Source: Faecousia sp. (lineage in GTDB: Bacteria > Bacillota > Clostridia > Oscillospirales > Oscillospiraceae). From it: a stretch of DNA of 56,134 bases. Location: positions 1-56,134 of the forward strand of contig JAZQWQ010000108.1 in NCBI GenBank assembly GCA_045632385.1, in the 5' to 3' direction. The position numbers and the translations under genes were made by a program. The first letter of the stretch is position 1. Each line of letters begins with the position of its first letter. Shown here in pieces: positions 1 to 56,134 of this stretch. Below the pieces are notes generated by a model. The model saw nothing but the letters and a program-made list of their open reading frames with translations, made no database searches and was not told where the DNA came from.

Positions 1-507
1 TCCCGTATCAACGGCTTCACCTATGTGAAGACCCAGTTCGACTACTACACCGGCGAGCTGAAGATCGTTGAGCGCATCCCCTACTCCAAGGGTGAGCGTG
101 CAGCAGTCAACTGCTACGGCTGTGACGATGTTCGTGAAGGCGTTGCTGTCATGCGTTACGAGGGCGTTGACGTTTCCATCACCGGTAACTCCACCAACCC
201 CACCCGCTTCCAGCATCCTGTCGCCGGCACCTACAAGAAGGAGTGCATGGAGACCGGTCGTAAGTACTTCTCCGTTGCTTCCGGCGGTGGCACCGGCCGT
301 ACCCTGCACCCCGACAACATGGCTGCAGGTCCTGCTTCCTACGGCATGACCGACACCATGGGCCGTATGCACGGTGACGCTCAGTTCGCTGGTTCTTCCT
401 CCGTCCCCGCCCACGTGGAAATGATGGGCTTCCTGGGCGCTGGTAACAACCCCATGGTCGGTATGACCGTTTCCGTGGCTGTTGCTGTTGAAGAGGCGCT
501 GAAGTAA
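1..507 (+). CDS. GGGtGRT protein (5'-truncated by window edge)
   Basis: Frame open from base 1 (SRINGFTYVKTQF...) to TAA at 505-507; contains the eponymous SGGGTGRTLHPDN motif; strong codon bias. Confidence 0.92.
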   Translation, partial: SRINGFTYVKTQFDYYTGELKIVERIPYSKGERAAVNCYGCDDVREGVAVMRYEGVDVSITGNSTNPTRFQHPVAGTYKKECMETGRKYFSVASGGGTGRTLHPDNMAAGPASYGMTDTMGRMHGDAQFAGSSSVPAHVEMMGFLGAGNNPMVGMTVSVAVAVEEALK

Positions 508-522
508 TTTCATAACAACATT

Positions 523-553
523 GAGGCTTCCGTTTCTACGGAGGCCTCTTTTT
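523..553 (+). terminator. Rho-independent terminator after GGGtGRT gene
   Basis: gaggcttccgt-ttct-acggaggcctc hairpin followed by T5. Confidence 0.85.
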
Positions 554-562
554 AACCTATGA

Positions 563-743
563 ACCATGGGGTTGCAAGGTAGCAAGCTGCTTTAGCAGCT
601 TGCAGATTTGAGTCGCTTCGCTCCCCCGTTTGCGGTGCCCGATAAAATCTTCAGGCTTACGCTTTCCTCGATTTTATCGACCGCTGCACTCACTAACCTC
701 GCTTATTCTGCCACAGGCAGCGCTCGGTCTCGTGACCCATGGT
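563..743. mobile_element. Multi-hairpin non-coding element (REP/MITE-like or integrative-element remnant)
   Basis: Stems 582-591/594-603, 632-636/680-684, 640-649/670-679 and 708-712/716-720; ends accatggg/cccatggt are inverted; lies between the duplicated gene ends. No transposase is present. Confidence 0.5.
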
Positions 744-803
744 CGGTATGACCGTTTCCGTGGCTGTTGCTGTTGAAGAGGCTTTGAAGTAATGTGATTC
801 CTT

Positions 804-836
804 AAAATCCCGGCTCGTTTGAGCCGGGATTTTTTT
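804..836 (+). terminator. Rho-independent terminator after the second copy of the gene end
   Basis: aaaatcccggctc-gttt-gagccgggatttt perfect stem with T-run. Confidence 0.88.
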
Positions 837-939
837 GTCATTACCGCTTATGTGCAAAATACCGCCGATAACCTAAATATCAAGATTTTAGCAAATTTGC
901 GTGATACAATATGGGCATCAAGCAGAAAGGAGAAAATCT

Positions 940-1665
940 ATGGATGCCATTAGGATTATTCAACTAACTAAGAAATATAAAGATACCACGGCGGTCGATT
1001 CTTTGAGCCTAAGCATTCAGCAAGGAGAAATTTTCGCCTTGTTGGGGGTAAACGGTGCAGGTAAAACTACAACGATTAAAATGCTTTCCGGACTGACAAA
1101 ACCAACTTCCGGTAATGCTTTTTTACTGGGAAACAGTATACTTTCAAATTCTGCCTCAGCAAAATCTATCCTCGCAGTTTCCCCCCAGGAAACTGCGATT
1201 GCACAAGGTCTTTCCGTTTTGGAAAATATGGAATTCATATGTGGCATATATCAATACGACAAAGAAAAGCGTAACGCAAAAATTTCTGAGATCACAAAAA
1301 CTTTTGGACTTGAAGCAGTCCTTCTGAAAAAGGCCGGAAAATTATCCGGCGGATGGCAACGGCGGCTGAGTCTTGCTATTGCCCTCATTTGCGATCCCAA
1401 AATTTTGTTTTTAGACGAACCAACATTGGGTTTGGATGTGATTGCCAGGAGTGAATTATGGGAGACGATTCGCTTACTCAAGGATAAAACAACGATCGTT
1501 TTGACAACACATTATATGGAAGAAGCGGAAGCACTTTCTGACCGCATAGGCATTCTGAAGGATGGGAAGCTTTTGATTTGTGGCACTGCTGCCGAAATCA
1601 AAAGTATCGCGCAAACAGATAATTTTGAGCAAGCTTTTCTTCGTATTGTGAAGGGGGTATCCTGA
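940..1665 (+). CDS. ABC transporter ATP-binding protein (multidrug/ABC-2 type)
   Basis: Walker A GVNGAGKTT, LSGG signature, ILFLDEPT Walker B, TTH switch; AAAGGAG RBS before ATG 940. Confidence 0.93.
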   Translation: MDAIRIIQLTKKYKDTTAVDSLSLSIQQGEIFALLGVNGAGKTTTIKMLSGLTKPTSGNAFLLGNSILSNSASAKSILAVSPQETAIAQGLSVLENMEFICGIYQYDKEKRNAKISEITKTFGLEAVLLKKAGKLSGGWQRRLSLAIALICDPKILFLDEPTLGLDVIARSELWETIRLLKDKTTIVLTTHYMEEAEALSDRIGILKDGKLLICGTAAEIKSIAQTDNFEQAFLRIVKGVS

Positions 1666-2396
1666 TGCGAATGTTAACCTTTGCAAACAGAAACACAAAG
1701 GAGATTCTAAGAGATCCTTTAAATTTAGGCTTTGGTCTTGGCTTTCCCGCAATACTAATGGTACTACTCAGCGCAATCCAGGCCAATATCCCGGCAAAGC
1801 TATTTGACATTGCATATTTAACCCCGGGCATTACCGTCTTCGGGCTGTCATTTTTAACGCTGTTCTCTGCAACAATCATTGCAAAAGACAGAAGCAGTTC
1901 CCTCTTGCAGCGGTTATACACGACCCCTTTAACATCTGCAGATTTCATTCTCGGTTATACGTTGCCTATCATTCCAATTGCTATGATACAATGCATCATT
2001 TGCTATATTCTCGCACTAGTACTGGGTCTGAATATGACAAGCAATATTCTCGTTGCAATTCTGTTTATTATTCCAATCTCCTTGCTCTACATTGGCATTG
2101 GTCTTCTTTGCGGAAGTGTCCTGAACGACAAACAAGTGGGCGGTATCTGCGGTGCGTTGCTTACAAATCTGTCTGCCTGGTTGTCAGGAATTTGGTTTGA
2201 CCTGGACCTGGTAGGCGGTACATTCAAAAAAATTGCATATCTCTTGCCATTTGTTCACGCAGTGGAAATGGAGCGAGCTATACTGGCTGGAAATTACGAT
2301 AATATCTTCCCCCATCTATACTGGGTGCTTGGATATGCCTCTGTATTGATAGCGGCTGCAATCCTGCTGTTCCTCCGTCAAATGAAAAAAGGATAA
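1665..2396 (+). CDS. ABC-2 transporter permease
   Basis: About six hydrophobic segments; TGATG coupling to the ATPase; RLYTTP and LLPFVHAVE ABC-2-like segments. Confidence 0.9.
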   Translation: MRMLTFANRNTKEILRDPLNLGFGLGFPAILMVLLSAIQANIPAKLFDIAYLTPGITVFGLSFLTLFSATIIAKDRSSSLLQRLYTTPLTSADFILGYTLPIIPIAMIQCIICYILALVLGLNMTSNILVAILFIIPISLLYIGIGLLCGSVLNDKQVGGICGALLTNLSAWLSGIWFDLDLVGGTFKKIAYLLPFVHAVEMERAILAGNYDNIFPHLYWVLGYASVLIAAAILLFLRQMKKG

Positions 2397-2400
2397 AAAG

Positions 2401-2438
2401 ATACCCGGCTTTCAAAAAAAAGAAAGCCGGGTGATTTT
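2401..2438. terminator. Bidirectional terminator between convergent genes
   Basis: acccggctttc-A8-gaaagccgggt stem with A/T runs on either side. Confidence 0.8.
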
Positions 2439-4206
2439 ATTTTTTCTTATAAGCTACTGACTCTTTCAGATACTGTTCCCAAGGGAATGTATCCTCCTCT
2501 TTTTTCGTATTCCATGCATCCCGGATCGCTTTACAAAGCATTGTCAACTTCTTCTGCATATGTTCAGAAGCAAACATGTTCTGATTATCCGGAAGCATTG
2601 CCTGATAGAAGATCTCACTTCTGTCCTCAACCGGAGATGTCATTGCATTCTCACTGGTAAAATAGCGATTTCCATCTTCCAGATATTCTGTTTTTTGATT
2701 TTCAGCACCATAGGTAAAACCATCGGGATTTGTGGTATACCAATAGTCATAATCCGGAGAATTGCCAAGCACGTGGCTATCCACCACATAGCCTAAACAG
2801 CGCATAAACTCGCTACGAAGGTCTATACCTTCTGTCAATACGATATAAGCATACTTTCCAACCCAGTACTGAACCGCCTTTTGTTCCCCATCAATAGATC
2901 GTACAAGGCAAATCCGCAATTTCTTGGAATTGCTTTTCTTCAGGAACTTTGATGGAAATTCCCGCAAAACAGGCAGCAGGTCATTCATCATCCGGTGAAT
3001 TGCTTCCGGCTGATACTCTGCCTCCAGGGTATGTTCACCGGGATGCTTCACGGCATCCTCCCAAACGTACACCAGAACACCGTTGCTCTTCTGGAAGCTC
3101 TTTGCACGTTCTTCACATTCCTTCAGGCCTTCTTCGTCGGGTACTTCCGCGGTATACACGTCATTTAAGTATACAGTTTCATCCGTCACCGGAGAAAGTT
3201 TCGGTTGCCATCGAAGTAAGGTCTGTCCCTTGTCGCACAAAAGCCAAATACTGTTACTCCAACGATCTGCATACACAGAAACCGGCACATCGAAACCGGA
3301 AACAACAATCGAAGCGGTCCGAAGACCGGTCGTATTATCGTAGAAATTTAAAAGAAGATTTTCTTTTTCATCTACGCTCCAACCTAAAGTGCCGCCCAAC
3401 GAAAGGGCACCGGTCACATTTGCATCTTCAATATTCCATTGTTTATACTGACCATCCTGTGTGCCAACGATCTTCTGCAATACAGTTCCGTCTGTCCGCA
3501 ATGCCAAATAAGTATTTTCATAGGTAAACAGATCTGCAAGATCATTTTTTGCATACAGTGTCTGGCCGGTTTCCGCAGAAACATAGATTTTTCCTTTATC
3601 ACCAATTTCACAGAGGATCAAATCACCCTCAAAATAACTACCCGTCAGTGTCTGCGCTTCATATTCATGCGTTTTCAACAAGCGAGAAATTTTGCGCTCT
3701 ACATCGTAGGCAAAAATTTCGTTTCCGACACAATAAAAAACCTCTTCCCCACTGGTTGAGACCAGCGGCTGTCCCTGCATATCCTTCGGCAGATCCAGAC
3801 GGAAGGTCTCATTTAATTGTGCATCCAGGAATACGACCTGTTTATCCTTAGCCAGAAAATAGGCATACCCATTATAAAGAGCAGTTCCCTCTACAGGAAT
3901 CGTCATATTGGCTGTTGGCACGCACTCTGCACCGGTTAGTACAGTCAAAACAGGCTTTCCCTCAGATGCTGTTAACAGGATTTGGTCTCCAATTGCAGAA
4001 ACACTTTGATATTGATCGTCAGGAAGCTGATACATACGTACTGCGCCATCCGAGTTCTTTTCCACACTGCTCCGGGGAACGTAGTAACCCGGAGGGGTAG
4101 TCTCAGCTGTGGTCGTTACTGCCTCCGTCGTGGTTTCTACAGGTTCTTCGTTGGCACAACCCGATAACACCAGCACTGCAAAAAGAATAATCCACAGTTT
4201 TTTCAT
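2437..4206 (-). CDS. Lipoprotein with beta-rich middle region and degenerate zincin-like C-terminal domain
   Basis: MKKLWIILFAVLVLSG-C lipobox, Thr-rich linker, C-terminal AMTSPVEDRSEIF segment; ATG at 4206 with AGGAG RBS. Confidence 0.8.
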   Translation of the reverse strand: MKKLWIILFAVLVLSGCANEEPVETTTEAVTTTAETTPPGYYVPRSSVEKNSDGAVRMYQLPDDQYQSVSAIGDQILLTASEGKPVLTVLTGAECVPTANMTIPVEGTALYNGYAYFLAKDKQVVFLDAQLNETFRLDLPKDMQGQPLVSTSGEEVFYCVGNEIFAYDVERKISRLLKTHEYEAQTLTGSYFEGDLILCEIGDKGKIYVSAETGQTLYAKNDLADLFTYENTYLALRTDGTVLQKIVGTQDGQYKQWNIEDANVTGALSLGGTLGWSVDEKENLLLNFYDNTTGLRTASIVVSGFDVPVSVYADRWSNSIWLLCDKGQTLLRWQPKLSPVTDETVYLNDVYTAEVPDEEGLKECEERAKSFQKSNGVLVYVWEDAVKHPGEHTLEAEYQPEAIHRMMNDLLPVLREFPSKFLKKSNSKKLRICLVRSIDGEQKAVQYWVGKYAYIVLTEGIDLRSEFMRCLGYVVDSHVLGNSPDYDYWYTTNPDGFTYGAENQKTEYLEDGNRYFTSENAMTSPVEDRSEIFYQAMLPDNQNMFASEHMQKKLTMLCKAIRDAWNTKKEEDTFPWEQYLKESVAYKKK

Positions 4207-4207
4207 G

Positions 4208-4384
4208 CTACTGTCTCCTTGCCAAAGTATAGTCATCGCCCTGACGGTAGAACGGGCAGTGGTTATTCTTGGATGTCATAATCCGGTAAACCTCGTCCTC
4301 GTCCAGGTCCATCATACAATAGTACTCCTCGTACTGTTCGTCATAATCAAAATACCAGCAGGTTTCACATTCACTGCATTCCAT
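4208..4384 (-). CDS. Small Cys-rich acidic protein, DUF6472-like (58 aa; absent from ORF track)
   Basis: Manual translation MECSECETCWYFDYDEQYEEYYCMMDLDEDEVYRIMTSKNNHCPFYRQGDDYTLARRQ*; GGGAG RBS; fills the operon gap exactly. Confidence 0.8.
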   Translation of the reverse strand: MECSECETCWYFDYDEQYEEYYCMMDLDEDEVYRIMTSKNNHCPFYRQGDDYTLARRQ

Positions 4385-5003
4385 ACGAAACTCCCAGTTT
4401 TTCTAAATAACTTTGTAAATCAAACGGTTTTACTTTCTCATCCTTGCGTAAATACAGCGGGTGGTGTGGGTGACCTTTTTTACTAGACGCACCGGCACAA
4501 TACCATGTAGCCCCATATTCTTCACCCACCTTGAGAAAATCCTGCAAACATTTAGAAAGATAATCTCTCTTTTCAATGATCGTTCCCCATGCCGCCCACA
4601 CTGCAGGTTTTCTAGAAATAGACAGCACATAACGAAACGCTTTTAGATTCTCTTTATGTAATGCCCAATTGCAATTTTTCTCCATAGCATTGGGGTCTGT
4701 CGCGCGCTGGGCATAGACATTGAACATAATGAAGCTGTCAAACCCGTTTCCCAATGCAATTCGCTCCACGGATTTTAAGGTGTTATCCAGATCGTCAGGT
4801 TTTGCTGTGGATGGATTAATTCCGATGCAAATCAACGGATTTTCTCCACGAGTACCCAAAATATACCGATACTCCGAATAAAAATTGGGCGCATATAGCC
4901 ACTTGCCTATATCGTATTCCTCGCTGGGGGTATTGGCCGCCGCAAGTGCTTCATCAAAGCAGAGCAATTCCAGTTCAGCAGTTGTTCCTTTGGGAATGTG
5001 CAT
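4371..5003 (-). CDS. DUF1643 domain-containing protein
   Basis: YRY.L, IGINPSTA, NVYAQRATDP, WAAWG and HHPLY motifs typical of DUF1643; GAGGTG RBS. Confidence 0.85.
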   Translation of the reverse strand: MHIPKGTTAELELLCFDEALAAANTPSEEYDIGKWLYAPNFYSEYRYILGTRGENPLICIGINPSTAKPDDLDNTLKSVERIALGNGFDSFIMFNVYAQRATDPNAMEKNCNWALHKENLKAFRYVLSISRKPAVWAAWGTIIEKRDYLSKCLQDFLKVGEEYGATWYCAGASSKKGHPHHPLYLRKDEKVKPFDLQSYLEKLGVSYGMQ

Positions 5004-5013
5004 ATTTCACCTC

Positions 5014-5544
5014 TTAATAGAGCACAAGATCGACCGGGATATCAAATTCTTCCGTTTCTAACTTGGGAAAAACCTGAAAATCATAGCATAGTGCTACCGT
5101 CGGGTGATCCGGCTCAGCCGATAAGAATTTGTCATAAAAACCGCCGCCGTAACCAATACGATGGCCATAAGGATCAAACGCCAACCCCGGCATCAGTACC
5201 AGTGCAGTTGAATCATCTGCAACAGGCGCATCTGCCACAGGTTCAGGAATACCGCAGTAGCCTTTTTCGACCTGGGACAAATCTGTCAGGTAAATAAACC
5301 GCATCTCGTCACCGTAGACTTTTGGAACTGCTACGCGTTTCCCGTCATCCAGAGCCTTTTGTAACATCGGTACCGTTCGGACCTCCTGGTTATAGGGCAA
5401 ATAACCATAGATTGTCTTTGCCTGTTTATATTGATGGCACGCAAAGAATTTTTTTGCCAAAGCAAGGCTGGCGCTTTCGATCTGTGCCTCAGTCATAGCT
5501 CTTTTCTTTTCTTTGATCTGCTGACGCAATGCCTTCTTATCCAT
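5014..5544 (-). CDS. 5-formyltetrahydrofolate cyclo-ligase
   Basis: K..LR N-terminus, PGLAFD and RIGYGGGFYD, DIPVD motifs; GGAGG RBS before ATG 5544. Confidence 0.95.
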   Translation of the reverse strand: MDKKALRQQIKEKKRAMTEAQIESASLALAKKFFACHQYKQAKTIYGYLPYNQEVRTVPMLQKALDDGKRVAVPKVYGDEMRFIYLTDLSQVEKGYCGIPEPVADAPVADDSTALVLMPGLAFDPYGHRIGYGGGFYDKFLSAEPDHPTVALCYDFQVFPKLETEEFDIPVDLVLY

Positions 5545-6187
5545 GGTTTTCCTCCTTGGGTTGCTTCCGATAAAGCTGGAACCATAAAACAACAGCAAGC
5601 TGACCGGGGATGCCCAACAAGAACACTTTCCAAATATTTAAATGACCAAACACAAAAAGACTGGTGTATACACTGAAAATGCAGCCCCACATAATTGCAG
5701 AGATTAAGAATTGATTCCAGCGAAAATCGTGCCAAGCAGAGCGCAGGCTTAAAAGTACAATTGCATTTGCCGGTATCGCATAAATAAACGCCATCCAGGT
5801 ATTCGTAATATTCAAAGAGGACAAGATAACAAACAGTAACAGGGCAACAAACCACACAAGGACAGTAGTAAGTCCTAGGATAATACGCTTGTTGGCTTTA
5901 CGTTTCAGCCGCTTTTCAACCACATCGACCATCACACGCTCCACTGCACCAGGATTACCGGGCAACGCATTGGGATCCTCAAGAAGCTCATTAACCGTTA
6001 TATCAAATAACTCAGAAAGCTGTACCAACGTAGATACATCTGGTGCAGATTCACCCCGTTCCCACTTAGAAACAGCCTTATCGGAATAATTCAGTTTTTC
6101 CGCAAGTCCTACCTGCGTTAAACGATTACGTTTACGGTAGGCTGCAATATTCATACCAATTTGCTTTTTCAGTTTCTCCTCTTCCAT
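5537..6187 (-). CDS. XRE-family HTH regulator with C-terminal transmembrane domain
   Basis: LTQ..LAEKLNYSDKAVSKWERG..PD HTH followed by about 4 hydrophobic helices; GGAGG RBS. Confidence 0.88.
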   Translation of the reverse strand: MEEEKLKKQIGMNIAAYRKRNRLTQVGLAEKLNYSDKAVSKWERGESAPDVSTLVQLSELFDITVNELLEDPNALPGNPGAVERVMVDVVEKRLKRKANKRIILGLTTVLVWFVALLLFVILSSLNITNTWMAFIYAIPANAIVLLSLRSAWHDFRWNQFLISAIMWGCIFSVYTSLFVFGHLNIWKVFLLGIPGQLAVVLWFQLYRKQPKEENHG

Positions 6188-6215
6188 TGTTATCCTCCAA
6201 GCAATAGTTACATAT

Positions 6216-6244
6216 ATTTTAACAGAAATTCTTGACAAATGCAA
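6216..6244 (-). promoter_or_regulatory. Sigma-A-like promoter for XRE operon
   Basis: Minus strand TTGCAT-17bp-TAAAAT with extended TG. Confidence 0.6.
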
Positions 6245-6245
6245 G

Positions 6246-6274
6246 AAAAACCACTCCCAACATAGGGAGTGGTT
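6246..6274 (-). terminator. Terminator after CBS gene
   Basis: aaccactccc/gggagtggtt stem with T-run on minus strand. Confidence 0.75.
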
Positions 6275-6301
6275 AAGAAAAGCAGCGATTCTTTCCCCGG
6301 T

Positions 6302-6715
6302 TCAGTCCTCTGTAAACAAGCGCTCCATGCAGAATTTAATAATAGAACTCCGGGTAACAATGCCAATAAACGCATCCTTATCATCTACCACCGGAACAAA
6401 GTTCTGAGAACTGGCGCCTTGAACAAGATCATGCATTCCGGTCGTTACACGGACAGGAATATAATCCCTTCTTCGGTTAATTTCTATAATTCTTCTGGCT
6501 TCTGCTTGACGCATATCCATATAACAGATATTTTTCATCGCCCACAGAAGATCGCCTTCCGACAGCGTACCACGATATTCACCACGTTTGTTCAAAATCG
6601 GTAGCGATGCATAACCGGCAGTTTCCATTTTCTCCAGAGCTTGGCGAATGGTATAGTCATCATAAACAAAGGCACACATAGCCTTTGGTGTAAGAAAAAA
6701 AAGAATATTATCCAT
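6302..6715 (-). CDS. Stand-alone tandem CBS domain protein (YkuL/DarB-like)
   Basis: Two CBS repeats (LPILN..G.Y.GTLS; FVPVVDD...FIGIVTR); AAAGGAG RBS before ATG 6715. Confidence 0.85.
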   Translation of the reverse strand: MDNILFFLTPKAMCAFVYDDYTIRQALEKMETAGYASLPILNKRGEYRGTLSEGDLLWAMKNICYMDMRQAEARRIIEINRRRDYIPVRVTTGMHDLVQGASSQNFVPVVDDKDAFIGIVTRSSIIKFCMERLFTED

Positions 6716-6842
6716 AGTTGCTCCTTTGCTATGTAACATAGGTGGCTTCTGTTGCCAATATTATTATAGCATAGATTTCTCGAAATAGAATGAAAATTTA
6801 CTGTTAATTTTCCTGTTCATCGCCAAAAAATAGCCCCTCTAT

Positions 6843-6859
6843 TTGTGCAGTTTGCACAA
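6843..6859. promoter_or_regulatory. Palindromic operator candidate TTGTGCA-N3-TGCACAA
   Basis: Perfect 7-bp inverted repeat in the divergent CBS/hemolysin III intergenic region. Confidence 0.45.
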
Positions 6860-6972
6860 TTCCACTGTCAGTAGATGCGTTTTCTCTCTCTAATCTATCT
6901 TTTTATTGTGCGGTAGGGTGACTATTTTTCGTCCCTTGGCTATAATAACCCTACAGAAAGGGGCACACAAGT

Positions 6973-7644
6973 ATGAAACGAACAAAATTAAAGAACAGAA
7001 CACTTCCGGATTATACCAGAGGCGAAGAAATAATGAATATGGTCACGCACATTACCGGCGGAGGACTTGGCATTATCATACTGATACTTTGTATCATAAA
7101 GGCGGCAACAGCCGGAAGTGTATCAGACATTATAGGGTCTGTAATTTATGGCAGCAGTATGGTAACCCTGTATGCAATCTCCAGCGTATATCACGGATTG
7201 CTTCCCTCAACCGGAAAAAAAGTAATGCAAGTGATTGATCACTGCACCATTTACTTTCTGATTGCAGGTACGTACACACCGATCATGCTATCCGTCTTTA
7301 TACCCAGATATCCACTGATTGGTTGGGGTATTTTAATTATGGAATGGGCTTTGGCTGCACTGGCCATAACACTGACTGCAATTGACCTAAAAAAATATAA
7401 TGTTTTTTCAATGATCTGTTATATCTTCATGGGCTGGGGTATTATTTTCTTCATTCCCCAAACAATCGGTCTTATGACTATGCCTGGTTTTCTTTGGCTA
7501 TTAGCCGGAGGAATTGCCTATACGATTGGTGCTATTCTCTACGGAATTGGCGCAAAAAAGAGATGGTTCCACTCCGTATTTCACATTTTTGTCGTTCTTG
7601 GAAGTGTACTGCAGTTTGTAAGTATCCTTTTATACGGTATATAA
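6973..7644 (+). CDS. Hemolysin III (PAQR/TrhA) family membrane protein
   Basis: EE..N..TH, SSVYH, DHCTIYFLIAGTYTP and HSVFHIFV motifs; about 7 TM. Confidence 0.95.
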   Translation: MKRTKLKNRTLPDYTRGEEIMNMVTHITGGGLGIIILILCIIKAATAGSVSDIIGSVIYGSSMVTLYAISSVYHGLLPSTGKKVMQVIDHCTIYFLIAGTYTPIMLSVFIPRYPLIGWGILIMEWALAALAITLTAIDLKKYNVFSMICYIFMGWGIIFFIPQTIGLMTMPGFLWLLAGGIAYTIGAILYGIGAKKRWFHSVFHIFVVLGSVLQFVSILLYGI

Positions 7645-7647
7645 GAA

Positions 7648-7684
7648 AACCCCAACAAAGTCAAAAACTGATTTTGTTGGGGTT
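7648..7684. terminator. Bidirectional terminator between hemolysin III and ftsH
   Basis: aaccccaacaaagtca / tgattttgttggggtt long stem. Confidence 0.85.
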
Positions 7685-7689
7685 ATCTT

Positions 7690-9561
7690 TTATTCTTCAG
7701 TTGATTTATAGGCATCCAGCAAGGATGTATCACCGGCATTTGAAATTTCTTCACCGGCCATACATTGTGCAAACTGAGAGCCTGTCATAGTTTCATATTC
7801 CATCAGGAAATCTACGACCTTATTCAGCTTATCCGTATCCCGTTTGAGAATCTCACTGCACTGATCGTAAGCTTTATCAATGATAGCCTTTACCTCATCG
7901 TCGATGGTGCCGGCTACCTTTTCAGAATAACTCTTGGTATTCTGATAATCCCGACCGATAAATAACTCATCGCCACCAGTATAAGACACTGTGCCAAGCT
8001 TTTCGCACATACCATAACGGGCAACCATATCCCGGGCGAGCTTAGATGCACGATCAATATCACTGGAAGCACCTGTAGAAATATCCTGCAAGAACAAAGC
8101 CTCCGCAACACGACCACCCAAAAGGCCAACAATTTGTTCATACATCTCATTGCGAGTCAACTGATTACTATCTTCCATAGGTCGTGTCCAGGTAAGACCC
8201 AACGCATTGCCACGAGGAATAATAGAGATCTGGTGAACCGGATCATGTGTAGGCAAGCTATACATAGCAACTGCGTGGCCTGCCTCGTGAATGGCTGTCG
8301 CATGCAAATCACGCTTTAGCTGCGCTCTGCTGCGCTTTTCAGGGCCTGCAAGAATTTTCATCATTGCATCATTGATATCCCGCATATTCAGCGCCGGGCG
8401 GTCTTCACGAGCTGCCATAATGGCTGCTTCATTCAGCAAATTACTCAGATCTGCCCCGGTAAAACCGGAAGTTGCCATAGCAACCGTCTTCAAATCTACA
8501 TCTGCATCCAAGCGCTTGCCCTTAGCATGCACCTTGAGAATCTCTTCCCGGCCTTTTGCATCAGGCCTGCCAACGTGAATTTGACGGTCAAAACGGCCTG
8601 GACGAAGCAATGCATTATCCAAAATGTCCACACGGTTGGTAGCCGCCAAAACAATGACACCCTCTGTACGGCTGAAACCATCCATTTCAACCAGCAGCTG
8701 ATTCAGAGTCTGCTCTCTTTCATCGTGACCGCCACCTAAGCCAGAACCACGCTTACGGCCCACAGCGTCGATCTCGTCGATGAAGATAATGGCCGGTGCC
8801 ATACGCTTTGCCTGTTCAAACAAGTCACGAACACGGCTTGCACCAACACCAACATACATTTCCATAAAATCAGAACCGGAGATAGACAGGAATTGAACAT
8901 CTGCCTCACCGGCTACTGCACGCGCAAGAAGCGTCTTACCGGTACCGGGAGGGCCGGCAAGCAATATGCCGTGGGGAATTCTTGCGCCAATTGCTGTAAA
9001 CTTTTCCGGATTACGCAGGAAATCAACTACCTCCTGCAATTCGGCCTTTTCTTCATCCACACCAGCTACATCCGCAAAGGTAACCTTTTTGTTTCCTGCG
9101 CCTTGTGTAGTCCGGGCTTTTCCAAAATTATTCAAAGGATTATTACTGTTTGCTCGACCGGCCAAAATAACCCAAATAACGATTAAAATCAGTCCGGCAA
9201 TTACAATAGGCAGAATATAGGAAAAGGGTGACGGTTCTTCTGTAGGAATAAAATCATAGCTGTCCAAAACACCGGATTCCGTCTGTGTCTGTAATAAGTC
9301 CCACATTTCCTGACGGAAGGCCTCCGCATTCGCCATTGGAGCAGAAACAGACGTTTTACCATTCACTGCCTCTTTAAGAACCAAATAGATGGTGTCGTCC
9401 TCCACAACAAAGCTGCGAACCTTTTCCTCTTTGAACAGGGAAACGATTTGAGAATAGGTAAGATCCCCTCCCTTGCCTCCAAACAAGCCAAGCATCCAGG
9501 AAAATGCAATGGCCAATACAACGACATAAATAATCAGGGGTAATAATCTAGGTTTCTTCAA
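7690..9561 (-). CDS. ftsH: ATP-dependent zinc metalloprotease FtsH
   Basis: Two N-terminal TMs, [27 protein letters not shown] and HEAGH. Confidence 0.98.
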
Positions 9562-9572
9562 TTTTGATCTCC

Positions 9573-10109
9573 TTACATATAGGTTTCCGGTTTCAAAACA
9601 CCTACGTACGGCAGATTCCGGTAATGCTCATTATAATCAAGGCCATAACCAACTGCGAACACATTGTCGATGGTAAACCCAACATAATCTGCCTCCAGGG
9701 TCACAGCAGGATTACGACGTTCTGGCTTATCCAAAAGTGTGCATATCTTCAGGCTGGCAGGCTGCTTGGACAGCAAGTGTTTATACACGAATTCCAAGGA
9801 ATTTCCGGTATCGAAAATATCCTCCAAAATCACCACGTGACGGTCCTTGATATCCTCAGAGATATCACGTTTGACCTCCATATGGCTGGAGTTTGTTCCC
9901 TTATAGGATGAAATCCACATAAAATCAATCTGACAGGGTGCTTTAAAGTTTTTCACAAAATCGCCAAAGAATACAACCACACCCTTCAGCACACCAATAA
10001 ATACAGGATCTTTGTCCTTATATTCTTCGGTTAACAGGGCAGCAAGCTCCTGTACTTTTGCCTGAATCTCCTCCTGAGAGATCAGCACTCTTTGAATATT
10101 CTCCTCCAT
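9573..10109 (-). CDS. hpt: Hypoxanthine phosphoribosyltransferase
   Basis: VVILEDIFDTG PRPP motif, VGYGLDY; tilS-hpt-ftsH synteny. Confidence 0.97.
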   Translation of the reverse strand: MEENIQRVLISQEEIQAKVQELAALLTEEYKDKDPVFIGVLKGVVVFFGDFVKNFKAPCQIDFMWISSYKGTNSSHMEVKRDISEDIKDRHVVILEDIFDTGNSLEFVYKHLLSKQPASLKICTLLDKPERRNPAVTLEADYVGFTIDNVFAVGYGLDYNEHYRNLPYVGVLKPETYM

Positions 10110-10115
10110 GGAAAT

Positions 10116-11381
10116 CTACTCCTTTATCTCTTTAATTGTAATGGTTACTGCCGGGAGTTCCCGGGCTTGGCGATGTCCATCTGCGCCAAATCCGGCGACA
10201 GCAAGAATCCCTGCATCATCAGAAACTACCGGAATATAATCCCTTAAATTTGCCGGGATTTTTTTGTCAATAAATAGTTTTTTCAGACTTTTGGTGCCAC
10301 AAGGCAAACGAATGCTATCCCCTGCTCGTCTACAGCGAACAATCAGTTTACCACAGGTTTGCAGTGTAAAACATTCTGATGTGTTTACGATTTCGTCAGC
10401 CGGAGCACAAGTGATCAGCACATCATTCCATAATACTTCTCCCGGACAGGAAAGTTCCCGGGCAGAAATCTCTGCTAGTTCCGGTTGTTTCTCTAATTTG
10501 TCATAATTTCTGGAAATGGTAACATTTCCCGGGAAATGCGCTTTGGCTGAGGGTTTGGACGAAACCACCAGCTTATGTAAAAGTTTTATATGTTCTGCTT
10601 CCGGTTCTTTTACACCGCACTGCTTCAAAAAGGTTGCATAAAAACGATTTTGCAAAGCCTGAGGCAATTCCAAAATCTGCGAAACAGAGGGATTTTCCAA
10701 ATTGGATAAGTCCGAAAGTGCCTTTTCATCCTCACGCAGACGAAGTGCCATTTGGGATGTGTTTTCACTGAACCGGGGATTTTCATTCTTCAGAAGAGGC
10801 ATAACATGATGACGCAATCGATTTCTAAGAAAATCATCGGTTTCATTGGAACTGTCCGTCACATAATCCAGGTTATACTCTTGCAAAAATGCAAGTATCT
10901 CCTGCCGGGTCACAGACAACAGCGGTCTGATCAATTTCCCGTTTGCAGGTGCAATTCCGCCCAAGCCTTTTAATCCTGTTCCACGAACCAAGTGCATCAG
11001 CACAGTTTCAGCATTATCGTCCGCTGTATGGGCCGTTGCGATCTTTCCGGACAATGTAGCAAAAAACGCATAACGAGCCTCTCTGGCGGCTGCCTCCAAG
11101 CCCTTTTTTCCGGAAACCACATTCGCACCGGAAACAACAAGTGGAATGTCATACCGATCACAGAACTGACGGACAAAGCTTTCATCCCTGTCTGACTCTT
11201 CACCACGCAAATGATGATTAAAATGTACAGCAGACAAACGAATTTCCAACTTTTCCTTCAATAAATACAGAGCAAACAGTAAGGCAATGGAATCTGCGCC
11301 ACCGGAAACGGCGCACCAGATTTCATCACCGGGAACGATCAACTGCTGTTGACGAATAAAGGTCTGCAGCTTATTCCACAT
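10116..11381 (-). CDS. tilS: tRNA(Ile)-lysidine synthetase
   Basis: AVSGGADS PP-loop, AHTADD.AET, RNRLRH; start overlaps the dnaB end. Confidence 0.96.
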   Translation of the reverse strand: MWNKLQTFIRQQQLIVPGDEIWCAVSGGADSIALLFALYLLKEKLEIRLSAVHFNHHLRGEESDRDESFVRQFCDRYDIPLVVSGANVVSGKKGLEAAAREARYAFFATLSGKIATAHTADDNAETVLMHLVRGTGLKGLGGIAPANGKLIRPLLSVTRQEILAFLQEYNLDYVTDSSNETDDFLRNRLRHHVMPLLKNENPRFSENTSQMALRLREDEKALSDLSNLENPSVSQILELPQALQNRFYATFLKQCGVKEPEAEHIKLLHKLVVSSKPSAKAHFPGNVTISRNYDKLEKQPELAEISARELSCPGEVLWNDVLITCAPADEIVNTSECFTLQTCGKLIVRCRRAGDSIRLPCGTKSLKKLFIDKKIPANLRDYIPVVSDDAGILAVAGFGADGHRQARELPAVTITIKEIKE

Positions 11382-12708
11382 GCTTCCACTCCCGGTCAGC
11401 AAAGGTCTGATATTGCGGAATCCATTGCAATTTAACCGTGCCTACTTCACCGTGTCGGTTTTTGGCAACGATACATTCCGCAATGCCCTTGTCTTCCGAA
11501 TTTTCATTATAGTATTCATCGCGGTACAAGAATAAAACTTCATCCGCATCCTGTTCGATAGCACCGGATTCACGCAAGTCAGAAAGCATTGGGCGCTTAT
11601 CGGTACGGCTTTCAGGACCACGGGACAACTGGCTCAAACAAACCACCGGAACATTCAATTCTTTCGCCATGATCTTAAGAGATCGGGAAATCTCACTGAC
11701 CACGTTCACACGGCTGTCGCCGCCCTTGCCGTAACCGGAACCATTCATAAGTTGCAGATAGTCGATGATTACGAGGCCCAGATTATCCAATCTGCGGCAT
11801 TTTGCGTTCATTTCCGCTACAGTAATAGCCGGGTTATCATCTACACGGATATCTGTCTGACTCAAGGCTGAAGAAGCCATACATAGCTTACTCCACTCTT
11901 CCTCTGTCAGCTTACCGGTGGCCATTTTTTGACCATCCACAAAGCTTTCAATGGACAAAAGGCGCATAGCCAGCTGCTCCCGGGACATTTCCAAGGAGAA
12001 CATTGCTACTGTCTGCTTATACTTCTTTGCTACATTCAGGCACAGGTTAAGCGCAAAAGCAGTCTTACCCATTGCAGGACGGGCCGCAAGCAAAAGCAGG
12101 TCAGATTTATTCAAACCGTTGATCTTTGCATCCAGGTCGCGCATACCGGTTGAAAGACCGGGAATGGCAGAATCCGACTCACTTAGCTCAGTCAAGTGAT
12201 CAAATACCTTGTGCAGCGTTGTGCCAATATGCTCCAAAGAGTCGCCACGCTCACCTTTGCGGAGGGCAAAAATCTTCTTCTCTGCAAGTTCCAGGATTTC
12301 ACTGGGTGTACCCAGCTGACTCTGAACAGTTTCCGAAATCTCCGCGGCAGCATCTCCAAGCCCGCGAAGCATGGCCTTATCCCGGACAATATTGGCATAT
12401 TTCACCGCATTGGCAGCTGTCGGTGTGATTTCCATTAGCTGCATAATGTATTCCCGGGAATTATCCTTGTGGAAACCCAGCTCCTTCATTTTATCCAGAA
12501 CTGTAACCGGGTCAATGGATTGGGAGAAATTAAACATTGTATAAATGGTTTGGTAAATCTCCCTGTTTTGTTGCAGATAAAAGTCCTCAGCCCGGACAAT
12601 ACCAATAATGTCTGTCAGGCATTTGCTGTCAATTAGCACAGAGCCTAACACTGCTTGTTCGGCTTCCAGAGAATGGGGCAATTGTTTGCCTAACAATTCT
12701 TCGTCCAC
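11371..12708 (-). CDS. dnaB: Replicative DNA helicase
   Basis: PHSLEAEQAVLG, ARPAMGKT, IDYLQL and DLRESGAIEQDAD. Confidence 0.98.
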   Translation of the reverse strand: MDEELLGKQLPHSLEAEQAVLGSVLIDSKCLTDIIGIVRAEDFYLQQNREIYQTIYTMFNFSQSIDPVTVLDKMKELGFHKDNSREYIMQLMEITPTAANAVKYANIVRDKAMLRGLGDAAAEISETVQSQLGTPSEILELAEKKIFALRKGERGDSLEHIGTTLHKVFDHLTELSESDSAIPGLSTGMRDLDAKINGLNKSDLLLLAARPAMGKTAFALNLCLNVAKKYKQTVAMFSLEMSREQLAMRLLSIESFVDGQKMATGKLTEEEWSKLCMASSALSQTDIRVDDNPAITVAEMNAKCRRLDNLGLVIIDYLQLMNGSGYGKGGDSRVNVVSEISRSLKIMAKELNVPVVCLSQLSRGPESRTDKRPMLSDLRESGAIEQDADEVLFLYRDEYYNENSEDKGIAECIVAKNRHGEVGTVKLQWIPQYQTFADREWKHVE

Positions 12709-12742
12709 GGCGGTACTCCTTTCTATTTTCTCTAAAGGAAGA

Positions 12743-13189
12743 TCAGCCTTCCACGATTTTCACCGTCAGCGGTGCTGTAATTTCATAACCCAGCTTGCAC
12801 TGAACAGTGTAAGTGCCAACACTCTTAATGGCATCAGCAATCACGATCTTGCGCTTGTCAAGTACAATTCCGGAGCTTGCCTTTAACGCATCTGCAATTT
12901 CCTGGTTGGTAACAGAACCAAACAAACGGCCAGCACCGCCACCTTTTGCAGTAACAGTCAGGGTCATTTCACGCAACTTGTGAGAAATCTCCAGTGCTTC
13001 TGCACGCTCCTTAGCAGCTTTTTCTGCAGCTGCTTTGTCGTTCATATTCTTTGTATTAACAGCATCCGCTGTAGCCTCTACTGCCAGCTTGCGGGGCAAC
13101 AGAAAGTTTCTAGCATAGCCATCAGAGATCTCCAACAGTTGACCTTTCTTTCCCTTTCCCTTCACATCCTGCATCAAAATAACTTTCAT
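12743..13189 (-). CDS. rplI: 50S ribosomal protein L9
   Basis: [15 protein letters not shown]...[17 protein letters not shown]. Confidence 0.98.
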
Positions 13190-13193
13190 ATAC

Positions 13194-15191
13194 TTACTCT
13201 CCTTGTTTGCTTTCATAGTAATGGTCGATTGCAACGACCAACTTATCCAAAACTTCTTTTACATTTGCATTGGGGATTTGCGCTCCGGCAGTAGCTGAAT
13301 TACCGCCACCTCCCAATTCCTCCAAAATGAGCTGCACATTGGCATCGCCGATGGAACGTGCAGAAATCAATACTCGGTCATTATCCGGGAACAGCACAAA
13401 AGACGCACGAATACCGGTAATATTTAAAAGCTCATCCGCTGCCTGCGCTGCAAGCACACGAGAGGTACTGCCATTTAATGGAGCTATTGCAATCCCATGC
13501 TTATGCATACGAGCAGCACCTATGATCTTGTGCTTTGTGATTGTATCATCGTAATCGCTTTGAAGCAGTTTCTTCACTTTAACCGTATCTGCGCCTATCT
13601 TCCGCAAATATGCCGCAGCTTCAAAGGTACGTTCCCCGGTACGAACATTAAAACTCTTCGTATCCAAAATAATTCCGGCCATCAAAGCCTCTGCCTCAAT
13701 AGGAAGCACGTCTTTCGATTCGACACCGTATTCCAAAAGTTCCGTTGCCATTTCAGCAGCAGAAGATGCATACGGTTCATGGAAGTTCAGTGCAACCGGA
13801 TTAATATAGTCTGCAGCACGCAAATGATGGTCAACCACACATATCTTGGGTATCGCTTCCAAAAGCGGCTTACATTCCACTTGATCCGGACGATTGGTAT
13901 CCACAACCACCAACGTGCTGCGGTTATCACATTTCAAAAGTGCATCCTGACCCGAAATGAAGACATTTTTATACTCTGGAACTTTTTCGATCTCATCGAT
14001 CAGGCGTTTGGCTGAATTTTCTTCAAGATCAATCACAATATGAAACGGTTTTTCCTTTTTGCGGCACAGACAAGCGATGCCCATTGCAGCGCCCAAGGAG
14101 TCCATATCCGCATTTTTATGGCCCATAATGAAGACCTGGCTGCTCTGTGCAATCAATTCTGACAACGTATTGGCTGTTACGCGAGAGCGAACCTTACCTC
14201 GGCGGTCAGCTTCCTTTGCGCGGCCGCCATAGAAGTGAAAATTCATTCGATCTTTTACCACGGCCTGGTCACCACCACGGCTCAATGCCATCTCGATAGA
14301 AAGCGTGGCAAAGTTATATGCTTCCTCGAAGGTCTCTCCATCTACGCCAAGTCCAATGGATATGGATGCCTCCAAACCGGAGGGAGATGTGATTTCGTGA
14401 ACTTCTTGTAAAACAGAAAACTTCTGCGCAACAGCATGCTTGAGATCGCGCTTCTCAACAACCAGCAAAAAACGGTTTTTTTCCATACGACGCAACAGTC
14501 CGTGATAATCCTGCGCCCATTGCATAATGCAGTTATTTAAGTGCGCATCCAGCGTCGAAATCGCAGCATCCGTCATATTTCGGGTCAATTCATCGTAATT
14601 ATCCACGAGGAGAATACAAACCACCGGGCGGGAACGAATATACTCATCCCGAATTTGATACAGCTCCGTAAGTTCCGACAAATACAGCACTGCCAAAGGA
14701 GCAACTTGCGGATCGTTGTTGTGGATAACAGAACCGTAAACACGGTAACGATGCTGACCAATAGACACATCATAAGGAGATTCTGTCTTGCCGGATAACA
14801 ACCAATCCATAGAAAAATCCGAAAGCAAATCCGTAATTGTATGCTCCGTAAACGAAAACCGCAGACCTGTCAGCTTCGCAAACGCATCGTTGGCATACAC
14901 AACTTGACCATCAGATAGCTTTACTGTCACTAATGGGAATGGAGATTCTGACCCTTGAGAACCCGATATCAGATCTGTATTTTCCTGCACAAAATCCCGC
15001 AGTTGTCTATGCCGGGAAACACGAAAAAGAATATAGCAAACAAGCAAAACCGCAGAAAATCCAAGCATAATCCAAAACAGAAGATAATGCTCTAATAATG
15101 CAGCTGCAACACAAAACAAAGCAAGCACCACAAAGTACAGCCACGCACTGGGATTTAACAGCCAATGCAACTTCTTTTTCATATCTGACAC
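13194..15191 (-). CDS. gdpP: c-di-AMP phosphodiesterase GdpP (TM-PAS-degenerate GGDEF-DHH/DHHA1)
   Basis: Two TMs, RGGDQA, GH..AD.D, DHH and GGG motifs; gdpP-rplI-dnaB synteny. Start may be ATG 15182. Confidence 0.92.
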
Positions 15192-15234
15192 CTCCCGCAG
15201 GGATACAATTAGCTATAAAAAGCCTATTTTGTAC

Positions 15235-15263
15235 ATTATAGCAAAATCACAGCAAAGGTGCAA
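15235..15263 (-). promoter_or_regulatory. Sigma-A-like promoter for gdpP operon
   Basis: Minus strand TTGCAC-17bp-TATAAT with extended TG. Confidence 0.7.
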
Positions 15264-15360
15264 CAGCATTTTTCATATTTCCCTTTTTAATTTATACCTC
15301 TTTACATGCTGTATGTGTTCGATCATAATTTTCCTGTCGTTTGTTTGTAGAAAATAAATG

Positions 15361-15389
15361 TGTACAATTACGTAAAAACGTGGTATAAT
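15361..15389 (+). promoter_or_regulatory. Sigma-A-like promoter for rnj
   Basis: TGTACA-17bp-TATAAT with extended TG. Confidence 0.6.
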
Positions 15390-15533
15390 GTATACATAAA
15401 GCGTCAGGCAGGCAGACCTGAGCAAGGTTCAAACAACTAAACCAGTGGGCGCATTTGTGTTTGTTTTCGACGATACAGGGTCGGTTTTCAGCACAGGCGG
15501 CTGCTGAATTTTCTATGTCTTTTTGAAAGGAGA

Positions 15534-17201
15534 ATGAATTTTACTTTGGCTGAAAAATTGAAAATTATCCCCTTAGGTGGATTGGATGAAATCGGTAAAA
15601 ACATTACTGTACTGGAATACGGCAAGGATATGATCGTCGTTGATTGCGGTGTCGGTTTCCCGGATGAGGAAATGTACGGTGTTGATCTGGTCATTCCGGA
15701 CTTTACCTATCTAGTTCAGAACGCTAAGAAACTCAGAGGTATGTTTATTACCCACGGTCACGAGGATCACATTGGCTCTATTCCCTACTGTATGCAGCAG
15801 GTGATTTGCCCGATCCACGGAACAGCTATGACCAATGGTTTAATCAAACTAAAGCTGGAAGAGCATCAAATCGCTGACAAGGTGAAGCTGATAACCCATA
15901 AGCCCGGTGATACCGTAAAAGCCGGATGTTTTACGGTGGAATTTATCCACGTCAATCACTCCATTGCAGATGCTGTGGCCTTGGCCATTCACACACCTGT
16001 TGGCACTGTCATTATGACAGGTGACTTTAAGATTGATCCCACCGCCAAGGATGGAATGATCGATCTGGCTCGTCTGGGTGAATTGGGCAATCACGGAGTT
16101 CTTGCACTTCTGTGTGATTCCACAAATGTAGATCGCCAAGGCTACACACCTAGCGAAAATATTGTTGCTGAAAGTCTGGATCGGCAATTCAAAAACTGTG
16201 ACCAACGAATCATCGTCACCACATTTGCTTCTAATATGCATCGGATTCAATCCGTGTTGAATACCGCGCAGCGTTATGGTCGAAAAGTAGCTGTTTCCGG
16301 GCGCAGTATGGAAAATATGCTGATGGTTGCTCAGGAATTGGGCTACCTGAAAGTTCCTGCCGGAATGATTGTTGACCTGGGCGCTGTGAAGAGCTTGCCG
16401 AAAAACAAGGTCGTAATTGTTTCCACAGGCTCTCAGGGTGAAAATATGTCCGCACTGTACCGTATGGCATTTTCTTCCCATAAGCATATCGATATCATTA
16501 GTGGTGACCGGATTATAATTTCTGCATCCGCTATTCCCGGCAACGAAAAAGCAGTCTCGAGAATTATCAATGAGTTATATCGCAAAGGCGCCGAGGTAAT
16601 TTACGAAAAAAGCGAAGGTTTACACGTTTCCGGACATGCCTGTCAGGAAGAGCTGAAGATCATTCACGCGCTGTGTAAGCCCAAGTTCTTTATCCCGGTT
16701 CACGGTGAGCAGAGACACCTGCAAATCCACGGTAAATTGGCTGTGCAAATGGGTGTTTCCCCCAAGCGCGTATGTATTGCCGATATTGGTAATGTGATTG
16801 AGCTTTCCGGAAAAACCTGCAAAATCAACGGCACTGTGCAGGCCGGAAAAGTCTTTGTAGACGGCACTGGCGTTGGCGATGTTGGCAGCGTTGTTCTCCG
16901 GGATAGAAAGCATTTGGCGCAAGATGGTATGATTGTCGTGTGTGTCAATATTTCTGCGCAAGATGGCGCCGTCATCACCGGCCCGGACATCATTACCCGT
17001 GGTTTTATTTACGTCAAAGAATCCGAAGATCTGATGGAAGAACTTCGCTGTGTAGCTATGGAAGCGATCGAGCGTTGCGGCAGGAAACGGGTTCGGGACT
17101 GGACAGCAATCAAGACTGCTATCAAAAATGATCTGAGTGGATATCTGTACAAGACCACAAAGCGAAACCCGATGATCTTACCTGTCATTATGGAAGTATA
17201 A
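15534..17201 (+). CDS. rnj: Ribonuclease J
   Basis: IIPLGGLDEIGKN, THGHEDH, HVSGHA and PVHGE; C-terminal RNPMILPVIMEV. True start may be TTG 15546. Confidence 0.97.
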   Translation: MNFTLAEKLKIIPLGGLDEIGKNITVLEYGKDMIVVDCGVGFPDEEMYGVDLVIPDFTYLVQNAKKLRGMFITHGHEDHIGSIPYCMQQVICPIHGTAMTNGLIKLKLEEHQIADKVKLITHKPGDTVKAGCFTVEFIHVNHSIADAVALAIHTPVGTVIMTGDFKIDPTAKDGMIDLARLGELGNHGVLALLCDSTNVDRQGYTPSENIVAESLDRQFKNCDQRIIVTTFASNMHRIQSVLNTAQRYGRKVAVSGRSMENMLMVAQELGYLKVPAGMIVDLGAVKSLPKNKVVIVSTGSQGENMSALYRMAFSSHKHIDIISGDRIIISASAIPGNEKAVSRIINELYRKGAEVIYEKSEGLHVSGHACQEELKIIHALCKPKFFIPVHGEQRHLQIHGKLAVQMGVSPKRVCIADIGNVIELSGKTCKINGTVQAGKVFVDGTGVGDVGSVVLRDRKHLAQDGMIVVCVNISAQDGAVITGPDIITRGFIYVKESEDLMEELRCVAMEAIERCGRKRVRDWTAIKTAIKNDLSGYLYKTTKRNPMILPVIMEV

Positions 17202-17206
17202 AAGAA

Positions 17207-17235
17207 GCAGGGTATGCCACGGCATACCCTGTTTT
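17207..17235 (+). terminator. Terminator-like hairpin after rnj
   Basis: gcagggtatgcc/ggcataccctgt stem with short T-run abutting the dus RBS. Confidence 0.7.
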
Positions 17236-17244
17236 GAGGTGTTT

Positions 17245-18189
17245 ATGTATATATATTTTGCGCCCCTGGAAGGGCTGACAGACAGCACATATCGAAAGTT
17301 ACATCACAAATATTTCCCCGGTGTCGATCGATACTATACCCCGTTCTTCTCCCCTACCTCCAGTCGAAAATTAACTCCCAGAGAAATCCGGGAACTGCCA
17401 CCGGCAGATGCATTCGGCGTTTCAGTCATTCCGCAGTTACTTACCAAAAGTCCGGAGGATTTTTTGTGGATGTGCGAAAAGTTTCAGGATCTGGGATATA
17501 GCGAAATAAACCTCAACACAGGCTGCCCTTCCGGAACTGTTACCGCCAAAGGAAAGGGCGCCGGTATGCTCCGGGAGCCTGAAAATCTTGACCGTTTTCT
17601 CAACGAGATATTTGAAAAAGCAACTGTCGGTATCTCTGTAAAAACCAGACTTGGCTTTGAGAACCCCGATGAGTTTACTGAAATTTTAGAGATTTTTAAT
17701 CGGTATCCTATCCAGGAGTTAATCATTCACCCAAGGGTGCGTACTGCATTTTATAAAGGTGCTGTAAATAAGGAGGCCTTCTCCTATGCCGTTACGCACA
17801 GTAGAATTCCCCTGTGTTATAACGGAAATCTAAACACAGCAGCAGACATTCAAAAAATTTCCAAAGAATTTCCTACCCTGCAAACGGTTATGCTTGGACG
17901 TGGATTAATCGCTGACCCCGGAATGTTCTCTCCCGGTGGTACAGACAGGAATGCCTTGCAAGCTTTCTTTGACGAACTTCTAGAGGAATATCAAATCTCT
18001 TTCGGCGGATCTCGAAATGCAATGTTCCGTCTGAAAGAACACTGGCGATATCTTTTGTGTAAATTTGAAAACAGCGAAAAACTGGGAAAAAGATTGCGAA
18101 AAACCACAGATCTAGGTGAATATAAATCCATAACCAAAGAAATATTTCAAATCCTTCCTATGCGCGAAACCATTCTTTCCGATTGGTAA
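17245..18189 (+). CDS. tRNA-dihydrouridine synthase family protein
   Basis: FAPLEG, NLNTGCPS...GKGAG, SVKTRLG, IHPR and YNGN motifs; GAGGTG RBS before ATG 17245. Confidence 0.93.
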   Translation: MYIYFAPLEGLTDSTYRKLHHKYFPGVDRYYTPFFSPTSSRKLTPREIRELPPADAFGVSVIPQLLTKSPEDFLWMCEKFQDLGYSEINLNTGCPSGTVTAKGKGAGMLREPENLDRFLNEIFEKATVGISVKTRLGFENPDEFTEILEIFNRYPIQELIIHPRVRTAFYKGAVNKEAFSYAVTHSRIPLCYNGNLNTAADIQKISKEFPTLQTVMLGRGLIADPGMFSPGGTDRNALQAFFDELLEEYQISFGGSRNAMFRLKEHWRYLLCKFENSEKLGKRLRKTTDLGEYKSITKEIFQILPMRETILSDW

Positions 18190-18190
18190 A

Positions 18191-18223
18191 AACAGCCCCC
18201 AACCGAAGCAGTTGGGGGCTGTT
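18191..18223. terminator. Terminator between convergent dus and PPIase genes
   Basis: aacagcccccaac / gttgggggctgtt perfect stem. Confidence 0.82.
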
Positions 18224-18227
18224 CCTA

Positions 18228-19634
18228 TTAAGCAAGTCCTAAATCTACCAAGGCAATTTTACCATAATCAACCTTTATAGGCCACTCCTTCTTTGCATCA
18301 TCCAGCATTTCCGTAGTACGCTCGGAGAGCAAGGAAGTTTTTGCAGTCTGCAGCCAGTGCTGCTCACCGGAAACGAAATACATAATGTGATAGCCCTTAT
18401 AGTGGTCGAAGTCAGCCTTGACGATACCCACATCACCGGGTTTACGATTTACATCAATAGCCCAAGTTTCAAAAGGCTCGACCATACCGGAACCTTTGTA
18501 AATCTCCTCATACAGACCACCAGTGCTTGCAGAACCCTCATCAGCAGTATTACCGGCAACCAAACTGATAAAGGATTCCTCGCTGGCCTCGCCGCCCTTC
18601 CACTGTTCCAGAAGCGCTTCTGCCTTTGCAAGACATGCTGCCCATTCTGCTTCAGTGTAGGTTGTGACACCGGTTTCCTCATTTGTTGTGCCGCCTTCTG
18701 GGGAAATCAGGATATGACGGACAGAAGAAATCAAGCCACTGTCAAAGGTAATGCCGCTTTCAGAGAATTGATTTTCGTGGTCTTCAAAGTAAATCTTTGC
18801 CTCCTCATCAGTAGGCATCATCTTATCATACTGAGTGCTGTAATAATTATTGCCAAAATATGCGATCTTGATATATGACAGATAGTCCTCCTGGGTGCAT
18901 CCGGGACCGATAATATCGGCCAGCATAGCATCCACAGATTCATACTCGCCTTCCTTAGCCTGTTTTTCCAAAGAAGCCGGAAGCTCCTCCAAGGACTTCT
19001 GCCATTCTTCGCTTAAAGTAAAGTTATCAGCTTCAGCCAAACAGGCCAGAGTCTGATAGTTCTGCCAGGTCTCAATGGCAATCTTCAGAAAATACTGTTC
19101 CCAAGTCATTGTATCATCGTAGTAACAGGACTGTTCACTCAACGGCTTGGTCAAATCCAAAGACAGGTAGGAAATGTAATCACCATAGTAATTCAGAAAA
19201 TCCATAACCTGCATACGATAGTAGATCTGCAATTGCGTGTTTGTCAGCGTTTTGCCGTTCATGGATGCAATAACGACATCTTTCTGCTTTGCTGCCTTAT
19301 CGTCTGTAATGGTGTATACATCCTTCTTATAAATATCATTGGCCTTGGGAAGGAGTCTGACGCCCATAGAATTCAGAAGCACAACAGCCAAAATAGCCAG
19401 GACTGCAACAGCGCCAACAATAGCCAGAACAATGGGCCACACCTTTTTCTTTGGGAAATACTCCTCTACAGGCGCAGCAGCAATTACTGCTTCTTCCTGA
19501 ACTTCTTCCTGAACTTCTTCCTGAACTGCTTCCTCAGCGACCTCAGGTGCTTCCTCATCAGTCAGGTTCTTACCGCAATAAGGGCAGATTTTAAAATCTT
19601 CCTGAATTTCGGCATTGCAAAATTTACAATTCAT
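18228..19634 (-). CDS. Membrane-anchored parvulin-type peptidyl-prolyl isomerase (PrsA-like) with N-terminal zinc ribbon
   Basis: CKFC...CPYC, one TM, SVRHILI, GGLYE, MVEPFE.W and GYHIMY parvulin motifs. Confidence 0.85.
   Translation of the reverse strand: MNCKFCNAEIQEDFKICPYCGKNLTDEEAPEVAEEAVQEEVQEEVQEEAVIAAAPVEEYFPKKKVWPIVLAIVGAVAVLAILAVVLLNSMGVRLLPKANDIYKKDVYTITDDKAAKQKDVVIASMNGKTLTNTQLQIYYRMQVMDFLNYYGDYISYLSLDLTKPLSEQSCYYDDTMTWEQYFLKIAIETWQNYQTLACLAEADNFTLSEEWQKSLEELPASLEKQAKEGEYESVDAMLADIIGPGCTQEDYLSYIKIAYFGNNYYSTQYDKMMPTDEEAKIYFEDHENQFSESGITFDSGLISSVRHILISPEGGTTNEETGVTTYTEAEWAACLAKAEALLEQWKGGEASEESFISLVAGNTADEGSASTGGLYEEIYKGSGMVEPFETWAIDVNRKPGDVGIVKADFDHYKGYHIMYFVSGEQHWLQTAKTSLLSERTTEMLDDAKKEWPIKVDYGKIALVDLGLA
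19491..19526 (-). repeat. 12-bp tandem repeat x3 (encodes VQEE x3)
   Basis: ttcttcctgaac three times, in frame, in the acidic linker. Confidence 0.9.
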
Positions 19635-19755
19635 TTTTTGCCTCTTTCTCCCCAAAATGGGAATGTAATGAAAATAGTTTAACACGTCGTTAAATAAAAT
19701 GCAAGAAATTAAAAATTTAAATATTTATTAATATGTAAAAAGCATTCATTTTTCC

Positions 19756-19784
19756 TTGCAAAGAGGGCAAAAAAATGCTATTAT
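19756..19784 (+). promoter_or_regulatory. Sigma-A-like promoter for miaB operon
   Basis: TTGCAA-17bp-TATTAT with extended TG. Confidence 0.6.
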
Positions 19785-19820
19785 TTAAAATTGAGATAGT
19801 TTAATTTGAGGAGCACTTCC

Positions 19821-21224
19821 ATGAACACAAAAACAAACGTAATTTCCAGACAAGATTTGAATGTTCAACTGGAATACTGTGATAAAATCAGTGGCTACTG
19901 GCACGAACGGGACTGCGTTCCCACCGCCTACGTTGAAACCTATGGTTGTCAGCAAAACGAAGCGGATTCTGAACGATTGCGTGGTCTGCTCGCCCAAAGC
20001 GGCTATGTAATGGCAGACCAGGCAGAAGGTGCTGATGTGGTGATTATGAACACCTGTGCCATCCGGGAACATGCAGAGCAGCGCGTCTTCGGTAATCTGG
20101 GCGCGTTGACCCATACCAAGCGCCGCCACCCCCGGCAGAAAATCTTTCTTTGCGGCTGTATGGCCGGTCAGGATACGGTGGTAGAACGGATTCGAAAAAG
20201 CTTTCCCCACGTAGACGGTGTGTTTAACACACACCATTTGTGGCAGTTTCCGGAAATATTATATCGTGTGCTAACCCTCGGAAAACGCACATATTTCATA
20301 GAGGATGAACCCGGCTCTATTGCAGAAGGTCTTCCCCAATTGCGTGACAACAAACTAAAAGCCTGGGTATCCATTATGTACGGCTGTAATAATTTTTGCA
20401 CCTACTGCATCGTTCCCTATGTGCGAGGAAGGGAACGCAGCCGTAAATGTGAAGATATTCTCCAGGAATGTCGACAGGTTATTGCACAAGGCGCAAAAGA
20501 GATCACCCTCTTGGGACAGAACGTAAACTCCTACGGCAAGGATTTGGACGATAACATTGATTTTTCGGATCTACTGCAAAAAATCGCAGAAATTCCCGGT
20601 GATTTTCTCATTCGCTTTATGACCAGTCACCCCAGGGATGCCGGCAAGAAGCTGTTTGATACTATGGCCGCAACACCAAAGATTGCAAAGCAGCTGCACC
20701 TTCCCTTCCAATCCGGTTCCAGTCGGGTACTCAAAGCTATGAATCGGCATTATGACCGAGAAAAATATCTGGAACTCGTCGCCTATGCCAAATCTGTTAT
20801 GCCGGATCTGGTGCTGACCTCTGACGTGATCGTTGGCTTCCCCGGAGAAACAGAAGAAGAATTTGAAGAAACGATTTCCCTTATCGAGAACGTTCGCTAC
20901 GATGCTTTGTTTACGTTTATCTTTTCTCCCAGAGGTGGAACTCCTGCAGCAACTATGGAGGATCCCACACCCAAAGAAGAGAAAAATCGCAGGTTTGACA
21001 AACTCTGCAATATACAAAACAGTATTTCCGAAGAAATTCATAAAGAATATATCGGCAAGGTCTTGCGTTGTCTTGTAGACGGCAAAGACGGAGATCATCT
21101 TACCGCGCGTACAGAAGGTGGACGATTGGTGCGATTCTCCGGCAACAAAGAATTGGTTGGATGCTTTACCCAGATAAAGATTACCGGCGCAACTACCTGG
21201 AGCTTAACAGGAGAGCTTGCCTGA
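19821..21224 (+). CDS. miaB: tRNA-2-methylthio-N6-dimethylallyladenosine synthase
   Basis: TYGCQQN..DSE, NTCAIRE, CNNFCTYC radical-SAM motif, TRAM-like end; GAGGAG RBS. Confidence 0.96.
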   Translation: MNTKTNVISRQDLNVQLEYCDKISGYWHERDCVPTAYVETYGCQQNEADSERLRGLLAQSGYVMADQAEGADVVIMNTCAIREHAEQRVFGNLGALTHTKRRHPRQKIFLCGCMAGQDTVVERIRKSFPHVDGVFNTHHLWQFPEILYRVLTLGKRTYFIEDEPGSIAEGLPQLRDNKLKAWVSIMYGCNNFCTYCIVPYVRGRERSRKCEDILQECRQVIAQGAKEITLLGQNVNSYGKDLDDNIDFSDLLQKIAEIPGDFLIRFMTSHPRDAGKKLFDTMAATPKIAKQLHLPFQSGSSRVLKAMNRHYDREKYLELVAYAKSVMPDLVLTSDVIVGFPGETEEEFEETISLIENVRYDALFTFIFSPRGGTPAATMEDPTPKEEKNRRFDKLCNIQNSISEEIHKEYIGKVLRCLVDGKDGDHLTARTEGGRLVRFSGNKELVGCFTQIKITGATTWSLTGELA

Positions 21225-21239
21225 AAGGAAACAATCACT

Positions 21240-23843
21240 ATGGCAGAAAAGAAAAATGAGCCAACCCCTATGCGGAAACAATATAATGCCATCAAGGAAA
21301 ACAACAAAGATTGTATTTTGTTCTTCCGACTTGGTGACTTTTATGAAATGTTCGACGAGGATGCGCGGCTAGCGGCAAAAGAGCTGGATCTGACCTTAAC
21401 GACACGGGACAGAGGCAAGCCTAAGGAAGAGCAATCTCCTATGTGCGGTGTTCCCTACCACTCTGTAGATGCCTATATTGCCCGTTTGATTGCAAAGGGT
21501 TATAAGGTTGCTGTCTGCGAGCAAATGGAAGATCCTGCTTTGGCAAAAGGTATTGTACAAAGGGATGTCAGTCGCATCATTACCCCTGGTACTGTCACCG
21601 AGAGCTGTATGCTCGATGAGTCCAAAAACAACTATATCTGTTGCTTATACGGCGAAGATGGTCGCTTTGGTCTGGCTTTTTGCGATGTGTCGACCGGTGC
21701 GTTCTTTGTCACTGTGTGCTCTGACCCCCAATCTGCCGCATCCGAGCTTGGCAGGTTCTCCCCTTCTGAAGTCATTCGCGGCGGTCAGGATGTATTGGAT
21801 CCGGTCTTCCAGGATGCGCTGTTCAACCGACTTAGCTGTTGCGTAAACGAAGAAAAGCCGGAGGCTTTTGATTTTGCCAACTCCCAGACGATTTTGGAAA
21901 TCCACTTTGGTCTGCCCTTGGCACAACTGGGCTTGACCGGCTCGCAAAGCGCAACCATTGCAGCAGGAACACTCCTGAAGCATCTGCAATTTGTTCAGAA
22001 GAACGATTTTGCCCATATTCGCCAATTGCAGTTCTACACCTCCGGTGTGTTTATGGAGCTGGATATGGATGCCCGTAGAAATCTGGAACTAATAGAAACA
22101 ATGCGTTCCAAAGAGAAAAAAGGTACACTTCTATGGGCTTTGGATAAAACAAAAACAGCAATGGGCAGCAGAATGCTGCGCAGCTGGCTGGAAAAGCCTC
22201 TATTGGATGCCGCGGAAATCGTCCGCAGACATTCTGCTGTTGAAGAATTGGTCAATAATACCATTGTCAGGGGTGAACTTGCCGAAGCCTTATCCGATGT
22301 TTCTGACCTGGAACGTATCACTGCCCGCGTCGTCACAGGCACAGTAAATTGTCGTGATTTGTTGGGGCTTGCCCGGGGTTTACGTGCCCTCCCACTCGTA
22401 AAGGCTCGTCTGCATGGCAGTGAATGTGCACTGCTGCAACGGCTTGAGCAGGCCATTGATCCGCTGGATGATTGGGCTGATCGTATTGAAAACACATTCG
22501 TAGACGATCCTCCCTTGACCGTCCGGGAAGGCGGTATGATCAGACCCGGTGCCAATGAAGAAGCCGACCGCTTGCGCGATATCATGAATGGTGGTGCCGG
22601 AACAATTGCAGCCATTGAAGCTTCTGAGCGAGAAAAAACCAATATCCGCACATTGAAAGTCGGTTACAACCGGGTATTTGGCTACTACATTGAAGTGTCC
22701 AAATCCTTTATTGGACAAGTTCCCGAGCATTACATCCGCAAGCAGACCCTTACCAACTGCGAACGTTATATCACGCAGGAATTGAAGACTCTGGAAGATC
22801 AGGTGCTTACCGCAAAGGATCGTCTTACTGCATTGGAATATCAGATCTTCACCCAGTTACGTGAGGAGCTAGCTACCCACGCAGCCAGAATCCAGCTTTC
22901 CGCTGCAGCTGTAGCCCAAACAGACGTTCTCTGTTCTTTGGCTGCTGTCGCTGTGAAATGGGGCTATTGCCGTCCGGAGATCACCCTGGGAAATGAGATC
23001 TCCATTACAGATGGCCGTCACCCTGTGGTGGAACAAATGCTCAGCGATACGCTGTTTGTCCCCAATGATACAGATCTGGGTGCGCAAGACAATCAGGTTG
23101 CAATCATTACCGGTCCGAATATGGCTGGTAAATCTACCTATATGCGTCAGGTAGCGTTAATTGTCCTGATGGCGCAAATGGGTTCATTTGTACCTGCGCG
23201 CAGCGCAAAGCTTGGTCTGGTAGACCGGCTATTTACAAGAATCGGCGCAAGCGATGACTTGTCCTCCGGACAGTCTACCTTTATGGTGGAAATGTCCGAG
23301 GTTGCAAACATTCTGAAATATGCTACCGCAAAGAGCCTGTTGATTCTGGACGAGATCGGCAGAGGCACATCTACGTATGATGGTATGTCCATTGCACGAG
23401 CCGTGCTGGAGTATGCCGCGAGCCCACGACATTTAGGCGCAAAAACGCTGTTTGCTACCCACTACCACGAATTGTCCACCATTGAGCAACAGCTTCCCAA
23501 TGTAAAGAATTATAATATCTCCGTGAAAAAGCGCGGTGATAAAATGATCTTCCTGCGTAAGATTGTCCCCGGTGCTACCGATGACAGCTATGGCATCGAA
23601 GTTGCCAAGCTGGCAGGACTTCCCAACAGTGTAGTACAGCGCGCCCGGGAAATTCTGAAAGAATTAGAGGATGAAGGTATCGCCCCTGTAAAGGTTGTAA
23701 AACAAGAACAGGATGATCAGATGAGTATGCTGGACTTGAATGCCCAGCAAGTCTGCGCCGCCCTGGAAGCGATCACCGTGGAAACACTTACCCCTATCGA
23801 AGCTATGAACGAACTATATAAACTGAAGAAGATGTTGAATTGA
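21240..23843 (+). CDS. mutS: DNA mismatch repair protein MutS
   Basis: TPMRKQY, GDFYEMF, GPNMAGKST, STFMVEM, DEIGRGT and ATHYHEL. Confidence 0.98.
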   Translation: MAEKKNEPTPMRKQYNAIKENNKDCILFFRLGDFYEMFDEDARLAAKELDLTLTTRDRGKPKEEQSPMCGVPYHSVDAYIARLIAKGYKVAVCEQMEDPALAKGIVQRDVSRIITPGTVTESCMLDESKNNYICCLYGEDGRFGLAFCDVSTGAFFVTVCSDPQSAASELGRFSPSEVIRGGQDVLDPVFQDALFNRLSCCVNEEKPEAFDFANSQTILEIHFGLPLAQLGLTGSQSATIAAGTLLKHLQFVQKNDFAHIRQLQFYTSGVFMELDMDARRNLELIETMRSKEKKGTLLWALDKTKTAMGSRMLRSWLEKPLLDAAEIVRRHSAVEELVNNTIVRGELAEALSDVSDLERITARVVTGTVNCRDLLGLARGLRALPLVKARLHGSECALLQRLEQAIDPLDDWADRIENTFVDDPPLTVREGGMIRPGANEEADRLRDIMNGGAGTIAAIEASEREKTNIRTLKVGYNRVFGYYIEVSKSFIGQVPEHYIRKQTLTNCERYITQELKTLEDQVLTAKDRLTALEYQIFTQLREELATHAARIQLSAAAVAQTDVLCSLAAVAVKWGYCRPEITLGNEISITDGRHPVVEQMLSDTLFVPNDTDLGAQDNQVAIITGPNMAGKSTYMRQVALIVLMAQMGSFVPARSAKLGLVDRLFTRIGASDDLSSGQSTFMVEMSEVANILKYATAKSLLILDEIGRGTSTYDGMSIARAVLEYAASPRHLGAKTLFATHYHELSTIEQQLPNVKNYNISVKKRGDKMIFLRKIVPGATDDSYGIEVAKLAGLPNSVVQRAREILKELEDEGIAPVKVVKQEQDDQMSMLDLNAQQVCAALEAITVETLTPIEAMNELYKLKKMLN

Positions 23844-23844
23844 T

Positions 23845-24534
23845 ATGAAAAAACTTTCCGCTACAATGCCAAAAAAGTTAATAACATTTGGTCTTATCTA
23901 TATCGCACTGCAGCTTTTGGTCTTACCGCTGGTGCTTACCTGGGGTAACTGGATCCTGGGTTCTCCCCTGTCCGACACTTCCCTGAATTTTGTTTTCTTT
24001 GCATTTAACTTTTTGGTAATTACCGTAGCATACCGCAATTTTCTTAGTGAGAATTTCAAGCTTTTTCTGTATAGACCCTGGCGAGTACTTCGATTCGCCG
24101 GCGCAGGACTTATGCTGTACTGGGTTGCAAGCATTGCAGTCAGTTATCTGATATTGAAAGTATATCCGGATTTTTTCAATGCCAACGACATTTCTATTTC
24201 CCAGATGGTAACGGAAAATTATGCTTTGACAAGTTTCGGAACGATCATTTTAGTGCCGGTAGTCGAAGAAACCCTTTACCGGGGTGTTGTCTTCGGTGGT
24301 ATTTTTCATAAAAGACCGGTGCTGGCTTATATCGTTTCGGCCGCCGTTTTCAGCATAATTCATCTGCTGGGTTATATCAGTATCTACACTCCATTGCAGC
24401 TGTTATTATGTTTTGTGCAATATCTGCCTGCCGGAATATGTCTTGCCTGGGCATATGAAAAGGCCGATTCTATTTGGGCGCCAATTCTTATTCACATTGC
24501 CGTCAACCAGGTCGGCACCTACTCTATGAGGTGA
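23845..24534 (+). CDS. CPBP (CAAX/Abi) family intramembrane glutamic endopeptidase
   Basis: EETLYRG, FSIIH and HIAVN motifs; multiple TMs. Confidence 0.9.
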   Translation: MKKLSATMPKKLITFGLIYIALQLLVLPLVLTWGNWILGSPLSDTSLNFVFFAFNFLVITVAYRNFLSENFKLFLYRPWRVLRFAGAGLMLYWVASIAVSYLILKVYPDFFNANDISISQMVTENYALTSFGTIILVPVVEETLYRGVVFGGIFHKRPVLAYIVSAAVFSIIHLLGYISIYTPLQLLLCFVQYLPAGICLAWAYEKADSIWAPILIHIAVNQVGTYSMR

Positions 24535-24538
24535 TTCT

Positions 24539-26461
24539 ATGGCAAAAATCATTCAACTTTCTACCCACGTTGCCAATTTAATTGCCGCCGGTGAGGTGGT
24601 CGAACGGCCAGCCAGCGTTGTGAAGGAACTGCTGGAAAACGCAGTAGATGCCGGTGCAACGCAAGTCACCGTGGAGATCCGGGATGGTGGTATGACCTTT
24701 ATCCGGGTAACGGATAACGGTTGCGGTATGGACGAAGAGGATGCCAAAGCCGCATTTTCCCGTCACGCAACCTCCAAGTTGCGTACTGCTGAAGACCTGG
24801 CTGCCATTTCTACTATGGGCTTCCGTGGTGAGGCCTTGGCTGCCATTGCTTCTGTCAGCCGCATTGACCTTTTGACAAAAACAAATGGCAGCGTAGCCGG
24901 TGTCAGCCTGCACCTGGAAGCTGGCGTCATCACCGAAGAAAACGAAGCAGGATGCCCGGATGGCACAACAATCATTGTCCGGGATCTGTTTTTCAACACC
25001 CCGGCACGTATGAAATTTATGAAGGCCGACACTGTCGAAGGCGGCCGTGTAGCAGGTGCAATACAATTACAAGCGCTTGCCCATCCTGAAGTTGCATTCC
25101 GTTTTCTCCGGGACGGCAAAGAGGTTTTGTCTACTCCCGGTAACGGTGGTTTGGAAGCTGCCATTTACTGCGTATACGGAAAAGATGGCGGCAGAATGGT
25201 TAAGCTGGACAGCCGCTGGGAAAATTACACCCTGACAGGCTATGTATCCAAGCCTACAGATGCTCGTCCCAGCCGCAATTTACAAACGTTCTTTGTCAAT
25301 GATCGCCCAGTCAAATCAAGACTTTTGATTGCAGCCTTGGAAGAAGCTTACCGCAACCAGCTGATGGTAGGCAAATTCCCGGCTTGTGTATTACATTTAA
25401 CATTGCCGGCCAATGCTGTTGATGTCAATGTGCATCCGGCAAAAACGGAAGTAAAATTCCTCAACGAAAAGGCTGTCTTTGATTGCATACATTATGGTGT
25501 TCTGGGTGCGCTGAACAAGACCCCGGACAGACCCCAAATGCAGTTTAAGTCTGTACCTAAGCAAGCCGAACCTGTTCCGGCTAAGGCAACAGCAGAACCA
25601 GTTAAACCGGAACCCAAACAAGAGAATTTCTTCCGCACTATGACGGCGCAGGAATATAAAAATTTCTCCGCCGCAGTTGCGCAGGCACCAAAGCCCAATC
25701 CGGAAGCTGCCATTGCCGCTGCGAAAATGATTGAACGCACGCCAGTCTTCCATCAGAGTGTTCAGCTGCCGGATCTGAAGCCGGAAAAGCTTGCACAAAT
25801 CCCTGAACCCGTCATCCAAACTGCACCTGTTAAAAAAGAAGAAAATATTCCGCAGCCTGAGCCTGTTCAGGAGGCGTTTGCTATGCCACAAGTGCAGCCC
25901 TGGCGGTTTGTTGGTGAATTGTATAATACGTATATTCTTGTGGAGCAGGGTGACGAGGCTTTCTTGATTGATAAACACGCGGCCCACGAGCGAATTTTAT
26001 TTGAAAAACTCAAAAAAAATCCGGAGAGCATCAGTTCTCAGGCATTGCTTACCCCCCTGCCCTGCAGATTAAATCCGGAAGCTGTTTCTTTGCTTCTTGC
26101 CAACAGTTCTTCTTTGGCAGAATTAGGCTTTGAAATCGATGAATTCGGCGATAATACTCTGCTTGTTCGGCAAATTCCGATGGATCTTGCAGTAGAAGAT
26201 GTTCAGGATTCTCTTGAGATGCTGGCAGAAAATTTGCAAAACGGCCGCAAAGAAAAGTCTAGTGAAGTACGGGATGAAATGCTCCATACGGTTGCCTGCA
26301 AAGCTGCCATCAAGGCAGGCTGGAAAACAAGCGAAAAAGAGCTGCTTGTTTTGGCAACGGCCGTTATGGAACGTGAGGATCTGAAGTACTGTCCCCACGG
26401 TCGTCCCATTTGCATCAGCCTGAGCAAGAAGCAATTAGAAAAGCAATTTAAGAGGAGTTAG
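24539..26461 (+). CDS. mutL: DNA mismatch repair endonuclease MutL
   Basis: IAAGEVVERPASVVKEL, GFRGEAL, DVNVHPAK, DKHAAHERILFE, ACK and CPHGRP. Confidence 0.98.
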   Translation: MAKIIQLSTHVANLIAAGEVVERPASVVKELLENAVDAGATQVTVEIRDGGMTFIRVTDNGCGMDEEDAKAAFSRHATSKLRTAEDLAAISTMGFRGEALAAIASVSRIDLLTKTNGSVAGVSLHLEAGVITEENEAGCPDGTTIIVRDLFFNTPARMKFMKADTVEGGRVAGAIQLQALAHPEVAFRFLRDGKEVLSTPGNGGLEAAIYCVYGKDGGRMVKLDSRWENYTLTGYVSKPTDARPSRNLQTFFVNDRPVKSRLLIAALEEAYRNQLMVGKFPACVLHLTLPANAVDVNVHPAKTEVKFLNEKAVFDCIHYGVLGALNKTPDRPQMQFKSVPKQAEPVPAKATAEPVKPEPKQENFFRTMTAQEYKNFSAAVAQAPKPNPEAAIAAAKMIERTPVFHQSVQLPDLKPEKLAQIPEPVIQTAPVKKEENIPQPEPVQEAFAMPQVQPWRFVGELYNTYILVEQGDEAFLIDKHAAHERILFEKLKKNPESISSQALLTPLPCRLNPEAVSLLLANSSSLAELGFEIDEFGDNTLLVRQIPMDLAVEDVQDSLEMLAENLQNGRKEKSSEVRDEMLHTVACKAAIKAGWKTSEKELLVLATAVMEREDLKYCPHGRPICISLSKKQLEKQFKRS

Positions 26462-26464
26462 ACC

Positions 26465-27400
26465 TTGGATAAAATCATATGTGTTGCCGGCCCTACTGCC
26501 TCCGGAAAAACAGCCTTAGCGGTCGCTCTTGCAAAAGCACTGGACGGTGAAGTGATCTCCTGTGATTCGATGCAAATTTACCGCAGAATGGACATTGGCA
26601 CAGCAAAACCCACCAAAGAGGAAATGTGTGGCATCCCCCATCATATGCTGGATGTCGCAGATCCGGATGAGGATTTCTCCGTCAGCCGCTACTGCGAATT
26701 GGCGGATACGACCTTACAGGACATCCTGGCAAGAGGTAAACCTGCTATCATTGCCGGTGGTACCGGACTGTATATGGATGCACTGATTAAAGGAAATTCC
26801 TTTGCCCCCTATCCCTCCACCGGAATGCGGGAAAAACTGGAAGAACAGGCAGAGCATGACGGTATGGAAGCAATGCTGGAGCTCCTTCGAACTATTGATC
26901 CGGAAGCTGCCGGCAGACTCCATTTGGCAGACAGAAAGCGTATTATTCGCGCCTTGGAGGTTTACTACGAAACCGGTGAAACTATCACAGAACACAACAG
27001 GCGCACACAGGAAATCCCGCCAAAATATCAGCCGGTGTGGTTTGCCTTGGAAGATGAAAACCGGGAAGATCTGTATGCGCGGATCGACCACCGTGTAGAA
27101 ACTATGTTAAAAGATGGTCTGCTGGAAGAGATCAAAAATCTACTTGCCGGTGGTATCCCTGAAAAGTGTACTGCAATGCAAGCAATCGGCTATAAGGAAT
27201 ATGTAGATGCATTGCAAGGACGCTGCTCTGTCGAGGAAGCTACTGCATTGGTACAGCAAGCATCCCGGCATTATGCCAAACGTCAGCTAACTTGGTTCCG
27301 CAGAAATAAAGATATACACTGGCTGGTGCGAAAACCCGGGGAAGGCACAAATGAAATTCTTCAAAAAGCCCGACAGTTTTTGACAGCTTTTGACAACTGA
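26465..27400 (+). CDS. miaA: tRNA dimethylallyltransferase
   Basis: GPTASGKT, DSMQIYR.MDIGTAKP, GGTGLY and YAKRQLTWF. Confidence 0.97.
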   Translation: MDKIICVAGPTASGKTALAVALAKALDGEVISCDSMQIYRRMDIGTAKPTKEEMCGIPHHMLDVADPDEDFSVSRYCELADTTLQDILARGKPAIIAGGTGLYMDALIKGNSFAPYPSTGMREKLEEQAEHDGMEAMLELLRTIDPEAAGRLHLADRKRIIRALEVYYETGETITEHNRRTQEIPPKYQPVWFALEDENREDLYARIDHRVETMLKDGLLEEIKNLLAGGIPEKCTAMQAIGYKEYVDALQGRCSVEEATALVQQASRHYAKRQLTWFRRNKDIHWLVRKPGEGTNEILQKARQFLTAFDN

Positions 27401-27455
27401 ATAATGGTAAGATTTATGTATCCCACCGGGAATTTCAAAGAAAGAGGGAATACAT

Positions 27456-27677
27456 ATGTCTGAACAACTCAATTTACAGGATGCCATTTTAACAGAAGTG
27501 CGGCGGGACAAAGTACCTGTCACATTGTTTTTAATGAATGGTTTCCAGCTCCGGGGTGTAATCACCGGCTTTGACAGCTTTGTGGTTGTACTGGTGACGG
27601 ACGGCAAGCAGCAAATGATTTACAAGCATGCCATTTCCACACTGGCCCCCATTCGCACGCTAAAAGCAGCACTATAA
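27456..27677 (+). CDS. hfq: RNA chaperone Hfq
   Basis: [14 protein letters not shown]...FD.F, YKHAIST; follows miaA. Confidence 0.97.
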
Positions 27678-27680
27678 GCA

Positions 27681-27708
27681 AAAGGCGACGGAGCAAACCG
27701 TCGCCTTT
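27681..27708 (+). terminator. Hairpin/weak terminator after hfq
   Basis: aaaggcgacgg / ccgtcgccttt perfect stem, short T tail. Confidence 0.65.
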
Positions 27709-27725
27709 ATACTTTGGAGGATACT

Positions 27726-28421
27726 ATGTCCATTACAGAAAATGTAAAGAAAATTAAAGAAGAAATTGCAAAAGCCGCCCTGGCCTGCGGAAGAGATCCG
27801 GAAGAAATCTTGCTTTGCGCCGCAACAAAAATGAATGACAGTTACAATGTACGTCAGGCGATTGCCGCAGGTGTGGACTGCTGCGGAGAAAACCGTGTAC
27901 AGGAGCTGACACAAAAATTAAGCGAAAATGCATACGCCGGTGCGCCTGTGCATTTTATTGGTCACTTGCAGACCAACAAAGTCCGACAGGTCGTGGGTAA
28001 AGTTGATCTCATTCAAAGTGTGGATAGCCTTCGGCTTTTAGAGGCCATCGAGAAAGAGGCCGGGAAACAAAATTTAATTCAGGATATTCTTTTGGAAATC
28101 AATGTCGGTTTGGAGGAAAGTAAATCCGGTTTTTCTGTGGAAGAAGTTCCGGAAATCTGTGAAAAGATCTCCCGTTTTTCTCACATTCGTGTCCGTGGAT
28201 TGATGGCTATTCCGCCAATTTCACACTTTTCCGGTGAAAATCGAAAATTTTTTCAAAAAATTTGCAACCTTTCTGTTGACATAACGGCAAAAAAATACGA
28301 TAATGTATGCGTAGATATATTGTCTATGGGTATGTCCAACGATTATACGGATGCCATTGCCTGCGGCAGTACGATGGTGCGGGTCGGCACAGCGATATTC
28401 GGTCAGCGTAACTATGGATAA
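27726..28421 (+). CDS. yggS: PLP homeostasis protein YggS/YlmE
   Basis: AATK, GENRVQE, HFIGHLQTNK, LSMGMS.D and VRVGTAIFG.R. Confidence 0.96.
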   Translation: MSITENVKKIKEEIAKAALACGRDPEEILLCAATKMNDSYNVRQAIAAGVDCCGENRVQELTQKLSENAYAGAPVHFIGHLQTNKVRQVVGKVDLIQSVDSLRLLEAIEKEAGKQNLIQDILLEINVGLEESKSGFSVEEVPEICEKISRFSHIRVRGLMAIPPISHFSGENRKFFQKICNLSVDITAKKYDNVCVDILSMGMSNDYTDAIACGSTMVRVGTAIFGQRNYG

Positions 28422-28452
28422 TGACATATAGATTTTAGGAGGATATAGACAA

Positions 28453-28950
28453 ATGAGTTTTTGGGACAATGTTAAGAAATTTGCCCAGCCCTATTCCGAT
28501 GATGAGTACGATGATTATGATGACGAGATGGAAGAAATGGAAACTGAGGCTCAGCCTGCATCACGCGGTCGTCGCCCCTCTCCTTTCGCTTCTGATATTT
28601 CTGAATCTTCAAACGTTTCTTCTTCCGCAAGTACAGCTCCCTCCTTCTCCGGTCAGGTCCTGAATATGGGCTCCGGCAAACAGGAAGTTGTTCTGTTCCA
28701 CGCTAAGTCCTTTGACGACACCGCCAAAGCTGCTGATGAACTGCGCAGAAAGAAAGCTGTTATTTTGAATATGGAAAATGTAGATAAGGCTCTGACTCGC
28801 CGTGTTGTGGACTTCCTCTCCGGAAGTGTTTATGCGCTGGACGGCAGTGTCAAGAAGATCGCGCAGTCTACTTACCTGTTCTGCCCTCACAATATGGACG
28901 TTGTGGGTGACCTGGAAAATGTCCAGAATGAAATCGAAAGCTATCTGTAA
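28453..28950 (+). CDS. sepF: Cell division protein SepF
   Basis: Amphipathic N-terminus, acidic linker, VILN.E...RRVVDFLSGSVYALDG. Confidence 0.95.
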   Translation: MSFWDNVKKFAQPYSDDEYDDYDDEMEEMETEAQPASRGRRPSPFASDISESSNVSSSASTAPSFSGQVLNMGSGKQEVVLFHAKSFDDTAKAADELRRKKAVILNMENVDKALTRRVVDFLSGSVYALDGSVKKIAQSTYLFCPHNMDVVGDLENVQNEIESYL

Positions 28951-28974
28951 TTAAAAGAAAAAAGAGGAAACACT

Positions 28975-29649
28975 ATGTTTACACCCCAACAAATCGACCA
29001 GATTTCCTTTAATCGCGTTGCCTTCGGTGGCTATGATATGCAGGGTGTTGATGAATTTTTAGAGCCCCTTACCGAAGACTACGTGACTTTATACAAGGAA
29101 AACGCACTGCTGAAAAGCAAAATGAAGGTTTTGGTCGGCAAGCTGGAAGAATATCGTAAGAACGAAGCCAGCATGAAAGATGCCATTGTTAACGCGCAAA
29201 AAACCTGCGATATGATGGTCAAAGAGGCAGAAGCGAAGTGCACTCAGATTTTAACAGAAGCCAACGCTGCCGCTATTGAAAATGCGAAAAACGCTGATGC
29301 TTTAATTGCTGCGGAAAACGCCCGGGTTGATGAAGCCCGTCAGGTTGCTGCCAAGAAGATTACGGAACTGCAGGATCAAATCAATGCTTGTGTTCAAGCT
29401 CTGGAGCGCATCAAGGAAGCAAATCGTCCCTCCCCTGCTGCTGAACACGCTGCATTTGATTTTGAGCGAAGCGATAGCAAACAGGATGCTGTGGCGGATG
29501 AAATTGCTGCCAACCTGGAAGCTTTAGTCGGAACAACGGAAGACAATGCTCCCAAAGCCGAACCAAAGCATCCTACCGCTGAAACCACAACCAGCAAATT
29601 CTCCAATCTGCAGTTTGGTCGGAATTATGATCCTACTGCTGCAAAATAA
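28975..29649 (+). CDS. divIVA: DivIVA domain protein
   Basis: TPQQI...F....GGYDM..VDEFL N-terminal motif plus coiled coil; upstream of ileS. Confidence 0.92.
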   Translation: MFTPQQIDQISFNRVAFGGYDMQGVDEFLEPLTEDYVTLYKENALLKSKMKVLVGKLEEYRKNEASMKDAIVNAQKTCDMMVKEAEAKCTQILTEANAAAIENAKNADALIAAENARVDEARQVAAKKITELQDQINACVQALERIKEANRPSPAAEHAAFDFERSDSKQDAVADEIAANLEALVGTTEDNAPKAEPKHPTAETTTSKFSNLQFGRNYDPTAAK

Positions 29650-29652
29650 ACA

Positions 29653-29889
29653 AGCTATGACAAGGACAAGCCAGTCTGTAACTGCTTTATAGAGAGCTGC
29701 CGTTTGGTGCAAGGCAGCAGGCAGGCAGATACGGTATCCCCTTGGAGCTGTGTACCGAACCAAAGTAGGCTACACCGGGAGCGCCCGATATTGCGCAACA
29801 CAAGTGCCGGGAAACCGGAACGAGAGTGGTACCGCAGAGGTAACTGACGCCTTTGTCTCTTGAAAAGGAGGCAAAGGCGTTTATTTTTT
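29653..29889 (+). promoter_or_regulatory. T-box riboswitch (Ile specifier)
   Basis: Stem I with AGAGA (29691) and GGTGCAA loop motifs; ATC specifier at 29736-29738; AGTA stem II; T-box GAGTGGTACCGC (29824-29835); terminator 29846-29889. Confidence 0.93.
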
Positions 29890-29913
29890 AATTATATTTG
29901 GAGGTAAGAACCA

Positions 29914-32703
29914 ATGGATTATAAAAATACCATTATCACCCCGAAAACGGACTTTCCTATGAAGGCCGGTCTGCCTGCCCGGGAGCCGGGTATGCTGGAG
30001 CGCTGGAACGAGCAGGATCTGTACCGCTTGATGCTGGAGAAGAACCAGGGCAAGACGCCCTTTGTTCTTCACGACGGCCCTCCCTTCTCCAACGGTTACA
30101 TTCATATGGGTCACGCGCTGAACAAAACCCTGAAGGACTTTATCGTCCGTAGCCACGCAATGATGGGTTATTATACCCCTTATGTCCCCGGCTGGGACAA
30201 CCACGGTCTTCCCATTGAGCGTGCAATTGAAACTTCCAAAAAGAAACTGAACAGGGATATGTCTGTTCCGGAATTCCGTGACGCTTGTGAAGAATTCGCT
30301 CAAGACTTCATCAACAAGCAAAGAGAAGGTTTCCGTCGTTTGGGCGTTGTTGGCGATTGGGAAAATCCCTACCGCACGATGGATAAGCACTTTGAAGCAC
30401 AGGAAGTCAAGGTCTTTGGCCGGATGTTCGATAAGGGCTATATCTACAAAGGCTTGAAGCCGGTTACCTGGTGTCCTGCTTGCGCAACTGCTGTGGCAGA
30501 AGCGGACATTGAGTACAAGGACGATCCTTGTACCTCTGTATATGTGAAATTCCAGGTCAAAGACGATCTGGGTAAGCTGGCAGGCTTTGACCTGAATAAG
30601 ACTTATTTTGTGATCTGGACTACTACCATCTGGACGCTCCCCGGCAATATGGCTATCTGCCTGCACCCCAGAGATTCCTATGTACTGGTCAAGGCTGATA
30701 ACTGTGAGACCTATATCATGGCTGAAGCCCTGATGGAAAAGACTATGAAGCAGGGTGGCTTCGAGAATTACGAAGTCCTCGCCACCTACCCCGGCGCATT
30801 CTTTGAAAATATGCTGGCGCAGCATCCCTTCCTGGACAAGACCTCTCGCCTGGTTTGGGCTGAGTATGTTACGATGGATTCCGGTACCGGCTGTGTCCAC
30901 ACTGCTCCTGGTTTCGGCGCGGATGACTATCAGACCTGTATGCGTTACGGTATGGATTTGGTTGTGCCTGTGGATGACTACGGCCGTCACACCGACTATG
31001 CCGGCAAGTATGAGGGTATGAAGACCGAAGAGTCTAACCCTGTTATTTTAGAGGATATGAAGCAAAGCGGCGCGCTGTTTGCTGCCGAGGAGATTGTTCA
31101 CTCCTATCCCCACCACGATCGTTGTAAGAAGCCGGTCATCTTCCGTGCAACACCTCAGTGGTTCTGTTCTGTGGAATCCTTTAAAGAGCAGGCAATTTCC
31201 GCTATCCAAAATGTGCAGTGGTTCCCTGCCTGGGGTGGTGAGAGAATGGTTAGTATGATTAAAGAGCGTGCTGACTGGTGTATCTCCCGCCAGCGCCGCT
31301 GGGGTCTGCCCATCCCTGTTTTCTATTGTAAGGATTGCGGCAAGCCTGTTTCTACACCTGCTTCTATCGAGAAGATTTCCAATCTGTTTGACGAATTCGG
31401 TTCTAACATTTGGTTCAAGAAAGAAGCAATGGAGCTGGTTCCCGAAGGCTTTACCTGCCCCCACTGTGGCGGCACAGCCTTTGAAAAGGAAACGGACACT
31501 TTGGACTGCTGGTTCGACTCCGGTTCTACCCATTACGCTTCCCTGATGAAAGACACTCCGGAACTGTGGCCTGCTGATGTATATCTGGAAGGTGCTGACC
31601 AGTACCGTGGTTGGTTCCAGTCTTCCCTGCTCACCTCTGTAGGTGCGCTGGATCAGGGTGCGCCTTTCAAGCAGGTTCTGACCCACGGTTGGACTGTCGA
31701 CGGTCAGGGTCGTGCAATGCACAAGAGCTTGGGCAACGGTGTTGATCCTGCTGACCTGATTAAGGACTTTGGTGCGGATATTGTACGTCTGTGGGCAGCC
31801 TCTTCTGACTACCACGCAGATGTCCGCTGCTCCAAAGAAATCTTCAAGCAGATCGCACAGAACTACCTGAAGTTCCGTAACACAGCCCGTTACTGCTTGG
31901 GCAACCTGGCAGATTTTGATGCCAACGATCTGATTGCTGCAGAAGATCTGGAAGAACTGGATAAGTGGGCATTGACCAAGCTGAACAGCCTGATTGCTGC
32001 CTGCCGTAAGTCCTACAATAATTACGAGTTCCATATGGTATCTCACGCAATCAACGATTTCTGCGTTGTGGAACTCTCCTCTTTCTATTTGGATATCATT
32101 AAAGATCGTCTGTACTGTGAAGAAAAGGACGGCTTGCGCCGTCGCAGCGCGCAAACTGCCATCTTCCTGATCGTAGATGCACTGGCAAAGCTGTTCGCGC
32201 CCATTTTGGCATTTACCTGTGATGAAATTTGGCAGGCAATGCCCCACCGCAATGGTGACGACGACAGAAATATTCTGTTAAACCAGATGCCCGAAAACTA
32301 TGACGCATACTGTTTGGATGCTACTACCATGGACAAATGGACAACGGTTATGAAACTACGTCAGGATGTCAACGGTGTCCTGGAGCTGGCTCGTGCTGAC
32401 AAGCGTATCGGTAAGGCTTTGGAGGCTCACATCAGTCTGCAGACTGAAGATGCTGCTTTGTTGGATGCTTGTAAGGACCTGAACCTGGCTGAGATCTGCA
32501 TTGTTTCCTCCTGCGACTGGGAAACTGTAGCAGAAGGCGCAACCACAGGAGTTGGTGAAAACCTGCCTCAGCTGACTGTAGGCGTCACAGAGGCTCGTGG
32601 TGAGAAGTGTCCTCGTTGTTGGATGCACTCCGTTCTTGCTAATGCAGAGGGCCTGTGTCCCCGCTGTGCAAAAGTAATCAGCACACTGGATATCGAAATC
32701 TAA
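29914..32703 (+). CDS. ileS: Isoleucine--tRNA ligase (type 1)
   Basis: LHDGPP, HMGH, WTTTIWTLP, WCISRQR, EGADQYRGWF, AMHKS (KMSKS variant) and C-terminal CPRC..CPRC zinc finger. Confidence 0.98.
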   Translation: MDYKNTIITPKTDFPMKAGLPAREPGMLERWNEQDLYRLMLEKNQGKTPFVLHDGPPFSNGYIHMGHALNKTLKDFIVRSHAMMGYYTPYVPGWDNHGLPIERAIETSKKKLNRDMSVPEFRDACEEFAQDFINKQREGFRRLGVVGDWENPYRTMDKHFEAQEVKVFGRMFDKGYIYKGLKPVTWCPACATAVAEADIEYKDDPCTSVYVKFQVKDDLGKLAGFDLNKTYFVIWTTTIWTLPGNMAICLHPRDSYVLVKADNCETYIMAEALMEKTMKQGGFENYEVLATYPGAFFENMLAQHPFLDKTSRLVWAEYVTMDSGTGCVHTAPGFGADDYQTCMRYGMDLVVPVDDYGRHTDYAGKYEGMKTEESNPVILEDMKQSGALFAAEEIVHSYPHHDRCKKPVIFRATPQWFCSVESFKEQAISAIQNVQWFPAWGGERMVSMIKERADWCISRQRRWGLPIPVFYCKDCGKPVSTPASIEKISNLFDEFGSNIWFKKEAMELVPEGFTCPHCGGTAFEKETDTLDCWFDSGSTHYASLMKDTPELWPADVYLEGADQYRGWFQSSLLTSVGALDQGAPFKQVLTHGWTVDGQGRAMHKSLGNGVDPADLIKDFGADIVRLWAASSDYHADVRCSKEIFKQIAQNYLKFRNTARYCLGNLADFDANDLIAAEDLEELDKWALTKLNSLIAACRKSYNNYEFHMVSHAINDFCVVELSSFYLDIIKDRLYCEEKDGLRRRSAQTAIFLIVDALAKLFAPILAFTCDEIWQAMPHRNGDDDRNILLNQMPENYDAYCLDATTMDKWTTVMKLRQDVNGVLELARADKRIGKALEAHISLQTEDAALLDACKDLNLAEICIVSSCDWETVAEGATTGVGENLPQLTVGVTEARGEKCPRCWMHSVLANAEGLCPRCAKVISTLDIEI

Positions 32704-32744
32704 ACACAAAAAAACTCCCGCCTGATGGCGGGAGTTTTTTGTGT
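32704..32744. terminator. Bidirectional terminator between ileS and GH3
   Basis: aaaaaactcccgcc-tgat-ggcgggagtttttt. Confidence 0.9.
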
Positions 32745-34375
32745 CAATTAACTTCATATTGTTTCCGGTCTGGGAACAGAGAAACAGGAGATTTTCCGGC
32801 GAAGGTGAAATCGCCTAAAATTCCATCAACCACAGCTGTCATTGCACATTTATCTGCGGAATAAGTATTGATATACATATCGCAGTTTTCAAAATAGTTA
32901 TAATAAACAGAGGGGTGGCCAAAGGAGATCACAACAGATTTTTCTGCGCCATAACTCATAGAATGGAACAGTTGCACAAGTTCCGGTCGGTCAAAGAACG
33001 GCATACCTTGCGCAAAACCAGACTTGATCTGACAGGCATAAATAATAATATCATTTTCAGCATCCAGTTGTTCCAGAATTTTGCTATTAAACTTTTCGAC
33101 GATCGTCGCTTCTATACCGTGCTTAGCAAAAGCTTCTACCATAACAGGCAGACTTTGCTTAAAATCTTCCATAGAAGATAGCGTTAAAATGGCAACTTTC
33201 TTTACCTTTTGGGCATCAAAAGGAATTGCGCCATTATGATTTGTCACCAAGGTCTGCGCTGATTTTGCCAGTTCGTAAAGAACTCTTTCAAAATCAGCAT
33301 TCTCTTCATCGGTTAGCGGGTTCAGAGAAAGGGGTGCTTCAAAAAGACCTAATTTTTCCTTCAGATCCAAAACGCGAGTTACCCGTTCATCAATCTGCTC
33401 CATTGTAATACGGCCCGCGTTATAGGCCTTTTCCATCACGTCAATGTAGTCATTGTGGACAAAGAGGATAATATCGTGACCGGCCAAAAAACTTTCGATA
33501 TATACATCATCGTGATCAAAAGCTGCTGACATGCCTTTCATATTGACAGCATCAGTATAAAGCACACCATTAAAGCCGATCTCATTACGAAGAATATCCA
33601 TAATTGGTTTGGAAGCCGTTGCGGGTCTGCGAACCTTGCCTCTGGCAAAGCGAGGATCCATAGACGGCCACGCACCATGCGATGACATCACACTCATAAC
33701 GCCATCTTTTACTGCAGACTTATAAATATTAAAGTTCTTTGCATACCACTCATCAATATTTTTATCGGCGCAGCACAAGCTAAAGTGGGAATCCCGATAA
33801 TCATTAGCAGGACCGGGGTAATGTTTCATACAAGCTGCAATTCCGGCATCCTGAACACCTTTGATCAAAGCGGTCTGAACCTCAGCGATTACCTTCCAGT
33901 CATCAGAAATTCTGCGCACGACACCAGGCGTAAAGAAGTTTGCAACAATATCATTCACCGGGCCAAATACGTTATTCACACCGAAGGAGCGAAGCTCTCT
34001 TGCCCAGTAATAAGCTCTTTTATAGATAAGTTCCAGATTTCTGGATGCGCCCATTTCCATATTTGTGCCCGCAGCATGGAGGCAGTCAAATAATCCGTTC
34101 GCACCAAATTCATAGTCACCAGTGACAAGCATAGGAACACTTGCAGCATTGCTCATAGAATGAACTGCGTAGCCCATTTCTTCCGGAGTTGCGTAAGATG
34201 TTCCATCCGGCTTACAAAAGGCTTCTGAAATCCAAATGCCACTAAACGGATACTTTTGAATATAGGCCTCATAACTGCCACAAGCTGTGGCGCCGACCCT
34301 CAATTCCGACGGGGAAGGCATGCCAGTCTGTCCTAACTTCTCACGTAAAGACATCTTTGACAACACGGGTCTCAT
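32744..34375 (-). CDS. Glycoside hydrolase family 3 (NagZ-like, two-domain, cytoplasmic)
   Basis: MSLREKLGQ, DYEFG, KHYPG...DSH and YTDAVNM nucleophile; no signal peptide; AAAGGAG RBS. Confidence 0.9.
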   Translation of the reverse strand: MRPVLSKMSLREKLGQTGMPSPSELRVGATACGSYEAYIQKYPFSGIWISEAFCKPDGTSYATPEEMGYAVHSMSNAASVPMLVTGDYEFGANGLFDCLHAAGTNMEMGASRNLELIYKRAYYWARELRSFGVNNVFGPVNDIVANFFTPGVVRRISDDWKVIAEVQTALIKGVQDAGIAACMKHYPGPANDYRDSHFSLCCADKNIDEWYAKNFNIYKSAVKDGVMSVMSSHGAWPSMDPRFARGKVRRPATASKPIMDILRNEIGFNGVLYTDAVNMKGMSAAFDHDDVYIESFLAGHDIILFVHNDYIDVMEKAYNAGRITMEQIDERVTRVLDLKEKLGLFEAPLSLNPLTDEENADFERVLYELAKSAQTLVTNHNGAIPFDAQKVKKVAILTLSSMEDFKQSLPVMVEAFAKHGIEATIVEKFNSKILEQLDAENDIIIYACQIKSGFAQGMPFFDRPELVQLFHSMSYGAEKSVVISFGHPSVYYNYFENCDMYINTYSADKCAMTAVVDGILGDFTFAGKSPVSLFPDRKQYEVN

Positions 34376-34507
34376 AGTAAATCTCCTTTCATAGTCGGCA
34401 ATTGATGCCCACACCAGGAATTATAGCAGAAATAGGAACGATAAAAAGCCCATTAGTTTGCATATTATACCGAATTATTCTCAGAAGCCATTGCTTTGAA
34501 TATTATA

Positions 34508-35779
34508 TTATTTGGATGCAATTTCTTTTTTGGAGGCAGTGATGGCAAGATGCATAATTGCTGCAGCCACGACCATCAAAACGCAGGAAATATACAACGC
34601 AGGATTATATGTACCAAATATATCAAAACATAGGTTTGCCACAGGAGCGCCGACAGCATAACCTGCCGTGTTTACAGAAACGATAATGCCAAGCGCCTTA
34701 TTGTAGGCACGTTCGCCGAACAAATCGCCAGCAAAAATAGGCAGCATAATGGTTTCCAGCGGAAGCGCTATCGCGCAAACAGGCGCATAGAACAGCGCCA
34801 GAAATTTTCCCATCGCAGAATTTGTCACGAGGGAAAGCGCAATCATAGCAAGAATCGATGCGCTGAAGCAAATTGTCACCGTTGTACGCAATCCGCGTTT
34901 GTCATAAAAAAAGCCAACACCAAATTTAGAAAAAGTAAGGGATAAGGAGCTAACGCTCAATACTGTTGCAGCAAAGCCTTCATCCAGACCAACATCTGTC
35001 AAAAGCGGAGTCGCAATACCATATACGCCCTGCAAAACCATGCCGCTTACAAAAATGCAAAACATTGCAGCATAAAAATAAGGTCTTTTCAGTATTTCTG
35101 CAAATGGCAGCCCGGTCAATTCTTTCGTTGCAGGAACATCGCCTTTGTTCTTTGCAATCTCTTGCGCAGCATCCTTAGGCTCATTTCGAAAAAAGGAAAC
35201 AACCAAAATGCCCACAGCAAGAAGGATCAACGCGGTCAGACGGTATGCATTCTGATAACCATATTTGGTGGTGCTGTCGTGGATAATTGGTGTCATAACC
35301 TGAATGGCGAGCATCGCGCCAAGACCGTTGGCCGCCAGGATCGCGCCCATAATCGTGCCTTTCTTTTCCCGGAACCATTTTCCAATCACAGAACCCACAA
35401 TGGTAGTCGTTGTCCAGGAAAGGCCTACTCCCAAGAATACACCGCCCAAATAAAACACAAAAACATTCGTTCCCACAGAATACAACAGGCAAGAAATGAT
35501 CAGGCAAATAAAACCGGCACCAATCAGCTTTCTTGCACCAAATTTTGCAATCAGAAGGCCAAAAAACAGATTGACGATTGCGGTTGAAATATAGCGGCAG
35601 CTATCGTTGATAGAGAATGCACCGCGGGAAATTCCCAACGCTTCTGTTACCGGAGAAATATACAAGCTTTTTGCGGAACTGCAAAAACCCAGCACGGTAA
35701 ACACCATCAAAAAGGATACCGCCGCAACAACCCATTTATATTCCAGTTTCTTATTTGGTTTTATCTGTGTTTCTTCCAT
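34508..35779 (-). CDS. MFS transporter
   Basis: About 12 TMs; G.L..KFG.RK and G..YDKRG.R loop motifs. Confidence 0.9.
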   Translation of the reverse strand: MEETQIKPNKKLEYKWVVAAVSFLMVFTVLGFCSSAKSLYISPVTEALGISRGAFSINDSCRYISTAIVNLFFGLLIAKFGARKLIGAGFICLIISCLLYSVGTNVFVFYLGGVFLGVGLSWTTTTIVGSVIGKWFREKKGTIMGAILAANGLGAMLAIQVMTPIIHDSTTKYGYQNAYRLTALILLAVGILVVSFFRNEPKDAAQEIAKNKGDVPATKELTGLPFAEILKRPYFYAAMFCIFVSGMVLQGVYGIATPLLTDVGLDEGFAATVLSVSSLSLTFSKFGVGFFYDKRGLRTTVTICFSASILAMIALSLVTNSAMGKFLALFYAPVCAIALPLETIMLPIFAGDLFGERAYNKALGIIVSVNTAGYAVGAPVANLCFDIFGTYNPALYISCVLMVVAAAIMHLAITASKKEIASK

Positions 35780-35875
35780 ATTCTCACGCTTTCTAAAGAG
35801 TAATTTCTTTCCAATATGACATTTATTATAACGCATTGGGATTTGAGAATCAATACATATGCGCTTAAAATACAA

Positions 35876-35903
35876 GAAAAAGACCAGCCAATCAGGCCGG
35901 TCT
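35876..35903 (-). terminator. Terminator after MBL-fold gene
   Basis: Minus strand agaccggcc-tgatt-ggctggtct followed by T-run. Confidence 0.7.
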
Positions 35904-35907
35904 GTTC

Positions 35908-36732
35908 TTATTTAATTGGATCATTCTTTTGCAAGTTTTGATAGCTCACTACGCAGCGATCCAACATACGCTTCCATTCTGTGGGATCCACAAAGGGGTT
36001 CTGCTCCTGGCCAAGACGTGACAGCTTACCAAAGGTATTGCTTTGATCCGGGTGATTGCCAAGGACAATATCCACATCCAAGTCATATAAGGCAAGGACA
36101 TTCTGAATAAAGGCATCGCGCCAGGAAGTGCCAATGTTTTTCTTCATGCTGTAGGAGCTGGACAAGGTGTTCACACCCACTCCCCCGTGCATCGCCGCTT
36201 TCAGACCTCCTGGGAGCATGAACTGTAGCGCCAAGGTTCCGGGGGTATGTCCGCCGGCATCAAAGATCGCTACCTTTGTATTGCCGAAAGTCAGAACATC
36301 ACCGGGACGTAACAATACATCCGGAACAAAATAGATGTCATAAGGTGGTTCATAATTCTGACCAAACTCTTCGTGCCAATTCAAGTCTGCTCGCTCATTG
36401 AGAAGCGGCAGATCCACCTCTGGAAAATAGGTCTTACAACCATACTTCTCAACAAGCATTCTTGTACAGCCAAAATGGTCAATATGACCATGAGAGTGCA
36501 AGATCCATTTGATATCCTTCGGGTCATAGCCGAGGCCCCGGATTGATTCCAGCAGCAAATAAGATGCTTGGGTATAAGAGGTATCCAGCAGCAACAAACC
36601 TTCTCCGGTATCAAACAAATGGCAGGAAACATCCCTATTACCTACATAGTAAAGGTTATCTGCAATCTGAAATGGCGCAACATCCCACATCCAGGGACTG
36701 CGCATAATATCATCGGCGCGAACTGTCAGCAT
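35908..36732 (-). CDS. MBL-fold hydrolase resembling subclass B3 metallo-beta-lactamases
   Basis: PFQIADNLYYVG, HGHIDH, GHTPG and GNHP; no signal peptide. Confidence 0.82.
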   Translation of the reverse strand: MLTVRADDIMRSPWMWDVAPFQIADNLYYVGNRDVSCHLFDTGEGLLLLDTSYTQASYLLLESIRGLGYDPKDIKWILHSHGHIDHFGCTRMLVEKYGCKTYFPEVDLPLLNERADLNWHEEFGQNYEPPYDIYFVPDVLLRPGDVLTFGNTKVAIFDAGGHTPGTLALQFMLPGGLKAAMHGGVGVNTLSSSYSMKKNIGTSWRDAFIQNVLALYDLDVDIVLGNHPDQSNTFGKLSRLGQEQNPFVDPTEWKRMLDRCVVSYQNLQKNDPIK

Positions 36733-36745
36733 AACTTAATCTCTT

Positions 36746-38032
36746 TCAAACCTTCTCAATAGCCTGCGCAATATCTGCAATCAGGTCTTCAGGGTTTTCC
36801 AGGCCGCAGGACAGACGGATCAAATCTGCACCAACTCCAGCTGCATCCAGTTGCTCGTCAGTCATCTGGCGATGGGTTGCACTGGCCGGGTGCAAGCAGC
36901 AGGTACGGGAATCCGCAACGTGGGTTTCAATAGAACCAAGCTGCAGATGCTTCATAAAGGTTTCTGCTGCCTTTCTGCCACCAACCAAGCCAAAGGAAAT
37001 AACACCGCAAGATCCGTTCGGCATATATTTCTGTGCTACGTTGTAATACTTATCGCCCTTCAAGCCGCAGTATATCACCCAGGCAACCTTCTTATTGCTT
37101 GCCAGGAATTCCGCAATTGCCTGGGCATTGGCGCAATGCTGCTTCATACGGAAAGGCAGACTTTCCAAACCCAAATTCAGGTAGAATGCACTCTGGGGAG
37201 ATTGAATAGAGCCAAGGTCGCGCATAAGTTGGGTAGTGCATTTGGTAATAAATGCGCCCTCTAAACCGAAGCGCTCAGTATAGGTGACACCGTGATAGCT
37301 ATCATCAGGCGTACACAATCCAGCAAACTTCTCAGGATATGCTGTCCAATCAAACTTGCCGCTGTCGACGATACAACCGCCTACAGCCACACCGTGACCG
37401 TCCATATACTTGGTTGTGGAATGGGTAACGATATCCGCACCCCATTCAATGGGACGGCAATTTACAGGTGTGGGGAACGTATTGTCAATGATCAGCGGTA
37501 CTCCGTTTGCATGGGCAACCTTGGCAAACTTCTCAATATCTAACACGTTCAGGGCAGGGTTTGCAATGGTTTCACCAAAGACCACCTTTGTATTAGGACG
37601 GAATGCCGCCTGCAGTTCTTCTTCCGTGCAGTCGGGATCAACAAAGGTTGCCTCAATTCCCATCCGCTTCATAGTTACGGAAATCAAATTAAACGTACCA
37701 CCATAAATTGCAGCAGAAGAAACGATATGGTCACCGCAGGAGCAGATATTAAACAGGGCATAAAAATTTGCAGCCTGGCCGGAACCGGTAAGCATCGCGG
37801 CTGTACCGCCCTCCAGGGCAGCGATCTTTGCTGCAACCATATCACAAGTAGGGTTCTGCAGGCGAGAATAGAAATAGCCGGAAGCCTCCAAATCAAATAG
37901 TTTACCCATATCTTCAGAGGTTGCATATTTAAAGGTTGTACTCTGAATGATCGGAATCTGACGGGGCTCACCGCTGGCAGGACTATAGCCAGCCTGGATA
38001 CATAATGTTTCAGTGTGGAGTTTCTTTTCCAT
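36746..38032 (-). CDS. metY: O-acetylhomoserine aminocarboxypropyltransferase (sulfhydrylase)
   Basis: YSRLQNPT, ETIANP, DNTF, HSTTKY PLP lysine and HPASATHRQ. Confidence 0.92.
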   Translation of the reverse strand: MEKKLHTETLCIQAGYSPASGEPRQIPIIQSTTFKYATSEDMGKLFDLEASGYFYSRLQNPTCDMVAAKIAALEGGTAAMLTGSGQAANFYALFNICSCGDHIVSSAAIYGGTFNLISVTMKRMGIEATFVDPDCTEEELQAAFRPNTKVVFGETIANPALNVLDIEKFAKVAHANGVPLIIDNTFPTPVNCRPIEWGADIVTHSTTKYMDGHGVAVGGCIVDSGKFDWTAYPEKFAGLCTPDDSYHGVTYTERFGLEGAFITKCTTQLMRDLGSIQSPQSAFYLNLGLESLPFRMKQHCANAQAIAEFLASNKKVAWVIYCGLKGDKYYNVAQKYMPNGSCGVISFGLVGGRKAAETFMKHLQLGSIETHVADSRTCCLHPASATHRQMTDEQLDAAGVGADLIRLSCGLENPEDLIADIAQAIEKV

Positions 38033-38072
38033 CTTGATCACCTCAAAATAATCTTATATGTTGGAATTTCAA

Positions 38073-38981
38073 TCAAAACATCACAATCATCAGCACTGTC
38101 ATAATCACAATACTGCATAACATCGTAATGGAATTGATTGCACTGGAAAGACCAAAGTCTTCTTTGAGTTCTGCTGTAAATGCAGGTACCGCTGCACTAA
38201 CAGGGCTAAAGGCAAGTAATACCAAAGTTTGCCGAATTTCCAATGAAAAAGGCAAAACAAAGTAAAACAAACAAGCAAACAATGTTGCGATCCCATAACG
38301 AAGCATAACCAATCGCACAATTTGCCAAACCTGTTCTTTTTTGGCTGAAAGCTTAAAGCCCACACCAATCATCAGCATTGCCATAAAGGTATTGGCGCCT
38401 TTGATGGTTTCCGCAAAGCTGATCACCATCCCGGGCAACTGAATTTTTGACAAATTCAGAATGATCATTACGACATAGCTCATAAACGGAACAGACGTTA
38501 ACAATGTCTTCCCTATCCGCTTTAGAGAAATACCGCTACCGTCTTTCACTGACGAAGCAATGCTAAAAGCGCCGCCCAGGCAAACAAAGGAATTGCCGGT
38601 ATCGAAAATACTGGTTGTAACCACTCCGGTGGGTCCCAGAAAACTTTGAATAAAAGGCATTGCAAACAAGCCAATATTATATCCCGGGAGATTTAACACT
38701 TCAAAGGCCCGTTTGTTTCGATCTGACCGCAAATTAAGCAGAAACGCAACTGCCACATAAGTCAGGCCGCAACCCAAAGCAAGCAACAGAATGCTCAACA
38801 TAGAAAAGTCTGCCGGCGATTGGGAGAAACTATACACAATAGAGGCTGGAAGCGTAATTTTCAGGGTAATTTGAGAGAGTACCCGAAAATCCTCCTCACG
38901 AAAAAAGCCTGTGCGACGCAGTACAAAGCCAAAAGCAATGATCGCAATAAAACAGGCTGCACGTGTCAAAATATCAACCAT
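38073..38981 (-). CDS. AEC (auxin efflux carrier) family transporter
   Basis: About 10 TMs, ITLPA, YNIG.F.MPF motif. Confidence 0.85.
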   Translation of the reverse strand: MVDILTRAACFIAIIAFGFVLRRTGFFREEDFRVLSQITLKITLPASIVYSFSQSPADFSMLSILLLALGCGLTYVAVAFLLNLRSDRNKRAFEVLNLPGYNIGLFAMPFIQSFLGPTGVVTTSIFDTGNSFVCLGGAFSIASSVKDGSGISLKRIGKTLLTSVPFMSYVVMIILNLSKIQLPGMVISFAETIKGANTFMAMLMIGVGFKLSAKKEQVWQIVRLVMLRYGIATLFACLFYFVLPFSLEIRQTLVLLAFSPVSAAVPAFTAELKEDFGLSSAINSITMLCSIVIMTVLMIVMF

Positions 38982-38994
38982 AATCGATCACGAA

Positions 38995-39525
38995 TCAATA
39001 AATCAAACGAATTTCGATAGATACGATCACATCATCTTCTGCGATCACATACAGTTCTGTGTTGCCACGGGTGAAGACCCAAGCCGCATCATCTTCTTTG
39101 CAATCGCCGTAAAGTTCCTTTGCTTTGGACAGCTCATCACCATTGGCCAAACCCTCCGGTGTAGACACATCCGGTTCCACAAAGAAAATGGAATACACCA
39201 ATTCCTTCTCACCGTCGTTAAACGCAGTAATTTCATAGCTACCGTAGCTATAAACATTGTCTGTGCCCTCAAAAGCACAGCTGGGAACCTGATAAACGCT
39301 TTCTGCAGGCAACATATCCGCATCAAAGATCATACCGGGAATGACCATCACATCTCCCGCCATAAAATAGAAACCTTCTGTTCCTTCCTGCTTTTGTTCG
39401 GTAGTCTGGGTAGTGTTTTGTTCACCGCCAACTGTAAACGCTACATCACCACTGCCCTGTGCGTTTCCACAAGCAGTCAGGCCAAGCATCGCAAATACAA
39501 GCATGAAAATCAATATCTTTTTCAT
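38995..39525 (-). CDS. Hypothetical acidic lipoprotein
   Basis: MKKILIFMLVFAMLGLTA-C lipobox; PSCAFEG and TPEGL..GD segments. Confidence 0.8.
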   Translation of the reverse strand: MKKILIFMLVFAMLGLTACGNAQGSGDVAFTVGGEQNTTQTTEQKQEGTEGFYFMAGDVMVIPGMIFDADMLPAESVYQVPSCAFEGTDNVYSYGSYEITAFNDGEKELVYSIFFVEPDVSTPEGLANGDELSKAKELYGDCKEDDAAWVFTRGNTELYVIAEDDVIVSIEIRLIY

Positions 39526-39537
39526 TGTTATCCTCCC

Positions 39538-40545
39538 CTAGTTTGTTGCTTTATCGTATTCTTCCAATAATGTATCAAATTTGGAGTTTTCACCCCGGTG
39601 GTCTGCCAGCTGATGCTGATCAGCAAGCACATCCGCAAAATAACGAGAAAGCTTTTTCGCACCTGCAAAATTCAGGTGCAATCCTCCATCATATGTGTCC
39701 GTTTCATAATCAATACCAATGGTTTCAGCAACATCCAAGAAATTATAAAAGGCCAGACCGTTCTTCTTGGCATAGTCATTGATCTGCAACTGATATTCGT
39801 CATACCAATAAGGATACACGCTGGGAGCCTTGACCAAAATCAGTTCCGTGCCGTTTTCTTCACATAACAGTCGTATTCGGTCCAGATATTCCCAACAGAT
39901 ATCCGAAAAATCATATTTTTTCAGTGGACGTTTCGCCGGAAGCTTACCTACAGGTTTTACACCCTCATTAACCAGGTGTCCCTGCCAGGTATTCTGCTTT
40001 TCCTGAAACAAATAGGAAAAGTCTTCTGCTGTCAGCTGGCTGAAGCGGGAATGGTAACGTAAGATTGGAAATACGTAGGAAATGAAGTTTTCTTCCTCGG
40101 TCATAGAAGCCTTAATGATTTCTACTTTTTCCTCAGACCAACGCATTTTATCGATCATCAGTCGGTTATACGCTTCGCTCACAGGCGCATCATACCGCAT
40201 AGCGTTGACATTGAACACCACGGCTTTGGGCGTTTCATAACGGAAGGTTTCTTTCAGCAGATAGTAAGATTGCCAAATCAGCTGCTGCGAATTGCCACGC
40301 ACATAAGCGGTGATACCAGCCTGACGATACAGTTCCATAGGAATAAAGTTAGCATACACTTCACAATCGCCAATGAAAATTACATCATGTCCGCCGGCTT
40401 CCTGATAGTACTGGCTTGTCATACTGCCCTCAACCAGGTCTGTCATATACTTCGGCTGCAGTAAGATTGTCAAAAAAGATACAATCAGGCAAAAAACAAC
40501 CAATACCACAGCTACAGAGAGGATGTTTTTTATCTTTCTATTCAT
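39538..40545 (-). CDS. SGNH-like (AlgJ/DltD-type) membrane-anchored protein with GDC block-I motif
   Basis: N-terminal TM, VIFIGDCE block I, DGGLHLN..GA block V; adjacent to MBOAT. Confidence 0.8.
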   Translation of the reverse strand: MNRKIKNILSVAVVLVVFCLIVSFLTILLQPKYMTDLVEGSMTSQYYQEAGGHDVIFIGDCEVYANFIPMELYRQAGITAYVRGNSQQLIWQSYYLLKETFRYETPKAVVFNVNAMRYDAPVSEAYNRLMIDKMRWSEEKVEIIKASMTEEENFISYVFPILRYHSRFSQLTAEDFSYLFQEKQNTWQGHLVNEGVKPVGKLPAKRPLKKYDFSDICWEYLDRIRLLCEENGTELILVKAPSVYPYWYDEYQLQINDYAKKNGLAFYNFLDVAETIGIDYETDTYDGGLHLNFAGAKKLSRYFADVLADQHQLADHRGENSKFDTLLEEYDKATN

Positions 40546-40554
40546 ACTCCCCTC

Positions 40555-41814
40555 CTAAAATCTGCTGTAAATAAATTCTTCAGCCTCAAAGCCAATACCG
40601 TACATACCCAAAACCAGCACAACAAGGCCAAGTACACAAATCATTATCACACGCACAAAGGGCGCAGCCATTTGGAATTTGTTCTGCAAATACGTGCGCT
40701 TCCAGTCATACAGCCACAAAACAGCGCCGCCAAGAAGCATCACAAGCCAATCTACAAGACCTAATCCCAATGCGCCGATGCCGGAAATCATTTGGGGATA
40801 ATTAAACACTGTAAATACAGAAGCAAAACTTTTCAAGGCTGTCATTGTGTCCGGCCAAACAAAGAAGCACCATAAAAAGCTAATTATCAGGAATGTACCC
40901 AAACGATTGATCCATTTTACAGGAGTCTGCAAGCGCTTCCCAACGATCACAAACAAGCCATTAAACAAGCCCCAAAGCAGATAATGTACACCGTGCCACA
41001 ATCCGGATACCAAGAAGGTAGCCACCATATTCAGGCCCTTGCGGAACGCACCCTTCCGGTTTCCACCAAGGGGAATATACACATAGTTGCGCAACCATGC
41101 GCCCAATGTGATATGCCATCTTTTCCAAAACTCTTGTACAGATTCTGAGAAATAGGGTCTGTCAAAATTTTCACTGAGGGATAATCCCAGCATCTGCGAC
41201 ACACCCAAAACAGCGTCCACACCGCCAGAAAAGTCCGCATAAAGCTGTAAAGAATACAAAAGCATTGCCAGCAGCGCATAGCCGCCCTGTAGCTTGTCCG
41301 GTGCTGTTGATATGCTGGAAATGATCACACCAGCTCTGGCAGCAATCACAAGTTTCTTAAACAGACCCCATAGCACCCGAGCGCAACCGGCACTAAAGCT
41401 GTCCCAAGTAATCTTCCGCTGAGAAAGTGCTGTCTGCATTATAGGATAGCTTTCAATCGGGCCAACGAACAAATGGGGCAAATACGTCACAAATAAGCCA
41501 TAACGAATGGGATTCACTTCCGGCTCAATCTTCCCGCGGTAGATATCTACCAAATAAGAAATAATCTGAAGAGAGAAATAGGAAACACCCATAGGCGCAA
41601 GCAAATTAGTGCCGGTGATGGGCTGCAACTTCAGCAGAACCAGCAAAATAGCCTGCAGGACAACACCTACCCACATTAGCCATTTGCATTTGGGTATACA
41701 CCGTCCTAATATGTAGGAAATGCCGGTAGCTGCCAAAAGCCATATGAGCCCCAGATAGCCATAGCCGGCATAGACCACAAGTCCTGCCAAAAGGATTAAA
41801 ACGTTCAGTATCAT
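40555..41814 (-). CDS. MBOAT family O-acyltransferase (AlgI/DltB-like)
   Basis: PMGVSYFS.Q..SY..D, LYADFSG, NFDRPY, FWKRWHITL...R.YVYIPLGG and SGLWHG. Confidence 0.94.
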   Translation of the reverse strand: MILNVLILLAGLVVYAGYGYLGLIWLLAATGISYILGRCIPKCKWLMWVGVVLQAILLVLLKLQPITGTNLLAPMGVSYFSLQIISYLVDIYRGKIEPEVNPIRYGLFVTYLPHLFVGPIESYPIMQTALSQRKITWDSFSAGCARVLWGLFKKLVIAARAGVIISSISTAPDKLQGGYALLAMLLYSLQLYADFSGGVDAVLGVSQMLGLSLSENFDRPYFSESVQEFWKRWHITLGAWLRNYVYIPLGGNRKGAFRKGLNMVATFLVSGLWHGVHYLLWGLFNGLFVIVGKRLQTPVKWINRLGTFLIISFLWCFFVWPDTMTALKSFASVFTVFNYPQMISGIGALGLGLVDWLVMLLGGAVLWLYDWKRTYLQNKFQMAAPFVRVIMICVLGLVVLVLGMYGIGFEAEEFIYSRF

Positions 41815-41817
41815 AGT

Positions 41818-43398
41818 TTAATTACAGACGGGCCATTTACTTCTGTCCCAATCTCGTCCTTGCAAATTTTGATAACGTTGCGTATCATTCATCAGATATG
41901 AAGGATGCTTTGAGCCTGGTGTCGGGTCAATATGCTTCCAACCACCACCTACCCGTACCAGCAGCCAATAATGAGATTTATCGGTCACCCAAATCAGCTT
42001 ACAGGAAATGCCTTTTTCCCGGTACAATGCGCGCAAAATTAGTGCATGCACATAGCAGTTACCCTTTTTATTCTTCAGTCCATACCAAATGGGATCGTCG
42101 CCACCCCAGCTATGGTTATACTTAATATTGTGTCGCACGTACAGTGCCAGCTCCACTGGGTCGTTGCCCAGCTTTGCAGCCAGTTTTTTCACCAGTTCCC
42201 TGGTATCATCTGCATTGTGCGCAACGATAACCTTCCGTTTTGCAGTACGTACATTTCCTGACTTATCCTTTGCAGTATATACTGCGTAATAAGTACCTGC
42301 CTTATCGAGGTTTACCTTATCGGTATTTACTGTAACCTTACAAATACCATCCCGATCATCCTCAGCAGTAACACCTTTCATAAAGTCAGGCTTACTGTTA
42401 CGCTTAACATTCATAGTTTTTAGGCCTTTGATGGTAGGTGGTATATTATTTTTTATGATCTTTAAGGTTGCGTCAGCTCTGGTCGTATTTCCATAGATAT
42501 CTTCTGCCTCAACCGTGACTGTTTGTGTCCCTGCTGTGCCAAATTTCAACTTTGTAATCAGACGAGTCTTCACCTCGCCGGAAATATCCTCGGCAGATTT
42601 TACAAACCTTTGCAGGTTGGTTTTCTGATCCTCATAGATCGTAATATCCCTCAGTTTCAGAATCGGACCGGTTGTATCCTGCACAGTCACAATGCAGGAT
42701 GCAGGTCTGTCCGCATTTAAGCTTTTGAGCGTATATGTACCGATACCGGAAGCATTAATTGTATCGATTTCCTCCTGGGAAATATATACACCATCCTGTT
42801 CCGCATCAAAAAGAATATCTTCCTTCTTCAGGGTTGCTCCCAATTCCAGTGCAATTTGGTCTCTTAGCCACACAAAGCTTATGATGCTCTTCCCTACGGT
42901 TTTATTACCGTAGGCATCCTCAACCACAATCTGTAGTGTCACATCGGAATAATCCTTGCTTAACAAAGGTTTTTCTGCAAAATAAGCTTTCGTTCCCGAA
43001 AGATCAGTAACACTCAAAACAAAGTCCTCTACCTTTGGCTCGTAATTGATGAACTCAGTCCGTTTTTCTTCAAAAACCGCCTCAGGTGGTGTAGTGTCCA
43101 CAACCGTGAGTGTCACCAACTCCACTTTGCCCAAGTGGGATAGTGCAAATTCTTGCGTACCAACTTTTCCAACGTCAATATTCGGTGTATTTCCGGGAAA
43201 ACGCACTTGTGAGGCAATTGCATATTTGGTCATAAACTGCGACAAAGAAACACTGCTTGTACCTAATTCCACCGTTACGTTCTGAAATTTAGGGACGTTG
43301 TAATACCAGAGTCCTACTGCAGTCAGGCTTCCCAAAACCACAAACGCAGCAGCCAAAATAATGCAAATAATTCCTTTTTTTGTCTTAAAAAACGCCAT
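41818..43398 (-). CDS. Membrane-anchored Ig-like-repeat protein with C-terminal transglutaminase-like domain
   Basis: N-terminal TM, repeated V.DTT.P / D..GN beta-sandwich units, GNCY...HYWLLV...HIDPTP Cys-His-Asp triad. Confidence 0.82.
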   Translation of the reverse strand: MAFFKTKKGIICIILAAAFVVLGSLTAVGLWYYNVPKFQNVTVELGTSSVSLSQFMTKYAIASQVRFPGNTPNIDVGKVGTQEFALSHLGKVELVTLTVVDTTPPEAVFEEKRTEFINYEPKVEDFVLSVTDLSGTKAYFAEKPLLSKDYSDVTLQIVVEDAYGNKTVGKSIISFVWLRDQIALELGATLKKEDILFDAEQDGVYISQEEIDTINASGIGTYTLKSLNADRPASCIVTVQDTTGPILKLRDITIYEDQKTNLQRFVKSAEDISGEVKTRLITKLKFGTAGTQTVTVEAEDIYGNTTRADATLKIIKNNIPPTIKGLKTMNVKRNSKPDFMKGVTAEDDRDGICKVTVNTDKVNLDKAGTYYAVYTAKDKSGNVRTAKRKVIVAHNADDTRELVKKLAAKLGNDPVELALYVRHNIKYNHSWGGDDPIWYGLKNKKGNCYVHALILRALYREKGISCKLIWVTDKSHYWLLVRVGGGWKHIDPTPGSKHPSYLMNDTQRYQNLQGRDWDRSKWPVCN

Positions 43399-43416
43399 AA
43401 ACGTTCTCTACTTTCT

Positions 43417-45459
43417 TTATTTCATCAAATATCCTTGGTGATCAAACCGATATGTAACACCATCTATTTCAACTTCCTTATTTTTATAGTACGATCCATC
43501 GGTTTTCCGATAACGAATACCGTTATCATCCACCATCCAGCATTTCGCACTAACACCCCTTTTCAGCGGCTTTACAGGAAGATTGTTTCTGGATTCGTTG
43601 TCGTTAAAATGCCACCACTCAGATACCAAGGTGCCAAAGCCCGCTTTTTTCATAATGGAAGAAAGCGTGTTGGCTGCGCTGTTGTTATAGTCTCTGGCAG
43701 AATAGTGGCTCAAATCATGCATAGATGTTTGCATTTCCACTTCCTTGCCGTTGCTAAGTTTCTCAAGGGTCAAGTCAATAGCAATACCATAATTATGACG
43801 GGATGTTCCGTTGGCAACGAAATAATTGAGCTTATATGGCGGAACAATCATAACCTCGCGGTATGTCAGAGGGATTTCAACTTCCAAGCCTGTTACCGGG
43901 TCGATCATTTTTTTTGTTTCAGGCAGGTTTAATTCCTCTCTTGTTTTTTTGTCCGTAAAGGGGTTCTCAGGAAGCGGAGTATCCAGGATACTTTCTGTCA
44001 ATTTATAAATTTCCTGTGTGGCTTCCTGAGGCCGGAATGCATCATAAATTTTCAGACGATACCCTTTCTCAATTGCAATTCTTGCGGCTTCTGCCAGCCG
44101 TTTCGCTGTAGGATACAGCTGGGGTACTAAGAACGTATCATCCGACAGTTGCACATTCTCATATCCGGCAGTAATCACATTGGATACATCCGGAATTTCG
44201 AACTCGTGCATCAGATAGATAGAGGCATAACTGTTGGTAATATTATAGCTGCACATATCTGCCAAATATTCCGTCAGGTTAATAAAGCAAAGATTGCTGT
44301 CCACGTAGGCTGTCTGGCCCTGATAATAGATACCGAACATTCCCTCGGTTTCCTCAACCACACACCAAGCAGAACCTGCTTTGATTTTGCCAAGTTCTTC
44401 GGTCTTTTCAGCAGTTTTATACACAGGAAGTTCCTGGTTTGCCCAAATTGTGCAGTATATAGGCGATTCTTTTGTGATTTGCTCCATCTGGGGAGAGATT
44501 GCAGCATACTCACTACCTTCCATTACCTGTCCACCAACAGCAACAACACGATAACGGTAAGTCTTATTAACAGCCATATGGGGGCTTGTATAGCTGCGTT
44601 GGCCATCCCAGTTTACTTCAGACAGGGTAATCCACTCATCTTCATCACTGTCCCAACGCTGCACCTGGTACTTTTCACCCTTGGTTTCATCCCAGGTGAT
44701 CGTGCAAACATTGTAACCGTTGTCTGTAAAAACAGGGTTCAAATCACGGCCCAAAAAGTCGTCACGCTCAACATGAAGGTCTTCAAAACTCTGACCCCAG
44801 AAAATCAGATTTTCTTCCTGACGATAGGCAACAGCGCGAAACTGCACTTTCTGCCCAACAGGGGGAACCGTAATAATACTTCCTGCGCCAAATTGTACAA
44901 TCACAGAAGCGCCCTGAGAATCCTGAACAACAACCCATTCATTGTCCAGATTTGCATATAACTTACACCGGGCATCCGGTTTTTTCTGATAGGAAAGCTT
45001 GGCAGATTTTGAATCTGCATCCACGCTCCACTGCACCTGCTCCAAATCAGGAAGCTCCCAACGTGTTGTCGCTTCCAAGGGAACATCGCACAAGCGCTCC
45101 ATATCCAACCAGAGCATTTTATAGGATCTCGCTGAATAAATACTAAAAGAAACCGATGTTCCTGCCGGAACCTCCGGGAGAGGACAAACACAATCGGTAT
45201 AATATTCTTCCAGATAAATTTTTTGCGTATCTGCAGCATCCACCACTTTGACAAGATAGCGCTCACTGTTTTCAGCTGCTGTCCAACTTAATTTTACAGA
45301 ACCATCTGCCTGTTTTTCAATCTGCATAGGCTCATTGGACATAACACTTGCTGCATTATGATACGGAAGCCACAAAAACACGACACAAAAAGCCGCTAAT
45401 AGCAGCACAATACCACTTACAATCCACGGCCAAACGCATTTCCGTTTCACACCGATCAC
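43417..45459 (-). CDS. Membrane-anchored M15D (VanX/DdpX-like) D-Ala-D-Ala peptidase with FN3-like domains and C-terminal cell-wall-binding-like repeat
   Basis: YDAFRP, SRHNYGIAIDLT and EWWHF; LSW/ITW..YRYRVVA FN3-like segments; EIDGVTYRFDHQG tail. Confidence 0.82.
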   Translation of the reverse strand: MIGVKRKCVWPWIVSGIVLLLAAFCVVFLWLPYHNAASVMSNEPMQIEKQADGSVKLSWTAAENSERYLVKVVDAADTQKIYLEEYYTDCVCPLPEVPAGTSVSFSIYSARSYKMLWLDMERLCDVPLEATTRWELPDLEQVQWSVDADSKSAKLSYQKKPDARCKLYANLDNEWVVVQDSQGASVIVQFGAGSIITVPPVGQKVQFRAVAYRQEENLIFWGQSFEDLHVERDDFLGRDLNPVFTDNGYNVCTITWDETKGEKYQVQRWDSDEDEWITLSEVNWDGQRSYTSPHMAVNKTYRYRVVAVGGQVMEGSEYAAISPQMEQITKESPIYCTIWANQELPVYKTAEKTEELGKIKAGSAWCVVEETEGMFGIYYQGQTAYVDSNLCFINLTEYLADMCSYNITNSYASIYLMHEFEIPDVSNVITAGYENVQLSDDTFLVPQLYPTAKRLAEAARIAIEKGYRLKIYDAFRPQEATQEIYKLTESILDTPLPENPFTDKKTREELNLPETKKMIDPVTGLEVEIPLTYREVMIVPPYKLNYFVANGTSRHNYGIAIDLTLEKLSNGKEVEMQTSMHDLSHYSARDYNNSAANTLSSIMKKAGFGTLVSEWWHFNDNESRNNLPVKPLKRGVSAKCWMVDDNGIRYRKTDGSYYKNKEVEIDGVTYRFDHQGYLMK

Positions 45460-45491
45460 TCCCCATTGTAATATAATGTCATATCTTATGC

Positions 45492-45520
45492 ATTATACTA
45501 CAAATAGCGGAAATACGCAA
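45492..45520 (-). promoter_or_regulatory. Sigma-A-like promoter for the envelope operon
   Basis: Minus strand TTGCGT-17bp-TATAAT. Confidence 0.6.
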
Positions 45521-45544
45521 GATAAACCTAAGAAAAATCAAGCA

Positions 45545-45586
45545 AAAATAGAAAGATCTCCCGGCCAGAATTCTGACCGGGAGATC
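45545..45586 (-). terminator. Terminator after zinc dehydrogenase
   Basis: gatctcccggccag / ctgaccgggagatc stem with T-rich tail on minus strand. Confidence 0.78.
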
Positions 45587-45599
45587 CATTATCATAATA

Positions 45600-46859
45600 T
45601 CAGATTGCCTTTGCATTTGCCAGCAGATATTTTTCTGCTTCAGGGTTCCACAGACCGTTATTAGCCTTGCACAAACGATCCAGTTCCGCAAACATAGGAT
45701 CGGTCTTGCCCAGCTCCTCAAAGTCAGCGATAGCAGCCAAGGGCAGATCAATGTGGTTGTAGATCAACTTCTTGCCGCCAGGGATGGAGGGCAGGTTCAA
45801 AGTGGTGTCGATAACAGCATTCAAACCACCGATGTGGGTGACCAATGCAGAAGGATTCAGCTTGCCTGCATTCATCATAGCGATAGCTTCCTGCATATCG
45901 TCGGTGTTACCGCCGGAAGTACCAACCACGTGGGTGTACAGGTAGTGAACATTGTACCAGTTGAACAGAGCCTTGAACTGGTTGTCGGTAGGACCGGCAA
46001 AGAAGTTCAAGCAGCCATCGAAGCCCAAAATATCGCCAGCCTGCTCAACCAAGGGTCTTACAGGAGCAAAGCAAACAACATCATCGTAACCGGTGCCGCC
46101 GGTAAGCTCACGCAGGTACTCGGTAGCATTTTCCATACGGGTGTTGACATAGTGCAGTTCAATACCGTTCTTCTTCGCCTCTTCTACTGTGTAGATAGAA
46201 GCAGCACGCTCCAGACGAGCATCATCAATGTCAGTAACCACCAACAAAGAGGGACGACGGTCGCAGTGAATTGCGTAGTCGATAGCAGCCAGACCCATAG
46301 GACCAACAGACGCCAGCAGTGCCATCTTACCGCCTTCCTTAATGCCCATTTCGTGGACATAGGAACCGGCCTTGGTGTGGTACATAGCGTGGAAAGTACC
46401 GATAACGCAGCTCAAAGGCTCAGCCAAAGAGCCGAAATAATAGGTATCAGAGTTGTAAGGCAGCAGGCAGTTCATCAGCAGAGTTTCAATAGGAACATTG
46501 CCGTACTGTGCATCGCCGCCACAGTAGCTGTAGGAGTAGCCAGGAGCTTCCTGAGAGCCCTTGTAGTAGTGTGCAGGCTGGATAACGAACTTATCACCAA
46601 CCTTGTACTTATGCTTCCAGTTTTCACCGACTTCTACGATATCGCCGCAGAACTCATGACCCACGATGGTGGGGTTCTCTGCACAGTTGTCAGGGACGCG
46701 CTTATGATCGCCGCCCTCCTGTGCTGCCTTGTAGCTGGACATACACAGGCTGTCGGATACCACACGAATCCGAACACCGTCTGCGCCGATTTCAGGCAGT
46801 TGGACTTCGTCCAGACGCAGGTCATTCTTGCCATAAATTCTAACTGCTTTTGTAATCAT
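45600..46859 (-). CDS. Zinc-binding dehydrogenase, L-sorbose-1-phosphate reductase-like
   Basis: SDSLCMSSYKA, GHE, LAEPLSC, GPMGL, NFFAG, GTSGG and PGGKK motifs of SorE-like MDRs. Confidence 0.85.
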   Translation of the reverse strand: MITKAVRIYGKNDLRLDEVQLPEIGADGVRIRVVSDSLCMSSYKAAQEGGDHKRVPDNCAENPTIVGHEFCGDIVEVGENWKHKYKVGDKFVIQPAHYYKGSQEAPGYSYSYCGGDAQYGNVPIETLLMNCLLPYNSDTYYFGSLAEPLSCVIGTFHAMYHTKAGSYVHEMGIKEGGKMALLASVGPMGLAAIDYAIHCDRRPSLLVVTDIDDARLERAASIYTVEEAKKNGIELHYVNTRMENATEYLRELTGGTGYDDVVCFAPVRPLVEQAGDILGFDGCLNFFAGPTDNQFKALFNWYNVHYLYTHVVGTSGGNTDDMQEAIAMMNAGKLNPSALVTHIGGLNAVIDTTLNLPSIPGGKKLIYNHIDLPLAAIADFEELGKTDPMFAELDRLCKANNGLWNPEAEKYLLANAKAI

Positions 46860-46875
46860 AATTTATATCCTCCAT

Positions 46876-48027
46876 TTAGTTATTTTCGTGTTCAATGAGC
46901 TTCCAGGTTGCATCGATCAAGTTCTTAAACATTGGGTTTTCCATAGCCTTGATCACAAAGCTCTGCCGGGGAGAGTTGATGTCCTCACCGGAGATCTGGA
47001 ACATACCGTACCGGTCGCACAAACCGCGAAGCCGTTCCAGCTGCTGGGGGGTATTCCGGGTGGGCATATAAGTGACAGATTTGACGCCCTCTTCTTTCAG
47101 GCACTCAAATACATCATCCAGGTAATCATCCTCAAACTTCTGCGCCTTCTTATCACCGGTCACGCTGTCACCAACGTCGCCCAGGTAAGCATAGCACAGG
47201 TATGCGTCTATATCCTTGCATAGTTTGACCATATCTGCAAGCTTGGGACACTCATCGGTAGCATCAATGAACACCTGGGGAACAAATGCGCTCTTAAGGA
47301 TACCTAACAAATCGTACTCATAGAAGGGGTATTCCTTGTCCAGCATCTGCGCCTCTTGCTTGCCGGAAAGGGTCAGTCCCATAGAGGCCAGCTTCTGAAC
47401 CATTGCTTCGCCCTTGCCAACTTCCTGCACCAGCTTAATGGCCAAAGCATACATCAGGTGGCGCTCGGTAACGCCGCCGTTTTCGTGGGCCATAGAAAGG
47501 GGCAGAACATCCTTATCGTAATCCAGATCCAGCTGAAGAAGCGTGTTGATTTTCTCAAGCATCTTGCGGTTACGGTTATGGCGGGCGGCCTGGTAAGGCT
47601 TGAAGAATTCTGTCAGAACATCAATCTTATCATGGGGAACACCCTGGATGGTCATATAGCTGACACCGACCTGATCCGGGTTGTTGGTACGACGGCCATC
47701 CAAACGAGTACCTGCCATGGACACACGAGCTTCCATACCAATGGTCACAGGCATATCCACTATTTTTGCCGCTTCCAAAAATTCAACTGCGCCGGAAATC
47801 GAATCGTGGTCGATAATACCGGCGGTACAAAGTCCCTCCATCCGTGCAGCATATACGGCAGCAGTGGGAGAATAGGGAGAGAAGGAATATGTGGTGTGAA
47901 TATGGTTGTTGATGTACTGGGGCACCATAGGCGGAAATACCGTTTCCGCACAAACCTGCTTCAGGTTTTCAAGGCGCTCTGCCTTCGTGGGTACATTGAG
48001 TTTGTTAAGAATAGCAATATCTATCAT
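46876..48027 (-). CDS. PHP domain-containing protein
   Basis: NNHIHTTYSFSPYSP, DHDS..G, GME and SGEDIN; AAAGGAG RBS before ATG 48027. Confidence 0.85.
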   Translation of the reverse strand: MIDIAILNKLNVPTKAERLENLKQVCAETVFPPMVPQYINNHIHTTYSFSPYSPTAAVYAARMEGLCTAGIIDHDSISGAVEFLEAAKIVDMPVTIGMEARVSMAGTRLDGRRTNNPDQVGVSYMTIQGVPHDKIDVLTEFFKPYQAARHNRNRKMLEKINTLLQLDLDYDKDVLPLSMAHENGGVTERHLMYALAIKLVQEVGKGEAMVQKLASMGLTLSGKQEAQMLDKEYPFYEYDLLGILKSAFVPQVFIDATDECPKLADMVKLCKDIDAYLCYAYLGDVGDSVTGDKKAQKFEDDYLDDVFECLKEEGVKSVTYMPTRNTPQQLERLRGLCDRYGMFQISGEDINSPRQSFVIKAMENPMFKNLIDATWKLIEHENN

Positions 48028-48062
48028 ATAGCTTGCTCCTTTACCCATAGTTTTACGCTTAT

Positions 48063-48170
48063 AGTATACTCCGTACCCCCCTTTTCTGTCAAGAAATATC
48101 ACCGAGATTTACAGAAAAGTCTGTGCTTTTTTTGTTACGTCTTGAAATGACTTCTGTTAATTGATATAAT
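48063..48170. promoter_or_regulatory. Divergent sigma-A promoters (PHP operon / G1P dehydrogenase)
   Basis: Minus: TTGACA-18bp-TATACT (48063-48092). Plus: TTGAAA-17bp-TATAAT with TG (48142-48170). Confidence 0.7.
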
Positions 48171-48205
48171 GGCACAAAATATATTAGGTACTTGAGGAAA
48201 GCAGT

Positions 48206-49501
48206 ATGAAAAATACATTTATCTGTAGCTGTGGAAAAACCCACAACGCACTGATCGACGACTATTTGATCCAACGAGGTGCTATCCGAAAAATTCCGGA
48301 ATATGTTAGATCCTACGGTGCAAAAAAATGCTTTTTAATTTGTGATAAGAACACTTATCAGGCCGCAGGACGTCAGGTAGAAGAGGTTTTGGCTCTTTCC
48401 GGTATCCCCTACTGCGGATACTGTTATGGGCAAGAGGTTATCCCTCCTAACGAAGAAAGTGTCGGTTCTGCCATTATGCATTTTGATCACAGTTGTGATT
48501 TTGTCATTGGTATCGGATCCGGTGTTATCAACGACATTGGCAAGATCTTGAGCAAAACCGCAAAAACACCCTATATGATCGTTGCTACAGCACCCTCCAT
48601 GGACGGATACGCTTCCGCTTCTTCTTCAATGACACGGGATGGATTAAAAATTTCCTTACCCAGCCAATGCGCAAACGTAATCATCGGTGATTTGGATGTT
48701 TTGTGTCAAGCGCCACTGAAAATGATGAAATCCGGCTTAGGCGATATGCTGGCAAAATATGTAAGTATCTGTGAGTGGCGGATTTCCCATCTGATCACCG
48801 GTGAGTATTACTGCGAGGAAATTGCGAAACTGATTCGGGAGGCTGTGCAAAGATGCGTTGAAAATGCCAACGGATTATTAAGCCGGGACGAACGTGCTGT
48901 TGCAGCGGTATTCGAAGGGCTGGTTATTGGTGGTGTGGCTATGAACTATGCCGGTGTTTCCCGCCCAGCCTCCGGTGTGGAGCATTACATTTCCCACGTT
49001 TTGGATATGCGCACAGTAGAATTTGGAGAGCCGGAAGATTTTCACGGCATCCAATGCGCTATCGGTACGTTAATTGCCACCCGACTTTACGAAAAGCTGA
49101 AAACCATTGCCCCGGATAAAGAAAAAGCTTTGTCCTATGTGGAAAATTTCTCCTGGGAGGATTGGCAGGCTGAACTAAGGTCGTTCCTGGGCAAAGGTGC
49201 TGAGAGTATGATCGCCCTAGAAGCCAAAGAACAAAAATATGACAAAGAGCGACACAAAGAACGACTGGAGATCATTCTCCAAAACTTGGATGGAATTCTT
49301 CAAATTATGGATGAGGAGCTTCCCCCATCCGAGGATTTGGAGAGGTTGCTCAATACCATAGATGCGCCAAAGACATTGGAAGAAATTGGTATTTCCTCAC
49401 AGCTAATACCTATGATCTTCAAAACAACAAAGGATATCCGCGACAAATACGTGCTGTCTCGCTTGGCTTGGGATTTGGGTGTTTTGGACGAAATTGTATA
49501 A
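48206..49501 (+). CDS. sn-glycerol-1-phosphate dehydrogenase (AraM/EgsA family)
   Basis: CSCGKTH, GSGVINDIGK, TAPSMDG, GLGDMLAK, SGVEH..SH and HGIQ. Confidence 0.9.
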   Translation: MKNTFICSCGKTHNALIDDYLIQRGAIRKIPEYVRSYGAKKCFLICDKNTYQAAGRQVEEVLALSGIPYCGYCYGQEVIPPNEESVGSAIMHFDHSCDFVIGIGSGVINDIGKILSKTAKTPYMIVATAPSMDGYASASSSMTRDGLKISLPSQCANVIIGDLDVLCQAPLKMMKSGLGDMLAKYVSICEWRISHLITGEYYCEEIAKLIREAVQRCVENANGLLSRDERAVAAVFEGLVIGGVAMNYAGVSRPASGVEHYISHVLDMRTVEFGEPEDFHGIQCAIGTLIATRLYEKLKTIAPDKEKALSYVENFSWEDWQAELRSFLGKGAESMIALEAKEQKYDKERHKERLEIILQNLDGILQIMDEELPPSEDLERLLNTIDAPKTLEEIGISSQLIPMIFKTTKDIRDKYVLSRLAWDLGVLDEIV

Positions 49502-49540
49502 AAAACGGTCACTGAAGAAATGCCTTCAGTGACCGTTTTT
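49501..49540. terminator. Bidirectional terminator
   Basis: aaaaacggtcactgaag / cttcagtgaccgttttt perfect 17-bp stem between convergent genes. Confidence 0.92.
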
Positions 49541-50682
49541 CAGCCATTCATATTGTCATAAACAAATTGAGAAAGAACCTTCACGCCAATCTCCAGCGCA
49601 TCTTCGTCAATATCAAAAGTTACCTGATGCAGCGCTGCAGTAATCCCCTTTTTCTGATTTCCGGTTCCCAATCTAAAGAAACAGGCAGGCTTTTTCTGCG
49701 TAAAGAAAGAGAAATCCTCACCGGTCATTGTTCTGCGGTTCTCCAGGATGAGTTTATCTGCACCCAAAGCCTTTTCCGCAGATTGAATAAGTTTTTGCGT
49801 AATCACAGGATCATTGTAGACCACAGGATAATGCTTCTGCACTGTGTATTCCGCACGACCGCCGCTTTCCTGGGCAATCGCTGCAATAATCGCCTTGATG
49901 CGGGCAATTGCTTTTTCTCTGTCTTCACTTTGATATGTACGCAAAGTACAGATCATCCGGCAATGCTCTGCCACGATATTATTCGTATTACCGGCATGAA
50001 TAGCTCCCACATTAAAAATGCAGGGATTGGCAGCATTGATTTCCTTAGCAATCATAAATTCAATTGCCGTATATGCTTTCACAGCCATCATAATCGCATC
50101 AACACCCTGGTGCTGTACACTGGCGTGGATGCTGGTACCGTAAAAATCCAGATAGAAGCCATCGCTGTTGGCATTAACCGCATAAGGCTGAACTTGAATT
50201 GTACCGACCTCAAAATTATTACTGCAGTGGAGCGCCAAAATACAGTCCACATCGTCAATTGCGCCGTTGTCGAGCATCATTTTTGCGCCACCGCTGGTTT
50301 CCTCTGCAGGCTGGAACAAGAACTTTACACAGCAGTTGATTTTGTCAGACTTCTCTTGCAATGCTTTGGCTGTTGCAAGCAAAATAGCCGTATGCGCATC
50401 ATGACCGCAGGCATGCATTTTTCCGGGAAGCAGGGACTTATAAGGTACGTCATTTTGCTCCTGCATAGGCAGTGCGTCCATATCAGCTCGCAAGGCAATG
50501 GTATAATTCCCCTTACCTTGGTTCAGTGTTGCAACGACACTTCCCTGTCCGTATTGCTCTGTATAAGGAAGACCAACAGCTTCCAACTCCCGCTTTACAA
50601 CAGCAATCGTATTTGGTAGTTCATAACCAATTTCCGGGTACTGATGCAGTTCTCTGCGGAGCTTTTGCGCATATGTATTCAT
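49540..50682 (-). CDS. M20D amidohydrolase
   Basis: RRELHQYPE, LRADMDALP, MHACGHD.H, FQPAEE and GEDF. Confidence 0.94.
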   Translation of the reverse strand: MNTYAQKLRRELHQYPEIGYELPNTIAVVKRELEAVGLPYTEQYGQGSVVATLNQGKGNYTIALRADMDALPMQEQNDVPYKSLLPGKMHACGHDAHTAILLATAKALQEKSDKINCCVKFLFQPAEETSGGAKMMLDNGAIDDVDCILALHCSNNFEVGTIQVQPYAVNANSDGFYLDFYGTSIHASVQHQGVDAIMMAVKAYTAIEFMIAKEINAANPCIFNVGAIHAGNTNNIVAEHCRMICTLRTYQSEDREKAIARIKAIIAAIAQESGGRAEYTVQKHYPVVYNDPVITQKLIQSAEKALGADKLILENRRTMTGEDFSFFTQKKPACFFRLGTGNQKKGITAALHQVTFDIDEDALEIGVKVLSQFVYDNMNG

Positions 50683-50693
50683 AGTTCTACCTC

Positions 50694-51524
50694 TTAAATT
50701 TCAAATGTAATGCCATCATAAGAAGCAAGCATACCATAGTTCTTAGCAATCTCATCCAATTCTTCAGGTGTTACCGCCTTGCCATCACGAACCAGTCCGT
50801 TATGCGAAAAGTGAGTCACCAGCCAGGGCGTATTCTCCACCACTGCGCCCATTTCCAAAAGGCGTTGGCGATGCAAAACGTTGTTTTCTAAAGACATATG
50901 GCTAATACCGGTCTTGCCTTCCTCTAGACAGAAAGTACAATCGCTGGCAACGAAGTCAAACCGGAAACCCTTTTCCTTTACAAATGCATAGACATCATCT
51001 CTCCAGAAGCCGGTGTCATTGTTATAAAGGATCGTTTTCTCGCCGTCAGAAATGATATAAACTAACGCATTGATCTTGCCGTGGCAAGCAGGCAATGCAG
51101 TGACAGTATAGTCGCCAGCCTGGAACGTTTCAAAACTTTCAATCAGGTGATACTCACACTTTTTTTCAGATGTAATTTTATCGTAGAGTTCCTTACAAAA
51201 ATCATTGCCCCAAACCTGGATGGGGTCCATATCGTTTTTACCGAACCAAGAGGTCGTCATTCTCAGTTCTTCGGGAATAAAATGGTCGGAATGGCTATGG
51301 GTCAACAATAGGTTTTTGATCTTGGTGTAATCCCGGTCATTGTTTAGAAAATGGATATAATTGTCCTGGCCGAAATCGATCAGCATATCGTCGTTGATGA
51401 AGGCTTGCGCCTGGGTGCGGATGCTTTTGCCTCCCAGTTTTCTTGCCTGCAGGCAGGCGGGACATTGACAGAACATCGCAGGAACACGTTCATAGGCGGC
51501 AGAGCCCATTATCTGAATTTTCAT
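50694..51524 (-). CDS. MBL-fold phosphodiesterase, PhnP-like
   Basis: P..FC.C..C N-terminal zinc site, THSHSDH, DTG and THFSH. Confidence 0.82.
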   Translation of the reverse strand: MKIQIMGSAAYERVPAMFCQCPACLQARKLGGKSIRTQAQAFINDDMLIDFGQDNYIHFLNNDRDYTKIKNLLLTHSHSDHFIPEELRMTTSWFGKNDMDPIQVWGNDFCKELYDKITSEKKCEYHLIESFETFQAGDYTVTALPACHGKINALVYIISDGEKTILYNNDTGFWRDDVYAFVKEKGFRFDFVASDCTFCLEEGKTGISHMSLENNVLHRQRLLEMGAVVENTPWLVTHFSHNGLVRDGKAVTPEELDEIAKNYGMLASYDGITFEI

Positions 51525-51589
51525 ACTGCACACTCCTTTTGCAATCTAGGGAAATCTTAGCATACTCCGCCCCAAAATGCAATTCTTTT

Positions 51590-52327
51590 CTAGCCTTTCC
51601 CAGAGGGGGATTTCCCATAAAATTTCTTGTAAATTCGGTAAAAGTTGCTGTAGTTTCCGTAACCGATCCTGAGAGAAACCTCTGTAGGATTTTCGCCAGA
51701 CTGTATCAAGTCATCTGCATAGGCCATCTTCTTTTGTAAAATATACTGTTTTACCGTTGTCTTCATTTCCCGGATAAATTTATGAGAGATAGTAGATTGA
51801 GAAATGTACGTGTTTTTTGAAATATCCTCCAGTGTGATTGGTTTACAAATATTTGCATCAATGTATTCCAAAATTGCCAAGATTTGTCCGCTGGGTTCTT
51901 TCGCACAAACAGGGTTCACCTTTTGCAGCGCAATGTAGAATATCTGCACCAACAAGCTTTTTTGAAGTGGTTCACAATAGGACTTGTCTATACTGTACCA
52001 CAGTTGATTTAAAATATTTGGAATATCTGCGTGGGTAATCACAGGGTTTTCCTGTAGGTCACAAAATAAACGTCCGTAAATTTCCTCCGGAATTTCTGTC
52101 TTCTCAAACAAGCCGGTAATCCGGCGATAACGCATACAGCTATTGGAAGAAATCGTATGGAAACACATAGGCGGTAAAATAATAATTTGATTATTTGAAA
52201 GATGAAATTTTCGCCCTTCAACTGTGACGGTAATATCTCCCTCAAGAATACAAATAATTTCAAAATTCGTGTGGCAATGGCTATCCCAGAGGGTCTTTTT
52301 AACAGTAAAATCTTCTTTATATTCCAT
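51590..52327 (-). CDS. AraC-family transcriptional regulator (cupin + HTH)
   Basis: HCHTNFEI cupin; GY.NYSNFYR.YKK.YG.SP HTH end; divergent from the oxidoreductase operon. Confidence 0.93.
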   Translation of the reverse strand: MEYKEDFTVKKTLWDSHCHTNFEIICILEGDITVTVEGRKFHLSNNQIIILPPMCFHTISSNSCMRYRRITGLFEKTEIPEEIYGRLFCDLQENPVITHADIPNILNQLWYSIDKSYCEPLQKSLLVQIFYIALQKVNPVCAKEPSGQILAILEYIDANICKPITLEDISKNTYISQSTISHKFIREMKTTVKQYILQKKMAYADDLIQSGENPTEVSLRIGYGNYSNFYRIYKKFYGKSPSGKG

Positions 52328-52458
52328 AACTATCCTCCTTATGGTATCATTATAGCTCGTTTTGCAAGAAAAGCAATGTTTTTTACTATTATGGTAATTG
52401 ATTTTACTTTTTTATGCTATATATTTAAGGTGGAATGAATATTGGGGAGGAAACAAAT

Positions 52459-53661
52459 ATGCTGTTAAACACTTCTTATTCTATAGGAGATTTGACCACT
52501 GCAAATCGTGTTGTATTTCAACCTATGGAGGGCTGCGATTGCGAAGAAAATGGTGCACCAAGCCAACTGACCATACAGAAATATCATAAAGAGGCAGCTT
52601 CCGGTGCAGGTATAATTTGGTTTGAAGCCTGTGCGGTATGTCCGGAAGGTCGAACAAATCCCCGTCAAATGATGCTGACTACAGAAAATCTGCAAGATTT
52701 CCGTCTGTTGGTTTCCCAGGTGCGGGATATCGCAAAAAAAGAGTGTAATATCGACCCGATACTCATTTTACAACTAACACATTCCGGTCGTCAAAGCATC
52801 GTTCCTATGATTGGCTATCGCAACGCTGTGTACGAAGAGCGCCGTCCTATGACGGATGAACACATTGTCAGCGACGAATATTTGGACACCTTGCCGCAAA
52901 AATATTTGACTTCTGCTCGCCTTGCAAAGGAAGCTGGTTTTGACGGGGTTGACATTAAATCCTGCCATGGCTACCTGTTCCAGGAGATGCTTTCTGCATT
53001 CTCCCGTCCTGGCAAATACGGAGGCAGCTTTGAAAACCGCGCTAAGCTGTATTTGGACACGTTGGCACTGGTAAACCGGGAGTTGGGCGACAAGATTCTA
53101 ATTGGCTCCAGACTCAGTGTGGTGGATATGGTGCCCAAGCCTTACGGTTTCGGCACCGATGAGCAGAACCAAATCGATATGACCGAACCATTGAAGCTAA
53201 TTTCTTTGGCATCAAAAAACGGTGTAAAGATTCTCAATGTTACCCTGGGAAATCCCTATTACAACCCCCATGTAAATCGTCCTTTCCGCAAAGGCGGCTA
53301 TACCCCTCCGGAGGCTGCAGATGTTGGTCTTGACCGGTTTGCACAGGTACAGAAGATAATCAAAGATCACTTTCCCGATTTGTGTGTGCTGGGTTCCGGC
53401 ATGTCTTACTACCGGGAAAATCTGATTGTAAAATCAGAAGAACTGCTTACAAAGGGCATTTGTGATTTGGTCGGCTACGGCAGAGTTTCCCTCGCCTACC
53501 CTATGTTCTATCGGGATTTCCTGAAGGGCGAATTTGACAGCAGAAAATGCTGTGTAGCATGCTCAAAGTGTACAGAGCTTATGCGAAATAAATGCGTGTC
53601 CGGCTGCGCGGTCTTCCACCCGTACTACCGGGAGTTGTATAAGGAAAAGGTGCAAAAATGA
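52459..53661 (+). CDS. NADH:flavin oxidoreductase (Old Yellow Enzyme family)
   Basis: NRVVFQPMEG, QLTHSGR, AGFDGVDIKSCHGYL, YGGSFENR and C-terminal CxxCxxC. Confidence 0.9.
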   Translation: MLLNTSYSIGDLTTANRVVFQPMEGCDCEENGAPSQLTIQKYHKEAASGAGIIWFEACAVCPEGRTNPRQMMLTTENLQDFRLLVSQVRDIAKKECNIDPILILQLTHSGRQSIVPMIGYRNAVYEERRPMTDEHIVSDEYLDTLPQKYLTSARLAKEAGFDGVDIKSCHGYLFQEMLSAFSRPGKYGGSFENRAKLYLDTLALVNRELGDKILIGSRLSVVDMVPKPYGFGTDEQNQIDMTEPLKLISLASKNGVKILNVTLGNPYYNPHVNRPFRKGGYTPPEAADVGLDRFAQVQKIIKDHFPDLCVLGSGMSYYRENLIVKSEELLTKGICDLVGYGRVSLAYPMFYRDFLKGEFDSRKCCVACSKCTELMRNKCVSGCAVFHPYYRELYKEKVQK

Positions 53662-54398
53662 TGGAGAAAATTGCAGTTGTCACCGGCGCTCGCCGGGGTA
53701 TTGGCAAAGGCATTGCCGATAAGCTGAAAGAAAAAGGATATACAGTGGTCTATTCTGCGGCCAGCGACACTATGGACGGTGAAATTTACTGTCAATGTGA
53801 CATTTCCAAAGCTGAGGATCGACAACGCCTTGCTGATTTTGTGGTTGATAGGTTTGGCCGGGTGGATCTGCTGGTAAATAATGCCGGCGTTGCCTGCAAG
53901 GAACGGTTGGACATTCTGGAAACCACCGAAGAAAGCTTCGATCGACTTTTGGAGATCAACACGAAAGGTACATTCTTCATGTGTCAGCTTTTCTCTAATT
54001 TGATGATTGAATTGCAGAAGAAAAAACTGAAGGATTATCACCCCAGAATTGTGAATATCTCCTCCATTTCCGCCTACACATCCAGCGTCAGCCGGGGTGA
54101 ATATTGTATTTCCAAGGCCGGAATCTCTATGGCCACGCAGCTGTTTGCAGATCGATTGGCCGAGTATAATATTGGTGTTTTTGAGGTTCGACCCGGAATC
54201 ATTCAAACCGATATGACTGCGGCAGTTCAGGGAAAATATGATAAACTGATTGCAGAAGACGGCATTTTGCCTACCCGTCGTTGGGGTACTCCGGAGGATG
54301 TTGCCAACTGTGTGTGGGCAGCTGCTTCCGGTGCGTTGGATTACGGCACAGGCACAGTTTTAAATGCCGATGGCGGTTTCCATTTAAGGAGATTATAA
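53658..54398 (+). CDS. Short-chain dehydrogenase/reductase (3-ketoacyl-ACP reductase-like)
   Basis: TGARRGIG, NNAG and YCISK catalytic motif. Confidence 0.92.
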   Translation: MMEKIAVVTGARRGIGKGIADKLKEKGYTVVYSAASDTMDGEIYCQCDISKAEDRQRLADFVVDRFGRVDLLVNNAGVACKERLDILETTEESFDRLLEINTKGTFFMCQLFSNLMIELQKKKLKDYHPRIVNISSISAYTSSVSRGEYCISKAGISMATQLFADRLAEYNIGVFEVRPGIIQTDMTAAVQGKYDKLIAEDGILPTRRWGTPEDVANCVWAAASGALDYGTGTVLNADGGFHLRRL

Positions 54399-56134
54399 TG
54401 AAATTTTATTTATATGATGCTGTGGTGATCGGTAGTGGTTGTGCAGGTCTGAACTGTGCCGACAGCCTGTATAACAACGGTGTGACCAATATTGCGCTGG
54501 TAACGGAAGGAATGAATATGGGTTCCTCCCGCAATACCGGCAGTGATAAGCAGACATATTATAAGCTCAGCCTGTCCTCAGATTGCATAGACGGTGTTGC
54601 AAAAATGGCAGAAAGCCTGTTTGCCGGTGGTGCTGTCCACGGGGATATTGCCCTATGTGAAGCTGCAAACTCTCTGCAGGGTTTTTACAAACTAGTGTCT
54701 CTTGGTGTCCCTTTCCCAAGTAATGAATACGGTGAATTTGTCGGCTATCAAACAGATCATGATGACACGAAACGTGCAACCTCCGCTGGGCCATTAACCT
54801 CCAAATATATGACTGAGGCTTTGGAAAAGCAGGTGCTATCCAAAAAGATACAGATTTTTGATAAAACCCTGGCTTTTCGCCTGATATGTTTGGATAACAG
54901 CATAAAAGGTGTCGTTTGTTACGATTTGAAGAATGCGGAATTTATTGTGATCAGCGCAAGCAATATCGTTTTGGCCACCGGTGGATGCGCCTATCTTTAT
55001 GAGAACAAGGTCTACCCTGCCAGTCAATCCGGAATGAGTGGAATGGCTATAGAAATCGGTGCAAAAACCGCAAATCTGTCTGAATGGCAGTATGGTCTTG
55101 CTTCAATTGACTTTCGTTGGAACGTATCCGGAACATATCAGCAGGTCATTCCCAAATATGTGTCGGTAGATGACAAAGGCAATGAATATGAGTTCCTCGC
55201 GGAATATTATGATGACCCGATTGAAGCACTAAATAACGTGTTCAAAAAAGGATATCAGTGGCCTTTTGACAGCCAAAAAATCCATGGTTCATCTTACATT
55301 GATATTTGTGTACATCGGGAGCTTGAAAAGGGTCGCAAGGTTTATATGGACTTCCGGAGCAATCCAACAGGATTGGATTTTGGGAAGCTATCCACAGAGG
55401 CCTACACGTATTTAAAGAATTCTGACGCGCTTTTTGGGACACCCATCGAACGTCTAGCCAAAATGAACCAAAAGGCCATTAATCTTTATCTTGACCACGG
55501 TATCGACCTGACAAAAGATATGCTCCGTGTAGCGGTCTGTGCCCAGCACCAAAACGGTGGTCTGGCAGTTGATACCCACTATGAGACCTCCGTAAAAGGC
55601 CTGTATGCTGTTGGCGAAGCCGCAGGGGTATACGGCATTTACCGTCCTGGAGGAAGTGCGCTGAACAGTTGTATGGTCAGTTCTTTGCGCGCAGCGAAAC
55701 ACATTGCATCCAAGGACAATCTGCCACTTTGGGAAGATAATCTTCCAGAATTGGCGCAGGCATATATCAATCAAATCCACTTTACCCCAAGCCCCTGGAA
55801 AGCCAGTTCTGTTATGCGGGAAATTCAAAAGGAGTTTAGTCTGTCTGCAGGTTTCCTGAGAAATCCGGATGGTATCAAAACGCTTCAGAAAACAGTCAAC
55901 TATTACCTGAATGAATTCGAAAAAAAGTTTGGTATTAATCAAAAAACTTCTGCTTTTGAATATTTTAAGCTTAGGGATATGCTTATTTCTGCAAAAAGCG
56001 TTTTGTCTGCTATGGATCTTTGGTGCCAAGATATTGGCTACCGGGGCGGTGCCTGGAGTGGCGGAGCAATCGGCGCAGATCCGGAAAAGAAGGGCTTTGT
56101 TCTTTACACGCAGGGCGCTGATGCAGGTTGGGAA
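54398..56134 (+). CDS. FAD-binding protein, SdhA/FrdA/NadB flavoprotein-like (3'-truncated; absent from ORF track)
   Basis: TAATG-coupled start; manual translation MKFYLYDAVVIGSGCAG..., LATGG, HQNGGLAVD...GLYAVGE...RPGGSAL; runs off the window. Confidence 0.88.
   Translation, partial: MKFYLYDAVVIGSGCAGLNCADSLYNNGVTNIALVTEGMNMGSSRNTGSDKQTYYKLSLSSDCIDGVAKMAESLFAGGAVHGDIALCEAANSLQGFYKLVSLGVPFPSNEYGEFVGYQTDHDDTKRATSAGPLTSKYMTEALEKQVLSKKIQIFDKTLAFRLICLDNSIKGVVCYDLKNAEFIVISASNIVLATGGCAYLYENKVYPASQSGMSGMAIEIGAKTANLSEWQYGLASIDFRWNVSGTYQQVIPKYVSVDDKGNEYEFLAEYYDDPIEALNNVFKKGYQWPFDSQKIHGSSYIDICVHRELEKGRKVYMDFRSNPTGLDFGKLSTEAYTYLKNSDALFGTPIERLAKMNQKAINLYLDHGIDLTKDMLRVAVCAQHQNGGLAVDTHYETSVKGLYAVGEAAGVYGIYRPGGSALNSCMVSSLRAAKHIASKDNLPLWEDNLPELAQAYINQIHFTPSPWKASSVMREIQKEFSLSAGFLRNPDGIKTLQKTVNYYLNEFEKKFGINQKTSAFEYFKLRDMLISAKSVLSAMDLWCQDIGYRGGAWSGGAIGADPEKKGFVLYTQGADAGWE

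What the first reader, a model, noticed from the sequence alone, without database searches (positions are those of the whole stretch)
451..836. 285-bp mini-insertion that rebuilds the 3' end of a protein-coding gene
Seen: the last 58 bp of the GGGtGRT gene occur twice, 285 bp apart. The copies differ by two adjacent synonymous substitutions, and each is followed by its own unrelated strong terminator. The second copy is preceded by an in-frame TGA. Established: integrative elements that target gene 3' ends leave this attL/attR layout, supplying a replacement gene end and terminator. Inference: this is a minimal non-autonomous element or deletion scar whose only cargo is a terminator plus a structured segment, and GGGtGRT may be an unrecognised integration hotspot.
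Basis: partly seen in the sequence, partly recalled or inferred. Interest (0 to 1): 0.72.

Follow-up and report, generated by a model that had tools for sequence, protein, structure and literature searches.

The report
Hairpin mini-cassette that duplicates gene ends
The 285-base unit is one copy of a gene-less DNA hairpin cassette found behind the same gene in dozens of related gut bacteria, always starting at one fixed base and usually carrying a backwards copy of its landing site, and it likely inserts as folded single-stranded DNA rather than being a leftover of the phage-type islands that also use this gene's end.

Summary
Observation confirmed: 451-508 recurs at 736-793 (56/58), each copy followed by an unrelated terminator; contigs from independent runs bridge every junction. 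At 563-574 lies an inverted copy of the gene's own junction, then a conserved hairpin module and a 110-bp two-hairpin repeat (626-735). That repeat has 8 copies in this genome, mostly at tRNA/5S duplications, and occurs in 31 of 120 class genomes. The GGGtGRT end is a true integrase and phage hotspot, but the mini-cassette is a separate class: 38 of 38 extra copies starting at 450-452 lie under 1 kb away, whereas 14 of 15 starting further upstream lie 1.2-18 kb away (an island-sized distance). The cassette lacks the integrase core, so it is not simply a collapsed island. Best reading (0.5): a single-strand, copy-out/paste-in cassette whose inverted copy likely marks the cut site. No enzyme was identified; RAYT-like nucleases are a lead. 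The in-frame TGA is incidental. No paper was found. This scan had already noted the GGGtGRT hotspot and similar gene-end hairpin cassettes on other DNA.

The parts
1..507 (+). 3' part of the GGGtGRT gene (open at the window start), the target gene
   Evidence: PF14057 E 7e-100; ORF list
442..450 (+). Upstream part of the site used by integrase islands and phages; present only in front of copy 1
   Evidence: Island and viral second copies begin at or upstream of here; absent before copy 2
451..508 (+). Gene end, copy 1 (the functional end); fixed breakpoint at 451, in front of a CC
523..553 (+). Terminator 1 (hairpin plus T run)
   Evidence: consensus scan
563..574 (-). Inverted copy of the target junction 447-458 (candidate guide); predicted to pair with it and loop out the gene end plus terminator
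   Evidence: inverted repeat I6; pairing probability about 0.99 for most pairs on both strands; seen in 27 of 29 cassette loci
575..611 (+). Conserved linker, 9-bp hairpin (582-603), linker module
   Evidence: compensatory arm variants across species
612..623 (.). 12-nt mini-hairpin, also found inside REP-like repeats elsewhere in this genome
626..735 (.). 110-bp two-hairpin repeat, inserted in front of a CC; member of a class-wide family
736..793 (+). Gene end, copy 2 (untranslated; inferred to be the displaced older end)
   Evidence: which copy is older is inferred, not shown
804..836 (+). Terminator 2; a related hairpin follows the gene at single-copy sites of relatives (L011, L192)

Best explanation
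The 285-bp unit is a gene-less cassette (gene end, terminator, inverted copy of the target site, hairpin modules) that likely moves as folded single-stranded DNA and was likely pasted in at the fixed CC at 451, pushing the older gene end downstream. Shown: the fixed breakpoint, the inverted copy, the conserved covarying hairpins, tandem units, and the same layout at 5S rRNA and tRNA genes. Inferred: the inverted copy pairs with the junction (447-458 with 563-574) and so marks where a trans-acting single-strand nicking and joining enzyme cuts; an HUH/RAYT-type nuclease is my first candidate, a tyrosine recombinase acting on folded DNA the second. Copy-out from one CC to the next would give a circle or a tandem unit, and re-insertion at the gene-proximal CC would keep the reading frame intact. 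The 110-bp two-hairpin repeat is likely a second, independently mobile module that lands on the same CC.
For: Breakpoint classes: 38 of 38 extra copies starting at 450-452 lie 148-708 bp away; 14 of 15 starting at 444 or earlier lie 1.2-18 kb away; 56 same-contig pairs typed; Fisher p 6e-12, kin not independent. Inverted copy plus module in 27 of 29 cassette loci, at offsets 79-80 or 106-120 (one at 435). In G338 the gene has a CCG variant and the inverted copy changes with it (L150). Exact tandem units in G036 and G297. Same layout at 5S rRNA in this genome (C187, C146), each with its own target-specific inverted copy. Two-hairpin repeat: 94% of cells paired, 16 of 25 pairs compensatory, 0 of 500 shuffles as high, slid controls 31-53%. 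792 Watson-Crick against 9 G-T and 12 A-C cells, and a TC/TC opposition in 27 of 34 that reads GA/GA on the minus strand; that this favours folded DNA is recalled knowledge. Unrelated terminators beside near-identical gene ends, with the same terminator types in either position (G175 has the reverse order), fit a unit that brings its own end. 3 of 5 RAYT-like genes found lie within about 120-500 bp of the repeat or of a cassette.
Against: No enzyme is tied to it. None was found among 55 of 76 neighbouring ORFs scanned. No Y1, IS110 or GIY-YIG hit in this 66%-complete genome. No Y1 hit in 13 of 20 genomes picked from the multi-copy set, including 97-98% complete ones. The RAYT-like genes have their own GTAG repeats and score just under the family cut-off. 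In 8 of 29 loci the two post-stop regions are alike or identical, and copies within a genome are closer than between genomes (6.0 vs 9.0 differences in 51 nt, 28 of 29 loci), which local duplication also explains. In 150-bp variants the inverted copy is only 7-9 nt. No circle and no same-species empty allele was seen.
Confidence: 0.5

Rival explanations
1. In-place duplication: a hairpin element lands at the foot of the terminator, and fold-back or template switching copies the host's own gene end and terminator. The inverted copy and first hairpin are the fossil fold-back, and the terminators diverged or were swapped later.
For: Identical or similar post-stop regions in 8 of 29 loci (G014, G307, also G165). 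Within-genome copies closer than between-genome copies. The module hairpin arm resembles the gene sequence just upstream of the junction over about 6 nt. At 5S sites the inverted copy folds straight back onto a target remnant.
Against: In the window the coding copies differ at 2 of 58 bases while spacer and terminator are unrelated, which drift alone does not give. The linker module is not templated by the target and is conserved across species.
Confidence: 0.27
2. Collapsed integrase island (CIME-like scar): a tyrosine-integrase island inserted at GGGtGRT, lost its genes, and the leftover site was later colonised by palindromic repeats.
For: Integrase islands and phages do use this gene end. 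Small ORF-bearing islets sit between gene-end copies in G289, G280, G268 and G127. CIMEs are described in PMC5704250 (passages).
Against: Mini copies start at 450-452 and lack the upstream core that island copies keep. The module is the same in 27 of 29 loci, and no two-hairpin repeat scored in the four islands searched. Islands have inserted upstream of minis and pushed them away intact (G078, G122, G161). The layout also occurs at 5S rRNA.
Confidence: 0.15
3. A host-maintained structured RNA or DNA signal (read-through control, transcript stability, or a decoy against phage integration) rather than a mobile unit.
For: Strong covariation; kept in at least 37 genomes of the genus; sits at highly expressed genes (expression is inferred).
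Against: It lies behind a strong terminator, is patchy on a crude gene tree, forms tandem arrays, and lands in unrelated REP stems and in prophage DNA. No Rfam match at gathering level. Wobble pairs are nearly absent.
Confidence: 0.06
4. Assembly artefact or chance repeat.
For: The genome is fragmented (187 contigs, 66% complete), and no single contig of another run spans the whole unit.
Against: Overlapping contigs from other runs bridge each junction, and the same layout occurs in dozens of other assemblies.
Confidence: 0.02

Closest known systems
CIMEs and tyrosine-integrase IMEs/prophages at gene 3' ends (PMC5704250, passages read)
   Same: Gene end duplicated, gene left intact, tandem accretion at one site; true integrase elements use this very gene end.
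   Different: The mini-cassette starts downstream of the integrase core and lacks it, is 150-300 bp, and carries a target-inverted copy and conserved hairpins.
REP/BIME/REPIN with RAYT (TnpA-REP) nucleases (PMC3733652 and PMC6006769, passages read)
   Same: Multi-copy extragenic palindromes; shares a 12-nt mini-hairpin with REP-like repeats of this genome; RAYT-like genes occur nearby in some relatives.
   Different: 110 bp with two branched hairpins, no GTAG/CGTC tag, and tied to long duplications of gene ends and an inverted target copy.
IS200/IS605 single-strand transposons, e.g. IS608 (PMC5934647, PMC3201880; search listing and abstract starts only)
   Same: Hairpin ends, a fixed short insertion motif, no classical target duplication; target chosen by DNA-DNA base pairing.
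   Different: No TnpA gene; the candidate guide is 7-15 nt and target-specific; gene ends are duplicated.
ssr9/MITEPpu9 module of the IS110-family element ISPpu9 (PMC12288879, abstract and most of the Discussion read)
   Same: Gene-less structured module, core dinucleotide at both ends, lands in REP stems, forms tandems.
   Different: The two-hairpin repeat has the same internal sequence at different targets, so it has no bridge-RNA-like target loops; no IS110 transposase was found in this genome.
Folded single-strand attachment sites of CTX phage and integron cassettes (recalled, no call)
   Same: An inverted copy of the site near the junction could rebuild a duplex site in single-stranded DNA.
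   Different: No dif or attI site and no dedicated recombinase identified; the targets are diverse gene ends.

Membership tests
CIME / integrase att scar | Target gene end duplicated and gene left intact | tested here: met
CIME / integrase att scar | Both flanks keep the core used by the cognate integrase | tested here: not met
   Copy 2 starts at 451; island and viral copies start at 444 or earlier
CIME / integrase att scar | Integrase-bearing elements at the same gene end in relatives | tested here: met
   PF00589 in G006, G043, G025 and a fragment in G022; integrase-like hits in 7 of 9 viral loci tested
CIME / integrase att scar | Excised by that integrase in trans | not testable with these tools
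   needs an excision assay
MITE | Terminal inverted repeats | tested here: not met
   No inverted repeat joins the ends of 626-735; ends in 34 aligned copies are not complementary
MITE | Short fixed-length target duplication | tested here: inconclusive
   Only a CC is shared at both ends; the long duplications are of gene ends
REP/BIME/REPIN | Multi-copy extragenic palindrome | tested here: met
   8 copies in this genome; 31 of 120 class genomes, this one included
REP/BIME/REPIN | 20-40 bp stem tagged by GTAG or CGTC | tested here: not met
   110 bp, two hairpins, no tag (definition from passages of PMC3733652)
REP/BIME/REPIN | Cognate RAYT gene flanked by the repeat | tested here: inconclusive
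   3 of 5 RAYT-like loci are near the repeat or a cassette but carry their own GTAG repeats; none in this genome
IS200/IS605 non-autonomous derivative | Related autonomous element with the same ends around a TnpA gene | tested here: not met
   None of the 7 fetched loci with IS200-type or fragmentary Y1 hits carried the repeat; limited sample
IS110 bridge-RNA module | Internal loops that vary with the target | tested here: not met
   Near-identical repeat sequence at GGGtGRT, tRNA-Leu, tRNA-Asn, tRNA-Pro and 5S targets
Known structured RNA family | Rfam match at gathering score | tested here: not met
   Only sub-threshold, mostly terminator-driven hits

The most novel reading that the evidence does not exclude
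A natural DNA-guided insertion system of gut Clostridia: tiny single-strand cassettes that carry a 10-15 nt inverted copy of their target as a built-in guide, are cut and joined at a CC by a trans-acting nuclease, and have been re-programmed for many essential gene ends (GGGtGRT, 5S rRNA, several tRNAs) without breaking them.
Probability: 0.25. Interest if true: 0.88.

Novelty: new variant of a known kind. Interest (0 to 1): 0.66.

Why it matters
It shows two different insertion routes at one conserved protein-coding gene end, nine bases apart or less: ordinary integrases, and a gene-less hairpin cassette with no described family. The cassette is common (at least 37 of 316 genomes of the genus that had a hit), and its two-hairpin module is spread across the class. 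If the inverted copy really guides insertion, this would be a natural, longer-guide counterpart of IS608-type DNA targeting and a testable route to programmable single-strand insertion. At the least it explains a frequent class of duplicated tRNA, 5S and gene ends that annotation would misread as integrase scars.

Tried and rejected
Rfam scan of 400-950: nothing at gathering level. A pattern for the repeat joined to the gene end found 1 locus in genome contigs and 0 in metagenome contigs; the patterns were too strict. The repeat is rare in viral contigs (6 stretches), absent from the phage collection and seen in 1 plasmid record. No mobility gene recurs next to the repeat: of 55 ORFs scanned (of 76 listed), 2 were phage integrases and 1 a recombinase fragment. 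Which copy is older could not be told from codons: both variants occur in relatives (6 and 3 of 91). A tree of the upstream gene part (75 loci, sample enriched for multi-copy genomes, one row mis-extracted) shows scattered cassette types but is too crude to separate transfer from loss. No contig showing a 285-bp skip in 8 runs; this proves nothing about empty alleles. My first structure string was one column off and was corrected. The regex counts missed visible modules and are not used as frequencies. The 'protective TGA' idea was rejected (1 of 29). Paper searches that found nothing relevant: GGGtGRT (19 of 21 listed, titles and abstract starts only), repeat terms, exact motifs, Firmicutes integration sites. 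In PMC8040213 (passages and 8 supplementary files searched) two files were not searched and could hold this motif.

Full report
Observation. The window starts inside a GGGtGRT gene (PF14057) that stops at 507. Bases 451-508 recur at 736-793 with two adjacent synonymous differences. Terminator-like hairpins lie at 523-548 and 804-833, and the regions after the two stops are unrelated. Contigs of other sequencing runs bridge 462-652, 623-765 and 763-911 and 548-648, 780-960 and 804-952, so the layout is real, although no one contig spans it all.

Bases 563-574 are the reverse complement of 447-458, the gene's own junction. In single-stranded DNA they are predicted to pair on either strand and to loop out exactly the gene end plus terminator 1. 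Then come a linker, a 9-bp hairpin, a 12-nt mini-hairpin, and a 110-bp two-hairpin repeat (626-735) that abuts copy 2. The segment 549-736 folds better than all 200 shuffles (DNA z -3.9).

The gene end is an integration hotspot. Among relatives, G006, G043 and G025 carry a tyrosine integrase right after the stop and a second gene end 1.6-8 kb away; G022 has fragments and two extra ends. Of 22 viral-contig matches, 15 are orphan tails with unrelated DNA upstream, 5 have the gene upstream and 2 are at contig ends; by eye the 15 fall into about six groups of near-duplicates. 7 of 9 tested have an integrase-like gene nearby. Single-copy sites followed by one terminator and the conserved 599-aa neighbour exist in other species (L188, L200). 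None is the same species. My search for the gene name found no paper on this, but this scan noted the hotspot before.

The mini-cassette is a separate class. Of 401 genomes of the genus, 316 matched the gene end and, by my count of the table, 82 matched twice or more. I re-searched 60 of the 82 and typed the 56 same-contig pairs, leaving out matches on other contigs. All 38 extra copies that start at 450-452 lie 148-708 bp away, in 33 genomes. Of the 15 that start at 444 or earlier, 14 lie 1.2-18 kb away. Three start further downstream. With G000, G011, G014 and G036 that makes at least 37 genomes. In 29 loci printed in full the unit is gene end, optional terminator, inverted copy, linker, hairpin, mini-hairpin and optional two-hairpin repeat. 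The inverted copy is at a fixed offset in 27 of 29 and scores 7-14 against the junction, versus 4-8.5 for control windows; the two exceptions carry a small ORF instead. In G338 a synonymous change in the gene is mirrored in the inverted copy. G036 and G297 have exact tandem units. The 150-bp variants have no terminator and no two-hairpin repeat. The TGA before copy 2 occurs in 1 of 29.

The two-hairpin repeat is a family of its own. A script found 39 copies in fetched loci and this genome; 34 were aligned. The structure is supported by 16 of 25 compensatory pairs and 94% pairing, against 31-53% for slid controls. Pairs are almost purely Watson-Crick, and a TC/TC opposition in 27 of 34 reads GA/GA on the minus strand; I recall such tandem G-A pairs as typical of folded DNA. 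Hairpin self-correction can also produce compensatory changes without selection. A model finds 8 copies in this genome and matches in 31 of 120 class genomes, this one included; 20 of the 29 best loci hold a tRNA gene. It inserts in front of a CC in copies of tRNAs, 5S rRNA, REP-like stems and prophage DNA, and forms tandems. At C187 and C146 of this genome the window's layout is repeated at 5S rRNA: gene end, terminator, inverted target copy, repeat, second gene end, second terminator.

Mechanism. I favour a unit that is copied out from one CC to the next as folded single-stranded DNA and pasted back at the gene-proximal CC, with the inverted copy marking the site (0.5). That explains the fixed breakpoint, the tandems, and near-identical ends beside unrelated terminators. 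Against it: 8 of 29 loci have similar or identical post-stop regions, and copies are closer within than between genomes, so in-place duplication remains a serious rival (0.27). A collapsed integrase island is less likely (0.15) because the integrase core is missing and islands have been inserted upstream of intact minis. The enzyme is unknown. Neighbouring ORFs show no recurrent mobility gene, and this incomplete genome has no Y1, IS110 or GIY-YIG hit. In 20 genomes picked from the multi-copy set, 7 had a Y1 hit. Of five RAYT-like genes among them, two lie near a two-hairpin repeat and one beside a GGGtGRT cassette. They have their own GTAG repeats and may merely share hotspots, so this is a lead only.

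Comparison and novelty. It works like a non-autonomous single-strand element (REPIN, IS200/IS605 derivative, folded attachment site) and looks like a CIME, but it fails a defining test for CIME, MITE, REP and IS110 bridge modules (membership table). Searches for the gene name, the motifs and the concept found no description; two supplementary files of PMC8040213 were not searched. Earlier notes of this scan describe similar gene-end hairpin cassettes in other bacteria and archaea, so the kind is recurrent but still without an enzyme. Verdict: real, a new variant of non-autonomous mobile DNA, interest 0.66; a DNA-guided system is possible (0.25).

Noticed in passing
window 940-2396: ABC ATPase plus ABC-2 permease pair (GC about 42%) lies between terminator 2 and the 599-aa gene that directly follows GGGtGRT in several relatives; none of the 44 other top-ranked loci printed showed it there. 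Possibly another cargo at this hotspot, without a third gene-end copy.
   Followed up: partly
L045, L121, L122, L150, L151, L160 (distal copies): The same multi-base change (reading VDLA instead of VSVA) recurs in distal copies of six scattered genomes and in none of 105 primary copies. It would let the copy fold on its own start, so it may be hairpin-templated. A 1-nt deletion at the same start recurs in L117, L141, L172 and L173.
   Followed up: partly
L243:1276-2932, L244:1234-2029, L054: RAYT-like genes with GTAG repeats sit at the 3' end of a gene I recognise from memory as spoIVB; the two-hairpin repeat precedes an orphan copy of that gene end. A likely second protein-coding target.
   Followed up: partly
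L135, L139, L146, L151, L155: Small membrane-protein ORFs sit between GGGtGRT end copies (units of 300-700 bp), like single-gene cassettes; several look related to each other.
   Followed up: no
G000:C96:2988-3117 (L202), also L064: Two-hairpin repeat followed by an orphan gene end reading I-K-G-stop plus a terminator; the target gene was not identified.
   Followed up: no
L044 (G026:C108), L079 (G038:C31), L135: Head-to-tail arrays of the two-hairpin repeat: 183-bp units beside a tRNA-Leu sequence, and spacer-less dimers joined at the CC.
   Followed up: partly
L109-L114: The repeat occurs inside prophage head and tail regions, twice on one viral contig.
   Followed up: no
L031:5784-6932: The 8-kb island of G006 carries a WYL/WCX regulator and a resolvase besides its integrase.
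   Followed up: no
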